Part shown: positions 1 to 64,000 of the stretch, piece by piece | Numbering within the stretch: the first letter of the stretch is position 1 | How the letters are laid out: each line of letters begins with the position of its first letter | DNA from: Acutalibacteraceae bacterium | GTDB lineage: Bacteria; Bacillota; Clostridia; Oscillospirales; Acutalibacteraceae | Reading direction: 5' to 3' | DNA length: 64,000 nt | Assembly: GCA_045604945.1 (NCBI GenBank) | Contig: JAZUPA010000076.1 | Span: 2,281-66,280 of the forward strand | Notes under the pieces: model-generated | What the model saw: only the letters and a program-made list of their open reading frames with translations | Told to the model about the DNA's origin: nothing | Database searches by the model: none | Program-made: the position numbers and the translations under genes

Positions 1-196
1 CCAGATCGCCAAGAAGGCAATCAAGAAGGCATTTGAGAATCAGATCAATGGCAAGGGCTACTCCATCGTTGAGGTTCTTTCCGCTTGTCCCACCAACTGG
101 GGTCTTGCTCCCAACGATGCTCTCCAGTGGCTCCGCGATAACATGATGCCTTATTATCCCCTCGGCGTATACAAGGACAAGGAGGCTGCTGAATAA
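1..196 (+). CDS. 2-oxoacid:ferredoxin oxidoreductase beta (TPP-binding) subunit, C-terminal fragment; 5' end lies outside the window
   Basis: Open frame from position 2 reads ...NGKGYSIVEVLSACPTNWGLAPNDALQWLRDNMMPYYPLGVYKD, typical of the KorB/VorB-type beta-subunit C-terminus. Its stop overlaps the next start (TAATG). Confidence 0.7.
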   Translation, partial: QIAKKAIKKAFENQINGKGYSIVEVLSACPTNWGLAPNDALQWLRDNMMPYYPLGVYKDKEAAE

Positions 197-729
197 TGAA
201 AGATTACAATATCCTTTTTGCAGGCTTCGGCGGTCAGGGTATCCTGTTCTCCGGCAAGGTTCTCGCTTATGCAGGACTTCTTGACGGCAAGAATGTTTCC
301 TGGCTTCCTTCCTACGGCCCTGAAATGCGCGGCGGTGCTGCAAACTGCTCCGTCTGCCTTTCAGAAAAGGAAGTGGGCTCTCCGCTGGTTGTAAACCCGA
401 ATGTCTTTATAGCTATGAATGTTCCTTCCTTTGATAAATTTATCAATGCTGTTGAGCCCGGCGGAATCGTAATCGTTGACAGTTATCTTATCGACAAGAA
501 GGTCGAGCGTGACGATGTTACCGTTTTCTATGTACCTGCAACCAAGATTGCAGAAGAGAACGGTATCAAGGGTCTTGCAAACATCATTCTCCTCGGTAAG
601 CTTCACAAGGAGCTTGGCTTCTGTGCTGACGAGGTTATCGACGGAGCTCTTCTCAAGTGCATCCCTCCCAGAAAGGCAGAGATGATCGAGAAGAACAGAA
701 CTGCAATAAAGCTCGGCATGGCTCAGTAA
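196..729 (+). CDS. 2-oxoacid:ferredoxin oxidoreductase gamma subunit
   Basis: 177-aa ORF with N-terminal ILFAGFGGQGILFSGK motif of the pyruvate/ketoisovalerate oxidoreductase gamma family. Translationally coupled to the beta subunit. Confidence 0.85.
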   Translation: MKDYNILFAGFGGQGILFSGKVLAYAGLLDGKNVSWLPSYGPEMRGGAANCSVCLSEKEVGSPLVVNPNVFIAMNVPSFDKFINAVEPGGIVIVDSYLIDKKVERDDVTVFYVPATKIAEENGIKGLANIILLGKLHKELGFCADEVIDGALLKCIPPRKAEMIEKNRTAIKLGMAQ

Positions 730-745
730 ATAATGAAGTTTTCGC

Positions 746-921
746 GCATTGATTTATCAATGCATCGCCTTCTTTCAAAAGGCGGCGGATTCCCAAGGCA
801 GAGCCTTGGGCTGGGTTTTAAGGGTGAGAATCGCAGATTCTCAAAGCAATCCATAGGATTGCAAGACAGCGTCCCTTAACTCATCGTACATAAATAAAAG
901 GCAGGCGAAAGCCTGCCTTTT
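746..921 (+). other. Array of six short perfect stem-loops downstream of the oxidoreductase operon; the last is the terminator
   Basis: Stems at 746-763, 766-784, 792-810 (CCCAAGG-CAGAG-CCTTGGG), 826-842 (GAGAATC-GCA-GATTCTC), 846-862 (GCAATCC-ATA-GGATTGC) and 896-921. TTAAGGG (818-824) pairs with CCCTTAA (873-879) and encloses the 826-842 and 846-862 stems. Confidence 0.5.
896..921 (+). terminator. Rho-independent terminator of the oxidoreductase operon
   Basis: GGCAGGC-GAAA-GCCTGCC stem-loop flanked by A4 and T4. Confidence 0.8.
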
Positions 922-967
922 AATATTGTTTAAAGCAGATGAAATATGCCATAAACACCTCATCAGT

Positions 968-1008
968 GTTTTGCTTACGCAAAACTCAGCTTCCCCTCAA
1001 GGGGAAGC
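968..1008 (-). terminator. Probable terminator hairpins 3' of the minus-strand phosphatase gene
   Basis: GCTTCCCC-TCAA-GGGGAAGC (989-1008) and GTTTTGC-TTAC-GCAAAAC (968-985) lie directly after the stop at 1014. Confidence 0.5.
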
Positions 1009-1013
1009 CTGCT

Positions 1014-1466
1014 TTAATATCCAAACCTTTTAAGAATTGCCTCACAACCCACAACAAGCTCATCGTATGTGGTGTCGAAATCTCCGTTGTACCAGGGGTC
1101 GGCAATTGTGCCGGGGTTATCGGTAAGGTCGAGGAGCAGCATGATCTTGCCCTCGGGATCGCCGCCGCAGATGCGCTTTGCGTAATCAATATGGTATTTT
1201 TCCATGCACAGCAGCAGGTCATACTTGTCGTAATCAGCCTTTGTCAGCTTGACAGCCCTTCTGCGGGGCGCATCAATGCCCATCTGCTGAAGCTTTCTGC
1301 GGGCAGGAGGGTAGACATCATTTCCGATTTCTTCGCTTGTTACAGCACAGGATTGAATGTGAAAAAGATCACTCAACCCACGCTTTCTGACCATATCCTT
1401 TAAAATGTACTCGCCCATTGGTGATCTGCAAATATTCCCGTGGCACAAAAAAAGCACTCTTATCAT
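1014..1466 (-). CDS. Low-molecular-weight protein phosphatase (LMW-PTP family)
   Basis: MIRVLFLCHGNICRSPMGE carries the CX5R(S) P-loop, and DPWY lies near the C-terminus. The ATG at 1466 follows a GAGGAA RBS, so the longer ORF to 1565 is probably an artefact. Confidence 0.85.
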   Translation of the reverse strand: MIRVLFLCHGNICRSPMGEYILKDMVRKRGLSDLFHIQSCAVTSEEIGNDVYPPARRKLQQMGIDAPRRRAVKLTKADYDKYDLLLCMEKYHIDYAKRICGGDPEGKIMLLLDLTDNPGTIADPWYNGDFDTTYDELVVGCEAILKRFGY

Positions 1467-1568
1467 AATAAATTCCTCGCTTTCATGAAGGTCATTATAG
1501 CATGAAACAATATTGTTTTCAACTTGCATACCATAAAAGACCCGCCTCTCAAATGGAGGCGGCATTGC

Positions 1569-2966
1569 TTATTTTTTTCTTATGATATTCGCCATCAGCT
1601 TTGCGCACTTGTAAATATCTCCGCAGCCCATAGTGATAATCAGGTCGCCGCTCTGGGCGTTGTCGGTAACGTACTTTGCAATATCCTCAAAGGGGGGGAG
1701 AAGTACGCTATCGGGGATAGGCGCCTGAAGCTGCTCGGAGGAGACTCCGAGGTCGTCGATTTCGCGTGCTGCCATGATGGGTGTGAGCACTACCTTATCG
1801 GCAATCTTGAGAACATCTGCAAAATACTGCAGATGCTCCTTGGTTCGAGAGTAAGTAAAGGGCTGGAAAACCGCCCATACGCGTGTAAAGCTCATTTCCT
1901 TGCAAGCGGAAAGGATAGCTTCTATCTCAGCAGGATGGTGTGCGTAGTCGTCAGCAACGGTTATGCCGTCCTTTTCGATGTGAATCTCATATCTTCTGCA
2001 GGCACCGTGGAACTCATGCAGTCCGTAGGCAATCTGCTCACCGGTTGCGCCTGCGTAGTCAGAAGCAGCTGCAGCAGCAAGTGCATTGAGAATATTGTGA
2101 TGTCCGGGTACTGCAAGCACTGCATGGAAGAAGAACTCACCGTTCTTATAAACATCGAATTCCCATTCGCTGCCGTCATCCATCTTTATGTTCTTAGCGC
2201 AGAAATCATTGGTCTCTTTCAGTCCGAAAGTAATGACCTTTGCATCTGCACCCTCAACAGCTTTCAGGGAATTTGCATCGTCGCCGTTGACGATAAGAAC
2301 CTCGCTTGTCTGCTTTGAGAACTTGTTGAAGGAATTGATAACACCTTCAATAGAGCCAAAATACTCAAGATGGTCAGCATCAACATTGAGAATAACTGCA
2401 CAGGCGGGAGTTATCTGCAGGAAGGTATCAACAAACTCACAGGCTTCACAGACCATATAAGGGCTTTTGCCTGCTCTGCCGTTTCCGCCGATGAGGGGGA
2501 GCTTTCCGCCGATGATGATGGAGGGGTCAATGCCTGCTTCAACAAGGATGGTGGTAATCATAGAAGTTGTGGTGGTCTTTCCGTGGGTGCCTGAAACAGC
2601 GATGGTATTCTTATATCTGCGGCAGAGTGCGCCGAGAAGAATGGAACGCTCGATTGTCGGGATACCTCTGTTTTTAGCTTCAAGAAGCTCAGGATTATCC
2701 TTCTGGATAGCGGCTGTGTAAACTACAAGGTCAATATCGTCCTTTATATTTTCTGCCTTCTGACCGATAACGACTTCGATGCCGTAGGAGCGGATACGCT
2801 TTACGGTGTCGGATTCATTGTCAACATCAGAGCCGCATATAAGCTTGCCTTCGTTGTGAAGAATCTCAGCCAGAGGACACATTCCCGAGCCGCCGATTCC
2901 CATGAAGTGAATTTTCTTTGCGTCGTTGAGTATTTTATCGTATTCGAGATTTACCATAAATAACAT
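1569..2966 (-). CDS. murC: UDP-N-acetylmuramate--L-alanine ligase
   Basis: 465-aa ORF with GIGGSGM, GTHGKTTTTSM and DDYAHHP motifs of MurC. The alternative start is at 2957. Confidence 0.95.
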   Translation of the reverse strand: MLFMVNLEYDKILNDAKKIHFMGIGGSGMCPLAEILHNEGKLICGSDVDNESDTVKRIRSYGIEVVIGQKAENIKDDIDLVVYTAAIQKDNPELLEAKNRGIPTIERSILLGALCRRYKNTIAVSGTHGKTTTTSMITTILVEAGIDPSIIIGGKLPLIGGNGRAGKSPYMVCEACEFVDTFLQITPACAVILNVDADHLEYFGSIEGVINSFNKFSKQTSEVLIVNGDDANSLKAVEGADAKVITFGLKETNDFCAKNIKMDDGSEWEFDVYKNGEFFFHAVLAVPGHHNILNALAAAAASDYAGATGEQIAYGLHEFHGACRRYEIHIEKDGITVADDYAHHPAEIEAILSACKEMSFTRVWAVFQPFTYSRTKEHLQYFADVLKIADKVVLTPIMAAREIDDLGVSSEQLQAPIPDSVLLPPFEDIAKYVTDNAQSGDLIITMGCGDIYKCAKLMANIIRKK

Positions 2967-2975
2967 CTGCTTTCA

Positions 2976-3863
2976 TTATAGGATTTTATCAATAATCTGG
3001 GCTGCCAGACTGCCGATTATACCACGGCTTTCAAGGATATAGTAACAAACGGTGAGAGCAAGGGAAAGATAGAGCATGAACATATTGAGTCCGCCCTTCT
3101 TTTCTAGCTTTCCGTTGAATTCCTCCGCGGTTTTTGATGCCTTGTTAATCTTTTTTACCTTACCGACCGATTTGTTCATGTAAAGGGTGTTTGCAAAAAA
3201 GCCCGTGATAACCGACAGTACAAAGGGGAGATTATAGGCAAAGGAGTAAAGATAGAAACCGTAAACTACAGATTTGTCAGAGCTCTGAAGCAGGGACTGG
3301 GCTGCGTTGGCGGTGTCAAAGCCAAGGGCTTTGATGTAGCTGTAATAAAACTGCAGATAGAAATATGAAGCGAAGTTGAGCAGTGTTGAAATAAAGCCGA
3401 GAAGATAGAACTTTCTTGCAAAAAGCCATACATAGGAGCCTATGAATGCAGAAAAGTTTATCCTGAATATCCGAATACCTTTGACCTTGGCAAGGAAGAG
3501 GGGGATATAGTAGACCCAGGCAGGACCGATGAATTTTTTCAGGTCTCCTGCAGGCACACCGTTTATCTGCTCGCCGTCATTGATTTTTGGACCGAATGTG
3601 GCTTCAAAGGTGTGCTCAGGCTCTTCTGACTGAGCGGTGTTCGATTCTGCTTTGGTCTCGGGCTCGCTTGCAGCAGGCTCTTCGGGAGCATCTGAAACAA
3701 AGGTGAAGCCTTCTTCGTGACGTTCAGCGTTTGCGCAGGTGCCGAGTTTATCGTAACATTCCCTGTGATGGGGTGTACCGCAGTGAGGGCAGACAACAAT
3801 GTCATCGCTCTCGGTGAAGGTGATACCGCATACAGGGCAGTTGTCGTAAGAATATCTGTGCAT
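2976..3863 (-). CDS. Zinc-ribbon plus DUF2628-like multi-pass membrane protein
   Basis: The ATG at 3863 follows an AAGGAG RBS. The N-terminus has CPVCG...CPHCGTPHHRECY, then an acidic linker and hydrophobic helices. The ORF extension to 4061 lacks an RBS. Confidence 0.6.
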   Translation of the reverse strand: MHRYSYDNCPVCGITFTESDDIVVCPHCGTPHHRECYDKLGTCANAERHEEGFTFVSDAPEEPAASEPETKAESNTAQSEEPEHTFEATFGPKINDGEQINGVPAGDLKKFIGPAWVYYIPLFLAKVKGIRIFRINFSAFIGSYVWLFARKFYLLGFISTLLNFASYFYLQFYYSYIKALGFDTANAAQSLLQSSDKSVVYGFYLYSFAYNLPFVLSVITGFFANTLYMNKSVGKVKKINKASKTAEEFNGKLEKKGGLNMFMLYLSLALTVCYYILESRGIIGSLAAQIIDKIL

Positions 3864-3965
3864 GGCAGTCTCCTTAAAAATAACATTAAGATTATTATAC
3901 AACCAATTTATAATTATTACAACATAATTTCGTGAAGTAAAAATGATAAAAAGCAAGAATATTTC

Positions 3966-3994
3966 TTTACAGAATGTCAAAATTATCGTATAAT
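3966..3994 (+). promoter_or_regulatory. Sigma-A type promoter for prfB
   Basis: TTTACA, 17 nt, TATAAT. Confidence 0.5.
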
Positions 3995-4052
3995 AACTAA
4001 GTATGGTGTTACGGAGAAGTAGTACCGATATTAACAGGACAGGATTGATATA

Positions 4053-5177
4053 ATGCTGCAATTTGAAGAAATACTGCTTAAGCTCAGAAATATGGAGCCT
4101 GCGCTCAGAGAGCTTTATGAGGCAATGGGCGTTGAGCAGAGCAAAAAAGAAAAGGAAAGACTTGAAGAGGTCAGTGCTCAGGACGGCTTCTGGGATGATA
4201 TGGAGAATTCTCAGAAGGTGCTCAAGAAGATAAGCAATCTCAGAAATTCAATTGAATCCTATGAGGCTCTCTATGCTTCCTATGAGGATGCAATTGCTCT
4301 TGCGGAGCTTGCTGATGAAGAGGGCGACCTTTCCATGCTTGACGAATGCACCGAAGCTGTTGATGCAGTAGAAACAAAGATGGAAGAGATGCGCCTTACA
4401 ACCCTGCTTACAGGGGAGTACGACAAGAACAACGCAATTCTCAACTTCCACGCAGGTGCAGGCGGCACAGAAGCTCAGGACTGGGCTGAGATGCTCTACA
4501 GAATGTACACCCGCTGGTCAGAGCGCCACGGCTTTACCGTCAAGACTCTCGATTATCTCGACGGCGACGAGGCAGGTCTTAAGAGTGCGTGTATCCTTAT
4601 TGAGGGTGAAAATGCTTATGGCTATCTCAAATGCGAATCGGGCGTTCACCGCCTTGTGCGTGTTTCTCCCTTTGATTCCTCGGGAAGAAGACACACCTCC
4701 TTTGCGTCTCTTGAGGTTATGCCCGAAATTTCCGATGATGTCAACATCACCATCAAGCCCGAGGATCTGAAGGTTGACACCTACCGTTCAGGCGGTGCAG
4801 GCGGTCAGCACGTCAATACAACCGACTCTGCGGTCAGAATAACCCATCTTCCCACAGGCATCGTTGTTGCCTGCCAGAATGAGCGCAGCCAGCACCAGAA
4901 CAGGGATGTTGCAATGAAGATGCTTGTTTCGAAGCTCGTTGAGATCACTCAGCGCGAGCATCTCGAAAAGATCGAAGATATCAAGGGCGTTCAGAAGGAA
5001 ATCGCCTGGGGCAGCCAGATACGTTCCTATGTTTTCATGCCCTACACCCTTGCAAAGGACCACAGAACAGGCTTTGAAATGGGCAATATCAACGCTGTCA
5101 TGGACGGCGACCTCGACGGATTCATCAATGCATATCTCAAGGCTCAGAGCCTTGGAAACCTGGGTAATTTCGAATGA
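4053..5177 (+). CDS. prfB: Peptide chain release factor 2, encoded in a single frame
   Basis: SPF tripeptide, GGQ motif and full-length RF2-like N-terminus. There is no internal in-frame stop at the usual frameshift position. Confidence 0.95.
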   Translation: MLQFEEILLKLRNMEPALRELYEAMGVEQSKKEKERLEEVSAQDGFWDDMENSQKVLKKISNLRNSIESYEALYASYEDAIALAELADEEGDLSMLDECTEAVDAVETKMEEMRLTTLLTGEYDKNNAILNFHAGAGGTEAQDWAEMLYRMYTRWSERHGFTVKTLDYLDGDEAGLKSACILIEGENAYGYLKCESGVHRLVRVSPFDSSGRRHTSFASLEVMPEISDDVNITIKPEDLKVDTYRSGGAGGQHVNTTDSAVRITHLPTGIVVACQNERSQHQNRDVAMKMLVSKLVEITQREHLEKIEDIKGVQKEIAWGSQIRSYVFMPYTLAKDHRTGFEMGNINAVMDGDLDGFINAYLKAQSLGNLGNFE

Positions 5178-6292
5178 GTGATATATTAATGGTTGCTCCC
5201 TGCCTGATGGGGCTTGAGGGGCTTGCTTCCAATGAACTTAAAAGAATGGATGCAGAAAATGTACTGGCGGAAAACGGCAGAGTTTTCTTTTCGGGAAACG
5301 AGAACATCCTTGCCCGTGCAAATATCTGCTCCAGATATTCCGAGCGCATTGCAATACTGCTGGGCAGATTTGATGCCTTTTCCTTTGATGAGCTTTTTGA
5401 AAGAACAAAGGCTCTTGACTGGTCGCGCTGGATAGGTAAGACCGATGCTTTTCCCGTTAAGGGCAGCTCTATTAATTCAAAGCTGCACAGTATTCCCGAC
5501 TGCCAGAAGATAATCAAGAAGGCTATTGTTGAAAATCTCAAGCAGAGGTATAAGGTAAACTGGCTTGAGGAGACAGGCACAAAAAAGCAGATTGCTTTCC
5601 TTATATATAAGGACAATGTCTGCATGATGCTTGAGACCTCAGGCGAGGGACTTCACAAGCGCGGCTACAGGCGCGAGGGTGCTGTTGCTCCTATAAAGGA
5701 AACACTTGCGGCAGCCATTGCGGATATCTCCTTTGTAAGACGGGATACTCATGTTATCGACCCCTGCTGCGGCTCAGGCACACTTCTTATTGAATCTGCG
5801 CTGAAGGCGCTGAATATCGCCCCCGGTCTTAACAGACGTTTTGCTGCGGAGAGGTACAGAGAGATTCCTTCCTCTGTCTGGAGCGAAGAGAGCGAGAGAG
5901 CCCACAGTCTTATAAACAGAGATTCGGGATTTTCCGCACAGGGCTTTGATATCGATGCCAATACCCTTGCAATTGCAAAAGCTAACGCAGCAAAGGCAGG
6001 TGTTGCTGACAGGATAGAATTTTCTCTCAGAGATATCCGCGATTTCAGACACGAAGCTGAAAAAGCTGTTGTAATCTGCAATCCGCCTTACGGAGAAAGA
6101 CTTCTTGATGCCAGTGAAGCTGTTGAGCTTTACAGGGCGATGGGCAGAAAATTCATCAGAAAAGACGGCTGGAGCTACAGTATTATATGCCCGGATGAGC
6201 AATTTGAGAAGATTTTCGGAAGAAAAGCTGATAAAAGAAGAAAATTGTACAACGGTATGATAAAATGTCAGCTGTACACATATTATAAATAA
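5174..6292 (+). CDS. THUMP-domain class I SAM-dependent RNA methyltransferase (RlmL/YpsC-like)
   Basis: DPCCGSGT SAM motif and NPPYG catalytic motif. Overlaps the prfB stop by 4 nt. Confidence 0.85.
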   Translation: MSDILMVAPCLMGLEGLASNELKRMDAENVLAENGRVFFSGNENILARANICSRYSERIAILLGRFDAFSFDELFERTKALDWSRWIGKTDAFPVKGSSINSKLHSIPDCQKIIKKAIVENLKQRYKVNWLEETGTKKQIAFLIYKDNVCMMLETSGEGLHKRGYRREGAVAPIKETLAAAIADISFVRRDTHVIDPCCGSGTLLIESALKALNIAPGLNRRFAAERYREIPSSVWSEESERAHSLINRDSGFSAQGFDIDANTLAIAKANAAKAGVADRIEFSLRDIRDFRHEAEKAVVICNPPYGERLLDASEAVELYRAMGRKFIRKDGWSYSIICPDEQFEKIFGRKADKRRKLYNGMIKCQLYTYYK

Positions 6293-6295
6293 GGA

Positions 6296-7237
6296 GTGGG
6301 CTCTTTGAGGTACTGTTTCATTATTAACCCCGTTGCAGGAGATACAAAGAATCTTGAAAATTACGACAGCGTTGTCAGAGAATTCTGCGAGAGCAAGGGT
6401 CTCGAATACGAGGTTCTTGTCACTCAGGGCGTTGACCATGCCTCTGAGCTTGCACGTCAGTGTGCTGAAAAGGGCGATGCAGTGCGCATCTTTTCCTGCG
6501 GCGGAGACGGTACCCTTTCAGAAGTGCTCAACGGTATTGTCGGCTTTGACAATGTAGAGCTTGGCTGCCTGCCCTGCGGTTCGGGCAATGACTATGTAAA
6601 ATGCTATGGCGAGAAGAAGGAATTCTTTGACCTTGAAAACTATGTTCTCTCCGACAGCGTAGGGGTTGACCTTATAAAGACAGGTGAGCGCTACAGTATC
6701 AACATCACCTCTATGGGTCTCGATGCGATTATCTGCGACCAGGCGGTAAAATATATCCGTTCAGGTAAGTATGCAGGCGGCAAGGCATATGACAAGGCGA
6801 TGGTAAAGTGTATTTTCGGAAAAAGGGATAATGACCTTAAAATCACCATCGACGACAAAGAGGTTATAGAGGGCAAATTCATGTTTACCCTCGCAGCCAG
6901 CGGCATCTGCTACGGCGGCGGATACCACAGCGCTCCCATGGCAGACCCTACCGACGGAGTTCTTGATTTTGTCCTTATAAAGTCAGTACCGTTTTTAAAG
7001 ATTCCATTTCTCATCGGACCTTATAAAAAGGGTACATATGTAAACAAGAGAAGATTTAAAAAGATAATGTATCTGCGCCGCGGCAGCAAGATGCACATTG
7101 AATCGAAAAAGCCCGCAGTAGTCAATATTGACGGCGAGTGCTATACCAAGGATTCCATTACCCTTGAGCTGGTGCCTTCTGCCATCAGATTCATCGTTCC
7201 CCCTGCCTATTTAGCCAAAAGAGCAGAGGGAAAATAG
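6296..7237 (+). CDS. Diacylglycerol/lipid kinase family protein (YegS/DagK-like)
   Basis: FIINP...GGDGT...GSGND motifs. A TTG at 6305 is better spaced from the AAGGAG RBS than the GTG at 6296. Confidence 0.85.
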   Translation: MGSLRYCFIINPVAGDTKNLENYDSVVREFCESKGLEYEVLVTQGVDHASELARQCAEKGDAVRIFSCGGDGTLSEVLNGIVGFDNVELGCLPCGSGNDYVKCYGEKKEFFDLENYVLSDSVGVDLIKTGERYSINITSMGLDAIICDQAVKYIRSGKYAGGKAYDKAMVKCIFGKRDNDLKITIDDKEVIEGKFMFTLAASGICYGGGYHSAPMADPTDGVLDFVLIKSVPFLKIPFLIGPYKKGTYVNKRRFKKIMYLRRGSKMHIESKKPAVVNIDGECYTKDSITLELVPSAIRFIVPPAYLAKRAEGK

Positions 7238-7284
7238 GATAATATTACCAAATTGTTAAAAGTCAGACTGATTACAAAAAAGGC

Positions 7285-7312
7285 TTGATTTTTACACAGA
7301 TATGATTAAAAT
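7285..7312 (+). promoter_or_regulatory. Probable sigma-A promoter of groESL
   Basis: TTGATT, 16 nt, TAAAAT, immediately upstream of CIRCE. Confidence 0.5.
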
Positions 7313-7322
7313 ATTATACATG

Positions 7323-7349
7323 TTAGCACTCGACATGCGTGAGTGCTAA
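7323..7349 (+). promoter_or_regulatory. CIRCE operator (HrcA binding site)
   Basis: Exact TTAGCACTC-N9-GAGTGCTAA inverted repeat upstream of groES. Confidence 0.95.
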
Positions 7350-7382
7350 AAACCGGTTATCAATTTTACAGGAGGAATATAT

Positions 7383-7667
7383 ATGACACTCAGACCTTTA
7401 GCTGACAGAGTTGTACTCAAAATGACCGAAGCTGAGGAGGTTACCGCAGGCGGTATTGTTCTTCCCGGCAACGCACAGGAAAAGCCTCAGGTGGCAGAGA
7501 TTGTTGCAGTCGGTCCCGGCGGAGTTGTTGACGGAAATGAAGTCAAAATGATCGTAAATGTCGGTGAAAAAGTTGTTATCAACAAGTACGCAGGCACTCA
7601 GATAAAGATTGACGGCGTTGAGTATACCATCGTTTCTCAGTCTGATATTCTCGCAGTCTGCGAATAA
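7383..7667 (+). CDS. groES: Co-chaperonin GroES
   Basis: 94 aa. LRPLADRVVLK...GIVLP... is the typical Cpn10 sequence. GGAGGA RBS. Confidence 0.97.
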   Translation: MTLRPLADRVVLKMTEAEEVTAGGIVLPGNAQEKPQVAEIVAVGPGGVVDGNEVKMIVNVGEKVVINKYAGTQIKIDGVEYTIVSQSDILAVCE

Positions 7668-9308
<1,641 letters not shown>

Positions 9309-9360
9309 GATTTTTCCAGCCCGGACGCAGGCCGGTCCTGTTTCAGTGAGGCTTTGATTT

Positions 9361-9816
9361 ATGGTTATAGATTCACCCATCGGAAATCTCATAATAAAGG
9401 ATAACGGACGAGCGATTACGGAAATAGAAATTACCGATATGCCTGCGGATACGGAAAATGCTACTGCGCTCCAGACGGAGTGTGCGCTGCAGCTTTCTGA
9501 ATATTTTGCAGGAAAAAGACGGTTATTCAACCTGCCTGTTGAGTTTTACGGTACTGCCTTTCAAAAAAGTGTCTGGAACGCTTTACTTGAGATACCCTTT
9601 GGTGGTACAATGACCTACGGTGAGATTGCAGCTGCAATCGGAAAACCGAAGGCTGCGAGGGCTGTCGGCGGAGCGTGTAATAATAACCACATTCTCATTG
9701 TTGTTCCATGCCACAGAGTAGTGGGAGCAAACGGTAAGCTTGTGGGCTTTGCCTGCGGACTGAATATAAAATCTTACCTTCTTAATCACGAAAAATATGA
9801 GGTGTCCGATGTTTAA
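9361..9816 (+). CDS. ogt: Methylated-DNA--protein-cysteine methyltransferase
   Basis: PCHRVV active-site motif and a helix-turn-wing region (TYGEIAAAIGKPKAARAVG). Confidence 0.9.
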   Translation: MVIDSPIGNLIIKDNGRAITEIEITDMPADTENATALQTECALQLSEYFAGKRRLFNLPVEFYGTAFQKSVWNALLEIPFGGTMTYGEIAAAIGKPKAARAVGGACNNNHILIVVPCHRVVGANGKLVGFACGLNIKSYLLNHEKYEVSDV

Positions 9817-10939
9817 TCTTATTAAGAAAAACGGAAAAGCAAGACGGGGAGAGTTTGTAACTGTTCACGGTACTTTCCAGACGCCCTGCTTTATGAATGT
9901 TGCAACCACAGGTGCAATCCGCGGTGCTGTTTCGGCACAGGATTTAAAGGAAATAGGCTGTCAGGTACAGCTTTGCAACACCTACCATCTCCATCTTCGC
10001 CCGGGAGATGAAAATGTAAAGGCTCTGGGCGGTGTTCGTGAGTTTACCACATGGGACGGACCTGTTCTTACCGACAGCGGCGGATTTCAGGTTTTTTCCC
10101 TCGCTCCCCTGAGAAAGATCAGGGAAGAGGGTGTGTATTTCTCTTCCCACATTGACGGACACAAGATTTTCATGGGACCTGAGGAGAGCATGAGAATCCA
10201 GTCGAACCTCGCTTCGACTATCGCCATGGCTTTTGACGAGTGTGTTGAAAACCCTGCAAAGCATGAGTATTCCCGTCAGAGCTGCGAGAGAACTACCCGC
10301 TGGCTTATTCGCTGCAAGGAGGAGATGGCAAGACTCAATTCTCTTGAAACTACACTTAACAGGAATCAGCTTCTTTTCGGCATAAACCAGGGCTGTACCT
10401 TTGAGGATCTGAGAATTCAGCATATGCAGCAGATTCGCGAGCTTGACCTTGACGGCTACGCAATAGGCGGTCTTGCTGTAGGCGAGCCTGCGGAAGATAT
10501 GTACAGAATTATCGATGCAGTTGAGCCCGAGATGCCTGAAAATAAGATTCGTTATCTCATGGGTGTCGGCACCCCCGAGAATATTCTCAACGGAGTAAAG
10601 CGCGGAGTTGACCTTTTTGACTGCGTAATGCCCAGCAGAAATGCTCGTCACGGACATGTATTCACCTCTGCGGGTATCATGAATCTCAACAATGCAAAAT
10701 ACACCCTCGATAACAGACCTATCGACGAAAACTGCGATTGCCCCACCTGCAGAAGGTATACAAGGGCATATATTCATCATCTTATCAAGGCTAAGGAAAT
10801 GCTGGCAATGCGCCTGACTGTCATGCACAACCTGTATTTCTACAACAACCTGATGACCCAGATACGCGATGCTCTTGACAATGACAGCTTTGATGAGCTG
10901 TATAACAGACTGCTTCCCACAATTGCTACCAGAATATGA
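9809..10939 (+). CDS. tgt: Queuine tRNA-ribosyltransferase
   Basis: GKARRGEF..., LTDSGGFQV and the CxCxxC zinc motif (CDCPTC). The ATG at 9809 has a GAGG RBS at 6-nt spacing; the ORF track starts at 9797. Confidence 0.93.
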   Translation: MFNLIKKNGKARRGEFVTVHGTFQTPCFMNVATTGAIRGAVSAQDLKEIGCQVQLCNTYHLHLRPGDENVKALGGVREFTTWDGPVLTDSGGFQVFSLAPLRKIREEGVYFSSHIDGHKIFMGPEESMRIQSNLASTIAMAFDECVENPAKHEYSRQSCERTTRWLIRCKEEMARLNSLETTLNRNQLLFGINQGCTFEDLRIQHMQQIRELDLDGYAIGGLAVGEPAEDMYRIIDAVEPEMPENKIRYLMGVGTPENILNGVKRGVDLFDCVMPSRNARHGHVFTSAGIMNLNNAKYTLDNRPIDENCDCPTCRRYTRAYIHHLIKAKEMLAMRLTVMHNLYFYNNLMTQIRDALDNDSFDELYNRLLPTIATRI

Positions 10940-10946
10940 TGATTAT

Positions 10947-10978
10947 AAAAGGGTTTGCCTTTCGGCAAGCCCTTTTTG
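10947..10978 (+). terminator. Rho-independent terminator after tgt
   Basis: GGGTTTGCC-TTTC-GGCAAGCCC followed by T5. Confidence 0.8.
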
Positions 10979-11048
10979 TCTGCCAAATATTGACGAAGAT
11001 AAAAGATTGTTGTAATATAGTTACGTCAATTTTTGGGGGGAATAAATA

Positions 11049-12986
11049 ATGAGACCTGCAAAAATACTCAGATTAATCGGCTGCATTGCAGCCTGCATAC
11101 TGCTGTTTATTGCTCAGTTTAAACTCAATGACCATTTCGATGCTCTTGAAATCGGCAAAAAGCTTATGTCTCAGTCGCTGACGGTAACAACAGGAGATAC
11201 TGTTGACTGTCAATCCCTGCTTGAGGGCAGCGGCTACAAGGCTTCCGACCTTGAATGGAGCTTTGACGGCGATAATGCATTTGTAAGCGGCGGTGTTATT
11301 TACTGCGATGAATCGGGTGATGTAACTGTCACTGCTGAAAAGGACGGAAAAACCGTTGCAAAGTGTGCTGTCAGCATTGTGTCGCGCTCGGTTATCACCC
11401 TCGACAGCAGCCACGCTTTACTTGGTGAGGGTCTTACCGCGCAGATAAGTCCGAATGTTTCGGGCGGTGCTGAAGTAACCTTCGAAAGCGAGAATCCGTC
11501 TGTTGCGACGGTTGACGAAAAAGGTACAGTTACTGCTGCTTCTGAGGGAGAGACCTCAATTAAGGTCAGCGCATACGGATGCGACAGTGTTTATTTTACT
11601 GTCGGCGTTTCGGAATCTCCTTCTGCGGTAATGCTTTCAAAGCAAAGCCTTACCATGGGTATCGGAGAAAGTGCTGTGCTTGAGGCGTCACTGCCTGAAG
11701 GGGCTTACAATGAGATTGCGCCGACTTTTTCGTCTGACAATGAATCGGTGGCAACAGTTGATCAGAACGGCAATGTGTCGGCGGTGGGAGCAGGTGTTTG
11801 CAGGATTACCGCAACTGCTTACTCAGGCGCCAGCGCTGCCTGTGATGTGTCTGTGGGAAAAGCACCGTCCTCTGTTTCGATAACTGTTGGTGATGACTTC
11901 CTTTACGGCGGAGAGACTGTTACGGCAAAAGTCAAAATCAGTGACGGTGCTGTCTGCAACGGCTACACTTTTGAATCGAGCAATCCTGCTGTGGCTTCGG
12001 TATCTGAAGACGGCGTGATCACGGGTCTTGGCAGAGGCTCAGCAAAAATCACTGTTACGACCTATAACGGGAAGAAATCCAGTTGCAGTGTTTCGGTGCA
12101 GATTTTTGACTATATGTCAAAGCCGACTTCAAAGGATATTTACGCATCTGTCGGTTATCTCAGAGATTTCTATCCCGAACTTATTTCGACTGAGGTCATC
12201 GGCTCCAGCGTAAAGGGCAAGGATATAACCCTTCTCAAACTGGGAAAGGGCGATAAAAAGGCTTGCATTGTTGCCGGACTTCATGCAAAGGAAGATATTG
12301 CAGTGGTATTTACCATGCGCTGCATAGAAGAGTATGCTGCTGCCTATTATTCAAAGAGCGGAAAATTCGGTTCATATAATCTCAGGAAAATGCTGGATGA
12401 ATACACTCTTTACATCGTACCGCTGCTCAATCCCGACGGACTTGATATAGTAAACGCAGGGGAGATGCCCCTTTATACCGACACTCTCTCCGATGTAGTG
12501 CGGGAGGATTATAAGAGCAACGCCAACGGCGTAAACCTTAACAGAAACTTCCCCTTCCGCTGGGATCAGATAATTTCGAGCCCCGCTGAGCCCGATGAAT
12601 CAGACTACAGAGGCCCCAGCGAAAACTCAGAGCCTGAGACCCAGGCTATCGTAAAGCTCGTTGAAAACAATGACTTTGAATGGCTTTTCTCCATGCACTG
12701 CAAGGGTTATTTTGTGTACTGGGCTGACTGCTACAACAGCATAACCAACTTTGACAGAAAGCTTTCCAACAGATTGAAGGATGTCTGCGGATTCGGTCTC
12801 TGCGGTGCTACGCCGCTTAAAAATCTCGGCGGCGGACTTGAAAACTGGTTCAGATACAAGACCGGTAACCCGGGCTTCTGTGTGGAGCTTGTGGGTCCTG
12901 ACTACAGCAGTGAGGTGAACAAGTATTTCTCTCTTAAAACCAACTGGAATCAGACAAAATACACCTTTATCCAGGGCATGAGGTGA
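11049..12986 (+). CDS. Secreted or anchored protein with Big_2-like Ig repeats and a C-terminal M14 zinc carboxypeptidase domain (gamma-D-Glu-DAP peptidase-like)
   Basis: N-terminal hydrophobic anchor. Repeated ...ESENPSVATVDEKGTVTA... and SSNPAVASVSEDGVITG modules. HAKE (HxxE) and NLNRNF motifs of M14. Confidence 0.8.
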   Translation: MRPAKILRLIGCIAACILLFIAQFKLNDHFDALEIGKKLMSQSLTVTTGDTVDCQSLLEGSGYKASDLEWSFDGDNAFVSGGVIYCDESGDVTVTAEKDGKTVAKCAVSIVSRSVITLDSSHALLGEGLTAQISPNVSGGAEVTFESENPSVATVDEKGTVTAASEGETSIKVSAYGCDSVYFTVGVSESPSAVMLSKQSLTMGIGESAVLEASLPEGAYNEIAPTFSSDNESVATVDQNGNVSAVGAGVCRITATAYSGASAACDVSVGKAPSSVSITVGDDFLYGGETVTAKVKISDGAVCNGYTFESSNPAVASVSEDGVITGLGRGSAKITVTTYNGKKSSCSVSVQIFDYMSKPTSKDIYASVGYLRDFYPELISTEVIGSSVKGKDITLLKLGKGDKKACIVAGLHAKEDIAVVFTMRCIEEYAAAYYSKSGKFGSYNLRKMLDEYTLYIVPLLNPDGLDIVNAGEMPLYTDTLSDVVREDYKSNANGVNLNRNFPFRWDQIISSPAEPDESDYRGPSENSEPETQAIVKLVENNDFEWLFSMHCKGYFVYWADCYNSITNFDRKLSNRLKDVCGFGLCGATPLKNLGGGLENWFRYKTGNPGFCVELVGPDYSSEVNKYFSLKTNWNQTKYTFIQGMR

Positions 12987-13074
12987 TTGTTTTATAAGAT
13001 TTGGTTTTTGCTATTGCTTTACGCGAATGAATTTGCTATAATCATCAAAGTACAAAATATTTGGAGGTACATCA

Positions 13075-13527
13075 ATGACTAACAAACTTCTTTCCGCTAT
13101 CAACAGTGCAGCACTTATTCTTGAGGACGCAGCAGCAACAGCCGGCGATGCAGCAGCAAACGGCGCAGAGGGTACTGCTCCTGTTAATGCCTGTGAGTCC
13201 ATGGCTCCCATGCTTATCATCTATGCTCTGCTTTTCGGTCTTCTCTATCTCTTTATGATCCGTCCCCAGCAGAAGAAGCGCAAGGCTGAGGAAGAAATGA
13301 AGAAGAACATCGAGGTCGGCGACGACATCACCACTATCGGCGGTATCTGCGGCCGTGTAGTCAGCATCAAGGATGACGATTCCATCATCATCGAGACCGG
13401 CGCTGAGAAGAACAAGATCAAGTTCATGCGTTGGGCTATCCTTCAGAACAACACCATCAAAGAGGCTGCTCAGACTGACGACGCTGCAACCAAGAAGAAG
13501 GGTCTCTTCAGCTTCCTTAAGAAGTAA
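13075..13527 (+). CDS. yajC: Preprotein translocase subunit YajC, with N-terminal extension
   Basis: ...LLYLFMIRPQQKKRK...GDDITTIGGICGRVVSI... is the typical YajC core. GGAGG RBS. Confidence 0.85.
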   Translation: MTNKLLSAINSAALILEDAAATAGDAAANGAEGTAPVNACESMAPMLIIYALLFGLLYLFMIRPQQKKRKAEEEMKKNIEVGDDITTIGGICGRVVSIKDDDSIIIETGAEKNKIKFMRWAILQNNTIKEAAQTDDAATKKKGLFSFLKK

Positions 13528-13548
13528 TTTTATTTATCCTATCATAAA

Positions 13549-13610
13549 CCCCCTGTAAAAAGAATAGTATTAACCAATTAAAAGGTTGGTACCATTCTTT
13601 TTGCAGGGGG
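13549..13610 (+). terminator. Long imperfect stem-loop after yajC; its 3' arm contains the G-rich RBS of the next gene
   Basis: CCCCCTGTAAAAAGAAT... pairs with ...ATTCTTTTTGCAGGGGG (about 17 bp), followed by TTATTTT and the ATG at 13618. Confidence 0.6.
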
Positions 13611-13617
13611 TTATTTT

Positions 13618-14031
13618 ATGTCTTCCAACAGATTTTCAAGAGAAAGAAAAATTACCTGTGTGCGTCCTGTTGCGCTGGGAGTAGCTGTATCGATAGGGGT
13701 TATACTTATTATCATCTGTCTGACCTCTGCACTTTTTTCGCTGCTTGAATGCATAATAAATGTTGCGGTTGTTCCGGTTACTTTTCTCGCGCTGATACTG
13801 GGATGTTTTATCGGTGGGTATTTCTGCGCGCAGAAGATAGGGAAAAGGGGGCTTATCTGCGGTGCGGTAATCGGAGCTGCGGTGTCTCTGATAATTTTTA
13901 TTGCGGGCTGTTTTGCATCGGATTTTGCGATAGGGGAGTCTGCGATTCTAAAATTCGCTCTGATGATTTTATCAGGATGTTGTGGAGGGTATCTTGGCGG
14001 CAATGGCAGATATGGTAGAAAAATCAGATAG
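13618..14031 (+). CDS. Small multi-pass membrane protein (TIGR04086/YrzE-like, tentative)
   Basis: 137 aa with four hydrophobic helices and a Gly-rich C-terminus. The yajC-adjacent position matches my recollection of B. subtilis yrzE. Confidence 0.55.
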   Translation: MSSNRFSRERKITCVRPVALGVAVSIGVILIIICLTSALFSLLECIINVAVVPVTFLALILGCFIGGYFCAQKIGKRGLICGAVIGAAVSLIIFIAGCFASDFAIGESAILKFALMILSGCCGGYLGGNGRYGRKIR

Positions 14032-14124
14032 TTTAGATATGTAAACAATCATCCCGTTTGACGAAATTTGGTTTTCCAAACACAGTCGGGCGGGATAAAC
14101 TTTTAGGCTTTACATAAATTTTTG

Positions 14125-14153
14125 TTGACATAATAGTTAATGTGTATTAAAAT
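14125..14153 (+). promoter_or_regulatory. Sigma-A type promoter in the 325-nt gap upstream of proC
   Basis: TTGACA, 17 nt, TAAAAT. Confidence 0.6.
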
Positions 14154-14159
14154 ACATTT

Positions 14160-14262
14160 GAAGCGAATGAAGACTTAACAAAACGCAAGTTTCACAATAC
14201 AGAGCGTAATAACCCTCGAAAAACCCCATGGTTACGCGCTTTTTTGAATTGCATGGGTTTTT
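14160..14262 (+). promoter_or_regulatory. Unassigned leader or small RNA with two overlapping terminator-like hairpins
   Basis: Hairpin A: AGAGCGTAA (14201-14209) pairs with TTACGCGCT (14232-14240), then T5. Hairpin B: AAAAACCCCATG (14219-14230) pairs with CATGGGTTTTT (14252-14262). A and B share nucleotides. Confidence 0.4.
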
Positions 14263-14356
14263 ATGCACTAGATATAGTTGTTATTTGCGTTTGTTTGTAC
14301 ATTAACTTGTAGTTATTATTATGTTTACAGAATTTCAGTCAATTAAGGGTGATATA

Positions 14357-15160
14357 ATGAGGCTTGGTTTTATAGGATTCGGTAATATGGCATCGGCTAT
14401 TGCGTCCGGTGTTATCAGAGCAGGTGTTGTATCTGACAGCGATATTTATGCTTATGATGTGATAGATGTCAAGATCGACGAGTTCAGAGAGAGCAATGAT
14501 ATCAATAAATGCTCCTGTATTGCAGAGCTTGTAGGATTCTGTGATATGGTTGTTCTTTCGGTCAAGCCCAATAATTATAATGATGTCCTCTCTGAAATTG
14601 CAAAGACCGATATCAGCGGTGTTACATTTGTCTCTATCGCAGCAGGTATTTCCACCGACAGAATAAAGTCTGTAATAGGTAAGGAAGCCATGGTTGTCCG
14701 CGTTATGCCCAACACTCCGATTCTCCTGGGCTGCGGTGCTGCTGCTGCTTGCAGATGCTCAAATACAGGAGATGAGGAATTCAGAGCTGCCTGCTCACTC
14801 TTTGAATGCAGCGGCGAGCTTGTGGTGCTTGATGAATCAAAGATGAACGAAGTAATCGCTGTCAGCGGTTCTTCTCCTGCATTTCTCTTCCTTTTTGCAA
14901 AGGCTGTGTGTGAGTATGCTGAGTCGGTCGGAATAAGTTTTGATTCTGCAAAGCTTCTTTTTGCACAGACTATGGCAGGCAGTGCAAAGATGATCTTAAA
15001 TTCCGGCGATGACCTGCAGACCCTCATGGACAAGGTCACCTCAAAGGGAGGTACCACAGCAAAGGCTCTTGAGCATTTCTACGCATCAGGCTTTGAGGAT
15101 ATTATCAAAGGCGCAATGCAGGCTTGTACTGACAGAGCCAATGAGCTTGGCAAAGAATAA
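14357..15160 (+). CDS. proC: Pyrroline-5-carboxylate reductase
   Basis: MRLGFIGFGNMASAI Rossmann N-terminus and C-terminal SKGGTT motif. The ATG at 14357 is preferred over the ORF-track start at 14321. Confidence 0.9.
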   Translation: MRLGFIGFGNMASAIASGVIRAGVVSDSDIYAYDVIDVKIDEFRESNDINKCSCIAELVGFCDMVVLSVKPNNYNDVLSEIAKTDISGVTFVSIAAGISTDRIKSVIGKEAMVVRVMPNTPILLGCGAAAACRCSNTGDEEFRAACSLFECSGELVVLDESKMNEVIAVSGSSPAFLFLFAKAVCEYAESVGISFDSAKLLFAQTMAGSAKMILNSGDDLQTLMDKVTSKGGTTAKALEHFYASGFEDIIKGAMQACTDRANELGKE

Positions 15161-15204
15161 AATTTCCTGATTCTTCATAACATATCTGTGAAAGCAGGTG
15201 TGTT

Positions 15205-15774
15205 ATGAAAAGTATAAATAATAAAAGACGTTACGGTATCTGGATTTTTGTTTTTGCGTTTTTGTTTTCTGTCGGCTTTGCTGCAGGTGGTTTTGTTCAG
15301 AAAAGTGACAGAATCAGCGGGACTATAGCGACTTATACGTTTAACCTTGTCGATTCAAGGCTCAGTCATGAAGCCCTTGCGATTTTTACAGATTCAGTTC
15401 TGCCGTATTTTGTGATTCTTGTTGTAATCTGTTTTTTTGCAGTGACGAGGGCAGGTCTGCTTCTTAACAGCTGCATTGTTCTGTGTCTTGGTCTTGGCGA
15501 CGGCGCGCTTGTTTCTGCCATTGCCTGCGATTCAGGGTTCAGTGGAATGGGATTTTCCCTTATTGTGCTGCTGCCTGGTATGATAGCCTCAGGCTGCGCA
15601 ATCATTATGCTTGCAGCCCGTCTGACGGAGCTGTCTTCAGATGGCGACAGACGTCTCTGGTTTTGCCGCAAACAGGGATTGGCATCTCTGTTTATATACA
15701 TTTTCGTTATTATTTTTTCAGGTGGACTGGATGTAACCTTTTCAGTGATTTATAAGGCGGTTGCTCCTGTCTGA
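15205..15774 (+). CDS. Integral membrane protein, possibly stage II sporulation protein M-like
   Basis: 189 aa with about 5 TM helices. Size, topology and position next to xerD resemble SpoIIM, but similarity is judged by eye only. Confidence 0.35.
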   Translation: MKSINNKRRYGIWIFVFAFLFSVGFAAGGFVQKSDRISGTIATYTFNLVDSRLSHEALAIFTDSVLPYFVILVVICFFAVTRAGLLLNSCIVLCLGLGDGALVSAIACDSGFSGMGFSLIVLLPGMIASGCAIIMLAARLTELSSDGDRRLWFCRKQGLASLFIYIFVIIFSGGLDVTFSVIYKAVAPV

Positions 15775-15792
15775 AAACGGAGGTTTAAAATT

Positions 15793-16701
15793 ATGGGAAG
15801 TACGATATTGAATAGTTTCAAGACTTATCTTGTGGAAAAGAAGGCTGTTGCTGACAATACTCTGGAATCCTATTCGAGAGATGTGTCCAGATACCTTGAA
15901 TACCTTGAGCAGGAGGGCGTTGAGCTGACTGCTGCTGATACTGCGGTTGTTGAGGGCTTTGTTGAAGAGCTTAAGAATGCGAATAAATCCGCTGCCACCA
16001 TCACAAGAACAGTTGCTTCCATAAGGGCTCTGTATCAATATCTTATTATGATCGGCGCTGTTGAAACAAATCCTGCAAAGAATATAAAGCTTGAAAAGAC
16101 AGAGAAAAAGCTGCCTGAAATTCTCAATGACAAGGAAATTAGACTTCTTCTGTCAATGCCCAATTCCGAAGAGCCCAAGGGCGCTCGTGACAAGGCAATG
16201 CTTGAGGTTCTTTACGCCACAGGAATCAGGGTTTCTGAGCTTATCAATCTTGATGTCAATGACGTTAAATGCTCAAAGGGTGAGAGAGGCGAGATCATCT
16301 GCCGCGGCGGAAAGACCATGAGAACTGTTCCCATGCATCCTGCTGCAGTTGCTGCCATGAGCCACTATCTTACAAATATCCGTCCCATGCTGGCTACAGA
16401 TACCAGCGCTGATGCACTCTTTATCAATTTAAACGGGCAAAGACTCACAAGACAGGGCTTCTGGAAAATCGTTAAGAACTACGCCGAGGAAGCAAAAATC
16501 GACAAGGAAATAACTCCTCACACACTGAGACATTCCTTTGCAATGCATCTTTATCAGAACGGCGCATCCCTTCACGACCTGCAGAAGATGCTGGGTCATG
16601 CTGATATCTCATCTACACAGCTATATGCAAACATCGTAAAGAAGAATAGTTTTTCCGATGTTTATGACAGATGCCACCCCTTTGCAAACAGAGTTCAGTA
16701 A
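15793..16701 (+). CDS. xerD: Tyrosine recombinase XerD
   Basis: 302 aa with ARDKAMLEVLYATGIRVSEL, HTLRHSFA and LGHADISSTQLY catalytic motifs. Confidence 0.85.
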   Translation: MGSTILNSFKTYLVEKKAVADNTLESYSRDVSRYLEYLEQEGVELTAADTAVVEGFVEELKNANKSAATITRTVASIRALYQYLIMIGAVETNPAKNIKLEKTEKKLPEILNDKEIRLLLSMPNSEEPKGARDKAMLEVLYATGIRVSELINLDVNDVKCSKGERGEIICRGGKTMRTVPMHPAAVAAMSHYLTNIRPMLATDTSADALFINLNGQRLTRQGFWKIVKNYAEEAKIDKEITPHTLRHSFAMHLYQNGASLHDLQKMLGHADISSTQLYANIVKKNSFSDVYDRCHPFANRVQ

Positions 16702-16713
16702 TTACATAATATG

Positions 16714-16745
16714 AAAGCAGCGATTTTTATCGCTGCTTTTTCTTT
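16714..16745 (+). terminator. Rho-independent terminator after xerD
   Basis: GCAGCGA-TTTTTA-TCGCTGC followed by a T-run. Confidence 0.8.
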
Positions 16746-16815
16746 TGTACGCTGAATTTAATAGCTTCGCTGCGGCAATAATCATAGTGTAAAATATGAC
16801 GGGGAGCTGCAGCAG

Positions 16816-17586
16816 ATGCAATATTACAAGGTAGAAGTTTGCGGTGTGAACACGGGTAAGCTCAGTCTTCTGACGGAAGCACAGAAGAATGAGCTGCTGA
16901 GGAAAAGTGCGGCAGGGGACATGAGCGCAAGGGATGCTCTTGTAAACGGAAATCTCAGGCTGGTGCTGAGTGTGGTTCAGAGATTTACAAACCGAGGAGA
17001 AAACCTTGATGACCTCTTTCAGGTCGGCTGTATCGGACTTATAAAGGCAATCGATAATTTTGACCTGTCCCAGCAGGTGCGCTTTTCTACCTACGCAGTG
17101 CCGATGATAATCGGAGAAATCCGACGATATTTAAGGGACAACAACTCTGTAAGAGTAAGCCGCTCGCTGCGGGATACCGCGTATAAGGCGATGCAGGCCA
17201 AGGAGAGGCTTACGCTGAAGCTCGACAGGGAGCCGACGATAGAGGAGATTTCCGTCGAGCTTGAAATGCCCAGAGAAAGCGTTGTAATGGCTCTGGAAGC
17301 GATTGTAGAGCCTGTTTCCCTCTATGAATCTGTTTATTCTGACGGCGCAGATTCGGTATCAATAATCGACCAGATAGGAGACAACAATGACGAAGGCAAC
17401 TGGCTTTCGGAAATATCCATCAGGGAATCGATAAAAAATCTTGGAGACAGAGAAAAAAACATCCTGTCTCTGCGATTTCTGCAGGGGAAAACCCAGATGG
17501 AAGTGGCAAAGGAAATCGGCATATCGCAGGCTCAGGTCAGCAGGCTTGAGAAAAGTGCGCTGAAGGCAATAAAAGAGAAGATATAG
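16816..17586 (+). CDS. sigG: Sporulation sigma factor SigG-like (sigma-70 group 3)
   Basis: KVEVCGVNTGKLSLL..., NGNLRLVLSVVQRF, FSTYAVPMIIGEIRRYLRDN and GISQAQVSRLEK closely resemble B. subtilis SigG as I remember it. Confidence 0.8.
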   Translation: MQYYKVEVCGVNTGKLSLLTEAQKNELLRKSAAGDMSARDALVNGNLRLVLSVVQRFTNRGENLDDLFQVGCIGLIKAIDNFDLSQQVRFSTYAVPMIIGEIRRYLRDNNSVRVSRSLRDTAYKAMQAKERLTLKLDREPTIEEISVELEMPRESVVMALEAIVEPVSLYESVYSDGADSVSIIDQIGDNNDEGNWLSEISIRESIKNLGDREKNILSLRFLQGKTQMEVAKEIGISQAQVSRLEKSALKAIKEKI

Positions 17587-17634
17587 AGAAAGCCCCCTGT
17601 GGGGCTAATTACATAAAAAGTTAACAGATAAATA

Positions 17635-17663
17635 TTGAAGTTGCAGACTGAGTGTGATAAAAT
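17635..17663 (+). promoter_or_regulatory. Sigma-A type promoter for the 17706 gene
   Basis: TTGAAG, 17 nt, TAAAAT. Confidence 0.5.
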
Positions 17664-17705
17664 GCAGTTAAGTTTATGCTGATTTTATACATTTGGGGGC
17701 TTAAT

Positions 17706-19190
17706 ATGTTATTTGGAAACAAACGTTTTATTGCCTTTATTATGAGTGTGATATTGTTGTTTTCCCTGCAGATTGGCTCTGCTTCTGCAGTTCTGGCTTC
17801 TGAAGATACTTCTGAATCATCGGAGACCACATCGACAACTTCAACAACCTCGACAACTTCAACAACCAGCACTACGGCAACAACAACGTCAACTACTTCA
17901 ACAACCTCGACAACCTCCACCACTGCACAAAGCAACGGCGTTGAGGTAAAGCAGGTATTCTGTTACGGCTCGAATAACAAGCTTTATAATCAGGTGATAA
18001 AGTTTGGCGAGATTTCTGATGCCTATACTGCAAATGTCTCAATTCCCCTGTGGATGAAGAGCCTGGAGATAAACATCAAGAGTGTCAGCGGAGCTACAGT
18101 TACCTGTGACGGTGTTGAGTTTGAAGCTGACGGCAGCCTGTACACTGCAACTCTTGAGTTTGAAGCTTCAAACAAATATAAATCCACGACCTACAAAATC
18201 AAAATCAAAAAGGGTGATAAGGAAAGCATCCTTGTTTTCAATCTTGTTCAGACTGTCTTTGAAACGAAGCTTGAATCGGTTTCGGTTGATTCAGTTGCTG
18301 CAGAAGGCAACAACGAAAGCGGTTATACATATGTACTGCCTGAGGGTACAACCTCCTGCAGAATCAAACTGAAGACACGCAGCGAGGAAAAGGTCACCAT
18401 GGGTAAGCGCGGCGAAACTGCAGAAACCCTGGAGCTTACTTCCGACAAGATATTCCTCGAGAAGGTATCCCTTGAAGATGGCGAAAATATATTTGACATT
18501 ACAGTTTCGGCACCCGGCACTACTATCAGCACAACGCTGATAATCACTGTCGGAGAGCCTGTCGTTTCCTCTGATGTTGAATCTCAGCCCCCTGTTGAAG
18601 AAGAGGATGACGAGATTTCCGACAGCGATAACATAGCGGGATATATTCCTCAGGAGCCTGTAAGCAGTGTTCCCGAAGCTGTTTCATCCATCGTCAATAA
18701 CAATAAAGGTTCAGGCTCAGATAACGAAGGTACATCACCTCTTATCTGGATACTTATAGGTGTTGTAATTGCTATTGTGATCGGCGCCTGCATATTCATG
18801 ATTGCAAGCATGGGCGGCAGCAAGAAGAGTTCATCCGGCGGCAGCCGCGGATATGGCGGCGCACCCTACAGAAATCCCCCGCCTCCGCCTCCCGCAAGAC
18901 GCCGCGACCTCGGCAGATTTGTGGAAGATGATTACGGCTACGATGATTACTACGGCAATCAACCCGATGATGGCTATTTTGAAGAAGAAGGCTATTATGA
19001 GGATGAGGGCTACTACGAGGACGAGGGCTACTATCAGGACGGCAACTACTACGATGATTACAGCCGTCAGGGACAGCGTGATGCCCGCCAGCCCCAGCGC
19101 TATGACAGACAGCCTCCCAGACAGCAGTATCAGAGTCAGAGACGCGGAAACAGAAGCGACTTTGACGATTTCTACGATGATTACTATTGA
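17706..19190 (+). CDS. Bitopic surface protein: signal peptide, Thr/Ser linker, two cadherin-like beta-sandwich-type domains, one TM helix, and a Tyr/Asp/Glu/Gly- and Arg/Gln-rich cytoplasmic tail
   Basis: The ATG at 17706 follows a GGGGG RBS. Signal-like MLFGNKRFIAFIMSVILLFSLQIGSASA; TM LIWILIGVVIAIVIGACIFMIASM; tail PPPPPP...EGYYEDEGYYEDEGYYQDGNYY... Confidence 0.7.
   Translation: MLFGNKRFIAFIMSVILLFSLQIGSASAVLASEDTSESSETTSTTSTTSTTSTTSTTATTTSTTSTTSTTSTTAQSNGVEVKQVFCYGSNNKLYNQVIKFGEISDAYTANVSIPLWMKSLEINIKSVSGATVTCDGVEFEADGSLYTATLEFEASNKYKSTTYKIKIKKGDKESILVFNLVQTVFETKLESVSVDSVAAEGNNESGYTYVLPEGTTSCRIKLKTRSEEKVTMGKRGETAETLELTSDKIFLEKVSLEDGENIFDITVSAPGTTISTTLIITVGEPVVSSDVESQPPVEEEDDEISDSDNIAGYIPQEPVSSVPEAVSSIVNNNKGSGSDNEGTSPLIWILIGVVIAIVIGACIFMIASMGGSKKSSSGGSRGYGGAPYRNPPPPPPARRRDLGRFVEDDYGYDDYYGNQPDDGYFEEEGYYEDEGYYEDEGYYQDGNYYDDYSRQGQRDARQPQRYDRQPPRQQYQSQRRGNRSDFDDFYDDYY
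17823..17926 (+). repeat. 9-bp-period coding tandem repeat, (T-S-T)n linker
   Basis: ACAACTTCA/ACAACCTCG-type units encode TTSTTSTTSTTSTTSTTATTTSTTSTTSTTSTT. Confidence 0.85.
18981..19052 (+). repeat. 18-bp-period coding tandem repeat, (E/D)(E/D)EGYY x4
   Basis: GAAGAAGAAGGCTATTAT / GAGGATGAGGGCTACTAC / GAGGACGAGGGCTACTAT / CAGGACGGCAACTACTAC. Confidence 0.8.
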
Positions 19191-19198
19191 TTTATTTA

Positions 19199-19227
19199 TT
19201 GACAAAGCCTGCGCTTTGTGATTAAAT
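19199..19227 (+). promoter_or_regulatory. Sigma-A type promoter of the tyrS leader
   Basis: TTGACA, 17 nt, TTAAAT. Confidence 0.6.
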
Positions 19228-19234
19228 ACAACTA

Positions 19235-19491
19235 ATAACTGTGAAGGGAAGAAGTACCCTGCACTTCATTCTTCAGAGAGCTGACGGTCGGTGCAAGTCA
19301 GCGGATGAGGCAGAGGAAATACATCCCGGAGTTGGGCTTCTGAAATTAACAGTAGGGAGCTTCGTGTGCGCACGTTACAGCGCAGAGTGATGCATGTCAC
19401 TCGCTAAGGCCGATTGCCGTGAGGTATCGGTAAACTGAGGTGGTAACGCGTAATTTTACGCCCTCTGCATATTAAATGCGGAGGGCGTTTT
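19235..19491 (+). promoter_or_regulatory. T-box riboswitch, Tyr specifier (UAC)
   Basis: AGAGA box plus GGUGCAA distal loop. Specifier segment GGAAA-UAC-A-UCCCGGAG (UAC at 19320-19322). T-box AAACUGAGGUGGUAACGCG (19432-19450). Terminator CGCCCTCTGCA...TGCGGAGGGCG plus T4 (19459-19491). Confidence 0.92.
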
Positions 19492-19527
19492 ATATTCCTC
19501 CGTAAAACCGAAAGGAGAAAGAAAACA

Positions 19528-20754
19528 ATGGGAGTTTACGACGAACTCAAAGCAAGAGGTCTGATTGCTCAGACAACCCACGAAGACAAAATCCGCGATC
19601 TTCTCAACAACGAAAAGGTAACCTTCTACATCGGATTTGACCCCACAGCAGACAGCCTTCATGTAGGCCATCTTCTGCAGATGATAATCATGAGCCACAT
19701 GCAGAAGGCAGGTCACAGACCTATCGCTGTTATCGGCGGCGGTACAGCAATGGTTGGTGACCCTTCAGGTCGTTCCGATATGCGCTCCATGATGACCAAG
19801 GAAACCATCGCTCACAACGGCAGATGCTTTGTTTCCCAGATGGAGAATGTTGTCGATTTCGGTGAAGGCAAGGCAATGATGCTCAACAACGGCGACTGGC
19901 TCTATGACCTTAACTACATCGATTTCCTCCGTGAAATAGGTGTACACTTCTCTGTCAACAGAATGCTCACCGCTGAGTGCTTCAAGACAAGACTTGAAAA
20001 GGGTCTGTCCTTTATCGAATTCAACTACATGCTGATGCAGAGCTACGATTTCCTTTGCCTTAATCAGAAGTACGGCTGCGTACTTGAGCTTGGCGGCGAT
20101 GACCAGTGGTCCAATATCCTTGGCGGCATCGAGCTTGTAAGACGTGTTGAGGGCAAGGAAGCATATGGTATGACCTTCCAGCTTCTGACCACCAGCGACG
20201 GCAAAAAGATGGGCAAGACCATGGGCGGTGCTGTATGGCTCGACCCGAAGAAGACTTCTCCCTACGATTTCTACCAGTACTGGAGAAACACCGAGGATGC
20301 AAGCGTTATCAAGTGTCTGAAGTTCCTTACCTTCCTGCCTCTTGAAGAGATTGAGAAGATGGAGAGTTGGACTGATAACAAGCTCAACGATGCAAAGGAA
20401 ATCCTTGCTTACGAGGTTACCAAGATCGTTCACGGTGAGGAAGAGGCTGAAAAGGCAAGAGCTGCAGCAAGAGCAATCTTCGGCGGCACAGGCGATGTTG
20501 AGAACATGCCTGCAACTGCTGTTGCTGACAGTGAATTTGTTGACGGCGCAATCGAAGTAACTCAGCTTATGGTACTCTGCGCCCTTGCAAAATCCAAGGG
20601 CGAAGCAAGAAGACTTGTTGAGCAGGGCGGCGTTATGATCGACGGCGAAAAGGTTGCTGATGTAAAGGCGACTGTTTCCAAGGATGCCTTCGAAAAGGGA
20701 CATGTAGTTATCAAGAAGGGCAAGAAGGTCTTCCATAAGGCTACATTAAATTAA
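19528..20754 (+). CDS. tyrS: Tyrosine--tRNA ligase
   Basis: HVGHL (HIGH) and KMGKT (KMSKS) motifs and a C-terminal S4-like domain. Confidence 0.97.
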
Positions 20755-20770
20755 CAGTTTCGACACAATA

Positions 20771-20807
20771 AAAAACGGCTTTATGTCTTTACATGAAGCC
20801 GTTTTTT
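20771..20807 (+). terminator. Rho-independent terminator after tyrS
   Basis: AACGGCTTTATGT pairs with ACATGAAGCCGTT, followed by T6. Confidence 0.8.
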
Positions 20808-20838
20808 AGTATAATTATATTTATGTGAAGAAAGGTAG

Positions 20839-21885
20839 GTGAGTGCAGTGCCGTCATTGGAAATGGGCGTTGATGTTGGTATAGATCTTGGCACATCAAT
20901 GGTTAAAATATTTACACCCGACAGGGGCATTGTGCTCAAGGAGCCTGCTGTTGTCGCAGTTGACAGGGATACAAACGAGATTCTTGCAATCGGCACCGAT
21001 GCCTACAGAATGCTCGGTCGCACCTCTGACAGAATTGCCGTTGTATATCCTCTTAAAGACGGTGTTATCTCCGATTATGACCTTGCAGAAGCAATGCTGA
21101 CTGCGCTGGTTCGTCTAGTGTGCGGAAACAAGATATTCATGCCGCGAGTAGTTGTGTGCGTTCCCATCGGCATTACCGAGGTCGAAAGACGTGCGGTAGT
21201 CGATGCGCTCAGAGCGGCGGGAGCAAGAAAAGTATGTCTTATTGACGAGGTTATTGCCGCAGCCCTCGGTGCAGGGCTTGATATTTCTCAGCCCTTCGGA
21301 CAGATAGTCTGTGATGTGGGCGGCGGTACGGCAGATGTAGGTATTATCTCTCTTAATAATACTGTTGTTTCTACCTCTGTAAAGCATGCAGGCAATAAAT
21401 TTGACGATGCAATCATAAAGCAGGTCAGAAGAGATCACAATCTTATCATAGGACCTCGAACTGCTGAGAATCTTAAAAAGGAAATCGGCGGAGTTGTTCC
21501 AAGAGATAAGCTGCTGACCTCCATCATAAAGGGCAGAGATGCAAGAAGCGGCATGCCAAGACAGGCGGAAGCCACTTCCGATGAGCTTATCGAAGCTCTT
21601 GAGGAGCAGTGCATTTACATCTGCAGAGCAATCCAGAGCGTTATAGAAGATGCACCTCCTGAGCTTGTAGCTGACCTTTATGACCACGGTCTTGTTCTCA
21701 CAGGCGGCAGCGCTATGCTCTACGGTCTTGATAAGATGATTTCAAGAAAAACAAGACTTAACGTATATGTTGCTCATGATCCGCAGAGCTGTGTTGTTTC
21801 AGGTACCGGCAAGGCGATTGCCTTTATAGATACAATGGACGAAGTCGAGCTTGTAACCTCACCTCTGGACATATATTCGTACTGA
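20839..21885 (+). CDS. Rod-shape/actin-like protein of the MreB/Mbl family
   Basis: GIDLGTS, DVGGGT and LTGGSA actin-fold motifs. The start is uncertain (GTG 20839, GTG 20848 or ATG 20863). No mreCD genes are adjacent. Confidence 0.9.
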   Translation: MSAVPSLEMGVDVGIDLGTSMVKIFTPDRGIVLKEPAVVAVDRDTNEILAIGTDAYRMLGRTSDRIAVVYPLKDGVISDYDLAEAMLTALVRLVCGNKIFMPRVVVCVPIGITEVERRAVVDALRAAGARKVCLIDEVIAAALGAGLDISQPFGQIVCDVGGGTADVGIISLNNTVVSTSVKHAGNKFDDAIIKQVRRDHNLIIGPRTAENLKKEIGGVVPRDKLLTSIIKGRDARSGMPRQAEATSDELIEALEEQCIYICRAIQSVIEDAPPELVADLYDHGLVLTGGSAMLYGLDKMISRKTRLNVYVAHDPQSCVVSGTGKAIAFIDTMDEVELVTSPLDIYSY

Positions 21886-21889
21886 TTCA

Positions 21890-21918
21890 AACGGCAGGAA
21901 AATATCCTGCCGTTTTTG
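21890..21918 (+). terminator. Rho-independent terminator after the mreB-like gene
   Basis: ACGGCAGGA-AAATA-TCCTGCCGT followed by T4. Confidence 0.8.
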
Positions 21919-21998
21919 GTTTATACGTTGATGATATCTTGAAAGTAGATTTTTCTGTGGTATAATGTAAAAAATATCAAATTTCGGGAGGCGTTTTT

Positions 21999-23498
21999 AT
22001 GCCTGATAAAAAATATATAATGGCTATGGACCAGGGAACAACCAGTTCCAGATGCATAATTTTTGATACAGATGGCAAGGCCGTCGGCAGCTATCAGGAG
22101 GAGTTTGAGCAGATTTTCCCTCAGCCGGGCTTTGTTGAGCACAATCCCATGGAGATTCTTTCATCTCAGATGAATTCTGCCAGAATGGCAATGAGCGATG
22201 CGGGAATCACAGCTGATGAAATTGCTGCAATAGGAATTACCAACCAGCGTGAAACAGTAATTGCATGGCAGCGCTCAACGGGCAAGCCCGTATATAATGC
22301 CATTGTATGGCAGTGCCGACGCAGTGCGCCTTTCTGTGAGAAGCTCAAGGCTGACGGCACTGCGGACTATATAAAAGAGAAAACAGGTCTTATTATAGAC
22401 GCCTATTTCTCCGGTACCAAAATGAAGTGGATACTTGATAATGTGCCTGAAGCAGGACGGCTCAATGAAGAGGGAGACCTTTGCTTTGGTACAGTTGATT
22501 CCTGGCTTCTCTGGAATCTTACAGGGGGAAAGGTTCACGCAACCGACATCACCAACGCTTCGCGCACGATGCTTTTTGACATTCATAAGAGAGACTGGGA
22601 TGATAAGCTTCTTGACATTATGGGTGTCAGAAGAGAATCACTGCCTGAAGTCAGGGCAAGTGCAGGATATTTCGGAACAAGTGTTGAATCCATACTGGGT
22701 GCGGAAATTCCCATTACAGGCATTGCAGGAGACCAGCACGCGGCGACCTTCGGTCAGTGCTGCTTTGAAGAAGGCAGCGCAAAGAACACCTATGGCACAG
22801 GCTGCTTTATTCTTATGAATACAGGAGACAAGCCTATAGTTTCCGAAAGCGGACTTCTGACAACAGTCTGCTGGCAGCTGGGAGACAAGGTTACATATGC
22901 TCTTGAGGGCAGTGCCTTCAATGCAGGCAGTGCGATAAAGTGGCTTCGCGATGAGCTTCATATAATTGAATCTCCGCAGCAGGCAGATGCCTTTGCTGAG
23001 GAAGTCGATAACAGCTACGGCCTCAGCTTTGTTCCTGCCTTTACAGGTCTGGGTGCGCCTTACTGGGATATGTATGCAAGGGGTGTTCTGCTTGGAATAA
23101 CCCGAGGAACTTCGAATAAGCATATTGCCCGCGCGGTGCTTGAAAGTATAGCACTTCAGTGCTACGACCTTTTCAGAGCTATGGAAAAGGATTCAGGCAT
23201 CAGCCTTACAGAAATCAAGGTTGACGGCGGGGTAAGCAACAGCCGCTTTGTAATGCAGCTGCAGGCAGACCTGCTGGGTCTTGATGTTGTAAGACCTTCC
23301 TTTGTTGAAACTACTGCTCTCGGTGCTGCGTATTTTGCAGGAATCGGTGCAGGTATCTGGCACGACCTTGAGGAGCTGCGCTCTGTATGGGAGCTTGGCA
23401 GACGTTTTGAACCTTCCGTCAGCCGCGAAGCTGCTGAAAAACAGATACAGCTCTGGCACAGAGCCGTTGAACGCAGCATGAGCTGGGTCGGCGAATAA
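21999..23498 (+). CDS. glpK: Glycerol kinase
   Basis: 499 aa with MAMDQGTTSSRCIIFD N-terminus, FGTVDSWLLWNLTGG and FGQCCF motifs of GlpK. Confidence 0.95.
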   Translation: MPDKKYIMAMDQGTTSSRCIIFDTDGKAVGSYQEEFEQIFPQPGFVEHNPMEILSSQMNSARMAMSDAGITADEIAAIGITNQRETVIAWQRSTGKPVYNAIVWQCRRSAPFCEKLKADGTADYIKEKTGLIIDAYFSGTKMKWILDNVPEAGRLNEEGDLCFGTVDSWLLWNLTGGKVHATDITNASRTMLFDIHKRDWDDKLLDIMGVRRESLPEVRASAGYFGTSVESILGAEIPITGIAGDQHAATFGQCCFEEGSAKNTYGTGCFILMNTGDKPIVSESGLLTTVCWQLGDKVTYALEGSAFNAGSAIKWLRDELHIIESPQQADAFAEEVDNSYGLSFVPAFTGLGAPYWDMYARGVLLGITRGTSNKHIARAVLESIALQCYDLFRAMEKDSGISLTEIKVDGGVSNSRFVMQLQADLLGLDVVRPSFVETTALGAAYFAGIGAGIWHDLEELRSVWELGRRFEPSVSREAAEKQIQLWHRAVERSMSWVGE

Positions 23499-23520
23499 TT
23501 ATTCCTGCTACAAAAACCGA

Positions 23521-23549
23521 TTGAAATACCCTGAATGCTCTGATATAAT
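23521..23549 (+). promoter_or_regulatory. Sigma-A promoter with extended -10
   Basis: TTGAAA, 17 nt, TATAAT, with TGA immediately upstream of the -10. Confidence 0.6.
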
Positions 23550-23564
23550 TTAAGGTGAAATGAG

Positions 23565-24467
23565 GTGTATATATTGGTTACTCCAAAATCAATAAAGACT
23601 ACAGCCAAGGCGCAGCTTTCGCGAAACTGGTTCAAGGCGTTTGTAGCCATGGGATTTCTTCTTATGGCATCCCTCAGCATCTATCTTGCTGAGCAGCTTA
23701 TTAATTCGCTCCTTTCAGGTTACGGCATCATAAAGGAAATATCTATTTCCGACGAGGCACTGGATGGTATAGGCAGCTTTTCTGCTGAGATAGTAAGTGC
23801 TGTTACCAGCGATTCCTTCATGCTCAGCGGTATGATCATGCTGTTATTCCTGCTTGTGAGATTTGTTATCCTTTCGCCGCTTGAAATGGGCGAGACCAAG
23901 TGGTATTACAGCGTGGCAAAGGGTTCAAGAACCCATCTGAGAAAGATGTTCTTCTATTTTGGCTCCAACGAAGGATATATTTCACTTGTTTTCTTTAAAA
24001 TAGGTCAGCTGATACGTCAGATAGCATACGGTCTGGTGGCTTTTCTTGCTGCTATTGCCGCACTGAGCCTTTCGATCTATCAGTTTACAATCTATTACAA
24101 CAGCGGAATTGAGGAAGATATGCAGAAGGCGTTTCTTTATCTGGCTGTTACCGCTGTACTTGCCTTGCTTGGCGTTGTACTTTATGTACTTCTCATGCTC
24201 AAATATTTCCTTGCTGAATATCTTTTTGCTTCAATGAACGATTTTGGCGGCGGATTCAGACAGATCAACTCCTGCTTTGCCCGCTCCAAGGAGCTTATGT
24301 CGGGGCAGACAGGCAGAGTTATAGCGCTTATTATAAGCTTTATTCCTCTTATGATCTCATGTATTCTTATTTTCCCAATTCTGTATGTGTACCCCTATAT
24401 GAAAGCTTCTCTTGCTGCTCTTGCCAGAACAATTATCAAGGAAGCTCGAAACGACGATAACAAGTGA
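23565..24467 (+). CDS. DUF975-like integral membrane protein
   Basis: N-terminal ...IKTTAKAQLSRNWFKAFVAMGFLL followed by multiple TM helices. A TTG at 23574 is better spaced from the GAGG RBS. Confidence 0.6.
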   Translation: MYILVTPKSIKTTAKAQLSRNWFKAFVAMGFLLMASLSIYLAEQLINSLLSGYGIIKEISISDEALDGIGSFSAEIVSAVTSDSFMLSGMIMLLFLLVRFVILSPLEMGETKWYYSVAKGSRTHLRKMFFYFGSNEGYISLVFFKIGQLIRQIAYGLVAFLAAIAALSLSIYQFTIYYNSGIEEDMQKAFLYLAVTAVLALLGVVLYVLLMLKYFLAEYLFASMNDFGGGFRQINSCFARSKELMSGQTGRVIALIISFIPLMISCILIFPILYVYPYMKASLAALARTIIKEARNDDNK

Positions 24468-24484
24468 TAATCGGAGGTACTACT

Positions 24485-24991
24485 GTGAGCAGAATCAAGC
24501 TTTCGGGAATTGAGCCCGAGTCGATTGTGGACGGACCGGGATTCCGTTTTGTACTTTTCACTCAGGGATGCAGACACAACTGTGAGGGGTGTCATAATCC
24601 TCAGACACACGATCCTGAGGGAGGATATTTTGAGGAAACTGACAATCTCATTCCTCAGATTCAGAAAAATCCGCTTATAAAGGGAATTACCTTGTCAGGC
24701 GGCGAGCCCTTTGACCAGGCAGAAGCGCTGCTGGATTTTGCAGAAAAGGTCAGAGCCCTTGGATACAGTATTTTTGCATACAGCGGATATACCTTCGAGC
24801 AGCTGCTTGAAGGCGGCAAAACCAGGGAAGCATGGATAAAGCTTCTTGAGATGTGCGACACTCTTGTCGATGGACGTTTTGAAATCAGCCAGCGCAGTCT
24901 GGAGCTTGTTTTCAGAGGTTCACGCAATCAGAGAATAATCGACGTTAAGAAATCTCTGGAAGCGGGAAAAGTTATAGAAGCCAATATATAA
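24485..24991 (+). CDS. nrdG: Anaerobic ribonucleoside-triphosphate reductase activating protein (radical SAM)
   Basis: DGPGFRFVLFTQGCRHNCEGCHNP and GITLSGGEP motifs. The GTG at 24485 lies 8 nt after a GGAGG RBS. Confidence 0.85.
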   Translation: MSRIKLSGIEPESIVDGPGFRFVLFTQGCRHNCEGCHNPQTHDPEGGYFEETDNLIPQIQKNPLIKGITLSGGEPFDQAEALLDFAEKVRALGYSIFAYSGYTFEQLLEGGKTREAWIKLLEMCDTLVDGRFEISQRSLELVFRGSRNQRIIDVKKSLEAGKVIEANI

Positions 24992-25033
24992 AAAATCAGC
25001 AGAACTTGAGAAATCCAAGTTCTGCTGAAAAAT
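24991..25033. terminator. Bidirectional terminator between convergent genes
   Basis: TCAGCAGAACTTG pairs with CAAGTTCTGCTGA (13 bp), flanked by A5 and A5TT. Confidence 0.8.
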
Positions 25034-25554
25034 TAGAACGAAGTCAATATGACTGCCACAAGGATAGCGAGCATTCCGAGAGCGAGGGGGACAGCACCCT
25101 TTTTGCCCTTCTTGATGAGCACTGCGCCGAAAATGACAGCACTGGCGCCGAGCACGATTCCGATAAAAGGCAGATAAGCTTTTGCTGCCTGCCAGGCGTA
25201 AGCCTTGCTGTCAACGAGCATTTCAACACAGGAAAGAATGAAAGCTATCGCTACAGAAGCGCCGCCCCAGATAACAGCCAGCTTTTCAGAGTTCGGCTTC
25301 TTTTTCTCACCTGCGGCAGCTTTTGCAGGTGCAGCAGGCTCTTCCTTCTTTACCTCAGCAACAGGCTGCTTTTCAGGTGCCTTTTCTTCTTTGGGCTGAG
25401 CTTTCTCTTCAGGCTTTGTATCATCGGTCTTTTCGTACTTTACCTCAGGATCGAATTCCTTTGCAATAGCCTCGTCATCGTAAGCTTCCTTGCCCTCGAG
25501 TCTGGCTCTTGCTTTAGTCAGCTCTTCCAAAAACTTCTCTTCAAAGTTTTCCAT
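25033..25554 (-). CDS. Hypothetical membrane protein with a Lys/Glu/Pro/Ala-rich N-terminal region
   Basis: The ATG at 25554 follows an AAAGGCGGTG RBS. The charged low-complexity N-terminus is followed by three hydrophobic helices. Confidence 0.6.
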   Translation of the reverse strand: MENFEEKFLEELTKARARLEGKEAYDDEAIAKEFDPEVKYEKTDDTKPEEKAQPKEEKAPEKQPVAEVKKEEPAAPAKAAAGEKKKPNSEKLAVIWGGASVAIAFILSCVEMLVDSKAYAWQAAKAYLPFIGIVLGASAVIFGAVLIKKGKKGAVPLALGMLAILVAVILTSF

Positions 25555-25632
25555 AATACACCGCCTTTGAATCTTTTTTCTTATAATATCATAATAAAAA
25601 TCAAATATCAATAAAAAATCGGGGTTGATTAT

Positions 25633-26310
25633 ATGGAGTTTGATATCAAAAGAATCCTTTCCGCCTGTGACCATACCTTGCTGAGACAGGATTGCACATG
25701 GGAGGAAATCAGAAAAATCTGTGATGAGGGAATGGAATACGGTACAGCTTCCGTATGTATTCCTGCTTCATTCGTAAAACGCGCATCAGAATATGTGGGC
25801 GGCAGAATTCCTGTCTGTACGGTTATCGGATTTCCAAACGGCTATTCGACTGCTGCAGTCAAATGCTTTGAAACCGAGGATGCTGTCAAAAACGGCGCGG
25901 ATGAAATCGATATGGTTATTAACCTCGGAGACCTGAAAGAAGGAAACTATGAAAGAATCCTTGATGAAATCAACCTTGTCAAGGATGCATGCGGAGGAAA
26001 ACTACTGAAGGTTATTATAGAAACATGCCTTCTGACTGATGAGGAGAAGATCAGAATGTGCGAAACTGTCAGCGCTTCCAAAGCTGACTTTATCAAGACT
26101 TCCACAGGTTTCTCAAAAGGCGGAGCGACGGCAGAGGACATCAGTCTTTTTGCAGAGCATGTTGTCAGACCGCTTAAAATCAAGGCTGCAGGCGGTATTG
26201 CCACCCTTGAGGATGCACAGCTCTTCCTGAGCCTCGGCGCGGACAGACTAGGCACCAGCAGAATTATCAGGCTGGCTGCTGAATATATCAAAAACAGGAA
26301 AGGAGAATAA
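25633..26310 (+). CDS. deoC: Deoxyribose-phosphate aldolase
   Basis: DHTLL..., VCTVIGFPNG and KADFIKTSTGF (Schiff-base Lys) motifs. Confidence 0.93.
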   Translation: MEFDIKRILSACDHTLLRQDCTWEEIRKICDEGMEYGTASVCIPASFVKRASEYVGGRIPVCTVIGFPNGYSTAAVKCFETEDAVKNGADEIDMVINLGDLKEGNYERILDEINLVKDACGGKLLKVIIETCLLTDEEKIRMCETVSASKADFIKTSTGFSKGGATAEDISLFAEHVVRPLKIKAAGGIATLEDAQLFLSLGADRLGTSRIIRLAAEYIKNRKGE

Positions 26311-26312
26311 TT

Positions 26313-27023
26313 ATGCCTACAGCACACAACAAAGCCAATGTCGGAGACTTTGCAAAAACAGTTCTTATGCCGGGAGACCCTCTGAGAGCAAAATATATTG
26401 CAGAAACATATCTCGAAAATTGCAGGCTTGTCAATAATGTAAGAGGTATTCATGGCTATACAGGAACATATAAGGGCGTGCCTGTATCGGTTATGGCAAG
26501 CGGCATGGGAATGCCCTCAATCGGAATCTACAGCTATGAGCTGTTTTCCTTTTATGAAGTTGAGAATATCATCAGAATCGGCTCAGCAGGAGCTATCAAT
26601 ACAGATGTTCATGTAAGAGACATTGTGGTCGGCATGGGCGCCTGCACAAATTCAAATTTTGCTTCTCAGTACAAGCTGCCTGGAACCTTTGCGCCGATTT
26701 GCAGCTACAGTCTTCTTGAGAAGATAACCGAAAACTGCAAGAGCCACGGTGCAAGATACCATGTGGGAAATATTCTCTCTTCTGATACCTTCTACAACGC
26801 AGATGAAACCGCAACAGAGCGTTGGGCGAAGATGGGGGTTATGGCAATAGAAATGGAAGCTGCTGCACTTTATATGAATGCAGCACTGCTAGGTAAAAAC
26901 GCAATCGCAATCTGCACTATTTCAGACCATATCCTCACAGGGGAGGAGCTTTCTGCGGATGAGCGCCAGACATCCTTTGGCCAGATGATGGAGATTGCCC
27001 TTGACACTGCGATTTCACTGTAA
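26313..27023 (+). CDS. deoD: Purine nucleoside phosphorylase, DeoD type
   Basis: TAHNKA...VLMPGDPLRAKYIAE...MGMPS...EMEAAALY are typical of hexameric PNP. Confidence 0.93.
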   Translation: MPTAHNKANVGDFAKTVLMPGDPLRAKYIAETYLENCRLVNNVRGIHGYTGTYKGVPVSVMASGMGMPSIGIYSYELFSFYEVENIIRIGSAGAINTDVHVRDIVVGMGACTNSNFASQYKLPGTFAPICSYSLLEKITENCKSHGARYHVGNILSSDTFYNADETATERWAKMGVMAIEMEAAALYMNAALLGKNAIAICTISDHILTGEELSADERQTSFGQMMEIALDTAISL

Positions 27024-27035
27024 GGAGATAGCCTT

Positions 27036-28337
27036 ATGAGAATGTATGATGTCATACACAGGAAAAGAAACGGCGGAGAACTCAGCGACGAAGAAATCTA
27101 CGAAGTAATAAAGGGTTATACAAACGGAGAGATTCCTGATTATCAGATGTCAGCGCTCTGCATGGCGATATTCTATATGGGTATGACCGACAGAGAAACC
27201 GCTGTTCTTACCGATGCAATGGCTAAATCAGGTGATACCCTTGACCTGTCAGAGCTTGGCGGTGCTACTGTTGACAAGCACTCAACAGGCGGGGTAGGTG
27301 ATAAGACCACTCTTATTGTAGCACCCCTGGTGGCATCCCTTGGAGGCATTACTGCAAAAATGTCAGGCAGAGGTCTTGGACACACAGGCGGAACCATAGA
27401 CAAGCTTGAATCAATTCCGGGTTTCAGAACAGAAATGAGTTCAGATGAATTTATGTCAACTGTTAAAAACAACGGAATTGCAGTAATTGGACAGAGCAAG
27501 AACCTTGCGCCTGCTGATAAGATGCTCTATGCACTGAGGGATGTTACCGCAACAGTTGACAGCCTTCCGCTTATCGCATCCAGCATTATGAGCAAGAAGC
27601 TGGCGTCCGGTGCCAGATCGATTGTACTTGATGTAAAGGTCGGCAGCGGAGCGTTTATGAAGACCGTAGAGGATGCCCGAGCTCTTGCCGAAAAGATGAC
27701 TGACATTGGCAAACGCAATGGCAGAAATGTGCGTGCTGTGCTTACAAATATGGATGAACCGCTGGGCTTTGCAGTGGGAAACAGCGTTGAAGTTATAGAG
27801 GCGCTGGAGGTTTTGAAGGGTAAAGGACCTGATGATCTTCGAGAGGTGTGTCTTACCCTTGCAACTGAGATGCTTTGCCTTGTTCATGGATGGAACAGAG
27901 AAGAAAGCCGTAACAAAGCCGAAAATTCATTGTTAAGTGGATTGGCTTTACAGGTATTTAAGTCTTGGATTGAAACTCAAGGCGGAGATTTGAGCTATAT
28001 TGAAGACATTACACGCTTTTCAAAATGTAAATTCACAATACCTGTTACAGCTGAAGAGTGCGGCTATGTATCATCGATCAATGCCGAGGAAGTTGGTGGC
28101 TGTTCTGTGCTGCTGGGAGCAGGCAGAGCGAGTAAGACGGATGAGATTGACCATGCTGCAGGCATCATTCTTAAAAAGAAGGTCGGAGATAGAATCGAGA
28201 AGGGTGATGTTATCGCTGAGCTTCTTACAAACAGAGAGGATGTAATTTCATCTGCCACTGAAAAGCTTCTTTCAGCGTATACAACAACGCCGGATAAAGT
28301 CACAGCAAAACAACTTATCATCGACATAATAAGTTAA
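27036..28337 (+). CDS. pdp: Pyrimidine-nucleoside (thymidine) phosphorylase
   Basis: KRNG..LS.EEI, DKHSTGGVGDKT and SGRGLGHTGGT motifs. Confidence 0.93.
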   Translation: MRMYDVIHRKRNGGELSDEEIYEVIKGYTNGEIPDYQMSALCMAIFYMGMTDRETAVLTDAMAKSGDTLDLSELGGATVDKHSTGGVGDKTTLIVAPLVASLGGITAKMSGRGLGHTGGTIDKLESIPGFRTEMSSDEFMSTVKNNGIAVIGQSKNLAPADKMLYALRDVTATVDSLPLIASSIMSKKLASGARSIVLDVKVGSGAFMKTVEDARALAEKMTDIGKRNGRNVRAVLTNMDEPLGFAVGNSVEVIEALEVLKGKGPDDLREVCLTLATEMLCLVHGWNREESRNKAENSLLSGLALQVFKSWIETQGGDLSYIEDITRFSKCKFTIPVTAEECGYVSSINAEEVGGCSVLLGAGRASKTDEIDHAAGIILKKKVGDRIEKGDVIAELLTNREDVISSATEKLLSAYTTTPDKVTAKQLIIDIIS

Positions 28338-28370
28338 CATAATTTCTAAAAATTTATCGTAATCAAAATA

Positions 28371-28416
28371 AAACCTCCTGCATATATTTTATGGACATGA
28401 AATATGCGGGAGGTTT
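28371..28416 (+). promoter_or_regulatory. 15-bp stem-loop whose 3' arm contains the RBS of the S1-domain gene
   Basis: AAACCTCCTGCATAT (28371-28385) pairs with ATATGCGGGAGGTTT (28402-28416). The ATG follows at 28422. Confidence 0.6.
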
Positions 28417-28421
28417 ATCAT

Positions 28422-29345
28422 ATGAAAAAATATCTGCCTGAGGGAAGGCTTATAAGTACACCTGAAAATATCAGTGCGCTTTCATCCTGTGCTGCACTTG
28501 CAACAGCAATGACAGAACGAAGGATTCTCGAAGCAAGAGCAGTGCTTTGTGACGGCAGACATAATCTTATTGTTGATCTGGGATGCATGAAGGGTGTTAT
28601 CAAGCGTGAAGAGGGTGCAAGGGGTATTGCTGAGGGTAAGGTGCGTGATATTGCGGTGATTTCGCGGGTCGGGAAACCCGTCTGCTTCTATGTTGAAAGC
28701 ATTACTTCCGATTCAAACGGTGTTCCTTATGCTCTGCTTTCGAGAAGGGCTGTGCAGGAAGACTGCGTCAGAAATTACATAGACAGGCTTGTATCAGGGG
28801 ATGTAATTGATGCGACAGTTACCCATCTTGAGCCCTTCGGTGCTTTTGTTGATATCGGCTGCGGTCTGCCTTCCATGGTGAGTATTGACCTGATTTCCGT
28901 TTCGCGCATAGCTCATCCCCGTGACAGGCTTTCGGTTGGAATGGAAATACGCGCTGTTGTCAAAAGCAATGAGTGTGACGGGCGTGTTGTGCTGTCACAC
29001 CGCGAATTACTCGGCACATGGAGTGAAAATGCCGCTCGCTTCAAGGTCGGAGAGACTGTTACAGGGGTTGTTCGTTCTATTGAAGAATACGGTATCTTTG
29101 TTGAGATTGCGCCTAATCTGGCGGGTCTTGCAGAGAGCAGGGAGGGAGTATGCATCGGTCATTTTGCAAGTGTGTATATAAAAAGCATTATCCCTGAACG
29201 AATGAAGGTAAAGCTTGTGCTGGTTGATACCTTCAGAGCAGATGCAGCCCCATCGGCACCTGATTATTTCTTTCACGGCGATCATATTGATTCATTCTGT
29301 TACTCTCCAAAGGAATGTGATCGGATTATTGAGACAATTTTCTGA
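28422..29345 (+). CDS. S1 RNA-binding domain protein (two S1 motifs)
   Basis: GDVIDATVTHLEPFGAFVDIG and GETVTGVVRSIEEYGIFVEI S1 signatures. Confidence 0.8.
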   Translation: MKKYLPEGRLISTPENISALSSCAALATAMTERRILEARAVLCDGRHNLIVDLGCMKGVIKREEGARGIAEGKVRDIAVISRVGKPVCFYVESITSDSNGVPYALLSRRAVQEDCVRNYIDRLVSGDVIDATVTHLEPFGAFVDIGCGLPSMVSIDLISVSRIAHPRDRLSVGMEIRAVVKSNECDGRVVLSHRELLGTWSENAARFKVGETVTGVVRSIEEYGIFVEIAPNLAGLAESREGVCIGHFASVYIKSIIPERMKVKLVLVDTFRADAAPSAPDYFFHGDHIDSFCYSPKECDRIIETIF

Positions 29346-29351
29346 TTTTAC

Positions 29352-29395
29352 CGCCTCTTTTTGCTTCTTTTTCTGCAAAAAGAGGCGTGTTTTTA
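29352..29395 (+). terminator. Rho-independent terminator
   Basis: CGCCTCTTTTTGC pairs with GCAAAAAGAGGCG (13 bp), followed by TGTTTTT. Confidence 0.85.
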
Positions 29396-29505
29396 TAATT
29401 TTATACATGAATATATTGTGTATATACATTCTGTGTGCTATAATAATTAAGTATGATACGCCTTTGAAAAACACGCATAAATATAAGCATCTGGAGGATT
29501 TTACC

Positions 29506-29901
29506 GTGAGCCGAAGAAAAAACAGAGAGCAGGCATTTCTGCTTATTTTTGAAAAATCATTCACTGAATATGATATTCCCGAAATTATTGCCCTTGCAAT
29601 AGAGAGCCGTGACCTGATTCTTGACGAAGAAGTCAAGGTCAAGGTTGAGAGTGTCTTTGATAATCTCGAGACAATCGATGCTGCAATTGACAGAAACTTG
29701 AAGGGCAGAACAGGCAGCCGAGTTTCTCCTGTTGCGAGGTCTCTGATGCGTCTTGCAGCCTATGAAATTTTGTTCGATTCTGAAATTGATGCACCTGTTT
29801 CCATCAGCGAAGCAGTTATTCTTGCAAAGAAATACGCTACAAACGAAGAAGCTTCCTTTATCAACGGCGTATTAAGCTCTGTCTCCAAAGAGGTACTTTA
29901 A
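29506..29901 (+). CDS. nusB: Transcription antitermination factor NusB
   Basis: The GTG at 29506 follows a GGAGGA RBS. RRKNREQAFLLIFE...ARSLMRLAAYEIL...FINGVL are typical of NusB. Confidence 0.9.
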   Translation: MSRRKNREQAFLLIFEKSFTEYDIPEIIALAIESRDLILDEEVKVKVESVFDNLETIDAAIDRNLKGRTGSRVSPVARSLMRLAAYEILFDSEIDAPVSISEAVILAKKYATNEEASFINGVLSSVSKEVL

Positions 29902-30858
29902 ATGATTGCCTGTCTTGGTATAGATACCAGTAATTACACCACTTCCACAGCACTGTATCTGCCTGATTCCCACTCCATGTTGTCGCAGAAAAAGCTTCTC
30001 CCTGTTAAGGAGGGTGAGATTGGAGTGCGTCAGAATGACGCTGTTTTTCATCATGTGAAGCAGATTTCACCGCTCTTTGAGGAGCTTATGAGTCTCAGCG
30101 ATGCGGAGATAGGCTGCATCGGCGTTTCGACCAGACCGAGACCCATTGAGGGCTCATATATGCCCTGCTTTGAGGTGGGTATTTCCTTTGCCAGAACCCT
30201 CGGAAGTGTCCTTGGAGTGCCTGTTTACAGCTTCTCACATCAGGAGGGGCATATTGCGGCTGCGCTTTATTCGGCAGACTGCTATGACACTATAGGCGAC
30301 CGATTTTATGCTTTCCATGTTTCAGGCGGTACCACTGAGGCGCTTCTTGTAACAAAGCATGATTACGGGTTTTCTGCAGAAAAGCTGGCAGGATCACTTG
30401 ATCTCAAGGCAGGTCAGGTAATCGACAGAACTGCAAATATGCTGGGACTGCCGTTTCCGGGCGGAGTTCACCTTGAAAAGCTTGCACTGCAGTGCAGCGA
30501 AAAGGTTAAATGCAGACCTACCATGAAGGGCGCTGACTGCTGCCTTTCCGGCGTTGAGAATAAATGCCGCACTCTGTTTGAAAAAGGTGCGGAGCCTTCG
30601 CTTGTTGCAAGGACATGCCTCGAATATGTAAGAGTATCCCTTGAAGCCATGACCGAAAAGCTTCTCGAAAGAGAAAAGCTTCCCTTGCTTTTCGCAGGCG
30701 GAGTAATGTCCAATTCAATTATCAGAGAGTCCTTCACAGACAGATTCGGTGCTTATTTTGCAATGCCGGAATATTCCACCGACAATGCCTGCGGAATCGC
30801 TCTCCTTTCCCATAAGGCAGGTGAAAAGCTTGCAGAGACTGACAGTTTCTCAGGTTAA
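29902..30858 (+). CDS. Kae1/TsaD-like ASKHA-fold protein (peptidase M22 family paralog)
   Basis: GIDTSNYTTS N-terminus, SHQEGH metal motif and AGGVMSN motif. Confidence 0.7.
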   Translation: MIACLGIDTSNYTTSTALYLPDSHSMLSQKKLLPVKEGEIGVRQNDAVFHHVKQISPLFEELMSLSDAEIGCIGVSTRPRPIEGSYMPCFEVGISFARTLGSVLGVPVYSFSHQEGHIAAALYSADCYDTIGDRFYAFHVSGGTTEALLVTKHDYGFSAEKLAGSLDLKAGQVIDRTANMLGLPFPGGVHLEKLALQCSEKVKCRPTMKGADCCLSGVENKCRTLFEKGAEPSLVARTCLEYVRVSLEAMTEKLLEREKLPLLFAGGVMSNSIIRESFTDRFGAYFAMPEYSTDNACGIALLSHKAGEKLAETDSFSG

Positions 30859-32035
30859 CGGTTACCTTAAAAATCTGATGGACTGCGATGAAGTCCTCAG
30901 TGATATCACTATTGTCGGTGAGATTTCAAACTTCAAGCACCATTCCTCGGGGCATATGTATTTTTCCTTAAAGGATAAGGATTCAACCATATCTGCTGCA
31001 ATGTTCCGCGGCGCAAACAGAAGTCTTCGATTTGTACCCGAAAACGGAATGAATGTTATAGCCAGCGGAAGAGTGTCCGTCTATCCTGCGTCTGGTGCGT
31101 ATCAGCTTTATGTTGAGCAGATGTCTCCTGATGGAGAGGGTGCGCTCTACGCAGCATACGCAAAGCTAAAGGAAAAACTCGAGAGAGAAGGTTTGTTCGA
31201 CAGCAGCAGAAAGCGCAGGATTCCGTCATTTCCAAGGCGGGTAGGAGTTGTGACTTCGCCCACAGGAGCTGCCATTCGCGATATTCTAAGTGTGCTGTCA
31301 AGAAGATATCCCTGCGCCGAGGTTGTACTTGCTCCTGTCCTTGTGCAGGGGGCAGAGGCTGCACCGACAATTGTTCAGGCAATAAACGAAATGAACGAAA
31401 AAGAAGCCTGTGATGTTATGATAGTCGGAAGAGGCGGCGGCTCTATTGAAGACCTCTGGTGTTTTAACGATGAGCAGCTGGCTCGCACTGTGGCAGCATC
31501 AAGGATTCCCGTAATCAGTGCGGTAGGTCATGAGACTGATTTTACTCTGTGCGATTTTGCTGCGGACCTTCGTGCTCCGACCCCTTCGGCAGGTGCTGAG
31601 CTTGCGGTGCCTGACAGGGAAAAGCTTCTTAAAATTGTTGATTCCTGCAGTCGGGCAATAGAGCGCTCGGTAAGAGATAAAATCGAACTTTCAAAGCTGC
31701 AGCTGGGGGCTGTAACCGCCCAGCCTCACATGAAAAGTCCCATGGGCATAATCGATGCCTGCTCTCAGCGGCTTGATATGCTCTCAGGCAGTATTGAAAG
31801 CAGCTTTGAAGCCATGCTTATGCAGAGCGTTGCACGGCTTCGTGAGGTAAGTGCAAGCATTGAAGCCCTCAGTCCCATTGCGGTAATGATGCGCGGATAC
31901 AGTCTTGCTTATAAGGATAATTCCATTGTAAAATCTGCTGCAGCTCTCTCTGCAGGGGATGAGATAACCCTCAGACTGCATGACGGCTCAGCTTCATGTA
32001 TAATCAATTCAGTAACGGAGAACAGTAATGGATAA
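30821..32035 (+). CDS. xseA: Exodeoxyribonuclease VII large subunit
   Basis: LTVSQVNGYLKNLM...VGEISNFKHHSSGHMYFSLKD OB-fold N-terminus. The start is GTG 30821 or TTG 30830 after an AGGTGA RBS. Confidence 0.9.
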   Translation: MKSLQRLTVSQVNGYLKNLMDCDEVLSDITIVGEISNFKHHSSGHMYFSLKDKDSTISAAMFRGANRSLRFVPENGMNVIASGRVSVYPASGAYQLYVEQMSPDGEGALYAAYAKLKEKLEREGLFDSSRKRRIPSFPRRVGVVTSPTGAAIRDILSVLSRRYPCAEVVLAPVLVQGAEAAPTIVQAINEMNEKEACDVMIVGRGGGSIEDLWCFNDEQLARTVAASRIPVISAVGHETDFTLCDFAADLRAPTPSAGAELAVPDREKLLKIVDSCSRAIERSVRDKIELSKLQLGAVTAQPHMKSPMGIIDACSQRLDMLSGSIESSFEAMLMQSVARLREVSASIEALSPIAVMMRGYSLAYKDNSIVKSAAALSAGDEITLRLHDGSASCIINSVTENSNG

Positions 32036-32231
32036 TATGACATTTGAAACGGCAATAAAGCGCCTTGAAGAGATTTCTGCTCTTCTCAGTGAAGGTGCAG
32101 CCCTTGAAAAATCAATTGAACTGTATGAGGAAGCTACAAAGCTTATTGCCTTCTGCACCTCTGCGCTTAATGATGCGCAGACCAAAATAGTAAAGCTTTC
32201 CGAAGTTGGTGAGGTGGACAGCAATGACTGA
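32028..32231 (+). CDS. xseB: Exodeoxyribonuclease VII small subunit
   Basis: 67 aa with FETAIKRLEEI...LEKSIELYEEA. Confidence 0.9.
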   Translation: MDNMTFETAIKRLEEISALLSEGAALEKSIELYEEATKLIAFCTSALNDAQTKIVKLSEVGEVDSND

Positions 32232-33093
32232 TTTAAGAAAAGAATATATCGAAAAAATTGATTGCTTTCTGGCATCGGCTCTTGAAAACACATCTGCTCC
32301 GGAATCACTTGTAAATGCCATGAGATATAGCCTTTTAAACGCAGGAAAAAGAGTGCGTCCAGTGCTCGCCCTTGAGTTTGCAAGGCTCTGCTCGGGTGAT
32401 TACGATTCCGCACTGCCTGCAGCCTGTGCAGTTGAGTGCATCCACACCTATTCACTTATTCACGATGACCTGCCCTGTATGGACGATGATGATTTCCGCC
32501 GCGGAAAGCCCTCCTGTCACAAGGCTTTTGATGAAGCAACCGCACTTCTTGCAGGTGATGCGCTGCTTACAATGTCTTTTGGTCTTATAGCTGACGCTGA
32601 AGGAATAAAGCCCGAATACAAGGCGGAGGCTGCCGCTGTTCTTGCAAAAAACAGCGGCATGTGCGGTATGATAGGCGGACAGGTGATAGATATTGAGTCT
32701 GAGGGCAAGGAGCCGACCCTTGAAAATATGATAAATATGTTCAGAGGAAAGACCTGCGCTCTCATTCAGGCAGCCTGTACCATAGGCTGCATTGCAGCAG
32801 GCGGCACTAAGGAACAGATTGCCGCTGCGGATACATACGGCTATGAGCTTGGAATGGCATTTCAGATTATCGATGATATTCTTGATACCATCGGTGATTT
32901 TGAAAAACTCGGCAAGCCCATCGGCAGTGATGCAGAAAAGCAGAAGGCGAACAGTGTTTCGCTTCTTGGTATCGACAGGGCAAGAGAGCTTGCAAAAGAG
33001 CATACACAGAAAGCCTGCGAAAGCCTTTCATGCTTTGAAAATGCGGATTTTCTTATAAAGTTTGCAAAGGATCTTGAAACAAGAATCGCATAA
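32224..33093 (+). CDS. ispA: Polyprenyl (farnesyl/geranyl) diphosphate synthase
   Basis: Two aspartate-rich motifs, LIHDDLPCMDDDDFRRG and FQIIDDILD. The ATG at 32224 follows a GAGGTGG RBS. Confidence 0.9.
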   Translation: MTDLRKEYIEKIDCFLASALENTSAPESLVNAMRYSLLNAGKRVRPVLALEFARLCSGDYDSALPAACAVECIHTYSLIHDDLPCMDDDDFRRGKPSCHKAFDEATALLAGDALLTMSFGLIADAEGIKPEYKAEAAAVLAKNSGMCGMIGGQVIDIESEGKEPTLENMINMFRGKTCALIQAACTIGCIAAGGTKEQIAAADTYGYELGMAFQIIDDILDTIGDFEKLGKPIGSDAEKQKANSVSLLGIDRARELAKEHTQKACESLSCFENADFLIKFAKDLETRIA

Positions 33094-33111
33094 ACGAAAA
33101 GAGATTTGCTT

Positions 33112-34962
33112 ATGTCTTATGAATTTCTTGACGGAATCAACAGTCCTGAGGATCTTAAAAAAACAGATAAAAATGATATTGATGCTCTCTGCGGCGAGAT
33201 AAGAGATTATCTTATAAATACCGTTTCTCACACAGGTGGTCATCTTGCATCCAACCTCGGCGTTGTCGAGCTGACCGTTGCAATGCACCGTGTCTTTGAT
33301 TCTCCCAAAGACCGATTTGTCTTTGATGTAGGGCATCAGTGCTATACCCACAAGCTTATTACAGGCAGACGCGACAGGTTCGACTCCCTTCGTTCCGAGG
33401 GCGGTATTGCAGGCTTTCCCAGACCTTCCGAGAGTATTCATGACCCTGTAATTGCAGGTCACAGCAGCACCTCCATCTCTTCTGCACTGGGTCTTGCCGA
33501 AGCAAAGAAGCTCAGGGGAGAAGATGGCTTTGTTGTTGCGGTCATCGGCGACGGCGCCCTTACAGGCGGTCTTGCATACGAAGGGCTCAACAATGCAGGC
33601 AGAAGCCGCAACAGACTTATCATAATCCTCAACGACAACAGAATGTCGATAAATAAGAATGTGGGAGCGGTTGCAAGGCATCTTGCTGTGCTGAGAACCA
33701 AAAAGGGATATTTCCGCTTCAAATCAGGTGTTGCAAAGGTTTTCGGAGCGATACCGCTGGTGGGAAAGAAAATAAGAAAAATGCTCCTGTCTTCCCACAA
33801 GGCGCTTAAAAACACATTATATAAAAGCTCCCTGTTTGAGGATATGGGATTTTCCTATATGGGACCTGTAGACGGGCATAACGAACAATTGCTCGAGCGA
33901 GTGCTTGATACCGCGAAAACCCTTGAAAGACCTGTGCTGATTCATATCTGCACCCTCAAGGGAAAGGGTTATACCCATGCAGAAAAGAAGCCCCGCAAAT
34001 TCCACGGAATTTCAGCCTTTGATACCGATTCGGGAGAACCTACCTACAGCGGTCCGACCTACTCTTCTGTTTTCGGTGAGGCTTTGTGCGCTCTTGCCGA
34101 AAAGGATGAGAGCGTCTGCGCTGTAACAGCTGCGATGAAGTCGGGCACAGGGCTTGACGGCTTTGCAGAAAAATACCGACACAGATTTTACGATGTTGGC
34201 ATTGCTGAAGGACATGCGGTTACCTTTTCCGCAGGTCTTGCAGCCGGCGGCATGAAACCGTTTTTCGCGGTATATTCAAGCTTTCTTCAGCGTGCCTACG
34301 ATCAGCTTATACATGATGTTGCAATAGGCAGCGAAAATATCAATCTCGTTATCGACCGTGCGGGCATAGTCGGCGATGACGGTGAGACCCATAACGGTGT
34401 TTTTGATGCAGCAATGCTGCTGCCGATTCCGAATTTCAGGGTCTATTCTCCGTCCTATTTTTCTGAGATTCCCTATTGCCTTGAGAAATGCGCTGATACA
34501 AAAGGCCCCTGCGCTGTGAGAATCCCCCGAGGGACAGAGGCGAAGAAACCGGAAAACGCAGCCCTTACCAATGACGACTATTTGTTTGTCGGCTATGGAA
34601 AAACACTTGCAGTCAGCTACGGAAGGCTTATAGGCTCACTGTTTTCAGCAGGGGAGAAGCTCCGTGAAGAAGGGACAGATATTTCTGTTCTCAAGCTTCT
34701 GCTGATTAACAATATTGCAGATGAGTGTATTGAAAAAGCCATGGAATACGACGCCATAGTGTTCTTTGAAGAGGGGATGAAACGGGGCGGTGTGGGCGAA
34801 TATTTCGGCTCACTGCTCCTTGAAAAAGGATATGAGGGGAGATATGTTCACCGTGCCATCGATGACAGATTTGTCTCCCATGCGGCGGTTTCCTCCGCCC
34901 TTGCAGGACTTGAGCTTGATGTCAAGTCCATTACAGATTTACTCCGAGAGGTAAGCAAATGA
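33112..34962 (+). CDS. dxs: 1-deoxy-D-xylulose-5-phosphate synthase
   Basis: GGHLASNLGVVELTVA, GHSSTSIS and GDGALTGG TPP motifs. The ATG at 33112 is preferred; the ORF track starts at the TTG at 33106. Confidence 0.95.
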   Translation: MSYEFLDGINSPEDLKKTDKNDIDALCGEIRDYLINTVSHTGGHLASNLGVVELTVAMHRVFDSPKDRFVFDVGHQCYTHKLITGRRDRFDSLRSEGGIAGFPRPSESIHDPVIAGHSSTSISSALGLAEAKKLRGEDGFVVAVIGDGALTGGLAYEGLNNAGRSRNRLIIILNDNRMSINKNVGAVARHLAVLRTKKGYFRFKSGVAKVFGAIPLVGKKIRKMLLSSHKALKNTLYKSSLFEDMGFSYMGPVDGHNEQLLERVLDTAKTLERPVLIHICTLKGKGYTHAEKKPRKFHGISAFDTDSGEPTYSGPTYSSVFGEALCALAEKDESVCAVTAAMKSGTGLDGFAEKYRHRFYDVGIAEGHAVTFSAGLAAGGMKPFFAVYSSFLQRAYDQLIHDVAIGSENINLVIDRAGIVGDDGETHNGVFDAAMLLPIPNFRVYSPSYFSEIPYCLEKCADTKGPCAVRIPRGTEAKKPENAALTNDDYLFVGYGKTLAVSYGRLIGSLFSAGEKLREEGTDISVLKLLLINNIADECIEKAMEYDAIVFFEEGMKRGGVGEYFGSLLLEKGYEGRYVHRAIDDRFVSHAAVSSALAGLELDVKSITDLLREVSK

Positions 34963-35789
34963 AAGAAAAACTGAGACTGGATACAGAGCTTGTTTCCCGA
35001 GGTCTTGCTCAGAGCAGGGAAAAGGCAAAGGCTCTGATTATGTCGGGAATTGTATATGTAAATAACCAGAAGGCGCTGAAGGCAGGAGAAGAGGTCAAGG
35101 CTGAGGACAATATTGAGGTTCGCGGTGAGACCCTTCGCTATGTAAGCCGCGGCGGACTGAAGCTGGAAAAGGCAATGAAGGAATTTTCCATTGAGCTCGA
35201 GGGCAGGATCTGCATGGATGTGGGAGCATCTACAGGCGGTTTTACCGACTGCATGCTGCAGAACGGCGCTCAGAAGGTCTATTCCGTTGATGTCGGCTAC
35301 GGTCAGCTTGACTGGAAGCTTCGCAGTGATGAGAGGGTTGTAAACCTTGAGCGAACAAACATACGATATGTCACAAGAGAGCAGATTCCCGACATCATCG
35401 ACTTTTCAAGCATAGATGTTTCCTTTATTTCTCTTACTCTCGTGCTGCCTGTGGTGCGTTCACTGCTGTCGGATAACGGCAGGGTGATGTGCCTTATTAA
35501 GCCTCAGTTCGAGGCAGGACGCGGCAAGGTAGGCAAAAAAGGCGTTGTCAGAGAGCCTGAGATACACCATGAGGTTATAGTCAAGATACTCGATTTTATG
35601 TTCGAGAACGGTTTTAATGTATTGAATCTTGATTTTTCTCCCATAAGAGGACCTGAGGGAAATATTGAATATCTTGCTTATGCAGAGAAAAGTGACGCTC
35701 CTGAGAGATTCCCCGAGGAACAGATAGGGATTACCGTCAAAAATTCTCATCAGACTCTGGATTCGGGAAAGCAGGTGGAATCACAGTGA
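34959..35789 (+). CDS. tlyA: TlyA-family rRNA 2'-O-methyltransferase
   Basis: S4-like N-terminus (RLDTELVSRGLAQSREKA) and the VGASTGGFTDC SAM motif. Confidence 0.9.
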   Translation: MKEKLRLDTELVSRGLAQSREKAKALIMSGIVYVNNQKALKAGEEVKAEDNIEVRGETLRYVSRGGLKLEKAMKEFSIELEGRICMDVGASTGGFTDCMLQNGAQKVYSVDVGYGQLDWKLRSDERVVNLERTNIRYVTREQIPDIIDFSSIDVSFISLTLVLPVVRSLLSDNGRVMCLIKPQFEAGRGKVGKKGVVREPEIHHEVIVKILDFMFENGFNVLNLDFSPIRGPEGNIEYLAYAEKSDAPERFPEEQIGITVKNSHQTLDSGKQVESQ

Positions 35790-36628
35790 ATATACTGATT
35801 ATTCCCAATTACGATAAAAAGGATGCCCTTTCCTGCACCAACGAGGTTCACCGCAAGCTCTGCTCCCTTGGCGCAGATGTAACTGTAATGAAATCTGAAA
35901 AGGGATATTCCAGAGCTTTTTCCGATGATGACCTCGAGCTTATTTCACAGTGCGACATCGTGGTTACTGTCGGCGGTGACGGCACCACACTCAGAACTGC
36001 AAAGGCCGCTGCGATGTACTCAAAGCCCGTTCTTGGAATCAACGCAGGCAGGCTCGGTTTTATGTCGGGACTTGAAAAAAATGAACTTGATTCCCTTTCC
36101 GCGCTTACCGACGGCAGTTACATTATCGAAGAGCGCATGATGCTTGATGTAACCCTTGTAGACCCTGAAAAAAGAGTAGTCTGCACTGCTCAGGCGCTTA
36201 ATGATGCGGTTCTTTCAAGAGGCTCACTGCCAAAGATTCTGGACCTTGTCGTTGCGCTTAACGAAAATACGACCATCAACTGCAGAGCTGACGGACTGAT
36301 ATTTTCGACCCCCACAGGCTCCACAGCCTATGCATTTTCTGCAGGCGGACCGATTATAGACCCCCAGATAAACTGCATACAGGTAACACCCATATGCTCC
36401 CATTCGCTGCTTTCAAAGCCAATGATACTGTCTAAAAATTCAGTTATCAGAGCAAAAAGCGCAGATAACTGCGATCATGAGATTCTGCTTGCCGTTGACG
36501 GCGAGGAGCAGATACCTGTAATGAAAGGCGGCTATGTTGAAATACGCCGCTCAGATTCCTACGCAAAGCTTATCCGCATCAAGGACGATTGCTTCTATGA
36601 TGTTATCAAAACAAAATTTAAGGATTGA
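35786..36628 (+). CDS. nadK: NAD kinase
   Basis: GGDGT, NxGxLGF and STPTGSTAY motifs. GTG start overlaps the tlyA stop. Confidence 0.9.
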   Translation: MNILIIPNYDKKDALSCTNEVHRKLCSLGADVTVMKSEKGYSRAFSDDDLELISQCDIVVTVGGDGTTLRTAKAAAMYSKPVLGINAGRLGFMSGLEKNELDSLSALTDGSYIIEERMMLDVTLVDPEKRVVCTAQALNDAVLSRGSLPKILDLVVALNENTTINCRADGLIFSTPTGSTAYAFSAGGPIIDPQINCIQVTPICSHSLLSKPMILSKNSVIRAKSADNCDHEILLAVDGEEQIPVMKGGYVEIRRSDSYAKLIRIKDDCFYDVIKTKFKD

Positions 36629-36634
36629 GAACAG

Positions 36635-37087
36635 ATGAAAACAAAAAGACAGCTTAAAATAGTCGAGTTTGTAAAGAACAAGAGCGTAGAAACCCAGGAA
36701 GACCTGCTGAATATGCTCAGAGCTGAGGGCTTTGTTGTCACTCAGGCAACAATATCCAGAGACATAAAGGAGCTTCGCCTTGTCAAGACCCTCGGCACAG
36801 ACGGCAAGTACAGATACGCCGTTGCATCTCAGGAGAATCAGGATATGTCCTCAAGATTTCTCTCTATCTTCAACGAAGCGGTAGTCTCTATAGAAAACGC
36901 CATGAATATGGTCTGTCTCCATTGCCACACAGGCATGGCTCAGGCTGTCTGCGCTTCTATGGATACCATGCATTTTGACAATGTTGTGGGTACTCTTGCA
37001 GGAGACGACACAATATTTGTTCTCTGCCGCGATATCGAAAGTGCGCAGGCACTTGTTGCAGAACTGAACAAGCTGTTCGGAAGGTGA
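36635..37087 (+). CDS. argR: Arginine repressor
   Basis: 150 aa with winged-helix N-terminus (TQATISRDIKEL) and C-terminal GTLAGDDTIFV motif. Confidence 0.9.
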   Translation: MKTKRQLKIVEFVKNKSVETQEDLLNMLRAEGFVVTQATISRDIKELRLVKTLGTDGKYRYAVASQENQDMSSRFLSIFNEAVVSIENAMNMVCLHCHTGMAQAVCASMDTMHFDNVVGTLAGDDTIFVLCRDIESAQALVAELNKLFGR

Positions 37088-37091
37088 ATTG

Positions 37092-38750
37092 ATGCTCAGT
37101 CGGTTATACATAGAAAACATAGCGGTTATTGAGAAGGTTGACTGCGAGCTTGATGAGGGCTTCAATGTCCTGACAGGTGAGACAGGTGCCGGTAAGTCGA
37201 TAATTATCGATTCAATAAATGCTGTCCTTGGCGGAAGGACAAGCCGCGACCTTATAAGAACAGGCAGCAGCAAGGCTTATGTCAGTGCGCAGTTTGACAA
37301 TGCAGGAGTATTGGCGCTGACAGCAGCCTCAGAATACGGAATCGAAGCTGAAGACGGCGCTCTTATCATCTCAAGGGAGATAAGAGATGACGGCAAGAAT
37401 CAGTGCAGAGTAAACGGCAGACCTGTTACTGTTGCTGCGCTCAAGGATATAGGAAAATATCTCATCAATATCCACGGTCAGCATGATACAACCGCGCTTC
37501 TCAACCCTGAAACTCATATAACATATATCGATTCTCTGGCGGAAAATCAGGCGCTGAGAGATGATTACCGTGCTGTTTACAATGAATACAAGCTTCTTGC
37601 AACCGAAATCAGAAGACTGGACCTCAACGAAAAGGACAAGCAGAATAAAGCTGATATGCTCCGATACAGAGTTGAGGAGCTTTCTGCCGCTGAGCTTCGT
37701 GACGGTGAAGCTGCAGAACTTATGGAAAAGCGCAGCGTATATCGCAATTTTGAGCATATACGCAATTCTCTGTCTGCGGCAGTGGCTGCCCTTCGCGGTG
37801 ATGAGGATTCAAGCGGTGCCTGTGAGGCTGTAGCCTGCGCCTTTGAGGAGACCTCGGCAGTTTCTTCGGTATTCCCGTCAGTAGAGAAGCTGTCTGCCCG
37901 TCTTTCGGAGGTCAGTTATGAGCTTGATGATATTGCAGAAACTCTGAGAGGAGAGCTTTCAGCACTTGAATTTGACCCTGAGGAGCTTGAAATGGTCGAA
38001 AACAGACTCTCGGTGCTTGAGAAGATAATCAAAAGATACGGCTCTGAAAAAGAGGCGATCGAATATTTTGAAGAGGCCTCACGGGAGCTTTCTGCTCTGG
38101 ATAACAGCGACCTGATAAGACAGGAGCTGGAGGAAAAGCGCCTTGAAACTCTGAAAAGGCTTGAGGCTGCTGCAAAGCTTATTACAAAATCACGCACTGA
38201 TGCAGCAAGACTTTTTACAAAGAGGGTAGAGGAGGAGCTTTCCTTCCTCGATATGCCCTCTGTAAAGCTTTCTGTCCGCACAGAGCGGACAAACCTTACC
38301 GAAAACGGCTGCGACAGCATAGAATTTCTTATCTGCACAAATGTTGGCGAAGAGCCGAAGCCCCTTGCAAAAATTGCTTCGGGCGGTGAGCTTAGCAGAA
38401 TAATGCTTGCCTTTAAGAATGTGCTTGCGGATAAGGATAACGTTGACACACTGATTTTTGACGAAATTGATACAGGTATCAGCGGCAAGGCAGCACAGAA
38501 GGTTGCTCTGAAACTCAGGGAAGTTTCCTCTGCAAGACAGATAATATGCGTTACTCACCTGGCTCAGATTGCAGCAGCGGCAAATTCCCATCTGTTTATA
38601 AGCAAGTCTGTTGAAATGGGCAAGACCTCGACAAAGGTAACAAAGCTCGATACTGACAAGCGTATTCGTGAGGTTGCCAGAATAATCAGCGGCGACTGCA
38701 TAACCGATGCTGTGCTGGAAACCGCAGCTCAGATGATTTCAAACAAGTAA
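37092..38750 (+). CDS. recN: DNA repair protein RecN
   Basis: Walker A LTGETGAGKS, coiled-coil middle region and SGGELSR signature motif. Confidence 0.95.
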   Translation: MLSRLYIENIAVIEKVDCELDEGFNVLTGETGAGKSIIIDSINAVLGGRTSRDLIRTGSSKAYVSAQFDNAGVLALTAASEYGIEAEDGALIISREIRDDGKNQCRVNGRPVTVAALKDIGKYLINIHGQHDTTALLNPETHITYIDSLAENQALRDDYRAVYNEYKLLATEIRRLDLNEKDKQNKADMLRYRVEELSAAELRDGEAAELMEKRSVYRNFEHIRNSLSAAVAALRGDEDSSGACEAVACAFEETSAVSSVFPSVEKLSARLSEVSYELDDIAETLRGELSALEFDPEELEMVENRLSVLEKIIKRYGSEKEAIEYFEEASRELSALDNSDLIRQELEEKRLETLKRLEAAAKLITKSRTDAARLFTKRVEEELSFLDMPSVKLSVRTERTNLTENGCDSIEFLICTNVGEEPKPLAKIASGGELSRIMLAFKNVLADKDNVDTLIFDEIDTGISGKAAQKVALKLREVSSARQIICVTHLAQIAAAANSHLFISKSVEMGKTSTKVTKLDTDKRIREVARIISGDCITDAVLETAAQMISNK

Positions 38751-38758
38751 TAAACTCA

Positions 38759-38790
38759 ATCCCTCCGTTATATTATTATAGCGGAGGGAT
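38759..38790 (+). promoter_or_regulatory. 9-bp stem-loop whose 3' arm is the RBS of the amidase gene
   Basis: ATCCCTCCG (38759-38767) pairs with CGGAGGGAT (38782-38790). The ATG follows at 38794. Confidence 0.55.
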
Positions 38791-38793
38791 AAT

Positions 38794-39501
38794 ATGAAGC
38801 GATTGATTATTACCGCTGCAGCTTTTGCAGTTTTATTCATATCGGCACTTGTGCTGTTCTTTTCTGCCTCCGACATGGGAGACAGAAATACTTCTTCTGT
38901 AGTAAACTCAAAGCCTGTAATTATCATAGATGCAGGTCACGGCGGCATCGACGGAGGTGCTGTCGGGGTGTCGGGAATTCCTGAAAAGGATATTAATCTG
39001 CAGATTGCATTGAAGCTCAGGGCAAGACTTACTGTGCTTGGTTATAAGGTCATCATGACAAGAGAAACTGATATCTCAATTCACGATGCATCCGCAGCAA
39101 CAATCAGGCAGAAAAAAGCAAGTGACCTGAAAAACAGGCTGAAAATGACAACTCTCTATCCAGATTCTATACTTATCAGCATACATCAGAATATAATTGA
39201 TATTCCCTCGGTTCGGGGTGCTCAGGTTTTCTACTCCCCGAACAAAGATTCAAGCAAGGTGCTGGCAGGCTATATACAGAATTCTTTGAATCTCTGCATG
39301 CGCTCGGGAAAACCGCGCAATATTACCGAGGCAGGGAGTAATCTGTATCTTTTCTATAATGCCAAGAATACTGCTGTGCTGGTAGAGTGCGGATTCCTTT
39401 CAAACAGTGAAGAGGAATCTCTGCTGCGCTCTGAGGAATATCAGGAATTGCTTGCCTTTGCGGTGAGTAATGCTGTATTAACATACCTTAAGGATGTGTA
39501 A
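38794..39501 (+). CDS. cwlD: N-acetylmuramoyl-L-alanine amidase (Amidase_3), CwlD-like
   Basis: N-terminal TM helix, IIIDAGHGGIDGG, ISIHQN and ECGFLSN motifs. The 235-aa size matches germination-specific CwlD. Confidence 0.7.
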   Translation: MKRLIITAAAFAVLFISALVLFFSASDMGDRNTSSVVNSKPVIIIDAGHGGIDGGAVGVSGIPEKDINLQIALKLRARLTVLGYKVIMTRETDISIHDASAATIRQKKASDLKNRLKMTTLYPDSILISIHQNIIDIPSVRGAQVFYSPNKDSSKVLAGYIQNSLNLCMRSGKPRNITEAGSNLYLFYNAKNTAVLVECGFLSNSEEESLLRSEEYQELLAFAVSNAVLTYLKDV

Positions 39502-39503
39502 CA

Positions 39504-40871
39504 ATGGCTAAGGTCAGAAGTGTTTATGTATGTTCAAATTGTGAATATGAAAACTCCAAGTGGTTGGGCAAGTGTCCTCATTGCGGAGAATGGAACACCT
39601 TCGAGGAGGTTGTGAAGCAGTCGGAAACTGCTGCGTCAGCAGTGCGCACTGCAGCGGTTTACGGTACTGCTCCCATGAAAATAGGCGAGATTCAGACCAA
39701 TGCAGAATTTCGCTATAATACAGGGCTCGGAGAGCTGGACAGGGTGCTTGGAGGAGGCATCGTCAAGGGCTCGATAATCCTTGTTGGCGGCGACCCGGGA
39801 ATAGGTAAGTCTACCATTCTGCTGCAGATATGTGAGCATCTGGGAAAAGGGCAGAAGGTGCTGTATGTATCGGGCGAAGAATCTGCAAAGCAGATAAAGC
39901 TCCGTGCAATGCGCCTTGGCGTCACCAGTGATGCTCTGTATATTCTGACCGAGACCAGTGTTGAGATTATAGCAGAACATATCGGCACAATGTCTCCTGA
40001 TATTGTAATAATTGATTCAATCCAGACCATGGGGCTGTCCTCGGTCTCGTCTTCTCCCGGCAGCGTTACCCAGATACGAGAATCCACGAACTATCTTACC
40101 GCCGTTGCAAAGATGCGCGATATACCCGTTTTCCTTGTAGGTCACGTCAACAAGGACGGCGCTCTGGCAGGTCCTAAGGTGCTCGAACATATTGTCGATG
40201 TTGTTCTTTACTTTGAAGGCGACAGAAATATGTCCTACAGAATTCTGCGCGCTGTCAAAAACCGTTACGGCTCCACTAACGAAATCGGCGTATTTGAAAT
40301 GAGTGACCATGGTCTTATGGAGGTTGAAAACCCCTCAATGATGCTGCTTTCGGGACGACCTGTCGGTGCATCGGGCTCCTGTGTTGCCTGTGTTATGGAG
40401 GGTACAAGACCTATTCTTGCAGAGGTGCAGGGGCTTGCCTGCCAGTCTGCTTATGAAAACCCCAGAAGAATGTCCACAGGCTTTGACCATAACAGACTGG
40501 CACTGCTTATTGCTGTGCTTGAAAAGAGAGCAGGGTATCTCTTCCATAAGTCTGATACATATATAAATGTTGTCGGCGGACTGAGGCTCGATGAGCCAGC
40601 TGCAGACCTTGCAGTGGCAGCGGCTCTCATAAGCAGCCTTACTGATACTGTAATAAGCGATGATGTTGTTATTTTCGGTGAGCTGGGTCTTGCAGGGGAA
40701 ATAAGAAGCGTATCCCACGCCGAAACACGCATCAAAGAAGCAGAAAGGCTTGGATTCAAGAGGTGTATTCTGCCAAAGCATAACGCAGATGTTATCAAGC
40801 TCTCTTCAGACAGCAAAATCAAGCTGATTGCAGCTAATGATATTGCGGATGTTGCAGCTGCCCTGCGCTGA
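39504..40871 (+). CDS. radA: DNA repair protein RadA/Sms
   Basis: N-terminal zinc ribbon (CSNC...CPHCGEW), Walker A GDPGIGKST, KNRYG motif and a Lon-like C-terminal domain. Confidence 0.95.
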   Translation: MAKVRSVYVCSNCEYENSKWLGKCPHCGEWNTFEEVVKQSETAASAVRTAAVYGTAPMKIGEIQTNAEFRYNTGLGELDRVLGGGIVKGSIILVGGDPGIGKSTILLQICEHLGKGQKVLYVSGEESAKQIKLRAMRLGVTSDALYILTETSVEIIAEHIGTMSPDIVIIDSIQTMGLSSVSSSPGSVTQIRESTNYLTAVAKMRDIPVFLVGHVNKDGALAGPKVLEHIVDVVLYFEGDRNMSYRILRAVKNRYGSTNEIGVFEMSDHGLMEVENPSMMLLSGRPVGASGSCVACVMEGTRPILAEVQGLACQSAYENPRRMSTGFDHNRLALLIAVLEKRAGYLFHKSDTYINVVGGLRLDEPAADLAVAAALISSLTDTVISDDVVIFGELGLAGEIRSVSHAETRIKEAERLGFKRCILPKHNADVIKLSSDSKIKLIAANDIADVAAALR

Positions 40872-41028
40872 AATTACCGAAATTGCTGCCGGGGAACAGA
40901 TATTCGTCCCGCTTTTTATAGAAAGGACAGCTGTCGCCGTTATCACTTATGACAGAAGTGCAGCCTGCAAGCTCACATCTGCCGTCAAACTGGTATCTGC
41001 ACTGACTGCTGCATGGAATTAAGTTCAT
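40834..41028 (-). CDS. Small cysteine-rich protein (64 aa) of unknown function
   Basis: The ATG at 41028 lies 5 nt after an AGGTGA RBS. Cys pattern is C-x3-C-x7-C-x4-C-x10-C. The 3' end overlaps radA by 38 nt. Confidence 0.5.
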   Translation of the reverse strand: MNLIPCSSQCRYQFDGRCELAGCTSVISDNGDSCPFYKKRDEYLFPGSNFGNFSAGQLQHPQYH

Positions 41029-41108
41029 TAAAATCACCTGAATTTGAGTTTTTCGTGTTTATTTTGCCCTTAATAAGGCTTTTATTCGCGATTTCGGAGA
41101 TGTTTTAT

Positions 41109-41840
41109 ATGGAAATACTCAAAAATCCGTTGCTTCCCGAAGGGAATGTTACATCAGTTATATGCGGAAATCATCCAAAACTCGCAGAAATGCTCAGAAA
41201 CAGGGGAGTGGAAGCAGTAACACTGGCTGACGATAACAGACTGCCGTTTCCTGTGAGAAATCACGCGGACATGCAGTGCTGCCATGCAGGTGTTGGTAAG
41301 ATTTTTACATCAAACATTGAACTGCCTGCTAAAATCAGTAACTACAGCATAAATCTTATATCTGAAATTCCGTCAGATATATACCCAAACGATTGTTTGC
41401 TTAATTGTTTTGTTATTAACGGAGTTCTTGTAACGGGAAAAAACTGTTCTGAATCTGTTATTGAATTTGCAGATAAAAATTCACTGGAAATCAGGACTGT
41501 AAATCAGGGCTACGCAAAATGCTCAACGGCGATTATCAGCAGCGATGCAGTGATTACTGCTGATAAAACTGTTGCAGCAGCTCTGGAGAATTACTGCAGC
41601 GTACAGATGATAGATCACGGACACATCATTTTGGAAGGCTACAATTACGGTTTTATCGGAGGTACCTGCGGAAAGCTGGCAAAGGACAAACTGGCTTTTT
41701 ACGGAAATCCGTTCAGGCATCCTGACGGCAAAAGGATAATTTCCTTTGCAGAGGAGAATAACTGCGAGGTAATATCGCTGCAGAATGGAGAGCTTATCGA
41801 TTTCGGCGGTTTTATACCGCTGTATGAGAAAAATCAGTAA
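41109..41840 (+). CDS. Conserved-looking hypothetical protein (243 aa), function unknown
   Basis: ATG at 41109 with a GGAG upstream. Contains NHADMQCCH and GYNYGFIGGTCG segments. I cannot name a family with confidence. Confidence 0.6.
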   Translation: MEILKNPLLPEGNVTSVICGNHPKLAEMLRNRGVEAVTLADDNRLPFPVRNHADMQCCHAGVGKIFTSNIELPAKISNYSINLISEIPSDIYPNDCLLNCFVINGVLVTGKNCSESVIEFADKNSLEIRTVNQGYAKCSTAIISSDAVITADKTVAAALENYCSVQMIDHGHIILEGYNYGFIGGTCGKLAKDKLAFYGNPFRHPDGKRIISFAEENNCEVISLQNGELIDFGGFIPLYEKNQ

Positions 41841-41845
41841 AATAT

Positions 41846-41892
41846 GGCGTCAGGGGAGATATTTTTACAGAAACCTTGACGCCCTGGTTTTT
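41846..41892 (+). terminator. Rho-independent terminator
   Basis: GGCGTCAGG pairs with CCTTGACGCC, followed by CTGGTTTTT. Confidence 0.7.
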
Positions 41893-41904
41893 ATATGATA
41901 TAAT
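41876..41904 (+). promoter_or_regulatory. Sigma-A promoter with extended -10 for the Xer-family gene
   Basis: TTGACG (41876-41881), 17 nt, TATAAT (41899-41904), preceded by TGA. Confidence 0.6.
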
Positions 41905-41930
41905 TATACAAAATGAATATTTTGTATAAT
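41903..41930. other. Perfect 28-bp palindrome with 11-6-11 architecture; dif-like Xer core site or an operator
   Basis: In ATTATACAAAA-TGAATA-TTTTGTATAAT the two arms are exact reverse complements. It overlaps the -10/TSS region and ends 15 nt before the recombinase ATG. Confidence 0.45.
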
Positions 41931-41945
41931 TGAGGGCAGAGGATT

Positions 41946-42920
41946 ATGAAAATAGAGTACATGAAACAAGCTCCTGAGGTTCTTAAAGGCTATTTTGGCT
42001 ATCTGGAGACCGTTAAAGGAAAATCTGCAAAAACTGTTGAAGAATACTTTCTTGACATCAGAACCTTTTTAAGATATCTGAAAATCTCTCGCGGCGTTAT
42101 TTCTACTGATGCAGAATTCTCAGAAATCGACATCAGTGACATTGACGTTGAGTTTTTATCCCGTGTGACGCTTACAGAAATTTTTATGTTTATGAACTAT
42201 ACAGCTTCAGAGCGTAAAAACGACGCAGCAGCTCGTTCCAGAAAATCTTCAGCTCTGAGATCGCTGTTTGATTATCTGACCAATCGCACAGGTCTTATCA
42301 AGGAAAATCCCACACTGAATCTTGACAACCCAAAACTCAAGTCAGCTCTCCCCAAGTTTCTCAGTCTTGAGCAAAGCCGCAAGCTTCTGGAAGCTATTGA
42401 CGGACCTTATAAAGCCCGTGATTATTGTATCGTAACTTTGTTTCTTAACTGCGGTATGCGTCTTTCCGAGCTCGTCGGAATAAATCTCAGCGACATTCTC
42501 GACGACAGACTGCGAATTACCGGTAAAGGCAATAAACAGCGCATTGTATATCTCAATGATGCCTGTATTGAAGCTATCAGAGATTATCTCAAGGTCAGAC
42601 CTGTTGACTGCGTAAAAGACCGCGATGCACTGTTTATAAGCCGAAATAAGAACCGAATCAGCCCTAAGACAGTACAGTATCTTGTTAAAAAATACCTGTC
42701 GGCAATCGGTCTTGATGAAATGAGCGTGCATAAGCTCAGACACACAGCCGCTACGCTTATGTATCAGCACGGCGGCGTAGATATAAGAATCCTGCAGGAT
42801 ATTCTCGGGCATGAAAATCTCGGCACAACGCAGATTTACACCCATATTTCCGATGAGCAGATGCGCAAAGCTGCCCAGTCAAATCCGCTGTCGGATGTCG
42901 GAAAAAAGAAAAAACAGTAA
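41946..42920 (+). CDS. Xer-family tyrosine recombinase (second copy in this window)
   Basis: 324 aa with ARDYCIVTLFLNCGMRLSEL, HKLRHTAAT and LGHENLGTTQIYTH catalytic motifs. Confidence 0.85.
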   Translation: MKIEYMKQAPEVLKGYFGYLETVKGKSAKTVEEYFLDIRTFLRYLKISRGVISTDAEFSEIDISDIDVEFLSRVTLTEIFMFMNYTASERKNDAAARSRKSSALRSLFDYLTNRTGLIKENPTLNLDNPKLKSALPKFLSLEQSRKLLEAIDGPYKARDYCIVTLFLNCGMRLSELVGINLSDILDDRLRITGKGNKQRIVYLNDACIEAIRDYLKVRPVDCVKDRDALFISRNKNRISPKTVQYLVKKYLSAIGLDEMSVHKLRHTAATLMYQHGGVDIRILQDILGHENLGTTQIYTHISDEQMRKAAQSNPLSDVGKKKKQ

Positions 42921-42922
42921 TA

Positions 42923-42950
42923 AAAAGCCCACTCATAAGAGTGGGCTTTT
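42923..42950. terminator. Bidirectional terminator at the convergence of + and - gene blocks
   Basis: AAAAGCCCACTC-ATAA-GAGTGGGCTTTT. Confidence 0.85.
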
Positions 42951-42955
42951 GAACA

Positions 42956-44617
42956 TTATGCGGTTTCGCCGTTGTCCTCAAGCTCAAAGTGCTTTGCAGC
43001 CTTGTCGCGAAGCTTGAATTTCTGAATCTTGCCGCTGGCGGTAAGCGGGAAACTGTCAACAAACCAGACGTATTTGGGAACCTTGTGGCGAGCCATGCTG
43101 GAGCGCACATAATCCTGGATTTCCTCTTCTGTAACCTCGCAGCCTTCTTTCTTGATAATGCAGGCACAGATTTCCTCGCCGAATACCTTGCTGGGTACAC
43201 CGACGACCTGAACATCACTGACTGCATCGTGACGGTAAAGGAAATCTTCGATTTCTTTAGGATAGATATTCTCACCGCCGCGGATGATCATATCCTTGAT
43301 TCTGCCTGTGATCTTATAATAACCCTCGTCGTCTCTGACGGCAATATCACCGGTGTGGAGCCATCCGTCACGGATTGCCATTGCAGTAGCTTCCTCCATC
43401 TTGTAATAACCCTGCATGACGTGGTATCCGCGGGTTACAAACTCGCCGGGAACGCCATTGGGCAGGTCTTCCCCGGTCTCCGGATCAACAATCTTGTTTT
43501 CGCAGCCCGGCAGGTCACGTCCTACGGTATTTACGCGCTTTTCTATAGAGTCATCGGTTCTGCTCATTGTGCAGCCGGGAGAAGCCTCTGTCTGACCGTA
43601 GGTGATTGTAATATCTCTCATGCCCATCTTCTCAATAACCTGACGCATGGTAACCAGCGGACAGGGCGAGCCTGCCATAATACCTGTACGAAGAGATGAA
43701 AGGTCAACATCCTCAAATTCGGGATGCTCAAGCATGGATATAAACATTGTGGGAACGCCATGGAAAGCGGTGCATTTCTCACTTTCAATGGCTCTCAGGC
43801 ACTTTATCGGGCTGAAAAGGTCAATGGGAACCATGGCAGAAGCGTGAGTGATGCAAGCCATCATTGCAAGAACCATGCCGAAGCAATGGAAGAACGGAAC
43901 GGTTATGCAGAGCTTGTCGTTTTCGGTAAACGCCATACAATCACCGATGAAACGTCCGTTGTTGAGGATGTTCTTGTGGGTCAGCATAACGCCCTTGGGG
44001 AATCCTGTTGTACCGGAAGTGTACTGCATATTTGCAACATCATCAGGTTTGTTGGACTCAAATACCCTGCGGAAATCCTCGTAGGGAGTTTTCTCAGCGC
44101 GGTTATACAGCTCCTTGAAGTTGAGCATGCCTGCAGGAGTATTCTCTCCTGCGAAGAATATATTCTTAAGGAAAGGAAGCTCCGGAACATTAAGCTCATC
44201 GGGATTCTGATCCTTGAGGTCGGGAATGAGCTGATTTACTATTTCAACATAGTCATTCTTCTTCCAGCGGTCAATCATGACGAGGACCTTGGAGTCGGAC
44301 TGACGGAGCAGATACTCAAGCTCAAACACTTTATAAGCAGTATTTACAGTAACAAGTACAGCACCGATTTTAACAGATGCATAGAAGGTAAGCATCCATT
44401 CAGGAACATTAGTAGCCCAGACTGCTACATGGTCGCCCTTTTTGACGCCCATAGCCATAAGTCCGCGAGCGATAACATCAATTTCATCGGAAAATTCCTT
44501 CCAGGTTCTTGAGTAATCGCGATCGGTGTACTTTACAGCCTCACGGTCAGGATACTTTTCAGCAAGCTCTTCGATCTGCTGACCGATGGTTTTGTTCCAT
44601 AATACTAATTCGCTCAT
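42956..44617 (-). CDS. AMP-dependent acyl-CoA synthetase/ligase, YngI/ACSF2-like
   Basis: 553 aa with YTSGTTGFPKGVMLTH, GYGQTE-like YGQTEASP, GWLHTGD, GGENIYP and GKIQK motifs. The ATG at 44617 follows a GGAGGA RBS. Confidence 0.88.
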   Translation of the reverse strand: MSELVLWNKTIGQQIEELAEKYPDREAVKYTDRDYSRTWKEFSDEIDVIARGLMAMGVKKGDHVAVWATNVPEWMLTFYASVKIGAVLVTVNTAYKVFELEYLLRQSDSKVLVMIDRWKKNDYVEIVNQLIPDLKDQNPDELNVPELPFLKNIFFAGENTPAGMLNFKELYNRAEKTPYEDFRRVFESNKPDDVANMQYTSGTTGFPKGVMLTHKNILNNGRFIGDCMAFTENDKLCITVPFFHCFGMVLAMMACITHASAMVPIDLFSPIKCLRAIESEKCTAFHGVPTMFISMLEHPEFEDVDLSSLRTGIMAGSPCPLVTMRQVIEKMGMRDITITYGQTEASPGCTMSRTDDSIEKRVNTVGRDLPGCENKIVDPETGEDLPNGVPGEFVTRGYHVMQGYYKMEEATAMAIRDGWLHTGDIAVRDDEGYYKITGRIKDMIIRGGENIYPKEIEDFLYRHDAVSDVQVVGVPSKVFGEEICACIIKKEGCEVTEEEIQDYVRSSMARHKVPKYVWFVDSFPLTASGKIQKFKLRDKAAKHFELEDNGETA

Positions 44618-44631
44618 TGTAATTCCTCCTG

Positions 44632-44906
44632 AAAAAAAGCCCCTCAATATGCCTGAAGCATATCAAGGGACGTAGAAAACTAATTCTGCGTGGTACCACC
44701 CAAGTTCAGCGGAAAATCCGCCCTCAGAGGTCTCTATCAAGACCCGACCGTTAACGCCGGTCAGACGTCCTGCGCTGAATATCACACAGGCAACTCCGGG
44801 ACGAGTTATCCACACAGCAATTGTATCGGCTCGCACCAGACCGCCGATTCTCTGAAAGCAATAAGTCTGTGTCTTTTTCCCTTCACAGTCTTTAAGAATT
44901 TACATT
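44632..44906 (-). promoter_or_regulatory. T-box riboswitch with a probable Leu (CUC) specifier
   Basis: On the minus strand: AGAGA plus GGUGCGA; GGAUAA-CUC-G-UCCCGGAG (CUC is the complement of 44803-44805); T-box AACUUGGGUGGUACCACGC (44706-44688); UGGUACC bulge; terminator CCCUUGAUAUGC...GCAUAUUGAGGG plus U7 (44669-44632). Confidence 0.88.
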
Positions 44907-44912
44907 GGTAAA

Positions 44913-44941
44913 ATTATATTTTCAAAATCATAAAATGTCAA
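44913..44941 (-). promoter_or_regulatory. Consensus sigma-A promoter of the T-box leader
   Basis: On the minus strand: TTGACA (44941-44936), 17 nt, TATAAT (44918-44913). Confidence 0.7.
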
Positions 44942-44959
44942 GAGTAATTTTCAAAAAAA

Positions 44960-45253
44960 TCAATTATATCCGAAGAGGCTGTCGATTATGCTTGGACGTT
45001 TCTTGCTGCATTGAGGCTCATTGCAGTTTACGAGTATTGTATCCTTGCCAATGACTTCAATTTCCTCCCAGCAGATAACGCAGTCATCATCTCTGCCGAG
45101 CAGCCCGAAAAACCTGCTCCTGCCATAAATAATAATCGCGCAGACCCTTGCAGTACAGGTGTCCACCTCAACATCACTGACATATCCGAGGCATCTGCCG
45201 TCTCGAACATTGATTACATCTTTATTTCTCAGATCTGTGATTCTGCAGTTCAC
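44960..45253 (-). CDS. ylmC: YlmC/YmxH-family sporulation protein (PRC-barrel)
   Basis: ITDLRNKDVINVRDGRCLGYVSDVEVD...IIIYG...GKDTILV. The GTG at 45253 lies 8 nt after a GGGAGG RBS. Confidence 0.8.
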   Translation of the reverse strand: MNCRITDLRNKDVINVRDGRCLGYVSDVEVDTCTARVCAIIIYGRSRFFGLLGRDDDCVICWEEIEVIGKDTILVNCNEPQCSKKRPSIIDSLFGYN

Positions 45254-45307
45254 TGTCAGCACCTCCCATACTGAATAATATGCAGCATAGGCGCAAACTA
45301 TGACAAA

Positions 45308-45898
45308 TCACAAATCCAACTCATAAATTTCGACGCTGTCTGCATCAGCTGCGGCAGCAACAGAACATATGCAATCATCAAAAATTATTGTTCTGAGTTT
45401 GAGGGAGAGCTGATTTCTTGAAATGCAGTTCAGCGGTTCAAGGTTTTCATCGACAAGATTACAGCCGAAAAACCAGTCACTGAACCCCTCCCCTGTTGCC
45501 TTGCATATTGCTTCGCGCAGCGTCCAGAGAATGGTTGCTCTTTCATCGGCGTTTCCGCTATTGATAAATTTTTGCTCGTTATCAGAAAAAAGTCTTTCTT
45601 TTGTGTGAACAGAAAATGTGCGTACAGCTTCTGCATCTACTCCTATTTCACCGTCGGAAACAGCAAGCAAAATTGTATTTTCAGTGTGAGAAATACTTAT
45701 AAACAGCGGAGAATCGACAATATAAGGCTTTCCTTTTTCTGTTTTGCTTATCACTGCATCAATGCCCGTCAGCTCAGTTATCCGTTCTTCAAGCAGCCTG
45801 TATGCGGTTTCTGAAATTAGCCTGTTTTTTTCTGCTTTTGAACTAAGGGCGGCTTTGCAGAGAAAGCCGCCCAGTCTGTACAAATAAAGTTTAATCAT
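45308..45898 (-). CDS. 4'-phosphopantetheinyl transferase, Sfp type
   Basis: GKPY..., ISISHT, IGVDAE and WTLREAICKATGEG motifs. Its ATG overlaps the upstream kinase stop (ATGA). Confidence 0.8.
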   Translation of the reverse strand: MIKLYLYRLGGFLCKAALSSKAEKNRLISETAYRLLEERITELTGIDAVISKTEKGKPYIVDSPLFISISHTENTILLAVSDGEIGVDAEAVRTFSVHTKERLFSDNEQKFINSGNADERATILWTLREAICKATGEGFSDWFFGCNLVDENLEPLNCISRNQLSLKLRTIIFDDCICSVAAAADADSVEIYELDL

Positions 45899-47406
45899 TC
45901 AAAGCTCCACTTGAGTGCATCATAGAACTTGCAGTACTTTGCATACTGCTTCTTATATACTTCGATATTCTCAGGATTCGGGAGGGTTTCGCTCTCGGGC
46001 TTGATGATTGCAACGGTGGATGCAACACTGTCCCAGATGCCGCCAGCAACGCCTGCTACAAGAGCTGCACCGAAGCTGCCGCCTTCAGCACTGCCGAATA
46101 CTGTGTGAACGGGAAGATTGAATACATCTGCAAAAATCTGTCTCCAGATGGGAGCATAAGCGCCGCCGCCTGCGAGAACAACGGAATCGGTGGAAATGCC
46201 TTCGCTGACGCTGAGAATGAGGTCATAGACCTGCTTGAGGGAGTATGCAACGCCCTCCATGACAGCTCTTGCAAAGTGACCCTTCTTCTTTGTGGAGTCG
46301 ATTCCCAGGAAAGCACCTCTTGCATTGGGGTCATTTATGGGTGCGCGCTCACCGGTCAGGTAAGGCAGGAAAATAAGACCTTCTGCACCTGCAGGAGTAT
46401 CCTTTGCAATTTCATCAAGAAGAGCAAAGGGGCTTTTTCCCATATCTTCAGCAACAACGCTTTCATAATCGCCAAAGGTGTTCTTGAACCACTGATAGCT
46501 GCCTGCTGCAGCAAGAGTAACGCCCATTGCATGCCATGTATCAGGAGCATTGTTGCAGGAAATCTGCAGAGAGCCGCCGGGATTGGGGGTGTAAGCAGGA
46601 AGGCTCATGGCTACAACACCTGAGGTTCCGAGAGTGATGCCGATTCTGCCTGCACCGATGAGTCCGAGACCGGTTGTGGATATAACAGCGTCACCGCCGC
46701 CTGCACATACAAGGCAGGTTTCGGGCAGACCGGTAAGAGCAGAAGCTTCTGCAGTAATATTGCCTACAACATCCTGAGACTCAATTACCTTCGGGAAATG
46801 GCTCTTTTCAAGACCGATCTTCTCTATCAGCTCATAAGCCCATACTTTGTTTTTGACATCAAAAAGACCAAAGCCCGATGCATCGGAAACATCAGTCTCA
46901 AGAGTTCCTGCAAGGCGGAATCTGATATAGTCCTTTGGGTTGACAATAAGCTTTGTCTTGGCATAATTCTCAGGCTCATTCTGCTTCATCCAGAGGATTT
47001 TACCGCCCGTAAAGCCTGTGAGCATTCTGTTGTTTGTATAGGAAAGCAGACCTTCAAGACCGCCTGCCTTTTCGGTGATCTCATCACACTGAGCAGCAGT
47101 TCTCTGGTCATTCCAGAGAATAGCGTTTCTGATCACATTATTGTTCTCGTCCAGAGCGACCATACCGTGCATCTGACCTGAGAAGCCAACGCAGACTACT
47201 TCGCCTTCGCACTTTGCCAGAACTCTCTTGATACCTCTGACAACTGCCTGCCACCAATCCTCGGGATTCTGCTCAGTCCAGCCGGGCTGGGGAGTAAAAA
47301 GCGGATATTCTTCAATAGCTGTTGCACAGATGCTGCCATACTCATCAAGAGCGAGAATTTTGCAGCCGGAAGTACCGACATCTATGCCCATTACCAGTCT
47401 TGCCAT
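45895..47406 (-). CDS. xylB: FGGY-family carbohydrate kinase, xylulokinase-like
   Basis: MGIDVGTSGCKILA, GWTEQNPEDWW and a GGGA-type C-terminal motif. The ATG at 47406 lies 8 nt after a GGAGG RBS. Confidence 0.75.
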   Translation of the reverse strand: MARLVMGIDVGTSGCKILALDEYGSICATAIEEYPLFTPQPGWTEQNPEDWWQAVVRGIKRVLAKCEGEVVCVGFSGQMHGMVALDENNNVIRNAILWNDQRTAAQCDEITEKAGGLEGLLSYTNNRMLTGFTGGKILWMKQNEPENYAKTKLIVNPKDYIRFRLAGTLETDVSDASGFGLFDVKNKVWAYELIEKIGLEKSHFPKVIESQDVVGNITAEASALTGLPETCLVCAGGGDAVISTTGLGLIGAGRIGITLGTSGVVAMSLPAYTPNPGGSLQISCNNAPDTWHAMGVTLAAAGSYQWFKNTFGDYESVVAEDMGKSPFALLDEIAKDTPAGAEGLIFLPYLTGERAPINDPNARGAFLGIDSTKKKGHFARAVMEGVAYSLKQVYDLILSVSEGISTDSVVLAGGGAYAPIWRQIFADVFNLPVHTVFGSAEGGSFGAALVAGVAGGIWDSVASTVAIIKPESETLPNPENIEVYKKQYAKYCKFYDALKWSFE

Positions 47407-47478
47407 AATTACATCCTCCATATATCAGGTTATGTAATTTTATTTTATAACAAAATTTGCAGTTTGTCCAGTGAAATA

Positions 47479-48366
47479 TCAGTTTTCTATAAACCTCTTT
47501 GCAATCTTTCTTGCATCTACTGATTCCTTGAGAATAAATCCTGTTATGGGGAAATTATGGAACATACCTTTCCACAGGTGAAACTGATGAGGTACCCCTG
47601 CCCTGCTGAGCTTGTTTGCAAATTCTATGCTCTCACCCAGGAGAACATCCTGAGTGCCGCACAGAACCAGTGTACGGGGAAAATCTTCAACACCGGCAAG
47701 AATCGGAGAAACCAGAGGGCTTTTTCTTCCGACTTTTCCTGAATACTGCTTTGCGGCAGTACGAAGCATAGTGCTGTTCAGCACAGGGTCTCTTGTAAAG
47801 CTTCCGTAGGTCGCAGAGATGCATCGAAGGTCAAGCCAGGGCGCAGAAAGAACGAGATTATCAGGCATAGGAAGCCCCAGCTCCCTGAGCTTGATTACAA
47901 GAGATACAGCCAGACCGCCGCCTGCTGAATCGCCAAAAAGCGTTATTCTGTCAGTACATTCTGTTGTACCGATAAGCCATCTGTATACAGTCAAAGCATC
48001 ATCAAGTGCTGCGGGATAAGGGGCTTCGGGTGCAAGACTGTAATCTACCATCAGAACACGCTTGCCAAGGGATTTGGCAAGCAGTGCTGCGGAGTAATCC
48101 ATGGTGGTTCTTCCGGCAACATATCCGCCACCATGAAGATACAGAACTGTATGATTCCGAGGTGCCTTGTCCGTGCAGTACTCAGTGCATCTGACACCGT
48201 TTACGGAAATCTTCGATTCATTAAGTTTAAGAAGTCTGGGAAGATTCTTTGTAAATCCAAAAATCTTCTCTGAATTTCTGAGGTCAGTATTCTGGGGCAG
48301 TGCCTTTGCGCACCACATTATATCCTCTGCGAGATTTCCGAAAAATCCAGATTTGTGCATATACAT
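47479..48366 (-). CDS. Alpha/beta hydrolase (HSL-type esterase/lipase)
   Basis: HGGGY oxyanion motif and GDSAGG nucleophile elbow. Confidence 0.8.
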   Translation of the reverse strand: MYMHKSGFFGNLAEDIMWCAKALPQNTDLRNSEKIFGFTKNLPRLLKLNESKISVNGVRCTEYCTDKAPRNHTVLYLHGGGYVAGRTTMDYSAALLAKSLGKRVLMVDYSLAPEAPYPAALDDALTVYRWLIGTTECTDRITLFGDSAGGGLAVSLVIKLRELGLPMPDNLVLSAPWLDLRCISATYGSFTRDPVLNSTMLRTAAKQYSGKVGRKSPLVSPILAGVEDFPRTLVLCGTQDVLLGESIEFANKLSRAGVPHQFHLWKGMFHNFPITGFILKESVDARKIAKRFIEN

Positions 48367-48374
48367 AAAGTCAC

Positions 48375-49022
48375 CTACTTTTCGTCAAATACGGTGAGAT
48401 GAGCAGCAGAGATCTTATCGCATTTACCTGTTGCAAAATCCACAGGTGAGTGAATATTGAACATGAAGCCCTTGTCACTGTACTTTTTATCAATGCCTTC
48501 CATATAGGTCTCCTCCATACCGATATTGAGAACCTTGCCTATAATAAGAGAATTTATGTTTCTCTTTGAAAGATCAACATCGTATTCGATTTTACACTCA
48601 AGGCACAGGAAGCTCTCAGCGATTCGCGGCGAGGAAATAACTTTGCATTTTTCCATGGTGAAGCCGCCTGAGATTATCTCATTCTCCGCCATAGAGTTTC
48701 TGCGCACCGTTTCCATGCACTTTTCATAGTAATCATATGAAAGGAAATTTACGCAGAATTCCCCCTCGCGGATTATATTTGCATAAGTATGAGTATGCCT
48801 TCCGAGACATGATAGAATGGCATAATAGCCTCCTGCGTCCCCTGAAAAGCAGCTCCAGGAATGGAAGCAGGCATTGGGCATGCCGTTTTCCTTGTTTGTG
48901 GTTATCATAAAAAGCGCCTGCGGAATACCGCAGACAAATTCAGAATGAGAAAACTCCTCAAACTGATTCTGCCAGCGTTCGTACACAAGACCGTTCTGTT
49001 CAGTGCTTATTTCTCTCTTCAA
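48375..49022 (-). CDS. Flavin reductase-like (FMN-binding split barrel) protein
   Basis: 215 aa. The TTG start follows an AAAGGA RBS. Family assignment is by general resemblance only. Confidence 0.55.
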   Translation of the reverse strand: MKREISTEQNGLVYERWQNQFEEFSHSEFVCGIPQALFMITTNKENGMPNACFHSWSCFSGDAGGYYAILSCLGRHTHTYANIIREGEFCVNFLSYDYYEKCMETVRRNSMAENEIISGGFTMEKCKVISSPRIAESFLCLECKIEYDVDLSKRNINSLIIGKVLNIGMEETYMEGIDKKYSDKGFMFNIHSPVDFATGKCDKISAAHLTVFDEK

Positions 49023-49073
49023 AGCTGAAAATCCTTTCTTATTGACATGGTAATATCATAGCAGAAATCGGGC

Positions 49074-49108
49074 AAAAAGTAAAGAGGACCGATATGTTCA
49101 GTCCTCTT
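49074..49108 (-). terminator. Rho-independent terminator after trpS
   Basis: On the minus strand: AAGAGGAC...GTCCTCTT followed by TACTTTTT. Confidence 0.75.
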
Positions 49109-49114
49109 ATAAAA

Positions 49115-50119
49115 TCAAAGTCTGGGAAGTCCAACCTTCTTGTAAACCTTGCGAATAGTGCGCTCTGCAAGGTAAGCTGCCTTCTCAGCGCCTTCCTTTG
49201 CCTTCTGCTCAAGGTAAGCTCTGTCAGTAAGGAATTCCTTGTATCTCTTCTGAATAGGCTCAAGAACAGAGACAACAGCCTCGCCGACTGCAACCTTGAA
49301 GTCACCGTAGCCTTTGCCCTCGAAGTCCTTTTCAATCTGCTCAAAGGTAAGACCTGTGCAGGCAGAATAGATCTCCATAAGGTTATTGATGCCTTCCTTG
49401 CCTTCTCTGTAGCAGACGCATGCTTCGCTGTCTGTAACCGCTGACTTGAACTTCTTCATAATAACATTGGGCTCGTCTACCATAAGTACAAAGCTTCTTG
49501 TATTGGGGTCAGACTTGCTCATCTTCTTTGTGGGGTCTGCAAGGCTCATAACGCGTGCAGCCTGCTTGGGAATAAAGGGCTCAGGCACTGTAAAGGTATT
49601 TCCGTATACACCGTTGAATCGCTCTGCAACGTCTCTTGTGAGCTCCAGGTGCTGTTTCTGGTCAGCGCCGACAGGTACCATATCTGCGTTGAAAAGCAGA
49701 ATATCAGAAGCCATAAGTACAGGATATGTGAAAAGACCTGCATTGACGTTATCGGCATGCTGCTGGGACTTATCCTTGAACTGGGTCATTCTGGAAAGCT
49801 CACCGAACTGGGTGTATGTATTGAGAACCCAGGACAGCTCTGCATGAGCAGGCACCATGCTCTGATGGTAGAATATGCACTTATCGGGATCGACGCCTGC
49901 AGCAAGAAGCAGAGCATAAAGCTGCTCGGTGTTCTTTTTGAGTACCTTCGGGTCCTGACGGACTGTTATTGCGTGAAGGTTTGCAGTAGCATAGATGCAT
50001 TCAAACTCATCCTGCATTGTAATCCAGTTGCGGATAGCACCCAGATAATTTCCTATTGTCATTTCTCCGCTGGGCTGAATAGCAGAGAATATTCGCTTTT
50101 TCTTTTCTGTGTTTTCCAT
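49115..50119 (-). CDS. trpS: Tryptophan--tRNA ligase
   Basis: IFSAIQPSGEMTIGNYLGA (HIGH-like region) and KMSKS motifs. GGAGG RBS. Confidence 0.95.
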   Translation of the reverse strand: MENTEKKKRIFSAIQPSGEMTIGNYLGAIRNWITMQDEFECIYATANLHAITVRQDPKVLKKNTEQLYALLLAAGVDPDKCIFYHQSMVPAHAELSWVLNTYTQFGELSRMTQFKDKSQQHADNVNAGLFTYPVLMASDILLFNADMVPVGADQKQHLELTRDVAERFNGVYGNTFTVPEPFIPKQAARVMSLADPTKKMSKSDPNTRSFVLMVDEPNVIMKKFKSAVTDSEACVCYREGKEGINNLMEIYSACTGLTFEQIEKDFEGKGYGDFKVAVGEAVVSVLEPIQKRYKEFLTDRAYLEQKAKEGAEKAAYLAERTIRKVYKKVGLPRL

Positions 50120-50137
50120 ATCGAGTTCCTCCTGTTA

Positions 50138-51313
50138 TCAAAGCCCGGCGATAATATCGGACAGAATTTCAACGCCCCTGACTATCTGCTCATCAGAGGG
50201 AGTGGAGTAATTGGTTCTGAAGGAGATGCAGCTCTCGGTCTCATCGGTAAGGAATGCGGTACCGGGAACTACTGCAACACCCTTTTCTATACCCTTTTTG
50301 CAGAATTCAAGCATATCGGAGCCTTCGGGGAGATTGCACCAGATAAAGAGTCCGCCGTCAGGCTTGATGAATTCAACCTTGCCCTTGAAGCCGTCGGTCA
50401 TGCAGTCGCACATAAGCTTGCACTTATCTCTGTAAATACCGCGGATCATATTGATATGAGCATCATACTCTTCGCTTGTCATGAACTTATGCACTATAAG
50501 CTGGGAAAGGATGGTTGTATGAACATCCTGAACCTGCTTGCAGACGATCATCTTGGAAAGTACGGGCTTGGGAGCAATAGCATAGCCGACTCTGAGACCC
50601 GGAGAGATGACCTTGGAGAAGGAACCTGCGTAAATTACGATTCCATCCTCGTCCATGCTCTTTATGGAAGGCAGGGTTTCCCCTGCAAATCTGGTTTCGC
50701 CGTAGGGGTTATCTTCAAGAACCATAACGCCGTACTGCTTTGCAAGAGAATAGATTGCCTTTCTCTTTTCGAGAGAGGTTGTTCTTCCTGTGGGGTTCTG
50801 GAAATCAGGGATAACATAGATGAATTTTGTGTTGGGATTTGCCTTGAGAGCAGCTTCCAGCATATCGATGTTCATGCCGTCCTCTTCCATGTCAACGCCT
50901 ACAAGCTTTGTATTGAAGGAACGGAAGGAATTGAGAGAACCAATGAAGCTGGGCTTCTCGCAGATGATTACATCTCCCTCGTTGCAGAGACTCATGGTGG
51001 TGAGGTTCATAACCTGCTGAGCGCCGGAAGTGATGATGATATCGTCCTCGGCACCGAAATACTGGGGATATTTTGCTCTTATTGCATCCTTCAGGGGCTG
51101 ATAGCCCTCGGTAATGGAATACTGAAGTGCATTTATAGGCTGCTGAGCAAATATGTCAGCAGTGATTTCTGCAATTTTAGCTGTGGGGAAAGCATCGGGT
51201 GCAGGATTTCCTGCAGAAAAAGGAATCATGCCGGGAACAGAGGACATTTTAAGAATCTCACGGATAAGTGAGGGCTTGAGAGATGAAACTCTGTCAGAAA
51301 GTTGATAGTTCAA
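50138..51313 (-). CDS. PLP-dependent aminotransferase, class I/II
   Basis: FQNPTG and SFSK (PLP-binding Lys) motifs. The TTG start overlaps the alr stop (TTGA) and lies 9 nt after a GAGGAG RBS. Confidence 0.85.
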   Translation of the reverse strand: MNYQLSDRVSSLKPSLIREILKMSSVPGMIPFSAGNPAPDAFPTAKIAEITADIFAQQPINALQYSITEGYQPLKDAIRAKYPQYFGAEDDIIITSGAQQVMNLTTMSLCNEGDVIICEKPSFIGSLNSFRSFNTKLVGVDMEEDGMNIDMLEAALKANPNTKFIYVIPDFQNPTGRTTSLEKRKAIYSLAKQYGVMVLEDNPYGETRFAGETLPSIKSMDEDGIVIYAGSFSKVISPGLRVGYAIAPKPVLSKMIVCKQVQDVHTTILSQLIVHKFMTSEEYDAHINMIRGIYRDKCKLMCDCMTDGFKGKVEFIKPDGGLFIWCNLPEGSDMLEFCKKGIEKGVAVVPGTAFLTDETESCISFRTNYSTPSDEQIVRGVEILSDIIAGL

Positions 51314-52512
51314 AGGTAACGCTCCTCGCTGATAATGTAGTTTACCTGTGCAACCTGTTTTCCGCCGCGCAGATATATTCTCGGAACACGCTTGCCTATA
51401 AGGCAGACGGTTTCGTAATTTATTGTGTCGGTCTTTTCAGAAAGCTCGTCAACGTGAATTTCCGAGCCGTTATCCTCGCCAAAAACGGTTACTGTCATCC
51501 CCGAGGTGACATTCTCAATCTCGGAAACATCAAGCATCAGCTGATCCATGCAGATTCTGCCAATAATCGGCGCTCTGACTCCATTGACAAGCATATCCTG
51601 CCTACCTGAAAGAGGTCTGGGATATCCGTCGGCGTAGCCGACAGGAACCGTTGCAACCTTCATTTCCTTTTCTGCCGTGAAGGTTCTTCCGTAGCTGACT
51701 GCAGCGCCCTTTTCAATGGTCTTTATCATTGAAATTACCGATTTAAGCTGCATCGCAGGCCGCAGATCATATTTTCCAAGGAAAAGCTTTGAAGGGGCAA
51801 GCCCATAAAGAATAATGCCGGGACGAACCATATCCATATGAAATTCAGGATATTCGAGAGTGGCAGCACTGTTGCAGCAGTGTCTGAATCTGAAGGTTAT
51901 TCCGCGGTCAGAGAGGATATCTATGACCTTTTTGAAGTTAGAAAACTGTGTCAAGGTAAATTCCTTGCCATCCTCCCCCTCATCAGCAACGGCAAAATGA
52001 GTAAAAATACCATCGCAATCGAGGTTCGGAAGGGAACAAATTCTCTCGACAGTATCAGCAGCAACAAGATTCTGACCGTCATCATGACAGCCGAAACCCA
52101 GTCTGCTCATGCCGGTATCAAGCTTTATATGACACTTCACAGGGCTTCCGTTCTGCTGTGCGCAGGCAGACAGCTCTATTGCGTATTCCTCAGAAAAAAC
52201 CGCCTGTGAAATACCGAAAGCAGACAGCTCTGCGGCTCTGTCGGGAGGAGTATAGCCAAGGATAAGAATCGGTCTTGTAATTCCGTAGTGCCTCAGCTGC
52301 AGTGCTTCGTGCAGGTTTGAAACGCCGAACCAGTCAGCACCGATTCTCTGATGCTCCAGCGCAACATTCTGAACGCCGTGACCGTAGGCATCAGCCTTTA
52401 CAATGCACATAATCTTGACAGACGGGTCAACCTTCTTTCGCACAATATCGTAATTGTGGCGAATCATTTCAAGGTCGATTTCTGCCCAGGTGCGTTTAAG
52501 GATTTTGCTCAA
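51310..52512 (-). CDS. alr: Alanine racemase
   Basis: VKADAYGHG PLP-Lys motif and the typical C-terminal beta-domain. TTG start. Confidence 0.92.
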   Translation of the reverse strand: MSKILKRTWAEIDLEMIRHNYDIVRKKVDPSVKIMCIVKADAYGHGVQNVALEHQRIGADWFGVSNLHEALQLRHYGITRPILILGYTPPDRAAELSAFGISQAVFSEEYAIELSACAQQNGSPVKCHIKLDTGMSRLGFGCHDDGQNLVAADTVERICSLPNLDCDGIFTHFAVADEGEDGKEFTLTQFSNFKKVIDILSDRGITFRFRHCCNSAATLEYPEFHMDMVRPGIILYGLAPSKLFLGKYDLRPAMQLKSVISMIKTIEKGAAVSYGRTFTAEKEMKVATVPVGYADGYPRPLSGRQDMLVNGVRAPIIGRICMDQLMLDVSEIENVTSGMTVTVFGEDNGSEIHVDELSEKTDTINYETVCLIGKRVPRIYLRGGKQVAQVNYIISEERYL

Positions 52513-52545
52513 GTAAATCTCGCCTTTCGGGTACAGTTAGAATTC

Positions 52546-53088
52546 TTAAAGTATATTGTTAAGCAGGCTTGGCAGCCCGAAATCTGTATAGAACGCCAGA
52601 ATCTCATAAGCAAAGAATATGCAGATGAGCGTAAAGAGAGTGATGAATATTTTCGGGAAAGCGCCCCATCTTGTAAAGAAAAGAAGCAGCACCAGACCAA
52701 TCGGGAAGCAAAGCAGAAGCGCAAAAAACACCAGCACAGGTGGAGCATTCCATCGGTCAGCCTTGATATCAGCAGGAGAAATCATTCCCTGAACAGGATA
52801 CATAGGATAAATCGGCTCAGCAGGATAAATTGACTCTGAAGGCGGCTCAACCTGCTGCAGAATAATTGGCTGAGTGTATATCGGCTGTGCAATTACAGGC
52901 TGGGTGTACACCGGTTGAGTTGTATATACAGGCTGAGTTACAACCTGGGGCTGAGGGACAGCCTGTGAAGCGGCAGTCTCCGAAGGAATTTCACCTTCGC
53001 CGACAATTACTTCTTCTTCACTTATGTATTCATCAGACATGTAATCTGAATCATAATTATCCATTGCAGCTGCGTATTCATTATCCAA
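52546..53088 (-). CDS. Hypothetical membrane protein with an acidic, Q-P-V/I-Y-T repeat N-terminal region
   Basis: TQPVYTTQPVYTQPVIAQPIYTQPIIL repeats are followed by two or three hydrophobic helices. The promoter TTGACA-17-TATATT lies upstream. Confidence 0.6.
   Translation of the reverse strand: MDNEYAAAMDNYDSDYMSDEYISEEEVIVGEGEIPSETAASQAVPQPQVVTQPVYTTQPVYTQPVIAQPIYTQPIILQQVEPPSESIYPAEPIYPMYPVQGMISPADIKADRWNAPPVLVFFALLLCFPIGLVLLLFFTRWGAFPKIFITLFTLICIFFAYEILAFYTDFGLPSLLNNIL
52855..52957 (-). repeat. Imperfect 12-15-bp coding tandem repeats (QPVYT units)
   Basis: Reiterated ACAGGCTG(G/A)GT(G/T)TA(C/T)A-type units on the plus strand. Confidence 0.6.
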
Positions 53089-53171
53089 CTTGGTTCAACC
53101 CCTTACTTTAAAGATACTTTATTAAATTAATATATCACGCGGGTGTTGTTTTGTCAAACATTTACATATTT

Positions 53172-54404
53172 TCAGGTATAAGATCGCAGTGACTGAAAGA
53201 ATGTATCCACTGCTGCTGAAAGCTCATATTCACCCGAAATATAATTATCTGCACAGGTGTTGAGCAGAGATATTGCAATACTGTCATCAGATGACTGCAG
53301 CGATGAACCGCTGAGCTTATCTGCTGCCTTTATAAGCGTTCTGAAGTAATTCTGACCTCCGAATACTGCCGATTGAAACTGACTGTCTGATGCAGCGGTT
53401 CGGTTGACATGTTTATTCCATGTAAAAATCCCGCTGTAAAGGGACGATTTTATCATTACCGATTCATTTGCTGTAAGCAGAGAAATAATGTCTGAGCTGA
53501 TTTCAATATCATCGCTTCCGCTGTATATGGCAAGATAAGCTCCGCCCCATGCGTAGTTTCCGCAGGGTACTGCAGCTCCCCAGTCTCCGATGCTTTCATC
53601 TGCTATCCTGAAAAGGACATCCCTGACCGCGATATCTGACAGGCAGTAACCGAACACCGTGCTCGAATCATTGAAGCCCTCTGCCCATGCTTCCGACCAC
53701 TGCTGAGCTCCGTATACATAGCCTTCATCTGCAAGCTTTTTTGCAAACTCAAAGTATCCTGCAACTTTCTCTTCGTCAAGCGACGAGAAATCGCCGCCGA
53801 AATATGCCCTTGTAATATCGCCTAAACCGGGAAGCACATATGTATTTCCTGAGGAGGATACCTTCAGAAGCTGTGCAACCTCAAGAAAACTGTCGGTATC
53901 AGACATCAGATTTTCAATAGCTTCAGGCTCATCAGTGCCAAGATAAGCCTTTGCTATGCTTCTTCTGTAAGCAAAAATCCCGGGAGAAGCATGCCAGCAA
54001 GCAGCATAAAGTTTGCCGTTCACCTTTCCTGTGTTAACTGCAAAATCATAAAATCTGTTTTCATCAATTGCCGACGATAATTCAGAAAGCGGCGCAATCA
54101 TGCCTTTTTCCGCCATCGGTTCAATTGCTTCGGGTGGCAGCATTATTATGTCAGGTGTTTTACCTTTACACGCAGAATCATAGATTTTCTGCTCTATCTG
54201 AGTAAAATCAACCGCTTCAACTTCAATAATTCGCTCGTTCTGAGAGCAGTAGTTTTTAATAGTCCAGTCAATGTAGGAGGCATAATCATCGGAAAGCACC
54301 CAGATAGACAGGACAGGTTTTTCCTCTTTATTCTGCTCACCGCAGGAAATAAGTCCAAGCAATGCAGCAAGGACAAGAAATACACTGATAATTCGCCTTG
54401 TCAC
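53172..54404 (-). CDS. Extracellular solute-binding lipoprotein (ABC-type, sugar-binding family-like), orphan
   Basis: Lipobox LGLISC after a hydrophobic signal. The GTG at 54404 lies 9 nt after a GGAG RBS; the ORF track starts at 54413. No permease or ATPase genes are adjacent. Confidence 0.75.
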   Translation of the reverse strand: MTRRIISVFLVLAALLGLISCGEQNKEEKPVLSIWVLSDDYASYIDWTIKNYCSQNERIIEVEAVDFTQIEQKIYDSACKGKTPDIIMLPPEAIEPMAEKGMIAPLSELSSAIDENRFYDFAVNTGKVNGKLYAACWHASPGIFAYRRSIAKAYLGTDEPEAIENLMSDTDSFLEVAQLLKVSSSGNTYVLPGLGDITRAYFGGDFSSLDEEKVAGYFEFAKKLADEGYVYGAQQWSEAWAEGFNDSSTVFGYCLSDIAVRDVLFRIADESIGDWGAAVPCGNYAWGGAYLAIYSGSDDIEISSDIISLLTANESVMIKSSLYSGIFTWNKHVNRTAASDSQFQSAVFGGQNYFRTLIKAADKLSGSSLQSSDDSIAISLLNTCADNYISGEYELSAAVDTFFQSLRSYT

Positions 54405-54434
54405 GGCATTCACTCCATAAACAATGTTGAATTA

Positions 54435-54463
54435 ATTATATACCCTGTTTCTGCTCATTTCAA
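54435..54463 (-). promoter_or_regulatory. Sigma-A promoter for the solute-binding protein gene
   Basis: On the minus strand: TTGAAA, 17 nt, TATAAT. Confidence 0.6.
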
Positions 54464-54474
54464 TGAGATAAAGC

Positions 54475-54503
54475 AAAAAGCACGGACAAAATCGTCCGTG
54501 CTT
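54475..54503 (-). terminator. Rho-independent terminator after clpX
   Basis: On the minus strand: AGCACGGAC-GATTTT-GTCCGTGCT followed by T5. Confidence 0.85.
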
Positions 54504-54508
54504 AAAAT

Positions 54509-55828
54509 TCAGCTGGATTTTTTTCTGGTGCCTGACTTTTTGGCTTTTTTCAGAGCATCTGAATCATCATCGGAAGATGAGAACATTACTCTCTCTTCCC
54601 CTCTGACAAACTCAGGATCTCCGCCGCTTACACAGTCAGCAGTGATAATAACCTTGCGAACCGTAAGATCGGAAGGTACATCGAACATGATAGGGGTCAT
54701 TATGCCCTCGATTATGCCTCTCAGACCTCTTGCGCCGGTCTTCTGCTCAACGGTCTTCTCAGCGATTGCAGCAAGTGCATCGGGAGTAAACTCAAGCTCA
54801 ACTCCGTCAATTCTCAGCAGCTCTGTATACTGCTTGATAATGGCGTTTCTGGGCTCAGACATTACACGGATGAGCGCATCCTTGTCAAGACTGTCGAGAG
54901 TTGCAAAAACAGGCAGACGACCGACTATCTCGGGAATAAGACCGAACTTTACGAGGTCGTGAGGTATAACCTGCTTTAAAAGTTCGCTGTACTCAGAGTC
55001 ATCCTTGCTCTTGATCTCAGCACCGAAGCCCATAGATGATGTAGAAACACGTTTTTCTATGATTTTTTCAATACCGTCAAAGGCACCGCCGCAGATAAAG
55101 AGGATATTCGATGTATCTATCTGAATAAACTCCTGCTGCGGATGTTTTCTTCCGCCCTGAGGAGGAACATTTGCAACAGTTCCCTCAAGGATCTTGAGCA
55201 GAGCCTGCTGAACGCCCTCACCGCTTACATCACGGGTGATGGACGGATTTTCCGACTTGCGTGCAATCTTATCGATTTCATCGATATAGATAATACCCTG
55301 TTCGGCTTCTTCAACATCCCAGTCAGCTGCCTGAATAAGTCTTAAAAGAATGTTTTCAACATCCTCGCCGACATATCCTGCCTCAGTGAGTGTGGTCGCA
55401 TCAGCAATTGCAAAAGGTACATCAAGAAGCTTTGCTAGAGACTGCGCCAGGAAAGTCTTGCCGACGCCTGTGGGACCGATAAGAAGAATATTGCTCTTCT
55501 GCAGATCAACAGCAGTATCCTCTGCGGTTATTCTCTTATAGTGATTGTAAACCGCAACGGAAAGCGCTACCTTTGCCCTGTCCTGTCCTATGACGAAATT
55601 ATCAAGATGCTCCTTGATGTCTCTGGGACGGAGAACCTCAAACTCATCAAAGGATTTCTTATGATCATTCCTGCGTCCGAGCTCTGCATCGATAATCTCA
55701 TGGCAGAGTCTGATGCATTCATCACAGATGAATGCACCGGAGCCGGATATCATGCGTTCAACATCAGCATCGGTCTTATTGCAGAAAGAGCAGTGAAAAT
55801 TGCCGCTGCCGGGTTCCTTGTATGACAT
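54509..55828 (-). CDS. clpX: ATP-dependent Clp protease ATP-binding subunit ClpX
   Basis: N-terminal zinc finger (CSFC...CDEC), Walker A GPTGVGKT and IYIDEIDK motifs. Confidence 0.97.
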
Positions 55829-55840
55829 TGATACACCAAC

Positions 55841-56422
55841 CTATCGTCTCGAAATTACCTTGTCAATAATGCCATATTCCATGGCTTCCTGAGCGGTCAT
55901 GTAGTTGTCGCGCTCGGTATCCTTTTCGATTATGTCGATTGACTTTCCGGTGTTTTCTGCAAGAATAGTGTTCAGCTTTTTCTTGATCTTGAGGATCTGA
56001 TTTGCCTGAATTGCAATATCAGTTGCCTGACCCTGAGAGCCGCCGAGAGGCTGATGAATCATGATTTCACTGTTGGGAAGAGCAAGGCGCTTGCCCTTTG
56101 TGCCTGCAGAAAGGAGGAATGCTCCCATGCTTGCAGCCATACCGATGCAGATGGTGGAAACATCGCACTTGATGTAATTCATTGTATCGTAGATGGCAAA
56201 GCCTGCAGAAACACTTCCGCCGGGGCTATTGATGTAGAGACTGATGTCTTTCGAGGGGTCCTGACTCTCAAGATAAAGAAGCTGAGCTACTACAAGGCTT
56301 GCGGTAGTGTCATTGACTTCTTCAGAGAGGATGATGATTCTGTCGTTGAGAAGTCTGGAATAAATATCGTAGGACCTCTCACCTCTGTTGGTCTGTTCTA
56401 TGACTACAGGTACTAAACTCAT
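55841..56422 (-). CDS. clpP: ATP-dependent Clp protease proteolytic subunit
   Basis: GMAASMGAF (catalytic Ser) and IMIHQP (His) motifs. Confidence 0.97.
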
Positions 56423-56482
56423 AAAAACACCTCCGGGATATAATATATCTGATTAACTAAAGATTATGAGCGGAACAGATAA

Positions 56483-57829
56483 TTAGTCGTTATCTTCCTC
56501 ATGGTTACATTCGTCGCAGTCGCAGCCATCCTCATGAGAATACTTTTCGACCATGTTTACCTTTGCGTTGTCGCGGACAACACCAAGAGCCTTCTCAACA
56601 AGGAGGTCATGTCTGATGCCGGTCTCGGGAATGAGGGTCTTGAGCTCATCTTCGCTTCTGTTGTAAACCTCAGCAAGCTTCTTGTACTCCTCAGCGATCT
56701 CATCTTCGGAAGCCTCGAGAGCCTCAAGCTCAGCGATCTTCTCAAGAGCAAGACGGATCTTTACCTGAGTGACAGCCTGGGGTCTGAACTGTGCGCGGAG
56801 AGCATCAACATCCATGCCGGTATACTTCATGTAATCCTCGATGCTGAGACCCTGGGAGGAAAGTCTGTAAGCCCACTGCTCGAGCTCACGGTCTGCCTCT
56901 TCCTCGAACATCTCGTCGGGAATGTCAGCCTCTACAAGATCAGCAAGAGCAACAAGGAGCTTCTCGTCGAATGCGCGGTTAGCTTCTGCCTCTGCCTTCT
57001 TTACAAGGTTTTCCTTAATGTCTGCCTTATATTCATCGAGAGTATCAAAACCGTTGTCTGCTGCGAGATCATCATCGATTGCAGGGAGCTCTTCCTTCTT
57101 GAGGCCGTGGAGCTTGATCTTGAATACTGCAGGCTTGCCCTTGAGCTCTTCTGCGTGGTATTCTTCGGGGAAGGTAACGTTTACGTCAAACTCTTCGCCG
57201 ATGGAGTGACCGACCATCTGCTCCTCAAAGCCGGGGATAAACTGACCGGAACCGAGCTCAAGCTCAAAGCCCTCAGCTGTGCCGCCTTCAAATGCAACGC
57301 CGTCAACATAGCCTGCAAAGTCAAAGAGAGCGATATCGCCGTTCTCTGCAGCTCTGTCGTCGATCTCGGTCATTCTTGCGCCGCGCTTCTGAGCATACTC
57401 AAGCTCATGCTCAACCTGCTCGTCAGAAACACTTACGATAAGCTTCTCAGCTTCGATGCCCTTGTAATCAGCGATGCTGACCTCAGGCTTTACGGGAACG
57501 TTAGCGGTGAAGGTGAAGCCCTCTTCGCCAACAGACTCGATTTCAACTGCGATATTGTCGCTGACAACATCAAGCTCTGCAGCCTTGATAGCCTCTGCGA
57601 GAGCGTCCTTGTAGAGAGCGTTTACTGCATCCTCATAGAAGAAGCCCTTACCGTACATCTTCTCGATGATGTTGCGGGGAGCCTTGCCCTTGCGGAAACC
57701 GGGGATGGTTATATCCTTTGCTGCCTTCTTATATGCGTCAGCGCAAGCAGCTGCAAAGACTTCCTGCTCAACCTCAATAGTGAGCTTTACATGGCTGTTT
57801 TCTGTGATTTCCTTGTTTTTGAGTATCAT
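56483..57829 (-). CDS. tig: Trigger factor
   Basis: The ATG at 57829 lies 8 nt after a GGAGG RBS. GFRKGKAP ribosome-binding motif and a central FKBP domain. Unusual Cys/His/acidic C-terminal tail. Confidence 0.93.
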   Translation of the reverse strand: MILKNKEITENSHVKLTIEVEQEVFAAACADAYKKAAKDITIPGFRKGKAPRNIIEKMYGKGFFYEDAVNALYKDALAEAIKAAELDVVSDNIAVEIESVGEEGFTFTANVPVKPEVSIADYKGIEAEKLIVSVSDEQVEHELEYAQKRGARMTEIDDRAAENGDIALFDFAGYVDGVAFEGGTAEGFELELGSGQFIPGFEEQMVGHSIGEEFDVNVTFPEEYHAEELKGKPAVFKIKLHGLKKEELPAIDDDLAADNGFDTLDEYKADIKENLVKKAEAEANRAFDEKLLVALADLVEADIPDEMFEEEADRELEQWAYRLSSQGLSIEDYMKYTGMDVDALRAQFRPQAVTQVKIRLALEKIAELEALEASEDEIAEEYKKLAEVYNRSEDELKTLIPETGIRHDLLVEKALGVVRDNAKVNMVEKYSHEDGCDCDECNHEEDND

Positions 57830-57865
57830 GTACATGTCCTCCGTTTTAGAATTTTCAACCTGTTG

Positions 57866-57894
57866 ATTATAACATACTTTTATTAAAAATGCAA
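57866..57894 (-). promoter_or_regulatory. Sigma-A promoter with extended -10 for tig-clpP-clpX
   Basis: On the minus strand: TTGCAT, 17 nt, TATAAT, preceded by TGT. Confidence 0.6.
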
Positions 57895-58776
57895 TCATTT
57901 ACTGTCAGAAGTATCTGTTTGCATAAGTGGAACTGAATTATTCTGTCGACTACTGTACAATTCGTTGAAAGAATGACATTCGGAGCGGTCACTTTCGCGG
58001 TAACTGATTATTGTTGACAGGTTCACATCGTACATACTGTGAAAGATATTGGCATCAGCAGAAGGGTTATCCTTCTTGATTTCTGCAATAAGTCTTTTCA
58101 CATACCTGCGCTTTGAATCCTCTTCGTGCTCCTCGGCATTTTCAGTAAACCTGCAGGCGCAGCGGAGAAATTCGAGAGAATTATATTTTGACCATGCGAT
58201 AATATCACTTTCATGAACATGATAAAGGGGTCTTATTAGTTCCATCCCCTCGTAGTTTGTGCTCATGAGCTTCGGCATCATGGTCTGGAAGGAGCCCTGA
58301 TAGAGCATGCTCATCATGACAGTCTCGATAACATCGTCAAAGTGATGACCGAGTGCAATTTTGTTGCATCCAAGAGATTTCGCTTCCTTGTAGAGGTATC
58401 CCCTTCTCATTCTTGCGCAAAGATAACAGGGGGAGCCTTTCTCCTGTTTGTAGACATAATTAAATATCGGCGCATCGAAATAATGAACCGGAATATCCAG
58501 AATATCGGCGTTTTCTCTCAGGCGTTTTTCGTTTTCTTCGTTGTAGCCGGGATTCATTGCGATGTACCTGACATCGAAGTGAAAATCACTGTATTTCTGA
58601 AGCAATTTAAAGCAGACAGCCAGAAGCATTGAATCCTTCCCACCTGAAATACATACACCTATCGTATCCTCCGGTTCAACCAGCGAATACTCCTTGATTG
58701 CAGCGATAAATCTGTTCCAGACAGTTTTTCTGAATTTTTTTGTTATGCTGCGTTCAGCCTCACAGGCTCTTATCAC
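57895..58776 (-). CDS. PP-loop ATPase, TtcA-like tRNA thiolation protein
   Basis: CISGGKDS PP-loop motif. The GTG at 58776 lies 7 nt after a GGAGG RBS and downstream of a consensus promoter, so the ORF-track extension to 58902 would include that promoter. Confidence 0.75.
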   Translation of the reverse strand: MIRACEAERSITKKFRKTVWNRFIAAIKEYSLVEPEDTIGVCISGGKDSMLLAVCFKLLQKYSDFHFDVRYIAMNPGYNEENEKRLRENADILDIPVHYFDAPIFNYVYKQEKGSPCYLCARMRRGYLYKEAKSLGCNKIALGHHFDDVIETVMMSMLYQGSFQTMMPKLMSTNYEGMELIRPLYHVHESDIIAWSKYNSLEFLRCACRFTENAEEHEEDSKRRYVKRLIAEIKKDNPSADANIFHSMYDVNLSTIISYRESDRSECHSFNELYSSRQNNSVPLMQTDTSDSK

Positions 58777-58809
58777 CGCTCTGCCTCCTGTCTCAGGAAT
58801 AGTGTGTAC

Positions 58810-58838
58810 ATTATACAGTGTTGCAATCATTATGTCAA
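58810..58838 (-). promoter_or_regulatory. Consensus sigma-A promoter for the ttcA-like gene
   Basis: On the minus strand: TTGACA, 17 nt, TATAAT. Confidence 0.65.
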
Positions 58839-58860
58839 CACAATCTATAGGTAATGTGTA

Positions 58861-58889
58861 TTGATAAAACATCATTATTGTTATATAAT
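58861..58889 (+). promoter_or_regulatory. Sigma-A promoter for the C11-like gene
   Basis: TTGATA, 17 nt, TATAAT. Confidence 0.6.
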
Positions 58890-58919
58890 TATCAAAAATC
58901 AATTTCGGAGGACAGGGTC

Positions 58920-61196
58920 ATGAGCGGAAAGGCAAGCATCGGTCGCAGACGAAACAGAAAAGGCAACACAGCTGTTCGCCTTCTAACGGCTGTTCTGATT
59001 ATTATATCCGTTGTACTTACTCTTGAGAACTCAGGTTTCTTCAATGAAACCGTTATTTATGAGCCTTCCGGGATTTCATATTATCAGAATCCTGTATCTC
59101 CCACTGCTGAACCTTGCTACTCCGGTGCAGCCCTGATGGAAACGGTTTCTGAAGGAAATGAAGAAAACAATCTGACTGTATTCAAGGATGGCGTTCCGGG
59201 ACCGAGAACATCAAGAACCGACATAATCGGCGACGGCAAGGATGTATTTACCGTAATGATTTATATGTGTGGTTCAGACAGCGAGAGCAAATTCGGTCTT
59301 GCAAGCGATGATATTGCAGAAATGCTTGCCGCCGAAAAATCAGGGAAGCTCAATATAATACTCCAGACAGGCGGCTCGGCAAGCTGGGAAAATCCATCGA
59401 TCAAAAATCAGGACTGCCGGAGATTCAAAATATCAAAAGGAAAGATGACTTCCCTTTCAACAGGCAACGGCGTAAATATGACAAACTACGCAAATCTGAC
59501 CTCCTTTATCGTTTTCTGCAAAAACAACTACCCCGCTGACAGATATGCCCTTATTCTCTGGGGCAACGGAGGCGCACCCTCGGGAGGATTTGGCTACGAT
59601 GAACTCAATGCCTCCGGAGAATCAATGACCATAGATGAATTGAATCAGGCTCTTTATGCATCGGATGTAAAATTTGATTTTATAGGATTTGATTCACCTG
59701 TTGCTGCAAGCTTTGATACTGCTTTTGTTGCAAACTACTATGCAGACTATCTTATTGCTTCTCAGGAAACTGTCCCTGAAACAGGATGGAATTACACAAA
59801 CTGGCTTTCTGCCATTGCTGAGAATACCTCCCTCGATACCGCAGATATAGCGAAAATTATAATCGATGATTATATAGCTGACTGCACCGAGGCTTCCGCA
59901 GACCAGACTGCAACACTTTCCCTTATTGACCTTGTAGATTTCAACAATCTTGTTCTCCCCTGCACTGCGGACTTTTTTACGAAAATCGATGAAATAATCA
60001 ATGACGGCAATTATCCCTATATTGCAAATGCCCGAGCTGCAGCAAGAGAATTCGGCGGTGCAGATTCAGACCTTGCAGACCTTATGGAGCTTGCGGACAG
60101 AATAAGAACCGATGAGGGCGACAAGCTTATAAAAGCGCTTAAAGACACCGTCAAATATAACAGAACCACCGAAGGTGTTGTAAACGCCAACGGTCTCAGC
60201 ATCTACTTCCCCTTCAATAATCTGCAGGAAACCAACACCGCGATGAATATCTTCCACCGCATCAATATTTCCGACGAATACTTCGGCACTATCAGAAAGT
60301 TTGCGAACATTGCCTTCGGCGGAAGACTTTATTATATGGGCGATGATTCAGAGCAGCCTGCAACAGGTATTTCCAAGAATGTAGCAGAGCATTTCAGCGG
60401 CGTTGATTTTGAAAACTCAATCAAGAGCAACTATGTCTGGGTTGACAGCGAATTCATCGAAAAATGTGAAGATTATTTCCGCAGCAAAACTCTCAGAACA
60501 GATGCTTTTACTTTCAGTCAGGCTGTTACGGAGCAGGGCGAAAGCTATGATGTGATTTATCTTACCGATGAGCAATGGCAGCTTGTTTCCGATGTAACCG
60601 CTGAAGCTTTTATGTATGTTAGCTCCTCTGATTGTTATCTGTCCCTCGGTACATCCTTCCCCGAGCTTACCTACATGAATAACGACTTGCTGCACCTGCT
60701 TCCCCTTGACAGGAGCACCTGTCTTGCAATTGACGGAGTATATGTCGATTCAACTGTCATATCAAGGGACATTTCAACAGATGTGGACAGAATCACTTAC
60801 AGCGTGCCTGTAACTGTTACAACCTCTGCATCAGATACGGAAGAACCTGTCTCCTACCCTGCAGCGCTCCATATTATAAAGGAATATAACCGTCAGCAGA
60901 AATCTGTTGATTTTACCATTGCCTGTGCAGAAATTGCATACGGTACCGAGAGTGATACCATTTCAAGGAAAGTAACTCTGAATGAAGGGGATATAATCAC
61001 TCCGCGATACAGATACTTTGACGGTAATTTCAATGAAGTTCACCCTGACATTACTTCCGCGGATAACTCCATCGAATACTCACTGACCACCTCGGTTACA
61101 GCAGAAGATATTTCGGCTGTTGAGGATTCGGTCATTTACTGCGCCTTTACAGATGTCTACGGAAATGTATTCAGAACAGAGATAAACTTCGACTGA
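58920..61196 (+). CDS. Membrane-anchored clostripain (peptidase C11)-like protein, apparently lacking the catalytic dyad
   Basis: The ATG at 58920 follows a GGAGG RBS, with an N-terminal TM anchor. Family-typical blocks are VMIYMCGSD, LNIILQTGG, YALILWGNGG and FIGFDSPVA. Confidence 0.65.
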   Translation: MSGKASIGRRRNRKGNTAVRLLTAVLIIISVVLTLENSGFFNETVIYEPSGISYYQNPVSPTAEPCYSGAALMETVSEGNEENNLTVFKDGVPGPRTSRTDIIGDGKDVFTVMIYMCGSDSESKFGLASDDIAEMLAAEKSGKLNIILQTGGSASWENPSIKNQDCRRFKISKGKMTSLSTGNGVNMTNYANLTSFIVFCKNNYPADRYALILWGNGGAPSGGFGYDELNASGESMTIDELNQALYASDVKFDFIGFDSPVAASFDTAFVANYYADYLIASQETVPETGWNYTNWLSAIAENTSLDTADIAKIIIDDYIADCTEASADQTATLSLIDLVDFNNLVLPCTADFFTKIDEIINDGNYPYIANARAAAREFGGADSDLADLMELADRIRTDEGDKLIKALKDTVKYNRTTEGVVNANGLSIYFPFNNLQETNTAMNIFHRINISDEYFGTIRKFANIAFGGRLYYMGDDSEQPATGISKNVAEHFSGVDFENSIKSNYVWVDSEFIEKCEDYFRSKTLRTDAFTFSQAVTEQGESYDVIYLTDEQWQLVSDVTAEAFMYVSSSDCYLSLGTSFPELTYMNNDLLHLLPLDRSTCLAIDGVYVDSTVISRDISTDVDRITYSVPVTVTTSASDTEEPVSYPAALHIIKEYNRQQKSVDFTIACAEIAYGTESDTISRKVTLNEGDIITPRYRYFDGNFNEVHPDITSADNSIEYSLTTSVTAEDISAVEDSVIYCAFTDVYGNVFRTEINFD

Positions 61197-61232
61197 CTAT
61201 ATTATTAAGATTTGTTAAATAAATTATTCCGA

Positions 61233-61261
61233 TTGATTTTGTGAGCTTACAGTGATATAAT
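61233..61261 (+). promoter_or_regulatory. Sigma-A promoter with extended -10 for the LtaS-like gene
   Basis: TTGATT, 17 nt, TATAAT, preceded by TGA. Confidence 0.6.
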
Positions 61262-61311
61262 TTCGGCGCTGAAACAAATATCAATGATTACTTTTTGAAA
61301 GCGTGTTATAT

Positions 61312-63384
61312 ATGAAATTCGGTTTTAAAAACAGAAAGAAAGAAGCTCAGGTAAACGTAAATGAGCCTGCAGCAGCTGAGGTAAATGAAGCAGGCAGCAA
61401 TGAGCAGATGATGTCAAGCTTCTGGCTTTTCAGAATGTTTGACAGAAAGCCTGTTTTCACTATCAGCATGATCGCTCTCATACTCAATCTTCTCATTGAG
61501 ATTCTGAGCCGCCATTCAATCATTGACGGTGTTGTCTACATGCTGACCAATCCCGTTGTATTCCTTTACAACGCCATGATCATTGTGCTGACTCTGTCAA
61601 TTTCTCAGCTTTTCAAGAGAAAGACCTTTGTAATCACCTTTGTCTCCATACTCTGGCTGGCACTGGGAATTACAAATTTCTATCTGCTGGGACTGAGAAC
61701 AACCCCTCTTTCCGCAACAGACTTTTTCCTCATCCGATCAGTATATCTGATAGTTTCCGTCTATCTCACCCCCGCACAGGTCATTCTGATTGTTGCAGCG
61801 ATTATTCTCGCTATCGTGATGATCGTTTTCATCTTCATGAAATTCCCCAAGCAGAGCGTACGCCTAAAGCACTCGGTTGTATTCATTCTTTCAATGGTTG
61901 TGCTCGTTGCACTGAGCACCTTCGGTCTGCTGAAGGTAAATGCAATTGCTGACAGATTCGGCAACATGGTCAACGCCTATGATGAATACGGCTTTGTTTA
62001 CTGCTTCTCAGTAAGCGTTATAGATTCGGGTGTAGAAAAGCCCGAGGAATATTCCTTCGATGATGTATATGAGGTACTCGCTGAGAATGATGCTGAGGAT
62101 GATACAGACTTTACCCCCAACATTCTCGTTCTTCAGATGGAGTCATTCGTAGACTGCGAGTATTTCAAGAATTACACCTATTCCGAGAATCCCAACCCCT
62201 ACTTCCAGAAGCTCAAGGAGAATTACAGCAGCGGTTACCTCAGAGTACCGTCTGTTGGCGCAGGCACTGCAAACGTCGAATTTGAGGTACTCACAGGCAT
62301 GAGCCTCTACCACTTCGGCGCAGGCGAATATCCCTACAAGTCAATTCTCCGAAGCTCCACCTGCGAATCCTATCCCTTTGTACTCAAGGAGCTTGACTAC
62401 AACGCACAGGTTATACATAACCACAATGCTACCTTCTACGACAGAAATCTCGTTTACCCCATGCTGGGCTTTGACAGATTTATTTCTGTTGAGTATATGT
62501 ATGATGTCGCCCAGACACCCCTTGAATGGTCAAAGGACTACGTTCTTGAGACCGAGATAATGAAGGCGCTGGAGAGCACTGAAGGACACGATTTCCTTTA
62601 TACCATCAGCGTTCAGACCCACGGTAAATATCCCACAGAGCCTATCGAGGCGACCACAATTGAGGTTGAAGGTCTTCCCACCGAGGAAGATACTGTAGGC
62701 TTTGAGTATTACATCCAGCAGATCAAGGAAAACGACCAGCTTCTTGAGAAGATAGTCAATAACATCATGGCTTTTGATGAGCCCACTGTTGTGGTTATTT
62801 TCGGTGACCATCTCCCCAACTTCAAGTTTGAGCCTGAGGAGTATGCCACAAACAGCCTCTATCTCTCTGAGTACGTTATTCTTACAAACTTCGGCAAGCT
62901 CGGCATCGAGGATCTGGAGGTCATTGACAAGGATATAACCTCCTATCAGCTTGTTGCCGAAGCTCTTGACCGTGTTGATATCCACAACGGACTTATCAAC
63001 AAGCTTCATCAGAACCGTGAAAACAACGATAACTATAACGAAGACCTTGAGCTTATTGAGTACGATACCCTCTACGGAGAAAAGTACAGCTACGGCGGCG
63101 AGGAACGTTATTTCCCGACTGACTTGCAGATGGGTTACGGAGAGATCGTTGTCAACGGTGTTGAGACAGGCGAAGAAGGCGCCGCTCTTATCAAGGGTGA
63201 AGGCTTCAATGAATTCAGCTATGTTTATGTGAACAATCAGCTGGTTGATACGGTGTATGTCGATTACAACACCCTCTCAATAAATGCTGAGGATATTGTT
63301 CCCGGAGCATTCATCACAATAGGACAGATTGGTGATGACAAGGATCTTATCGCAAAATGCCAGCCCTATCAGTGGGTGGAATAA
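61312..63384 (+). CDS. LTA synthase-family (sulfatase/alkaline-phosphatase superfamily) membrane protein with a C-terminal extra domain
   Basis: Five N-terminal TM helices followed by an extracellular sulfatase-like domain (GTANVEFEVLTG, VIFGDHLP). Confidence 0.75.
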   Translation: MKFGFKNRKKEAQVNVNEPAAAEVNEAGSNEQMMSSFWLFRMFDRKPVFTISMIALILNLLIEILSRHSIIDGVVYMLTNPVVFLYNAMIIVLTLSISQLFKRKTFVITFVSILWLALGITNFYLLGLRTTPLSATDFFLIRSVYLIVSVYLTPAQVILIVAAIILAIVMIVFIFMKFPKQSVRLKHSVVFILSMVVLVALSTFGLLKVNAIADRFGNMVNAYDEYGFVYCFSVSVIDSGVEKPEEYSFDDVYEVLAENDAEDDTDFTPNILVLQMESFVDCEYFKNYTYSENPNPYFQKLKENYSSGYLRVPSVGAGTANVEFEVLTGMSLYHFGAGEYPYKSILRSSTCESYPFVLKELDYNAQVIHNHNATFYDRNLVYPMLGFDRFISVEYMYDVAQTPLEWSKDYVLETEIMKALESTEGHDFLYTISVQTHGKYPTEPIEATTIEVEGLPTEEDTVGFEYYIQQIKENDQLLEKIVNNIMAFDEPTVVVIFGDHLPNFKFEPEEYATNSLYLSEYVILTNFGKLGIEDLEVIDKDITSYQLVAEALDRVDIHNGLINKLHQNRENNDNYNEDLELIEYDTLYGEKYSYGGEERYFPTDLQMGYGEIVVNGVETGEEGAALIKGEGFNEFSYVYVNNQLVDTVYVDYNTLSINAEDIVPGAFITIGQIGDDKDLIAKCQPYQWVE

Positions 63385-63390
63385 ATAATT

Positions 63391-63430
63391 ACAGACCATG
63401 CAGTTTCATTCTGCATGGTCTGTTTTTTTA
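63391..63430. terminator. Bidirectional terminator
   Basis: ACAGACCATGCAG-TTTCATT-CTGCATGGTCTGT followed by T7. Overlaps the 3' end of the minus-strand RNase M5 gene. Confidence 0.8.
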
Positions 63431-64000
63431 TCTATTTCTTCAGAAAGCACCCTGTATTCATCCTTTGTCAGAAGGGTATTGAGGACCCCAAGCATTGCAT
63501 TTACCGAAAGGCGCTCAGGCAAACCGAGCTTTTCAAGCAGCAATCTTCGTTTCTGCGCGCTGCACTGCCCGCCCGTATAGCCGTCTTCATATAAATCGCT
63601 TTTGGTAATGGGGTCAGTATGTTCAACGCTCTCTCCTGATACCCCTGCCCTTTCAAGGGCAGCCTTCAGAATTTCGGTGCTCATCCCCTCAACTCCGAGC
63701 TTGCCTTCCTTTGAAGGCGCATCCTTGCGTTTTTCCTTGCCGAGAATATCGGGAACATATACATGTCTGATATATTGATTGGGTATGCAGCTGACAAGAT
63801 GATTTCTTATCAGAAATCCTGCTGAATCACTGTCTGTCATAATAATCAGACCGTTTTTTTTCGCAAGACTCCTGAGCATCTGCATTTTTTTCTTATCTTT
63901 GAATATGGAAAAGCCGTCTGTGGTGATTATCAGTGCATCGATAAGAGATTCCAGACGGATTTTATCGTACTTTCCTTCGACAACAACGACCTCTTTAAGC
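63406..64000 (-). CDS. rnmV: Ribonuclease M5 (Toprim domain); the N-terminus runs off the window
   Basis: ...LKEVVVVEGKYDKIRL...IIMTDSDSAGFLIRNHL... The frame stays open to position 64000. Confidence 0.8.
   Translation of the reverse strand, partial: LKEVVVVEGKYDKIRLESLIDALIITTDGFSIFKDKKKMQMLRSLAKKNGLIIMTDSDSAGFLIRNHLVSCIPNQYIRHVYVPDILGKEKRKDAPSKEGKLGVEGMSTEILKAALERAGVSGESVEHTDPITKSDLYEDGYTGGQCSAQKRRLLLEKLGLPERLSVNAMLGVLNTLLTKDEYRVLSEEIDKKTDHAE

Follow-up and report, generated by a model that had tools for sequence, protein, structure and literature searches.

A symmetric dif-like site linked to a divergent XerC-like recombinase gene in Acutalibacteraceae and Ruminococcus

Introduction

What is the role of a perfect palindrome that lies directly in front of a gene for a Xer-family tyrosine recombinase? 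The palindrome analysed here is found in a 64-kb stretch of DNA from an Acutalibacteraceae bacterium (hereafter the window). Its arms and centre resemble the core site dif, and it also overlaps the promoter of the recombinase gene. A first-pass annotation of the window had therefore put forward two explanations, a dif site and, in competition with it, a repressor or autoregulatory operator.

The dif sites of Clostridia are poorly defined. The main dif survey failed for two Clostridium species (PMC3025954), and its supplement puts the predicted sites of two C. botulinum strains some 175 degrees away from the skew shift. The reviews consulted on Clostridia (PMC5357621) do not mention them. Here we compared the palindrome with known dif sites, followed it through related genomes and analysed the strand asymmetry of the surrounding DNA. 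Every test proposed with the dif interpretation that could be run favoured dif. Based on these sequence comparisons, we propose that this lineage of Clostridia (Acutalibacteraceae/Ruminococcus, order Oscillospirales) has its chromosomal dif site in the palindrome, with a probability that we put at about 0.86.

Results and discussion

Architecture and rarity of the palindrome

The palindrome had been described as an 11-6-11 inverted repeat that can also be read as 13-4-13, and both readings proved to be perfect. The inverted-repeat finder reported 13-nt arms at 41902-41914 and 41919-41931 with 100% complementarity and a 4-nt spacer. The palindrome is intergenic, located between the stop codon at 41840, where a DUF6873 gene ends, and the ATG of the 324-aa recombinase at 41946, and it ends 15 nt before this ATG, exactly as annotated. 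It shares with dif sites the overall size (~28-31 bp), the inverted arms of ~11 bp, the centre of 6-8 bp and the non-coding location. Allowing up to 3 mismatches, the site pattern occurs once in the 64-kb window and 0 times in 100 shuffles. Arms of 13 nt were found in none of 40 first-order Markov simulations, the longest simulated arms being 8-12 nt. The palindrome is unique in the window and beyond chance.

Direct comparison revealed that the right arm matches the XerD-arm consensus TTATGTWAAAT at 9 of 11 positions, the number estimated in the first-pass annotation, and that the whole site is identical to Bacillus subtilis dif at 17 of 28 positions. Against the Firmicutes sequences taken from the supplement of PMC3025954, the arms agree with the XerD arm at 8 of 11 positions and with the XerC arm at 5 of 11. 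The inner arm bases are CAAAA/TTTTG, not CATAA/TTATG. Both arms are XerD-like, and a distinct XerC arm is absent.

The suggested search for another dif candidate yielded no better canonical one in the 64-kb window; the canonical Firmicutes dif gave 2 matches elsewhere at 3 mismatches, a number that does not exceed the chance expectation. Operators of global regulators (CodY, ArgR, LexA and Fur-type boxes) were also considered and rejected, as the sequence does not fit them and the site is single-copy in all DNA examined.

Table 1. Positions of the site and of associated features in the window.
Feature	Position	Strand	Remarks
dif-like core site	41903..41930	.	ATTATACAAAA + centre TGAATA + TTTTGTATAAT; inverted-repeat finder
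Xer-family tyrosine recombinase, 324 aa, divergent XerC-like	41946..42920	+	reads away from the site toward the gene convergence
Second XerD-like recombinase, near-canonical	15793..16701	+	possible partner at the site; NCBIfam
Sigma-70-type promoter TTGACG-17-(TG)aTATAAT	41876..41904	+	-10 overlaps the left arm, predicted start inside the site
G-rich box TGAGGGCAGAGGA flanking one arm	41931..41943	+	in the window's lineage also the recombinase ribosome-binding site
Terminator-like hairpin, 12-bp stem	42923..42950	.	called on the - strand; between the recombinase gene and the convergent - strand acyl-CoA ligase gene
Last + strand AGGGGAG before the site	41852..41858	+	motif scan
Other AGGGGAG copies	3224, 4412, 12458, 13932, 26939, 33514, 34650, 34835, 41202	+	
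First AGGGGAG right of the site	45488..45494	-	next at 59955

The adjacent recombinase and a second XerD-like protein

The 324-aa ORF adjoining the site matches the Pfam families Phage_integrase and Phage_int_SAM_1. Its catalytic motifs, read from the translation and from a pairwise alignment with the XerD of the window, are intact as previously stated: GMRLSEL (Arg), KGNKQR (Lys), HKLRH (His-x-x-Arg), LGHENL (His) and TQIYTH (Tyr). The protein scores 214.8 bits against the NCBIfam XerC model (TIGR02224, cutoff 335.15), 201.4 bits against the XerD model (TIGR02225, cutoff 329.6) and 160.7 bits against the XerS model (cutoff 267), thus reaching none of the three cutoffs. Among solved structures, the top match is E. 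coli XerD (1a0p) with 130 bits, compared with 66 bits for XerH (5jjv). On these scores, the protein belongs to neither the XerS nor the XerH family. Its close homologues are labelled 'tyrosine recombinase XerC' in the source records.

A separate xerD had been noticed at 15793, and this gene is indeed present and near-canonical. Its product has an intact active site, falls just under the NCBIfam XerD cutoff (317.6 bits against 329.6) and passes the tyrosine recombinase model NF001399 with 300 bits (cutoff 279). The 324-aa protein and this XerD-like protein share 29% identity.

Conservation of the site among relatives

A scan with one genome per species yielded 80 loci with relatives of the recombinase at 54-90% protein identity, nearly all of them from Acutalibacteraceae, Ruminococcus and other Oscillospirales metagenome-assembled genomes. 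The palindrome was found to recur upstream of the orthologues, which had been named as a test of its function: in 61 of the 80 loci the 28-bp site, identical or with few changes, lies beside the orthologous recombinase gene, an arrangement characteristic of single-recombinase modules. One copy was seen in the 64-kb window and one per ~20-kb locus.

The distance between the site and the start codon is 15-182 bp in most loci, 0.4-1.1 kb in five and 8.2 kb in one. The loci in which the site is displaced from the gene (L056, L033, L041, L039 and L044) were found to contain no further copy. The insert at L056 resembles an ordinary - strand gene and not a mobile element. Beyond the site unit, the flanking DNA shows no cross-species conservation, except for the short upstream region of the recombinase gene. 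The site is missing from 19 of the 80 orthologous loci, most of which also lack a positive-to-negative skew switch. Therefore, the site goes with the terminus, not with the gene.

Position at the replication terminus

In Firmicutes, a switch of GC skew from positive to negative together with converging genes is the signature of the replication terminus. Cumulative GC skew, one of the checks that had been recommended, has its maximum in the window at 42042, about 110 bp from the site. In 2-kb bins, the skew is positive in nearly all bins up to 42000 and negative in almost all bins beyond. Long ORFs occupy the + strand between 4053 and 42920 and the - strand between 42956 and 58902, and they converge at 42920/42956. 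Among the 38 orthologous loci with enough flank, the left skew is positive in 33 and the right skew negative in 33, and both conditions hold in 28, so that the window and 28 of 38 relatives display the two-sided switch of a dif region. In the related loci, the cumulative maximum is mostly reached where the recombinase gene ends, ~1 kb to the right of the site; on the basis of skew only, the site is therefore indistinguishable from the point of gene convergence.

In complete chromosomes, the site is located at 53.2% of the Ruminococcus sp. JE7B6 chromosome (NZ_CP162391.1) and at 51.7% and 51.3% in two Caproiciproducens strains (CP194790.1 and CP195750.1, respectively), which is opposite the origin only if the records start near oriC. 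As a 28-bp mark of the terminus, the site would be useful for orienting and checking metagenome-derived assemblies of uncultured gut and rumen Ruminococcus and Acutalibacteraceae, and would help replication-state estimates from read coverage.

A polar motif switches strand at the site

The polarity of FtsK/SpoIIIE-orienting motifs, a further check proposed with the dif interpretation, was analysed in 1.126 Mb of pooled flanks, each oriented to read toward the site. The most strand-skewed of 15,342 7-mers is AGGGGAG, with 119 copies directed toward the site and 4 away, and the most skewed of 28,639 8-mers is AGGGGAGA (76:2). For comparison, the skew is 78% for other 7-mers of identical composition and 65% for purine-only 7-mers. 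The + strand copies of AGGGGAG number 52 left of the site and 0 right of it beyond +100, and the - strand copies 69 on the right and 1 on the left beyond -100, the switch of strand falling within ~100 bp of the site. The window has a lone copy on the wrong strand, at 10104. A function of AGGGGAG as a ribosome-binding site was rejected, as its copies in the window are internal to coding sequences, no start codon follows them, and 7-mers of the same composition are far less skewed.

Motifs of the same behaviour around dif are KOPS in E. coli and SRS in B. subtilis (PMC3384302). AGGGGAG thus undergoes the KOPS/SRS-like reversal of polarity that accompanies dif, and it is a candidate translocase-guiding motif that the translocase would recognise.

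Proposed mechanism

Based on these features, we propose a mechanism for the site. The palindrome would serve as the single terminus site at which a Xer tyrosine recombinase adds a crossover that converts chromosome dimers into monomers. Two recombinase monomers would occupy the identical 11-13-bp arms and carry out strand exchange across the 6-bp centre. Both monomers are most likely the product of the adjacent 324-aa gene, and the XerD-like protein encoded at 15793 could be a partner. A translocase of the FtsK/SpoIIIE type would be steered to the site by AGGGGAG(A), which points toward it from both replichores. In the lineage of the window, the dif-bound recombinase should in addition repress its own transcription, as the promoter overlaps the left arm. 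Protein binding, FtsK dependence, dimer resolution and autoregulation are the steps that we infer in this scheme.

One recombinase or two

Variation of the arms among relatives bears on the number of proteins that read them. At 6 of the 13 arm positions, changes are found on both arms; 98.5% of cells are complementary, a value reached by 0 of 500 shuffles. Symmetric variants include ACTATAC...GTATAGT, CTTATAC...GTATAAG, AATATAC...GTATATT, CATATAC...GTATATG and ATTAAAC...GTTTAAT. In Candidatus Pararuminococcus (L066), four positions are changed and the palindrome is re-specified yet perfect, ATTTCGCTAAA-TAAAAA-TTTAGCGAAAT; AGGGGAGA comes next to it, and a skew switch is found there too. Concerted change of both arms would be expected if one protein reads both, as happens at loxP and FRT, whereas two proteins sharing 29% identity could hardly bring it about. 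We favour a homodimer of the adjacent 324-aa protein at both arms.

The dif site could also be used by a conventional pair, with a XerC-like and a XerD-like protein each on one of the now-identical arms and with asymmetry provided only by the centre and the G-rich box beside the site. We regard this arrangement as possible, if somewhat doubtful. In its favour, a near-canonical XerD with an intact active site is encoded in the window, a gene by which the genome departs from single-recombinase modules, where no XerC/XerD pair is present. The XerD-like and XerC-like genes are convergent in Caproiciproducens, L058, L077 and L087, and the convergent pair stands beside the site in Caproiciproducens and L087; no site was found at L058 and L077. 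In Caproiciproducens, L058 and L077, the XerD-like member of the pair is the orthologue of the gene at 15793. In addition, the site of Thermohalobacter (L062), ATTATACAAAA-TGTATA-TTTTGCGCAAT, is an asymmetric intermediate with respect to established dif sites, with a TGCGCA-type arm and the centre TGTATA, and its gene-proximal arm resembles the XerC arms of other bacteria. The two arms of L062 differ at just 3 positions, and making the arms identical is therefore a small step. However, the arms have stayed symmetric through six kinds of change, which would require parallel specificity changes in two proteins of 29% identity, and in most loci the site is linked to the XerC-like gene alone.

The flanking G-box and the asymmetry of the unit

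With a homodimer on identical arms, the directionality of dif must come from outside the arms. One such asymmetry is the G-rich box that flanks one arm (Table 1). In most relatives the box reads TGAGGGGAG, containing AGGGGAG directed away from the site, and its consensus is T-S-R-G-G-G-r-A-G. Of the 64 units, 59 have a GGG within 9 nt on the box side, compared with a single unit for the opposite side. The orientation of the centre is tied to the box: 57 units have a G at centre position 2 on the box side and 0 are flipped (57:0). The exact AGGGGAG is found inside the G-box in 16 loci, every one directed away from the palindrome.

Relative to the recombinase gene, the unit is oriented one way in 19 loci, including the window, and flipped in 45, and no gene starts at the G-box in the 45 flipped loci. 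The idea that the box serves a divergent gene in these loci as ribosome-binding site was rejected: at L035 the neighbour is a + strand gene whose end is at 9825, and no ORF begins at the box.

One possibility is that the G-box docks or loads the FtsK/SpoIIIE translocase beside one of the two identical half-sites. In a more specific and, in our judgement, improbable version, the box would supply the directionality, in that a docked FtsK/SpoIIIE gamma domain or a loaded motor decides which monomer cleaves first; the XerC-like protein would sit on both arms and XerD would be kept for another role, e.g. SMC unloading. If true, an order of strand exchange imposed by the G-box on a symmetric Xer complex would be previously undescribed. 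More generally, the site would exemplify a fully symmetric dif in nature, in a genome that retains two Xer proteins, and it comes with a conserved flanking box and with a candidate translocase-guiding motif for the order Oscillospirales.

Comparison with known Xer systems

Similar to XerC/XerD-dif of Escherichia coli and CodV/RipX-dif of Bacillus subtilis, the site comprises 28 bp, with 6 bp of centre between arms of 11 bp each. It lies at a skew switch on which polar G-rich motifs converge, and is apparently hijacked by small single-stranded-DNA phages. As in these species, two Xer-family proteins are encoded, and 8-9 of the 11 arm positions agree with the XerD-arm consensus. The differences are the identical XerD-like arms with CAAAA/TTTTG as inner bases, the single linked recombinase gene, a recombinase below the NCBIfam XerC and XerD cutoffs, and a polar motif that is AGGGGAG(A), not GGGNAGGG or GAGAAGGG.

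The site difH is almost a palindrome, although its arms are not perfectly identical, and its recombinase gene is close by. In the XerH/difH system of Helicobacter and Campylobacter, a single recombinase binds both dif arms (PMC3325230, PMC5241119). By its structure matches, the protein described here stands much nearer to XerD (1a0p, 130 bits) than to XerH (5jjv, 66 bits), and it comes from another phylum. The XerS/difSL system of streptococci and lactococci is also found in Firmicutes and also forms one module at the terminus, with difSL directly upstream of xerS (PMC1914069). In contrast to the site described here, difSL spans 31 bp, its arms are unequal, and its centre is longer, with 11 bp given in the review PMC5357621. 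The protein described here stays well below the XerS cutoff (160.7 bits against 267), and the XerD-like gene is kept, whereas Streptococcaceae have lost xerC and xerD (PMC8136486). The likeness to xerS/difSL and xerH/difH drawn in the first-pass annotation holds for the linkage of gene and site; it does not extend to membership, as the protein belongs to neither family and the window encodes a second Xer, the XerD-like one.

The XerL/dif system of Legionellales is similar in being a lineage-specific dif that was missed by homology-based prediction and is backed by a mobile-element mimic (PMC9765430). XerL itself is distant and longer, with the catalytic tyrosine at residue 387, and no similarity was seen between the two sites. 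Our search of a paper library found no paper with the sequence of the site or with AGGGGAG as a KOPS-like motif. What appears to be new, as far as the sequences tell, is a symmetric dif with XerD-type arms that is linked to a divergent XerC-like gene and has its own polar motif and flanking box.

Mobile elements and phages at the site

Near-copies of the site were also found in small elements. The complete circular Microviridae genome MG945286.1 from elk faeces (5,332 bp) contains an intergenic near-copy, TTTATACATAA-TGAATA-TTTTGTATAAT, between the VP4-like and peptidase-like regions; it has the centre of the host site, one exact arm and another arm with the canonical CATAA. At L034, a metagenome-assembled genome, two identical tandem rolling-circle elements of 4,047 bp lie exactly at the site, between the site and the recombinase gene. 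Both copies have genes for a rolling-circle initiator of the G2P type and for a tyrosine recombinase of 199 aa. Upstream of the array, the host site is unaltered, and each element copy ends with CAATACAAAAA-CAGGCA-TTTTGTATAAT, an element-type site with another centre and one altered arm. This junction pattern places the crossover where the centre meets the right arm.

Experiments have demonstrated an identical junction layout for gokushoviruses that use XerC and XerD to enter E. coli dif (PMC7062461). The gokushovirus and CTX-type IMEX at dif likewise carry dif mimics, with the host site kept upstream and a variant site downstream of each copy (PMC7062461, PMC3091885). Here, the hosts are gut Clostridia and the L034 element has its own small recombinase. 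Because of this recombinase and a 23-bp identity between the element and the host flank, integration at L034 need not depend on the host Xer, and we take it as supportive of dif, not as conclusive.

Exact arms with other centres are present in 15 tailed-phage contigs; these phages may use the host recombinase to resolve their own multimers. A scan of viral contigs with the 19-nt half-site gave mostly probable chance matches, and one phage family with TTTATTAACAA-TGAATA-TTTTGTATAAT. Among PLSDB plasmids, only weak partial matches were found, in unrelated Bacillus and Proteus records. The divergence of the arms in mobile elements follows no consistent side with respect to the G-box, as the Microviridae and the L034 element differ on opposite arms. 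The site would help to assign Microviridae and other small elements to their hosts.

The elements at the site raise the question of whether it is mainly an attachment site for integrase-bearing mobile elements or else a replication-terminator or hairpin element of the terminus, and not a dimer-resolution site. The small tyrosine recombinase of the L034 element and its 23-bp identity with the host would fit an attachment site. The palindrome also folds as single-stranded DNA (-9.4 kcal/mol, z = -9), and its symmetric co-variation would suit a hairpin as well. However, the site is intact and unoccupied in nearly all genomes and always next to a chromosomal Xer gene, and it has the core-site geometry of tyrosine recombinases with XerD-like arms. 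It is single, unlike the opposed multiple Ter sites; its stem is almost all A-T, and no known RNA family matched the region 41400-42200 at E <= 1. We consider either role, in place of dimer resolution, very unlikely.

Overlap of the left arm with a promoter

The recombinase gene has a strong promoter, which matches the consensus at 11 of 12 positions and has a TG ahead of the -10. Its reported overlap with the palindrome was borne out, the -10 lying in the left arm and the predicted transcription start within the site. The overlap (TTGAC(N)-17-TATAAT) is kept in the window, L001-L005, L018 and L081-L083, and each arm contains the extended -10 sequence TGTATAAT.

Although these features would suit a palindrome that is only an operator for this promoter, bound by the recombinase or another repressor and without any role in recombination, we give such an explanation hardly any weight, as the unit is flipped in 45 of 64 loci, where it lies 45-160 bp upstream with a separate TGnTATAAT promoter nearer the gene, as the site is 0.4-8.2 kb from the gene in some loci, as orthologues away from a skew switch have no site, and as the switch of the polar motif, the terminus position and the phage copies would be left unexplained.

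Of the operator alternative in the first-pass annotation, the promoter overlap stands and is kept in the lineage of the window; a simple operator as the main explanation does not, with a site that lies between 15 bp and 8.2 kb from the gene and is mostly flipped. The fixed position and orientation of an autoregulatory operator that travels with its gene are found only in the window's own lineage and not overall. Because the promoter overlap is conserved in this lineage, autoregulation is probable there too, in addition to the proposed dif function, and could plausibly be a lineage-specific by-product of the location of the site. An idea resembling autoregulation was raised earlier for difSL-xerS (PMC1914069).

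Divergent versions of the site and its flanks

Among the loci with an orthologous recombinase gene, Candidatus Pararuminococcus gallinarum possesses a different perfect palindrome, ATTTCGCTAAA-TAAAAA-TTTAGCGAAAT, located 103 bp upstream of the gene. It is flanked by the same AGGGGAGA box as elsewhere, a skew switch falls at its position, and it looks like a re-specified form of the same site system. The version in Thermohalobacter berrensis is asymmetric (ATTATACAAAA-TGTATA-TTTTGCGCAAT) and is found without the G-rich box (G-box) that flanks one arm. It precedes the orthologue by 25 bp, the skew switches strongly there (from +0.26 to -0.15), and it has the same centre as E. coli dif.

In the flipped loci, where the unit of site and G-box has the opposite orientation relative to the recombinase gene compared with the window, a second conserved palindrome, TATTCCGATAAGGAATTAT, touches the gene-side arm of the site. 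This palindrome is imperfect and was found in L035 and in the equivalent right flank of about 40 Ruminococcus loci. Next come a C-rich run (CCCTCTCTC) and then a TGaTATAAT -10 element; on the opposite strand, the C-rich run is a G-rich box directed toward the site. In L080, the palindrome reaches 20-nt arms with the G-box included at both sides (CCCCGACATATACAAAATAA / ATATTTTGTATATGTCGGGG), the only case of a symmetric flanking G-box. Only one wrong-strand copy of AGGGGAG, the polar motif that reverses strand at the site, is present in the window, and it could represent a small local inversion or a tolerated exception.

In the L034 locus, two identical 4,047-bp element copies in tandem separate the site from the recombinase gene. 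Each copy encodes a G2P-type rolling-circle replication protein of 363 aa and a tyrosine recombinase of 199 aa that consists of the catalytic domain only, and its end is formed by a variant site, CAATACAAAAA-CAGGCA-TTTTGTATAAT.

Coordinates of the site versions, flanking elements and gene blocks
Feature	Source	Position	Strand
Perfect palindrome, TAAAAA centre	L066, Candidatus Pararuminococcus gallinarum	9870-9897	
Asymmetric site	L062, Thermohalobacter berrensis	9948-9975	
Second palindrome	L035	9941-9984	
Palindrome with 20-nt arms	L080	6278-6321	
Tandem element copies	L034	1771-10000	
Near-copy of site	L103 (MG945286.1)	1177-1204	
proC - small ORF - xerD block	window	14321-17586	+
proC - small ORF - xerD block	L081, Caproiciproducens	11042-13483	
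cwlD-like amidase - radA - DUF6873 - recombinase order	window	38794-41840	
Wrong-strand AGGGGAG	window	10104	
13-nt inverted repeats	window	24996; 63391	

Gene order around the xer genes

The order of the cwlD-like amidase, radA, DUF6873 and recombinase genes is common to the window and Caproiciproducens, with an efflux pair inserted in the latter; the gene for the uncharacterised protein DUF6873 consistently precedes the site in the window's lineage. In the window, the proC-xerD block precedes the site by about 26 kb and is followed by sigG, whereas in Caproiciproducens it is directly 3' of the XerC-like gene in a convergent arrangement. Therefore, the two xer genes were separated by a rearrangement in the window's lineage. 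Two further perfect inverted repeats in the window, each with a 7-nt spacer, are probably terminators.

Site-like sequences in viruses

Elk faeces are the source of a complete Microviridae genome in which a near-copy of the site, with the same centre as that of the host, occupies a non-coding gap. This genome is a candidate for a temperate microvirus infecting rumen Oscillospirales, with the near-copy as a possible link to its host. In addition, the exact 12-bp arms of the site occur around other 4-bp centres in IMG/VR contigs (L086, L088, L089, L091-L102), which are tailed-phage fragments with portal and terminase genes. These arm pairs, often immediately 3' of the portal gene, may serve as multimer-resolution sites or attachment sites.

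Follow-up and report, generated by a model that had tools for sequence, protein, structure and literature searches.

A leucine T-box ahead of an acyl-CoA synthetase gene points to the activating step of isovalerate assimilation into leucine in gut and rumen Clostridia

Introduction

Leucine T-boxes have been described ahead of leuS and ilv-leu in Bacillus subtilis and other Firmicutes (RF00230), and, in Staphylococcus aureus, the AMP-forming ligase MbcS (NF047394) draws external short branched acids into the acyl-CoA pool. In cellulolytic rumen bacteria and many gut Clostridia, branched-chain volatile fatty acids are required or used and end up, after carboxylation, as branched-chain amino acids; Allison and Bryant reportedly described this assimilation for rumen bacteria in the 1960s. 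Methanogens turn aryl acids into aromatic amino acids via an arylacetate-CoA ligase and indolepyruvate:ferredoxin oxidoreductase. To our knowledge, the activating gene of the branched-chain route has never been firmly assigned, nor do we know of any tRNA-sensing control over it, and a literature search for T-boxes with acyl-CoA synthetases, for genes of isovalerate reductive carboxylation and for YngI returned no prior description.

Here, we analyze a T-box leader and the acyl-CoA synthetase (ACS) gene behind it in a 64-kb window, i.e., the whole stretch of DNA under study, and compare them with 80 genome loci, five close relatives, and an 80-locus metagenome sample. The pairing of leader and gene suggests which gene, long missing, allows gut and rumen Clostridia to make leucine from isovalerate.

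Results

A canonical leucine T-box precedes the ACS gene

The leader and its gene comprise the following features, the last of which is convergent with the others:

44941-44913, minus strand: sigma-70-type promoter (TTGACA 44941-44936, 17-nt spacer, TATAAT 44918-44913; 12/12 consensus matches)
44895-44663, minus strand: T-box leader with Stem I, Stem II region, Stem III and antiterminator (full-model match to RF00230)
44888-44877, minus strand: CUGUGAAGGGAA, the GA/K-turn base of Stem I (read from the sequence)
44853-44849, minus strand: AGAGA box (read from the sequence)
44837-44831, minus strand: distal motif GGUGCGA (read from the sequence)
44805-44803, minus strand: specifier CUC (Leu), followed by the purine G at 44802 (position in the Rfam and R1 alignments)
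44706-44688, minus strand: conserved T-box sequence AACUUGGGUGGUACCACGC (read from the sequence, Rfam alignment)
44698-44692, minus strand: 7-nt bulge UGGUACC within the T-box sequence (bulged in the antiterminator fold)
44701-44667, minus strand: antiterminator helix with 3' strand ACGUCCC (Rfam structure line and folding)
44671-44632, minus strand: intrinsic terminator of the leader, a 15-bp hairpin (44671-44639) and U7 (44638-44632) (terminator scan, folding)
44629-44625, minus strand: ribosome-binding site GGAGG, 7 nt before the ATG (sequence)
44617-42956, minus strand: ACS gene, 553 aa, AMP-binding and AMP-binding_C domains (PF00501 331 bits, PF13193 71 bits)
42950-42923, minus strand: hairpin terminator after ACS with a 12-bp stem, common to the convergent recombinase gene
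41946-42920, plus strand: convergent Phage_integrase-family recombinase gene (family match)

The Rfam match begins 18 nt downstream of the promoter and covers the whole covariance model (positions 1-219 of 219), scoring 99.6 bits where the gathering score is 93 (E 9.6e-21). Our own Stem I covariance model (R1) scored 75.9 bits at 44897-44787, and covariation was seen in the Stem I helix that flanks the specifier. The score, the Stem I motifs, the UGGN bulge and the exclusive hairpins, i.e., all hallmarks of a T-box that a sequence can test, were present, and the leader is a canonical transcription-attenuating T-box whose RNA anatomy can be followed from end to end.

UGGU (44698-44695) is complementary to the ACCA 3' end of tRNA, and the discriminator A73 of bacterial tRNA-Leu matches the U of UGGU; the window holds no tRNA gene against which to check this pairing. 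Folded alone, the antiterminator reached -7.6 kcal/mol, no better than shuffled sequence, and thus requires stabilization, while the terminator reached -21.6 kcal/mol (z = -6.3). The two structures are mutually exclusive since they have strand 44671-44667 in common, and both lie upstream of the ACS open reading frame. A second T-box in the window (19232-19468, 137.5 bits) has UAC in the specifier column and precedes a true tyrS (TIGR00234, 428 bits), which makes it a valid internal ruler for the specifier position.

A sequence-only reading had already proposed the consensus promoter, the complete set of T-box elements from GA/K-turn to UGGUACC bulge, and a CUC codon at the very position that UAC holds in the tyrS leader, and each of these is borne out here, CUC by both covariance models and by the Leu codons of about 75 related loci. 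Three of its measurements change. The competing terminator and its U7 are as described, with a stem of 15 pairs instead of 12, and the distance to GGAGG is 9 nt from the end of the stem and 2 nt from the end of the U-run instead of 8 nt. The leader measures ~290 nt rather than ~270 nt from the likely transcription start to the ATG at 44617.

The ACS is an adenylate-forming ligase encoded by a single-gene transcript

The N-terminal AMP-binding domain and the AMP-binding_C domain of the window ACS are those of the ANL superfamily, and its adenylation motifs YTSGTTGFPKG and GYYKITGRIKD are conserved across the ACS family. By far the best NCBIfam model was PRK12583, aligned end to end at 760.2 bits. 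This is below the curated cut-off of 832, so that the window ACS counts as closely related to that family and not as one of its certified members. The best family models bear the names of fatty-acid CoA ligases. Homologues at 64-86% identity come from Oscillospiraceae and Clostridia. The nearest PDB sequences are distant: feruloyl-, fatty-acyl-, and malonyl-CoA ligases that match part of the window ACS at ~260 bits. Given the terminator directly after ACS and the convergent recombinase beyond it, the gene is monocistronic.

The Leu T-box is conserved ahead of the ACS family

Overall, about 75 T-boxes precede ACS family members (56-86% identical to the window ACS), and every clean one specifies Leu with CUC or CUG. 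Among the 80 genome loci, whose ACS is 56-66% identical, 38 carry a T-box before ACS or its operon. The codon is CUC in 34 of them, and the 4 with CUG have GC-rich leaders (58-64%); 21 of these 38 reach the Rfam gathering score. The specifier is CUC or CUG in the five closer relatives, cultured Gehongia tenuis (GCA_014384795.1) included, and the 80-locus metagenome sample yielded 31 further T-boxes (28 CUC, 3 CUG). Synonymous changes from CUC to CUG follow GC content, and the intact Leu T-box occurs in three gene architectures across several Clostridia lineages. No Val specifier was seen among the ~75 clean T-boxes. Two leaders are exceptions: L140 is degenerate (81.9 bits, UGAU bulge, specifier GUC), and L150 is sub-threshold with an ambiguous specifier register. 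About half of the ACS family loci are without a T-box.

Counts were taken from a whole-locus scan combined with the Stem I model. A motif regex confined to the 700 nt upstream of the tblastn match identified 16/80 loci, an undercount because ACS is, in most loci, fused to a 285-aa N-terminal domain or located behind another gene. R1 has a hand-trimmed structure of 12 pairs; two RNAalifold pairs within the AGAGA box (14 Stem I sequences) were judged spurious and left out. As R1 was trained mostly on CUC leaders, it might have forced CUC onto its matches, which we could rule out: UAC before tyrS, UGG (Trp), and AUC (Ile) were read correctly as controls in the same run, and GUC was also returned elsewhere, so that CUC is not imposed by the model. 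Rfam's own alignments agree on the specifier for the 13 leaders inspected. Across 43 Stem I sequences, 98% of cells were paired, with 142 double-change cells, a level reached by 0/500 shuffles.

Some relatives place ACS with IlvE, Vor, or leuB genes

In L075, a Ruminococcus metagenome-assembled genome (MAG) from goat caecum, and in L152, the Leu T-box is followed in order by a LeuA-like gene, a TIM-ACS fusion, IlvE, a CbiA-like gene, VorB, and the beta and gamma subunits. VorB scored 545 bits (cut-off 399) and IlvE 478 bits (cut-off 307), and a terminator scan of L075 found no strong internal terminator in the operon. Genes for 2-oxoacid:ferredoxin oxidoreductase (VOR) and/or branched-chain aminotransferase (BCAT) flank ACS in L033, L047, L060, L074, L077, L079, L150, and L160. 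In L082, whose ACS is 76% identical to that of the window, the Leu T-box is followed by ACS and then leuB (TIGR00169, 490 bits vs cut-off 353).

The same logic carries over to isoleucine. An Ile (AUC) T-box accompanies an MbcS-like ACS in four loci, with Vor genes following in three: the order is Ile T-box, MbcS-like ACS, CbiA-like gene, and VorB in L033 and L047, and this series continues with the beta and gamma subunits and a BCAT in L160. L158 differs in that its Ile T-box is divergent and faces a minus-strand MbcS-like ACS, and the ligase alone was seen. MbcS purified from S. aureus accepts 2-methylbutyrate and isobutyrate but takes isovalerate poorly (PMC10026030), so that a separate isovalerate enzyme is plausible. 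Several of the loci with VOR, IlvE, leuB, or an Ile T-box are Ruminococcus, rumen, or hindgut MAGs.

This survey bears out the core claim of the sequence-only reading, namely, an adenylate-forming acyl-CoA ligase, as opposed to an aminoacyl-tRNA synthetase, biosynthetic gene, or transporter, under a Leu T-box (two covariance models, ~75 loci). That reading also called for a search of related genomes for branched-chain amino acid T-boxes and branched-chain 2-oxoacid:ferredoxin oxidoreductases: Leu T-boxes precede the ACS family and Ile T-boxes MbcS-like ACS, Val was seen in no clean T-box, and Vor genes occur in L075, L152, and other relatives. The IlvE/Vor, leuB, and Ile T-box contexts considerably strengthen its suggestion of an isovalerate-CoA ligase, for which we infer substrate and pathway direction from regulation and gene context.

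Discussion

We infer the tRNA response of the leader from what is known of the T-box family. When leucyl-tRNA charging is low, the anticodon of uncharged tRNA-Leu (GAG) would pair with CUC in the Stem I specifier loop, and its free ACCA end with UGGU in the bulge. This pairing would stabilize the weak antiterminator and block the strong terminator, so that RNA polymerase would read into the single ACS gene. The product would be an AMP-forming short branched-chain acyl-CoA synthetase that converts exogenous isovalerate to isovaleryl-CoA; AMP-forming ligases favor the activation direction. A VorB-type 2-oxoacid:ferredoxin oxidoreductase would then reductively carboxylate isovaleryl-CoA to 4-methyl-2-oxopentanoate, and IlvE would transaminate the latter to leucine, with the partner enzymes of the window ACS presumably encoded elsewhere in the genome.

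The other genes found around ACS raise the question of whether these three steps are the whole account. A xylose-isomerase-like TIM barrel is fused to ACS in 45/80 genome loci and adjacent in ~18 more; a LeuA-like gene lies directly upstream in 12 genome loci and in more of the metagenome loci, always behind a Leu T-box; and an Amidohydro_2 protein recurs near ACS in relatives. In the LeuA-like protein, the canonical metal ligands are gone and the leucine-binding regulatory domain is retained. A PDB sequence search with the TIM barrel gave no match. None of activation, carboxylation, and transamination needs the TIM-barrel, LeuA-like, or Amidohydro_2 partners, which counts against the isovalerate/VOR/IlvE scheme, as do the T-box-free half of the loci and the gene content of the window: no VOR, class-IV BCAT, TIM-barrel, or LeuA-like gene occurs within its 64 kb, and tblastn with the TIM-barrel, LeuA-like, IlvE, VorB, Amidohydro_2, and CbiA-like proteins found nothing there. 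With partners that are superfluous to a simple three-enzyme model, and with leuB adjacent in L082, the ACS could act on isobutyrate (via 2-ketoisovalerate and LeuABCD), isocaproate, 3-methylcrotonate, or another leucine-related acid, or perform a step in an undescribed leucine route built on this module, and VOR carboxylation of isovaleryl-CoA would then lie outside its role. We regard this as possible though unlikely. Leu T-box and ACS stand without the TIM barrel, LeuA-like, or Amidohydro_2 partners in the window and in L081-L083, the loci closest to it (76-86% identical), which argues that ACS has a leucine-related role of its own; the operons with VOR and IlvE fit carboxylation; and the lack of any Val specifier among the ~75 clean T-boxes argues against isobutyrate. 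It is a more speculative idea, to which we give rather little weight, that the Leu T-box marks a leucine-forming module of Clostridia in which a LeuA-like protein, a metal-dependent TIM-barrel enzyme, ACS, and Amidohydro_2 either carry out new chemistry on isovaleryl-CoA or assemble on the ligase as a regulatory complex that senses leucine; such chemistry could, for example, join isovaleryl-CoA and a C2 unit to 3-isopropylmalate, with LeuB acting next.

A ligase under leucine control need not make leucine. By activating isovalerate or another branched acid as primer for iso-branched membrane fatty acids, it could prevent scarce leucine from being degraded, a use that would suit a Leu T-box equally, that fits a lone window gene with no VOR or BCAT nearby, and that has a precedent in MbcS, by which short branched acids are scavenged for lipid primers (PMC10026030; see also PMC11167679). 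This sparing role is nonetheless improbable: IlvE and VOR subunits share one Leu T-box operon with ACS in L075 and L152, and switching them on in leucine starvation is useful only with flux toward leucine; the ACS-leuB pair of L082 is likewise biosynthetic; and a fab or FabH context was found in no locus. The names of the best family models, the T-box-free loci, and the delta-proteobacterial orthologue L038 would favor a general fatty-acid or catabolic (YngI/liu-type) CoA ligase with a chance or decaying T-box and no part in leucine supply. L038 adjoins genes for an acyl-CoA carboxylase biotin-carboxylase subunit (MCCase-alpha-like) and HMG-CoA lyase, a liu-like cluster that ties the ACS family to the leucine carbon skeleton there too; the neighbors of other delta-proteobacterial orthologues (L037, L046, L066, L080, and others) look housekeeping on inspection of their translations. 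Such a catabolic role is very hard to reconcile with an intact Leu T-box in ~75 loci, several Clostridia lineages, and three architectures, or with CUC-to-CUG changes that stay synonymous and follow GC content, and inducing a leucine-degrading step at uncharged tRNA-Leu would be counter-productive. Taken together, the best explanation, to which we assign a probability of about 0.6, is a tRNA-Leu T-box switch on an isovalerate-CoA ligase whose product is reductively carboxylated on the way to leucine.

On this explanation, the Leu T-box acts as a built-in functional label before one ACS family, sometimes co-transcribed with IlvE and Vor, which makes the assignment directly testable. It would add a CoA ligase that scavenges acids to the T-box regulon, where such targets are new as a class, and provide an annotation rule for hundreds of gut and rumen MAG proteins labelled merely 'AMP-binding protein' or 'long-chain-fatty-acid-CoA ligase', with a bearing on nitrogen-economy models, on feeding ruminants branched-chain fatty acid supplements, and on gut cross-feeding.

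Comparison with known systems

Against the leuS and ilv-leu T-boxes, the window leader is alike in family, architecture, CUC specifier, UGGN bulge, and terminator/antiterminator logic; the difference lies in the target, here an AMP-forming ACS and not an aminoacyl-tRNA synthetase, an isopropylmalate-pathway enzyme, or a transporter. MbcS resembles the proposed window ACS as an AMP-forming ligase for external short branched acids, but it belongs to another ANL subfamily, is absent among the 25 listed of 110 NCBIfam families matched by the window ACS, and serves lipid primers; in related loci, it is an MbcS-like paralogue and not the window ACS family that sits behind the Ile T-box. The PRK12583-type ligases, a group that the sequence-only reading equated with B. 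subtilis YngI and human ACSF2, align with the window ACS from end to end, if below their cut-off (760 vs 832 bits). In B. subtilis, yngI sits in the yng cluster with leucine-catabolic-type genes such as those beside L038, whose context it resembles; the regulation of the window ACS, by contrast, points to the supply of leucine and not to its breakdown. Finally, the methanogen aryl-acid route and the assimilation of branched acids in the rumen follow the same three steps: activation, reductive carboxylation, and transamination.

A leucine-specific T-box precedes an acyl-CoA synthetase gene

The minus-strand leader in front of the acyl-CoA synthetase (ACS) gene of the window carries all sequence and structural hallmarks of a T-box that attenuates transcription and bears a Leu specifier; ACS is its sole target. 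The promoter and the full motif set named in the sequence-only reading, i.e., GA/K-turn, AGAGA, distal GGUGCGA, T-box sequence, and UGGUACC bulge, can all be read directly, the promoter lying 18 nt upstream of the leader start, and the leader aligns to Rfam RF00230 over its full length at a score above the gathering score of 93 bits.

Features of the ACS transcription unit and of the second T-box of the window
44941-44936 and 44918-44913, minus: sigma-70-type promoter, TTGACA, 17 nt, TATAAT (12/12 consensus)
44895-44663, minus: T-box leader, full length (RF00230, 99.6 bits, E 9.6e-21, model positions 1-219)
44888-44877, minus: GA/K-turn region CUGUGAAGGGAA
44853-44849, minus: AGAGA motif
44837-44831, minus: distal loop GGUGCGA
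44706-44688, minus: T-box sequence AACUUGGGUGGUACCACGC, with the 7-nt bulge UGGUACC inside
44671-44639, minus: leader terminator, 15-bp hairpin, followed by U7 at 44638-44632
44629-44625, minus: GGAGG
44617-42956, minus: ACS ORF, 553 aa, ATG at 44617
42950-42923, minus: hairpin at the ORF end, common to the convergent tyrosine-recombinase gene
19232-19468, plus: second T-box, UAC specifier (137.5 bits)
19528-20754, plus: tyrS (TIGR00234 equivalog, 428 bits vs cut-off 114)

The U7 tract had been described correctly, while the terminator stem is 15 bp long instead of 12 bp. In folding, this hairpin reaches -21.6 kcal/mol (z = -6.3 vs shuffles) and has residues 44671-44667 in common with the antiterminator, which reaches only -7.6 kcal/mol, not better than shuffled sequence. 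T-boxes classically combine a strong terminator, formed by default, with a weak antiterminator that tRNA must stabilise. Since the ORF ends at a hairpin shared with a convergent gene, the T-box controls a single gene.

According to the Rfam alignment, CUC (44805-44803) fills the specifier position; next come G and, behind it, the 3' strand of the helix that lies under the specifier loop. The second T-box had been used as an internal ruler for this assignment, and the ruler is valid because UAC occupies the same column ahead of a true tyrS. Within the bulge, UGGU can pair with an ACCA acceptor end, which is what bacterial tRNA-Leu carries; the window has no tRNA genes to compare with it. No T-box reaching the Rfam gathering score accompanies the window trpS (49115-50119, minus; TIGR00233, 350 bits), in contrast to tyrS.

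The T-box is conserved ahead of ACS relatives

In the kind of ortholog survey that the sequence-only reading had suggested, leucine T-boxes recur. A covariance model of Stem I, R1, trained on both window T-boxes and on 12 leaders confirmed by Rfam, was used to search all fetched loci encoding ACS relatives (L-numbers). Among 80 loci from species-representative genomes (ACS 56–66% identical), 38 have a T-box on the coding strand ahead of the ACS gene or operon, with CUC in 34 and CUG in 4, the latter in leaders of 58–64% GC; 21 of the 38 pass Rfam's own gathering score, and in the 12 Rfam alignments inspected the triplets agree with the R1 readings. Five closer relatives, obtained via exact protein look-up, add CUC in L081 (86% identical, sharing the upstream PRC-barrel gene with the window), L082 and L083 (76%), and L085 (68%), and CUG in the cultured Gehongia tenuis (L088). 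A metagenome sample of 80 loci, some of whose contigs duplicate genome-set contigs (L107 and L020 are one contig), yielded 31 further T-boxes (CUC 28, CUG 3). R1 does not force CUC, since in these searches it also read UAC ahead of the window tyrS, UGG at an unrelated gene in L019, and AUC in the Ile T-boxes described below. Exceptions are the sub-threshold leader L140:1346-1612 (81.9 bits), which has lost the K-turn, has UGAU as acceptor-binding site, reads GUC, and is probably decaying; and L150:3854-4126 (79.5 bits, also sub-threshold), with an ambiguous register around UUUCUCCC (CUC, UCC, or UCU), which precedes the genes for VorB, the beta and gamma subunits, a branched-chain aminotransferase (BCAT), and ACS.

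In a set of 43 sequences, pairing in the three Stem I helices reaches 98%, and 142 cells show double changes; none of 500 shuffles attains this covariation, which collapses in slid registers. Together with the conserved Leu specifiers, this means that the T-box/ACS association is real, old, and under selection, and makes a fortuitous association highly improbable. If amino-acid identity is what counts, CUG would be expected to replace its synonym CUC in GC-rich genomes, as it does.

Gene context of the ACS family

The claim that the target is an adenylate-forming ligase is borne out by its AMP-binding and AMP-binding_C domains and by its best NCBIfam model, PRK12583 (“fatty acid CoA ligase family protein”), which matches end to end at 760 bits, less than the curated cut-off of 832 and well above the runner-up (437 bits). 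Database relatives, 64–86% identical and, where named, from Oscillospiraceae, Ruminococcaceae, Christensenellales, Anaerotruncus, and Gehongia, are annotated merely as “AMP-binding protein” or “fatty-acyl-CoA synthase”, and even the closest solved structures are only distantly related (about 260 bits across two thirds of the protein).

The window neighbours are uninformative (RadA, DUF6873, recombinase, PRC-barrel protein, Sfp-type PPTase, FGGY kinase, and others), and the 64-kb window holds no homologues of the partner proteins found in relatives. The Sfp-type 4'-phosphopantetheinyl transferase gene (45308-45898, minus), two genes ahead of ACS and also on the minus strand, is not part of the T-box transcription unit, and any link to the adenylate-forming enzyme is probably coincidental.

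Some relatives show the co-occurrence with 2-oxoacid:ferredoxin oxidoreductases (VOR) that the sequence-only reading had proposed as a check. In L075 (Ruminococcus sp. MAG, goat caecum) and L152, a single strand carries, in this order, one Leu T-box, a LeuA-like gene, ACS, IlvE (PRK13357, 478 bits vs 307), a CbiA-like ATPase, VorB (PRK07119, 545 bits vs 399), and the TPP-binding beta subunit and the gamma subunit of a 2-oxoacid:ferredoxin oxidoreductase; a terminator scan of L075 found no strong intrinsic terminator inside the series. VOR and/or BCAT genes also flank ACS in eight more loci (L033, L047, L060, L074, L077, L079, L150, and L160), and in L082 the Leu T-box and ACS are followed directly by leuB (7687-8772; TIGR00169, 490 bits vs 353). 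In a delta-proteobacterial MAG (L038:1718-5968), genes for the biotin-carboxylase subunit of an acyl-CoA carboxylase (MCCase-alpha-like) and for HMG-CoA lyase (463 bits vs 246) come before the ACS orthologue; this connects the family with leucine-skeleton acids in another physiological setting. THF, cobalamin, and TPP riboswitches near ACS (L003:11650-11752, L015:11421-11522, L027:7733-7922, and L050:9818-9925) are probably unrelated neighbours.

A parallel isoleucine T-box system

Some relative loci carry an Ile (AUC) T-box in addition to the Leu T-box, located downstream of the Leu-controlled genes in L033, L047, and L160.

Ile (AUC) T-boxes
L033:8579-8687, plus
L047:8783-9034, plus; reaches the Rfam gathering score, Rfam alignment confirms AUC-A
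L160:10752-10861, plus
L158:4255-4364, minus; upstream of the Leu T-box, opposite strand

These T-boxes precede an HTH-cupin/MbcS-like ligase (best model NF047394, 449 bits). After it come a CbiA-like gene and VorB, up to the fetched locus end, in L033 and L047, and a CbiA-like gene, VorB, beta and gamma subunits, and BCAT in L160; in L158 the ligase alone is seen behind the T-box. The purified MbcS of S. aureus accepts 2-methylbutyrate and isobutyrate for activation and is poor with isovalerate (PMC10026030). The Ile system has the appearance of an equivalent of the Leu system that would lead from 2-methylbutyrate to isoleucine. Each of the two ligases sits behind a T-box for the amino acid to which it would provide the carbon skeleton, and the pattern has them share one VOR and one BCAT, as a branched-chain fatty acid to amino acid assimilation route predicts.

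Proposed pathway and alternatives

By analogy with the T-box family, uncharged tRNA-Leu(GAG) would stabilise the antiterminator and switch the ACS gene on, and we consider Leu-specific T-box attenuation highly probable. From regulation and gene context, we propose that ACS would activate isovalerate to isovaleryl-CoA, VOR would reductively carboxylate it to 4-methyl-2-oxopentanoate, and IlvE would turn the latter into leucine; we assign this full functional statement a probability of about 60%. A biosynthetic direction is favoured because the reaction of AMP-forming ligases runs, in effect, irreversibly toward activation, and because inducing IlvE and VOR together at uncharged tRNA-Leu would be self-defeating for a degradative pathway. 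That ACS serves to spare leucine by providing iso-fatty-acid primers appears quite unlikely.

A different ACS substrate, or an undescribed module, is unlikely but draws on recurring partners that the three-enzyme route does not require. In 45 of the 80 genome loci, ACS carries an N-terminal, ~285-aa xylose-isomerase-like TIM barrel (PF01261), a Rosetta-stone type link; a homologous gene lies just downstream in some 18 loci without the fusion and also in L085, L087, and L088. Across L019-L079 and most of L109-L169, the barrel is mostly fused (e.g., L060:5200-7656) and otherwise encoded by such a downstream gene. The barrel has no NCBIfam and no PDB sequence match. A LeuA-like protein (HMGL-like and LeuA_dimer) is the first gene behind the Leu T-box in 12 genome loci (L033:3721-5133, L060:3785-5200, L075:3669-5132, and 9 further) and several metagenome loci. 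Aligned with E. coli LeuA, all members lack the canonical metal ligands Asp14 and His202/His204 (E. coli numbering) and keep the C-terminal, leucine-binding regulatory domain, and the protein may be a pseudo-enzyme or sensor. An Amidohydro_2 protein is an additional recurring partner. These partners could mean that the ligase has a leucine-sensing regulator, that isovaleryl-CoA undergoes extra chemistry, or that the substrate is another one. In the window and in its closest relatives L081-L083, however, none of them accompanies the Leu T-box and ACS, which argues that ACS has a leucine-related role of its own.

Relation to known systems

The physiological route from branched-chain acids to amino acids has been known since the 1960s; the gene assignment for its activation step and the control by tRNA-Leu appear new, and an old open question, i.e., which gene encodes that step, becomes directly testable. 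B. subtilis yngI has a liu-like catabolic context, which the liu/yng-like leucine catabolic cluster of L038 resembles. A full-text literature search for T-box and acyl-CoA synthetase returned nothing relevant, a mention in curated regulon databases or in Vitreschak et al. 2008 being possible. The T-box surveys consulted (PMC2494555) name as targets aaRS and biosynthetic genes, transporters, and some hypothetical proteins, and CoA ligases are absent from these lists. Compared to known T-box regulons, the window leader is unusual in its target, a CoA ligase, and not in its RNA, which is an ordinary member of RF00230.
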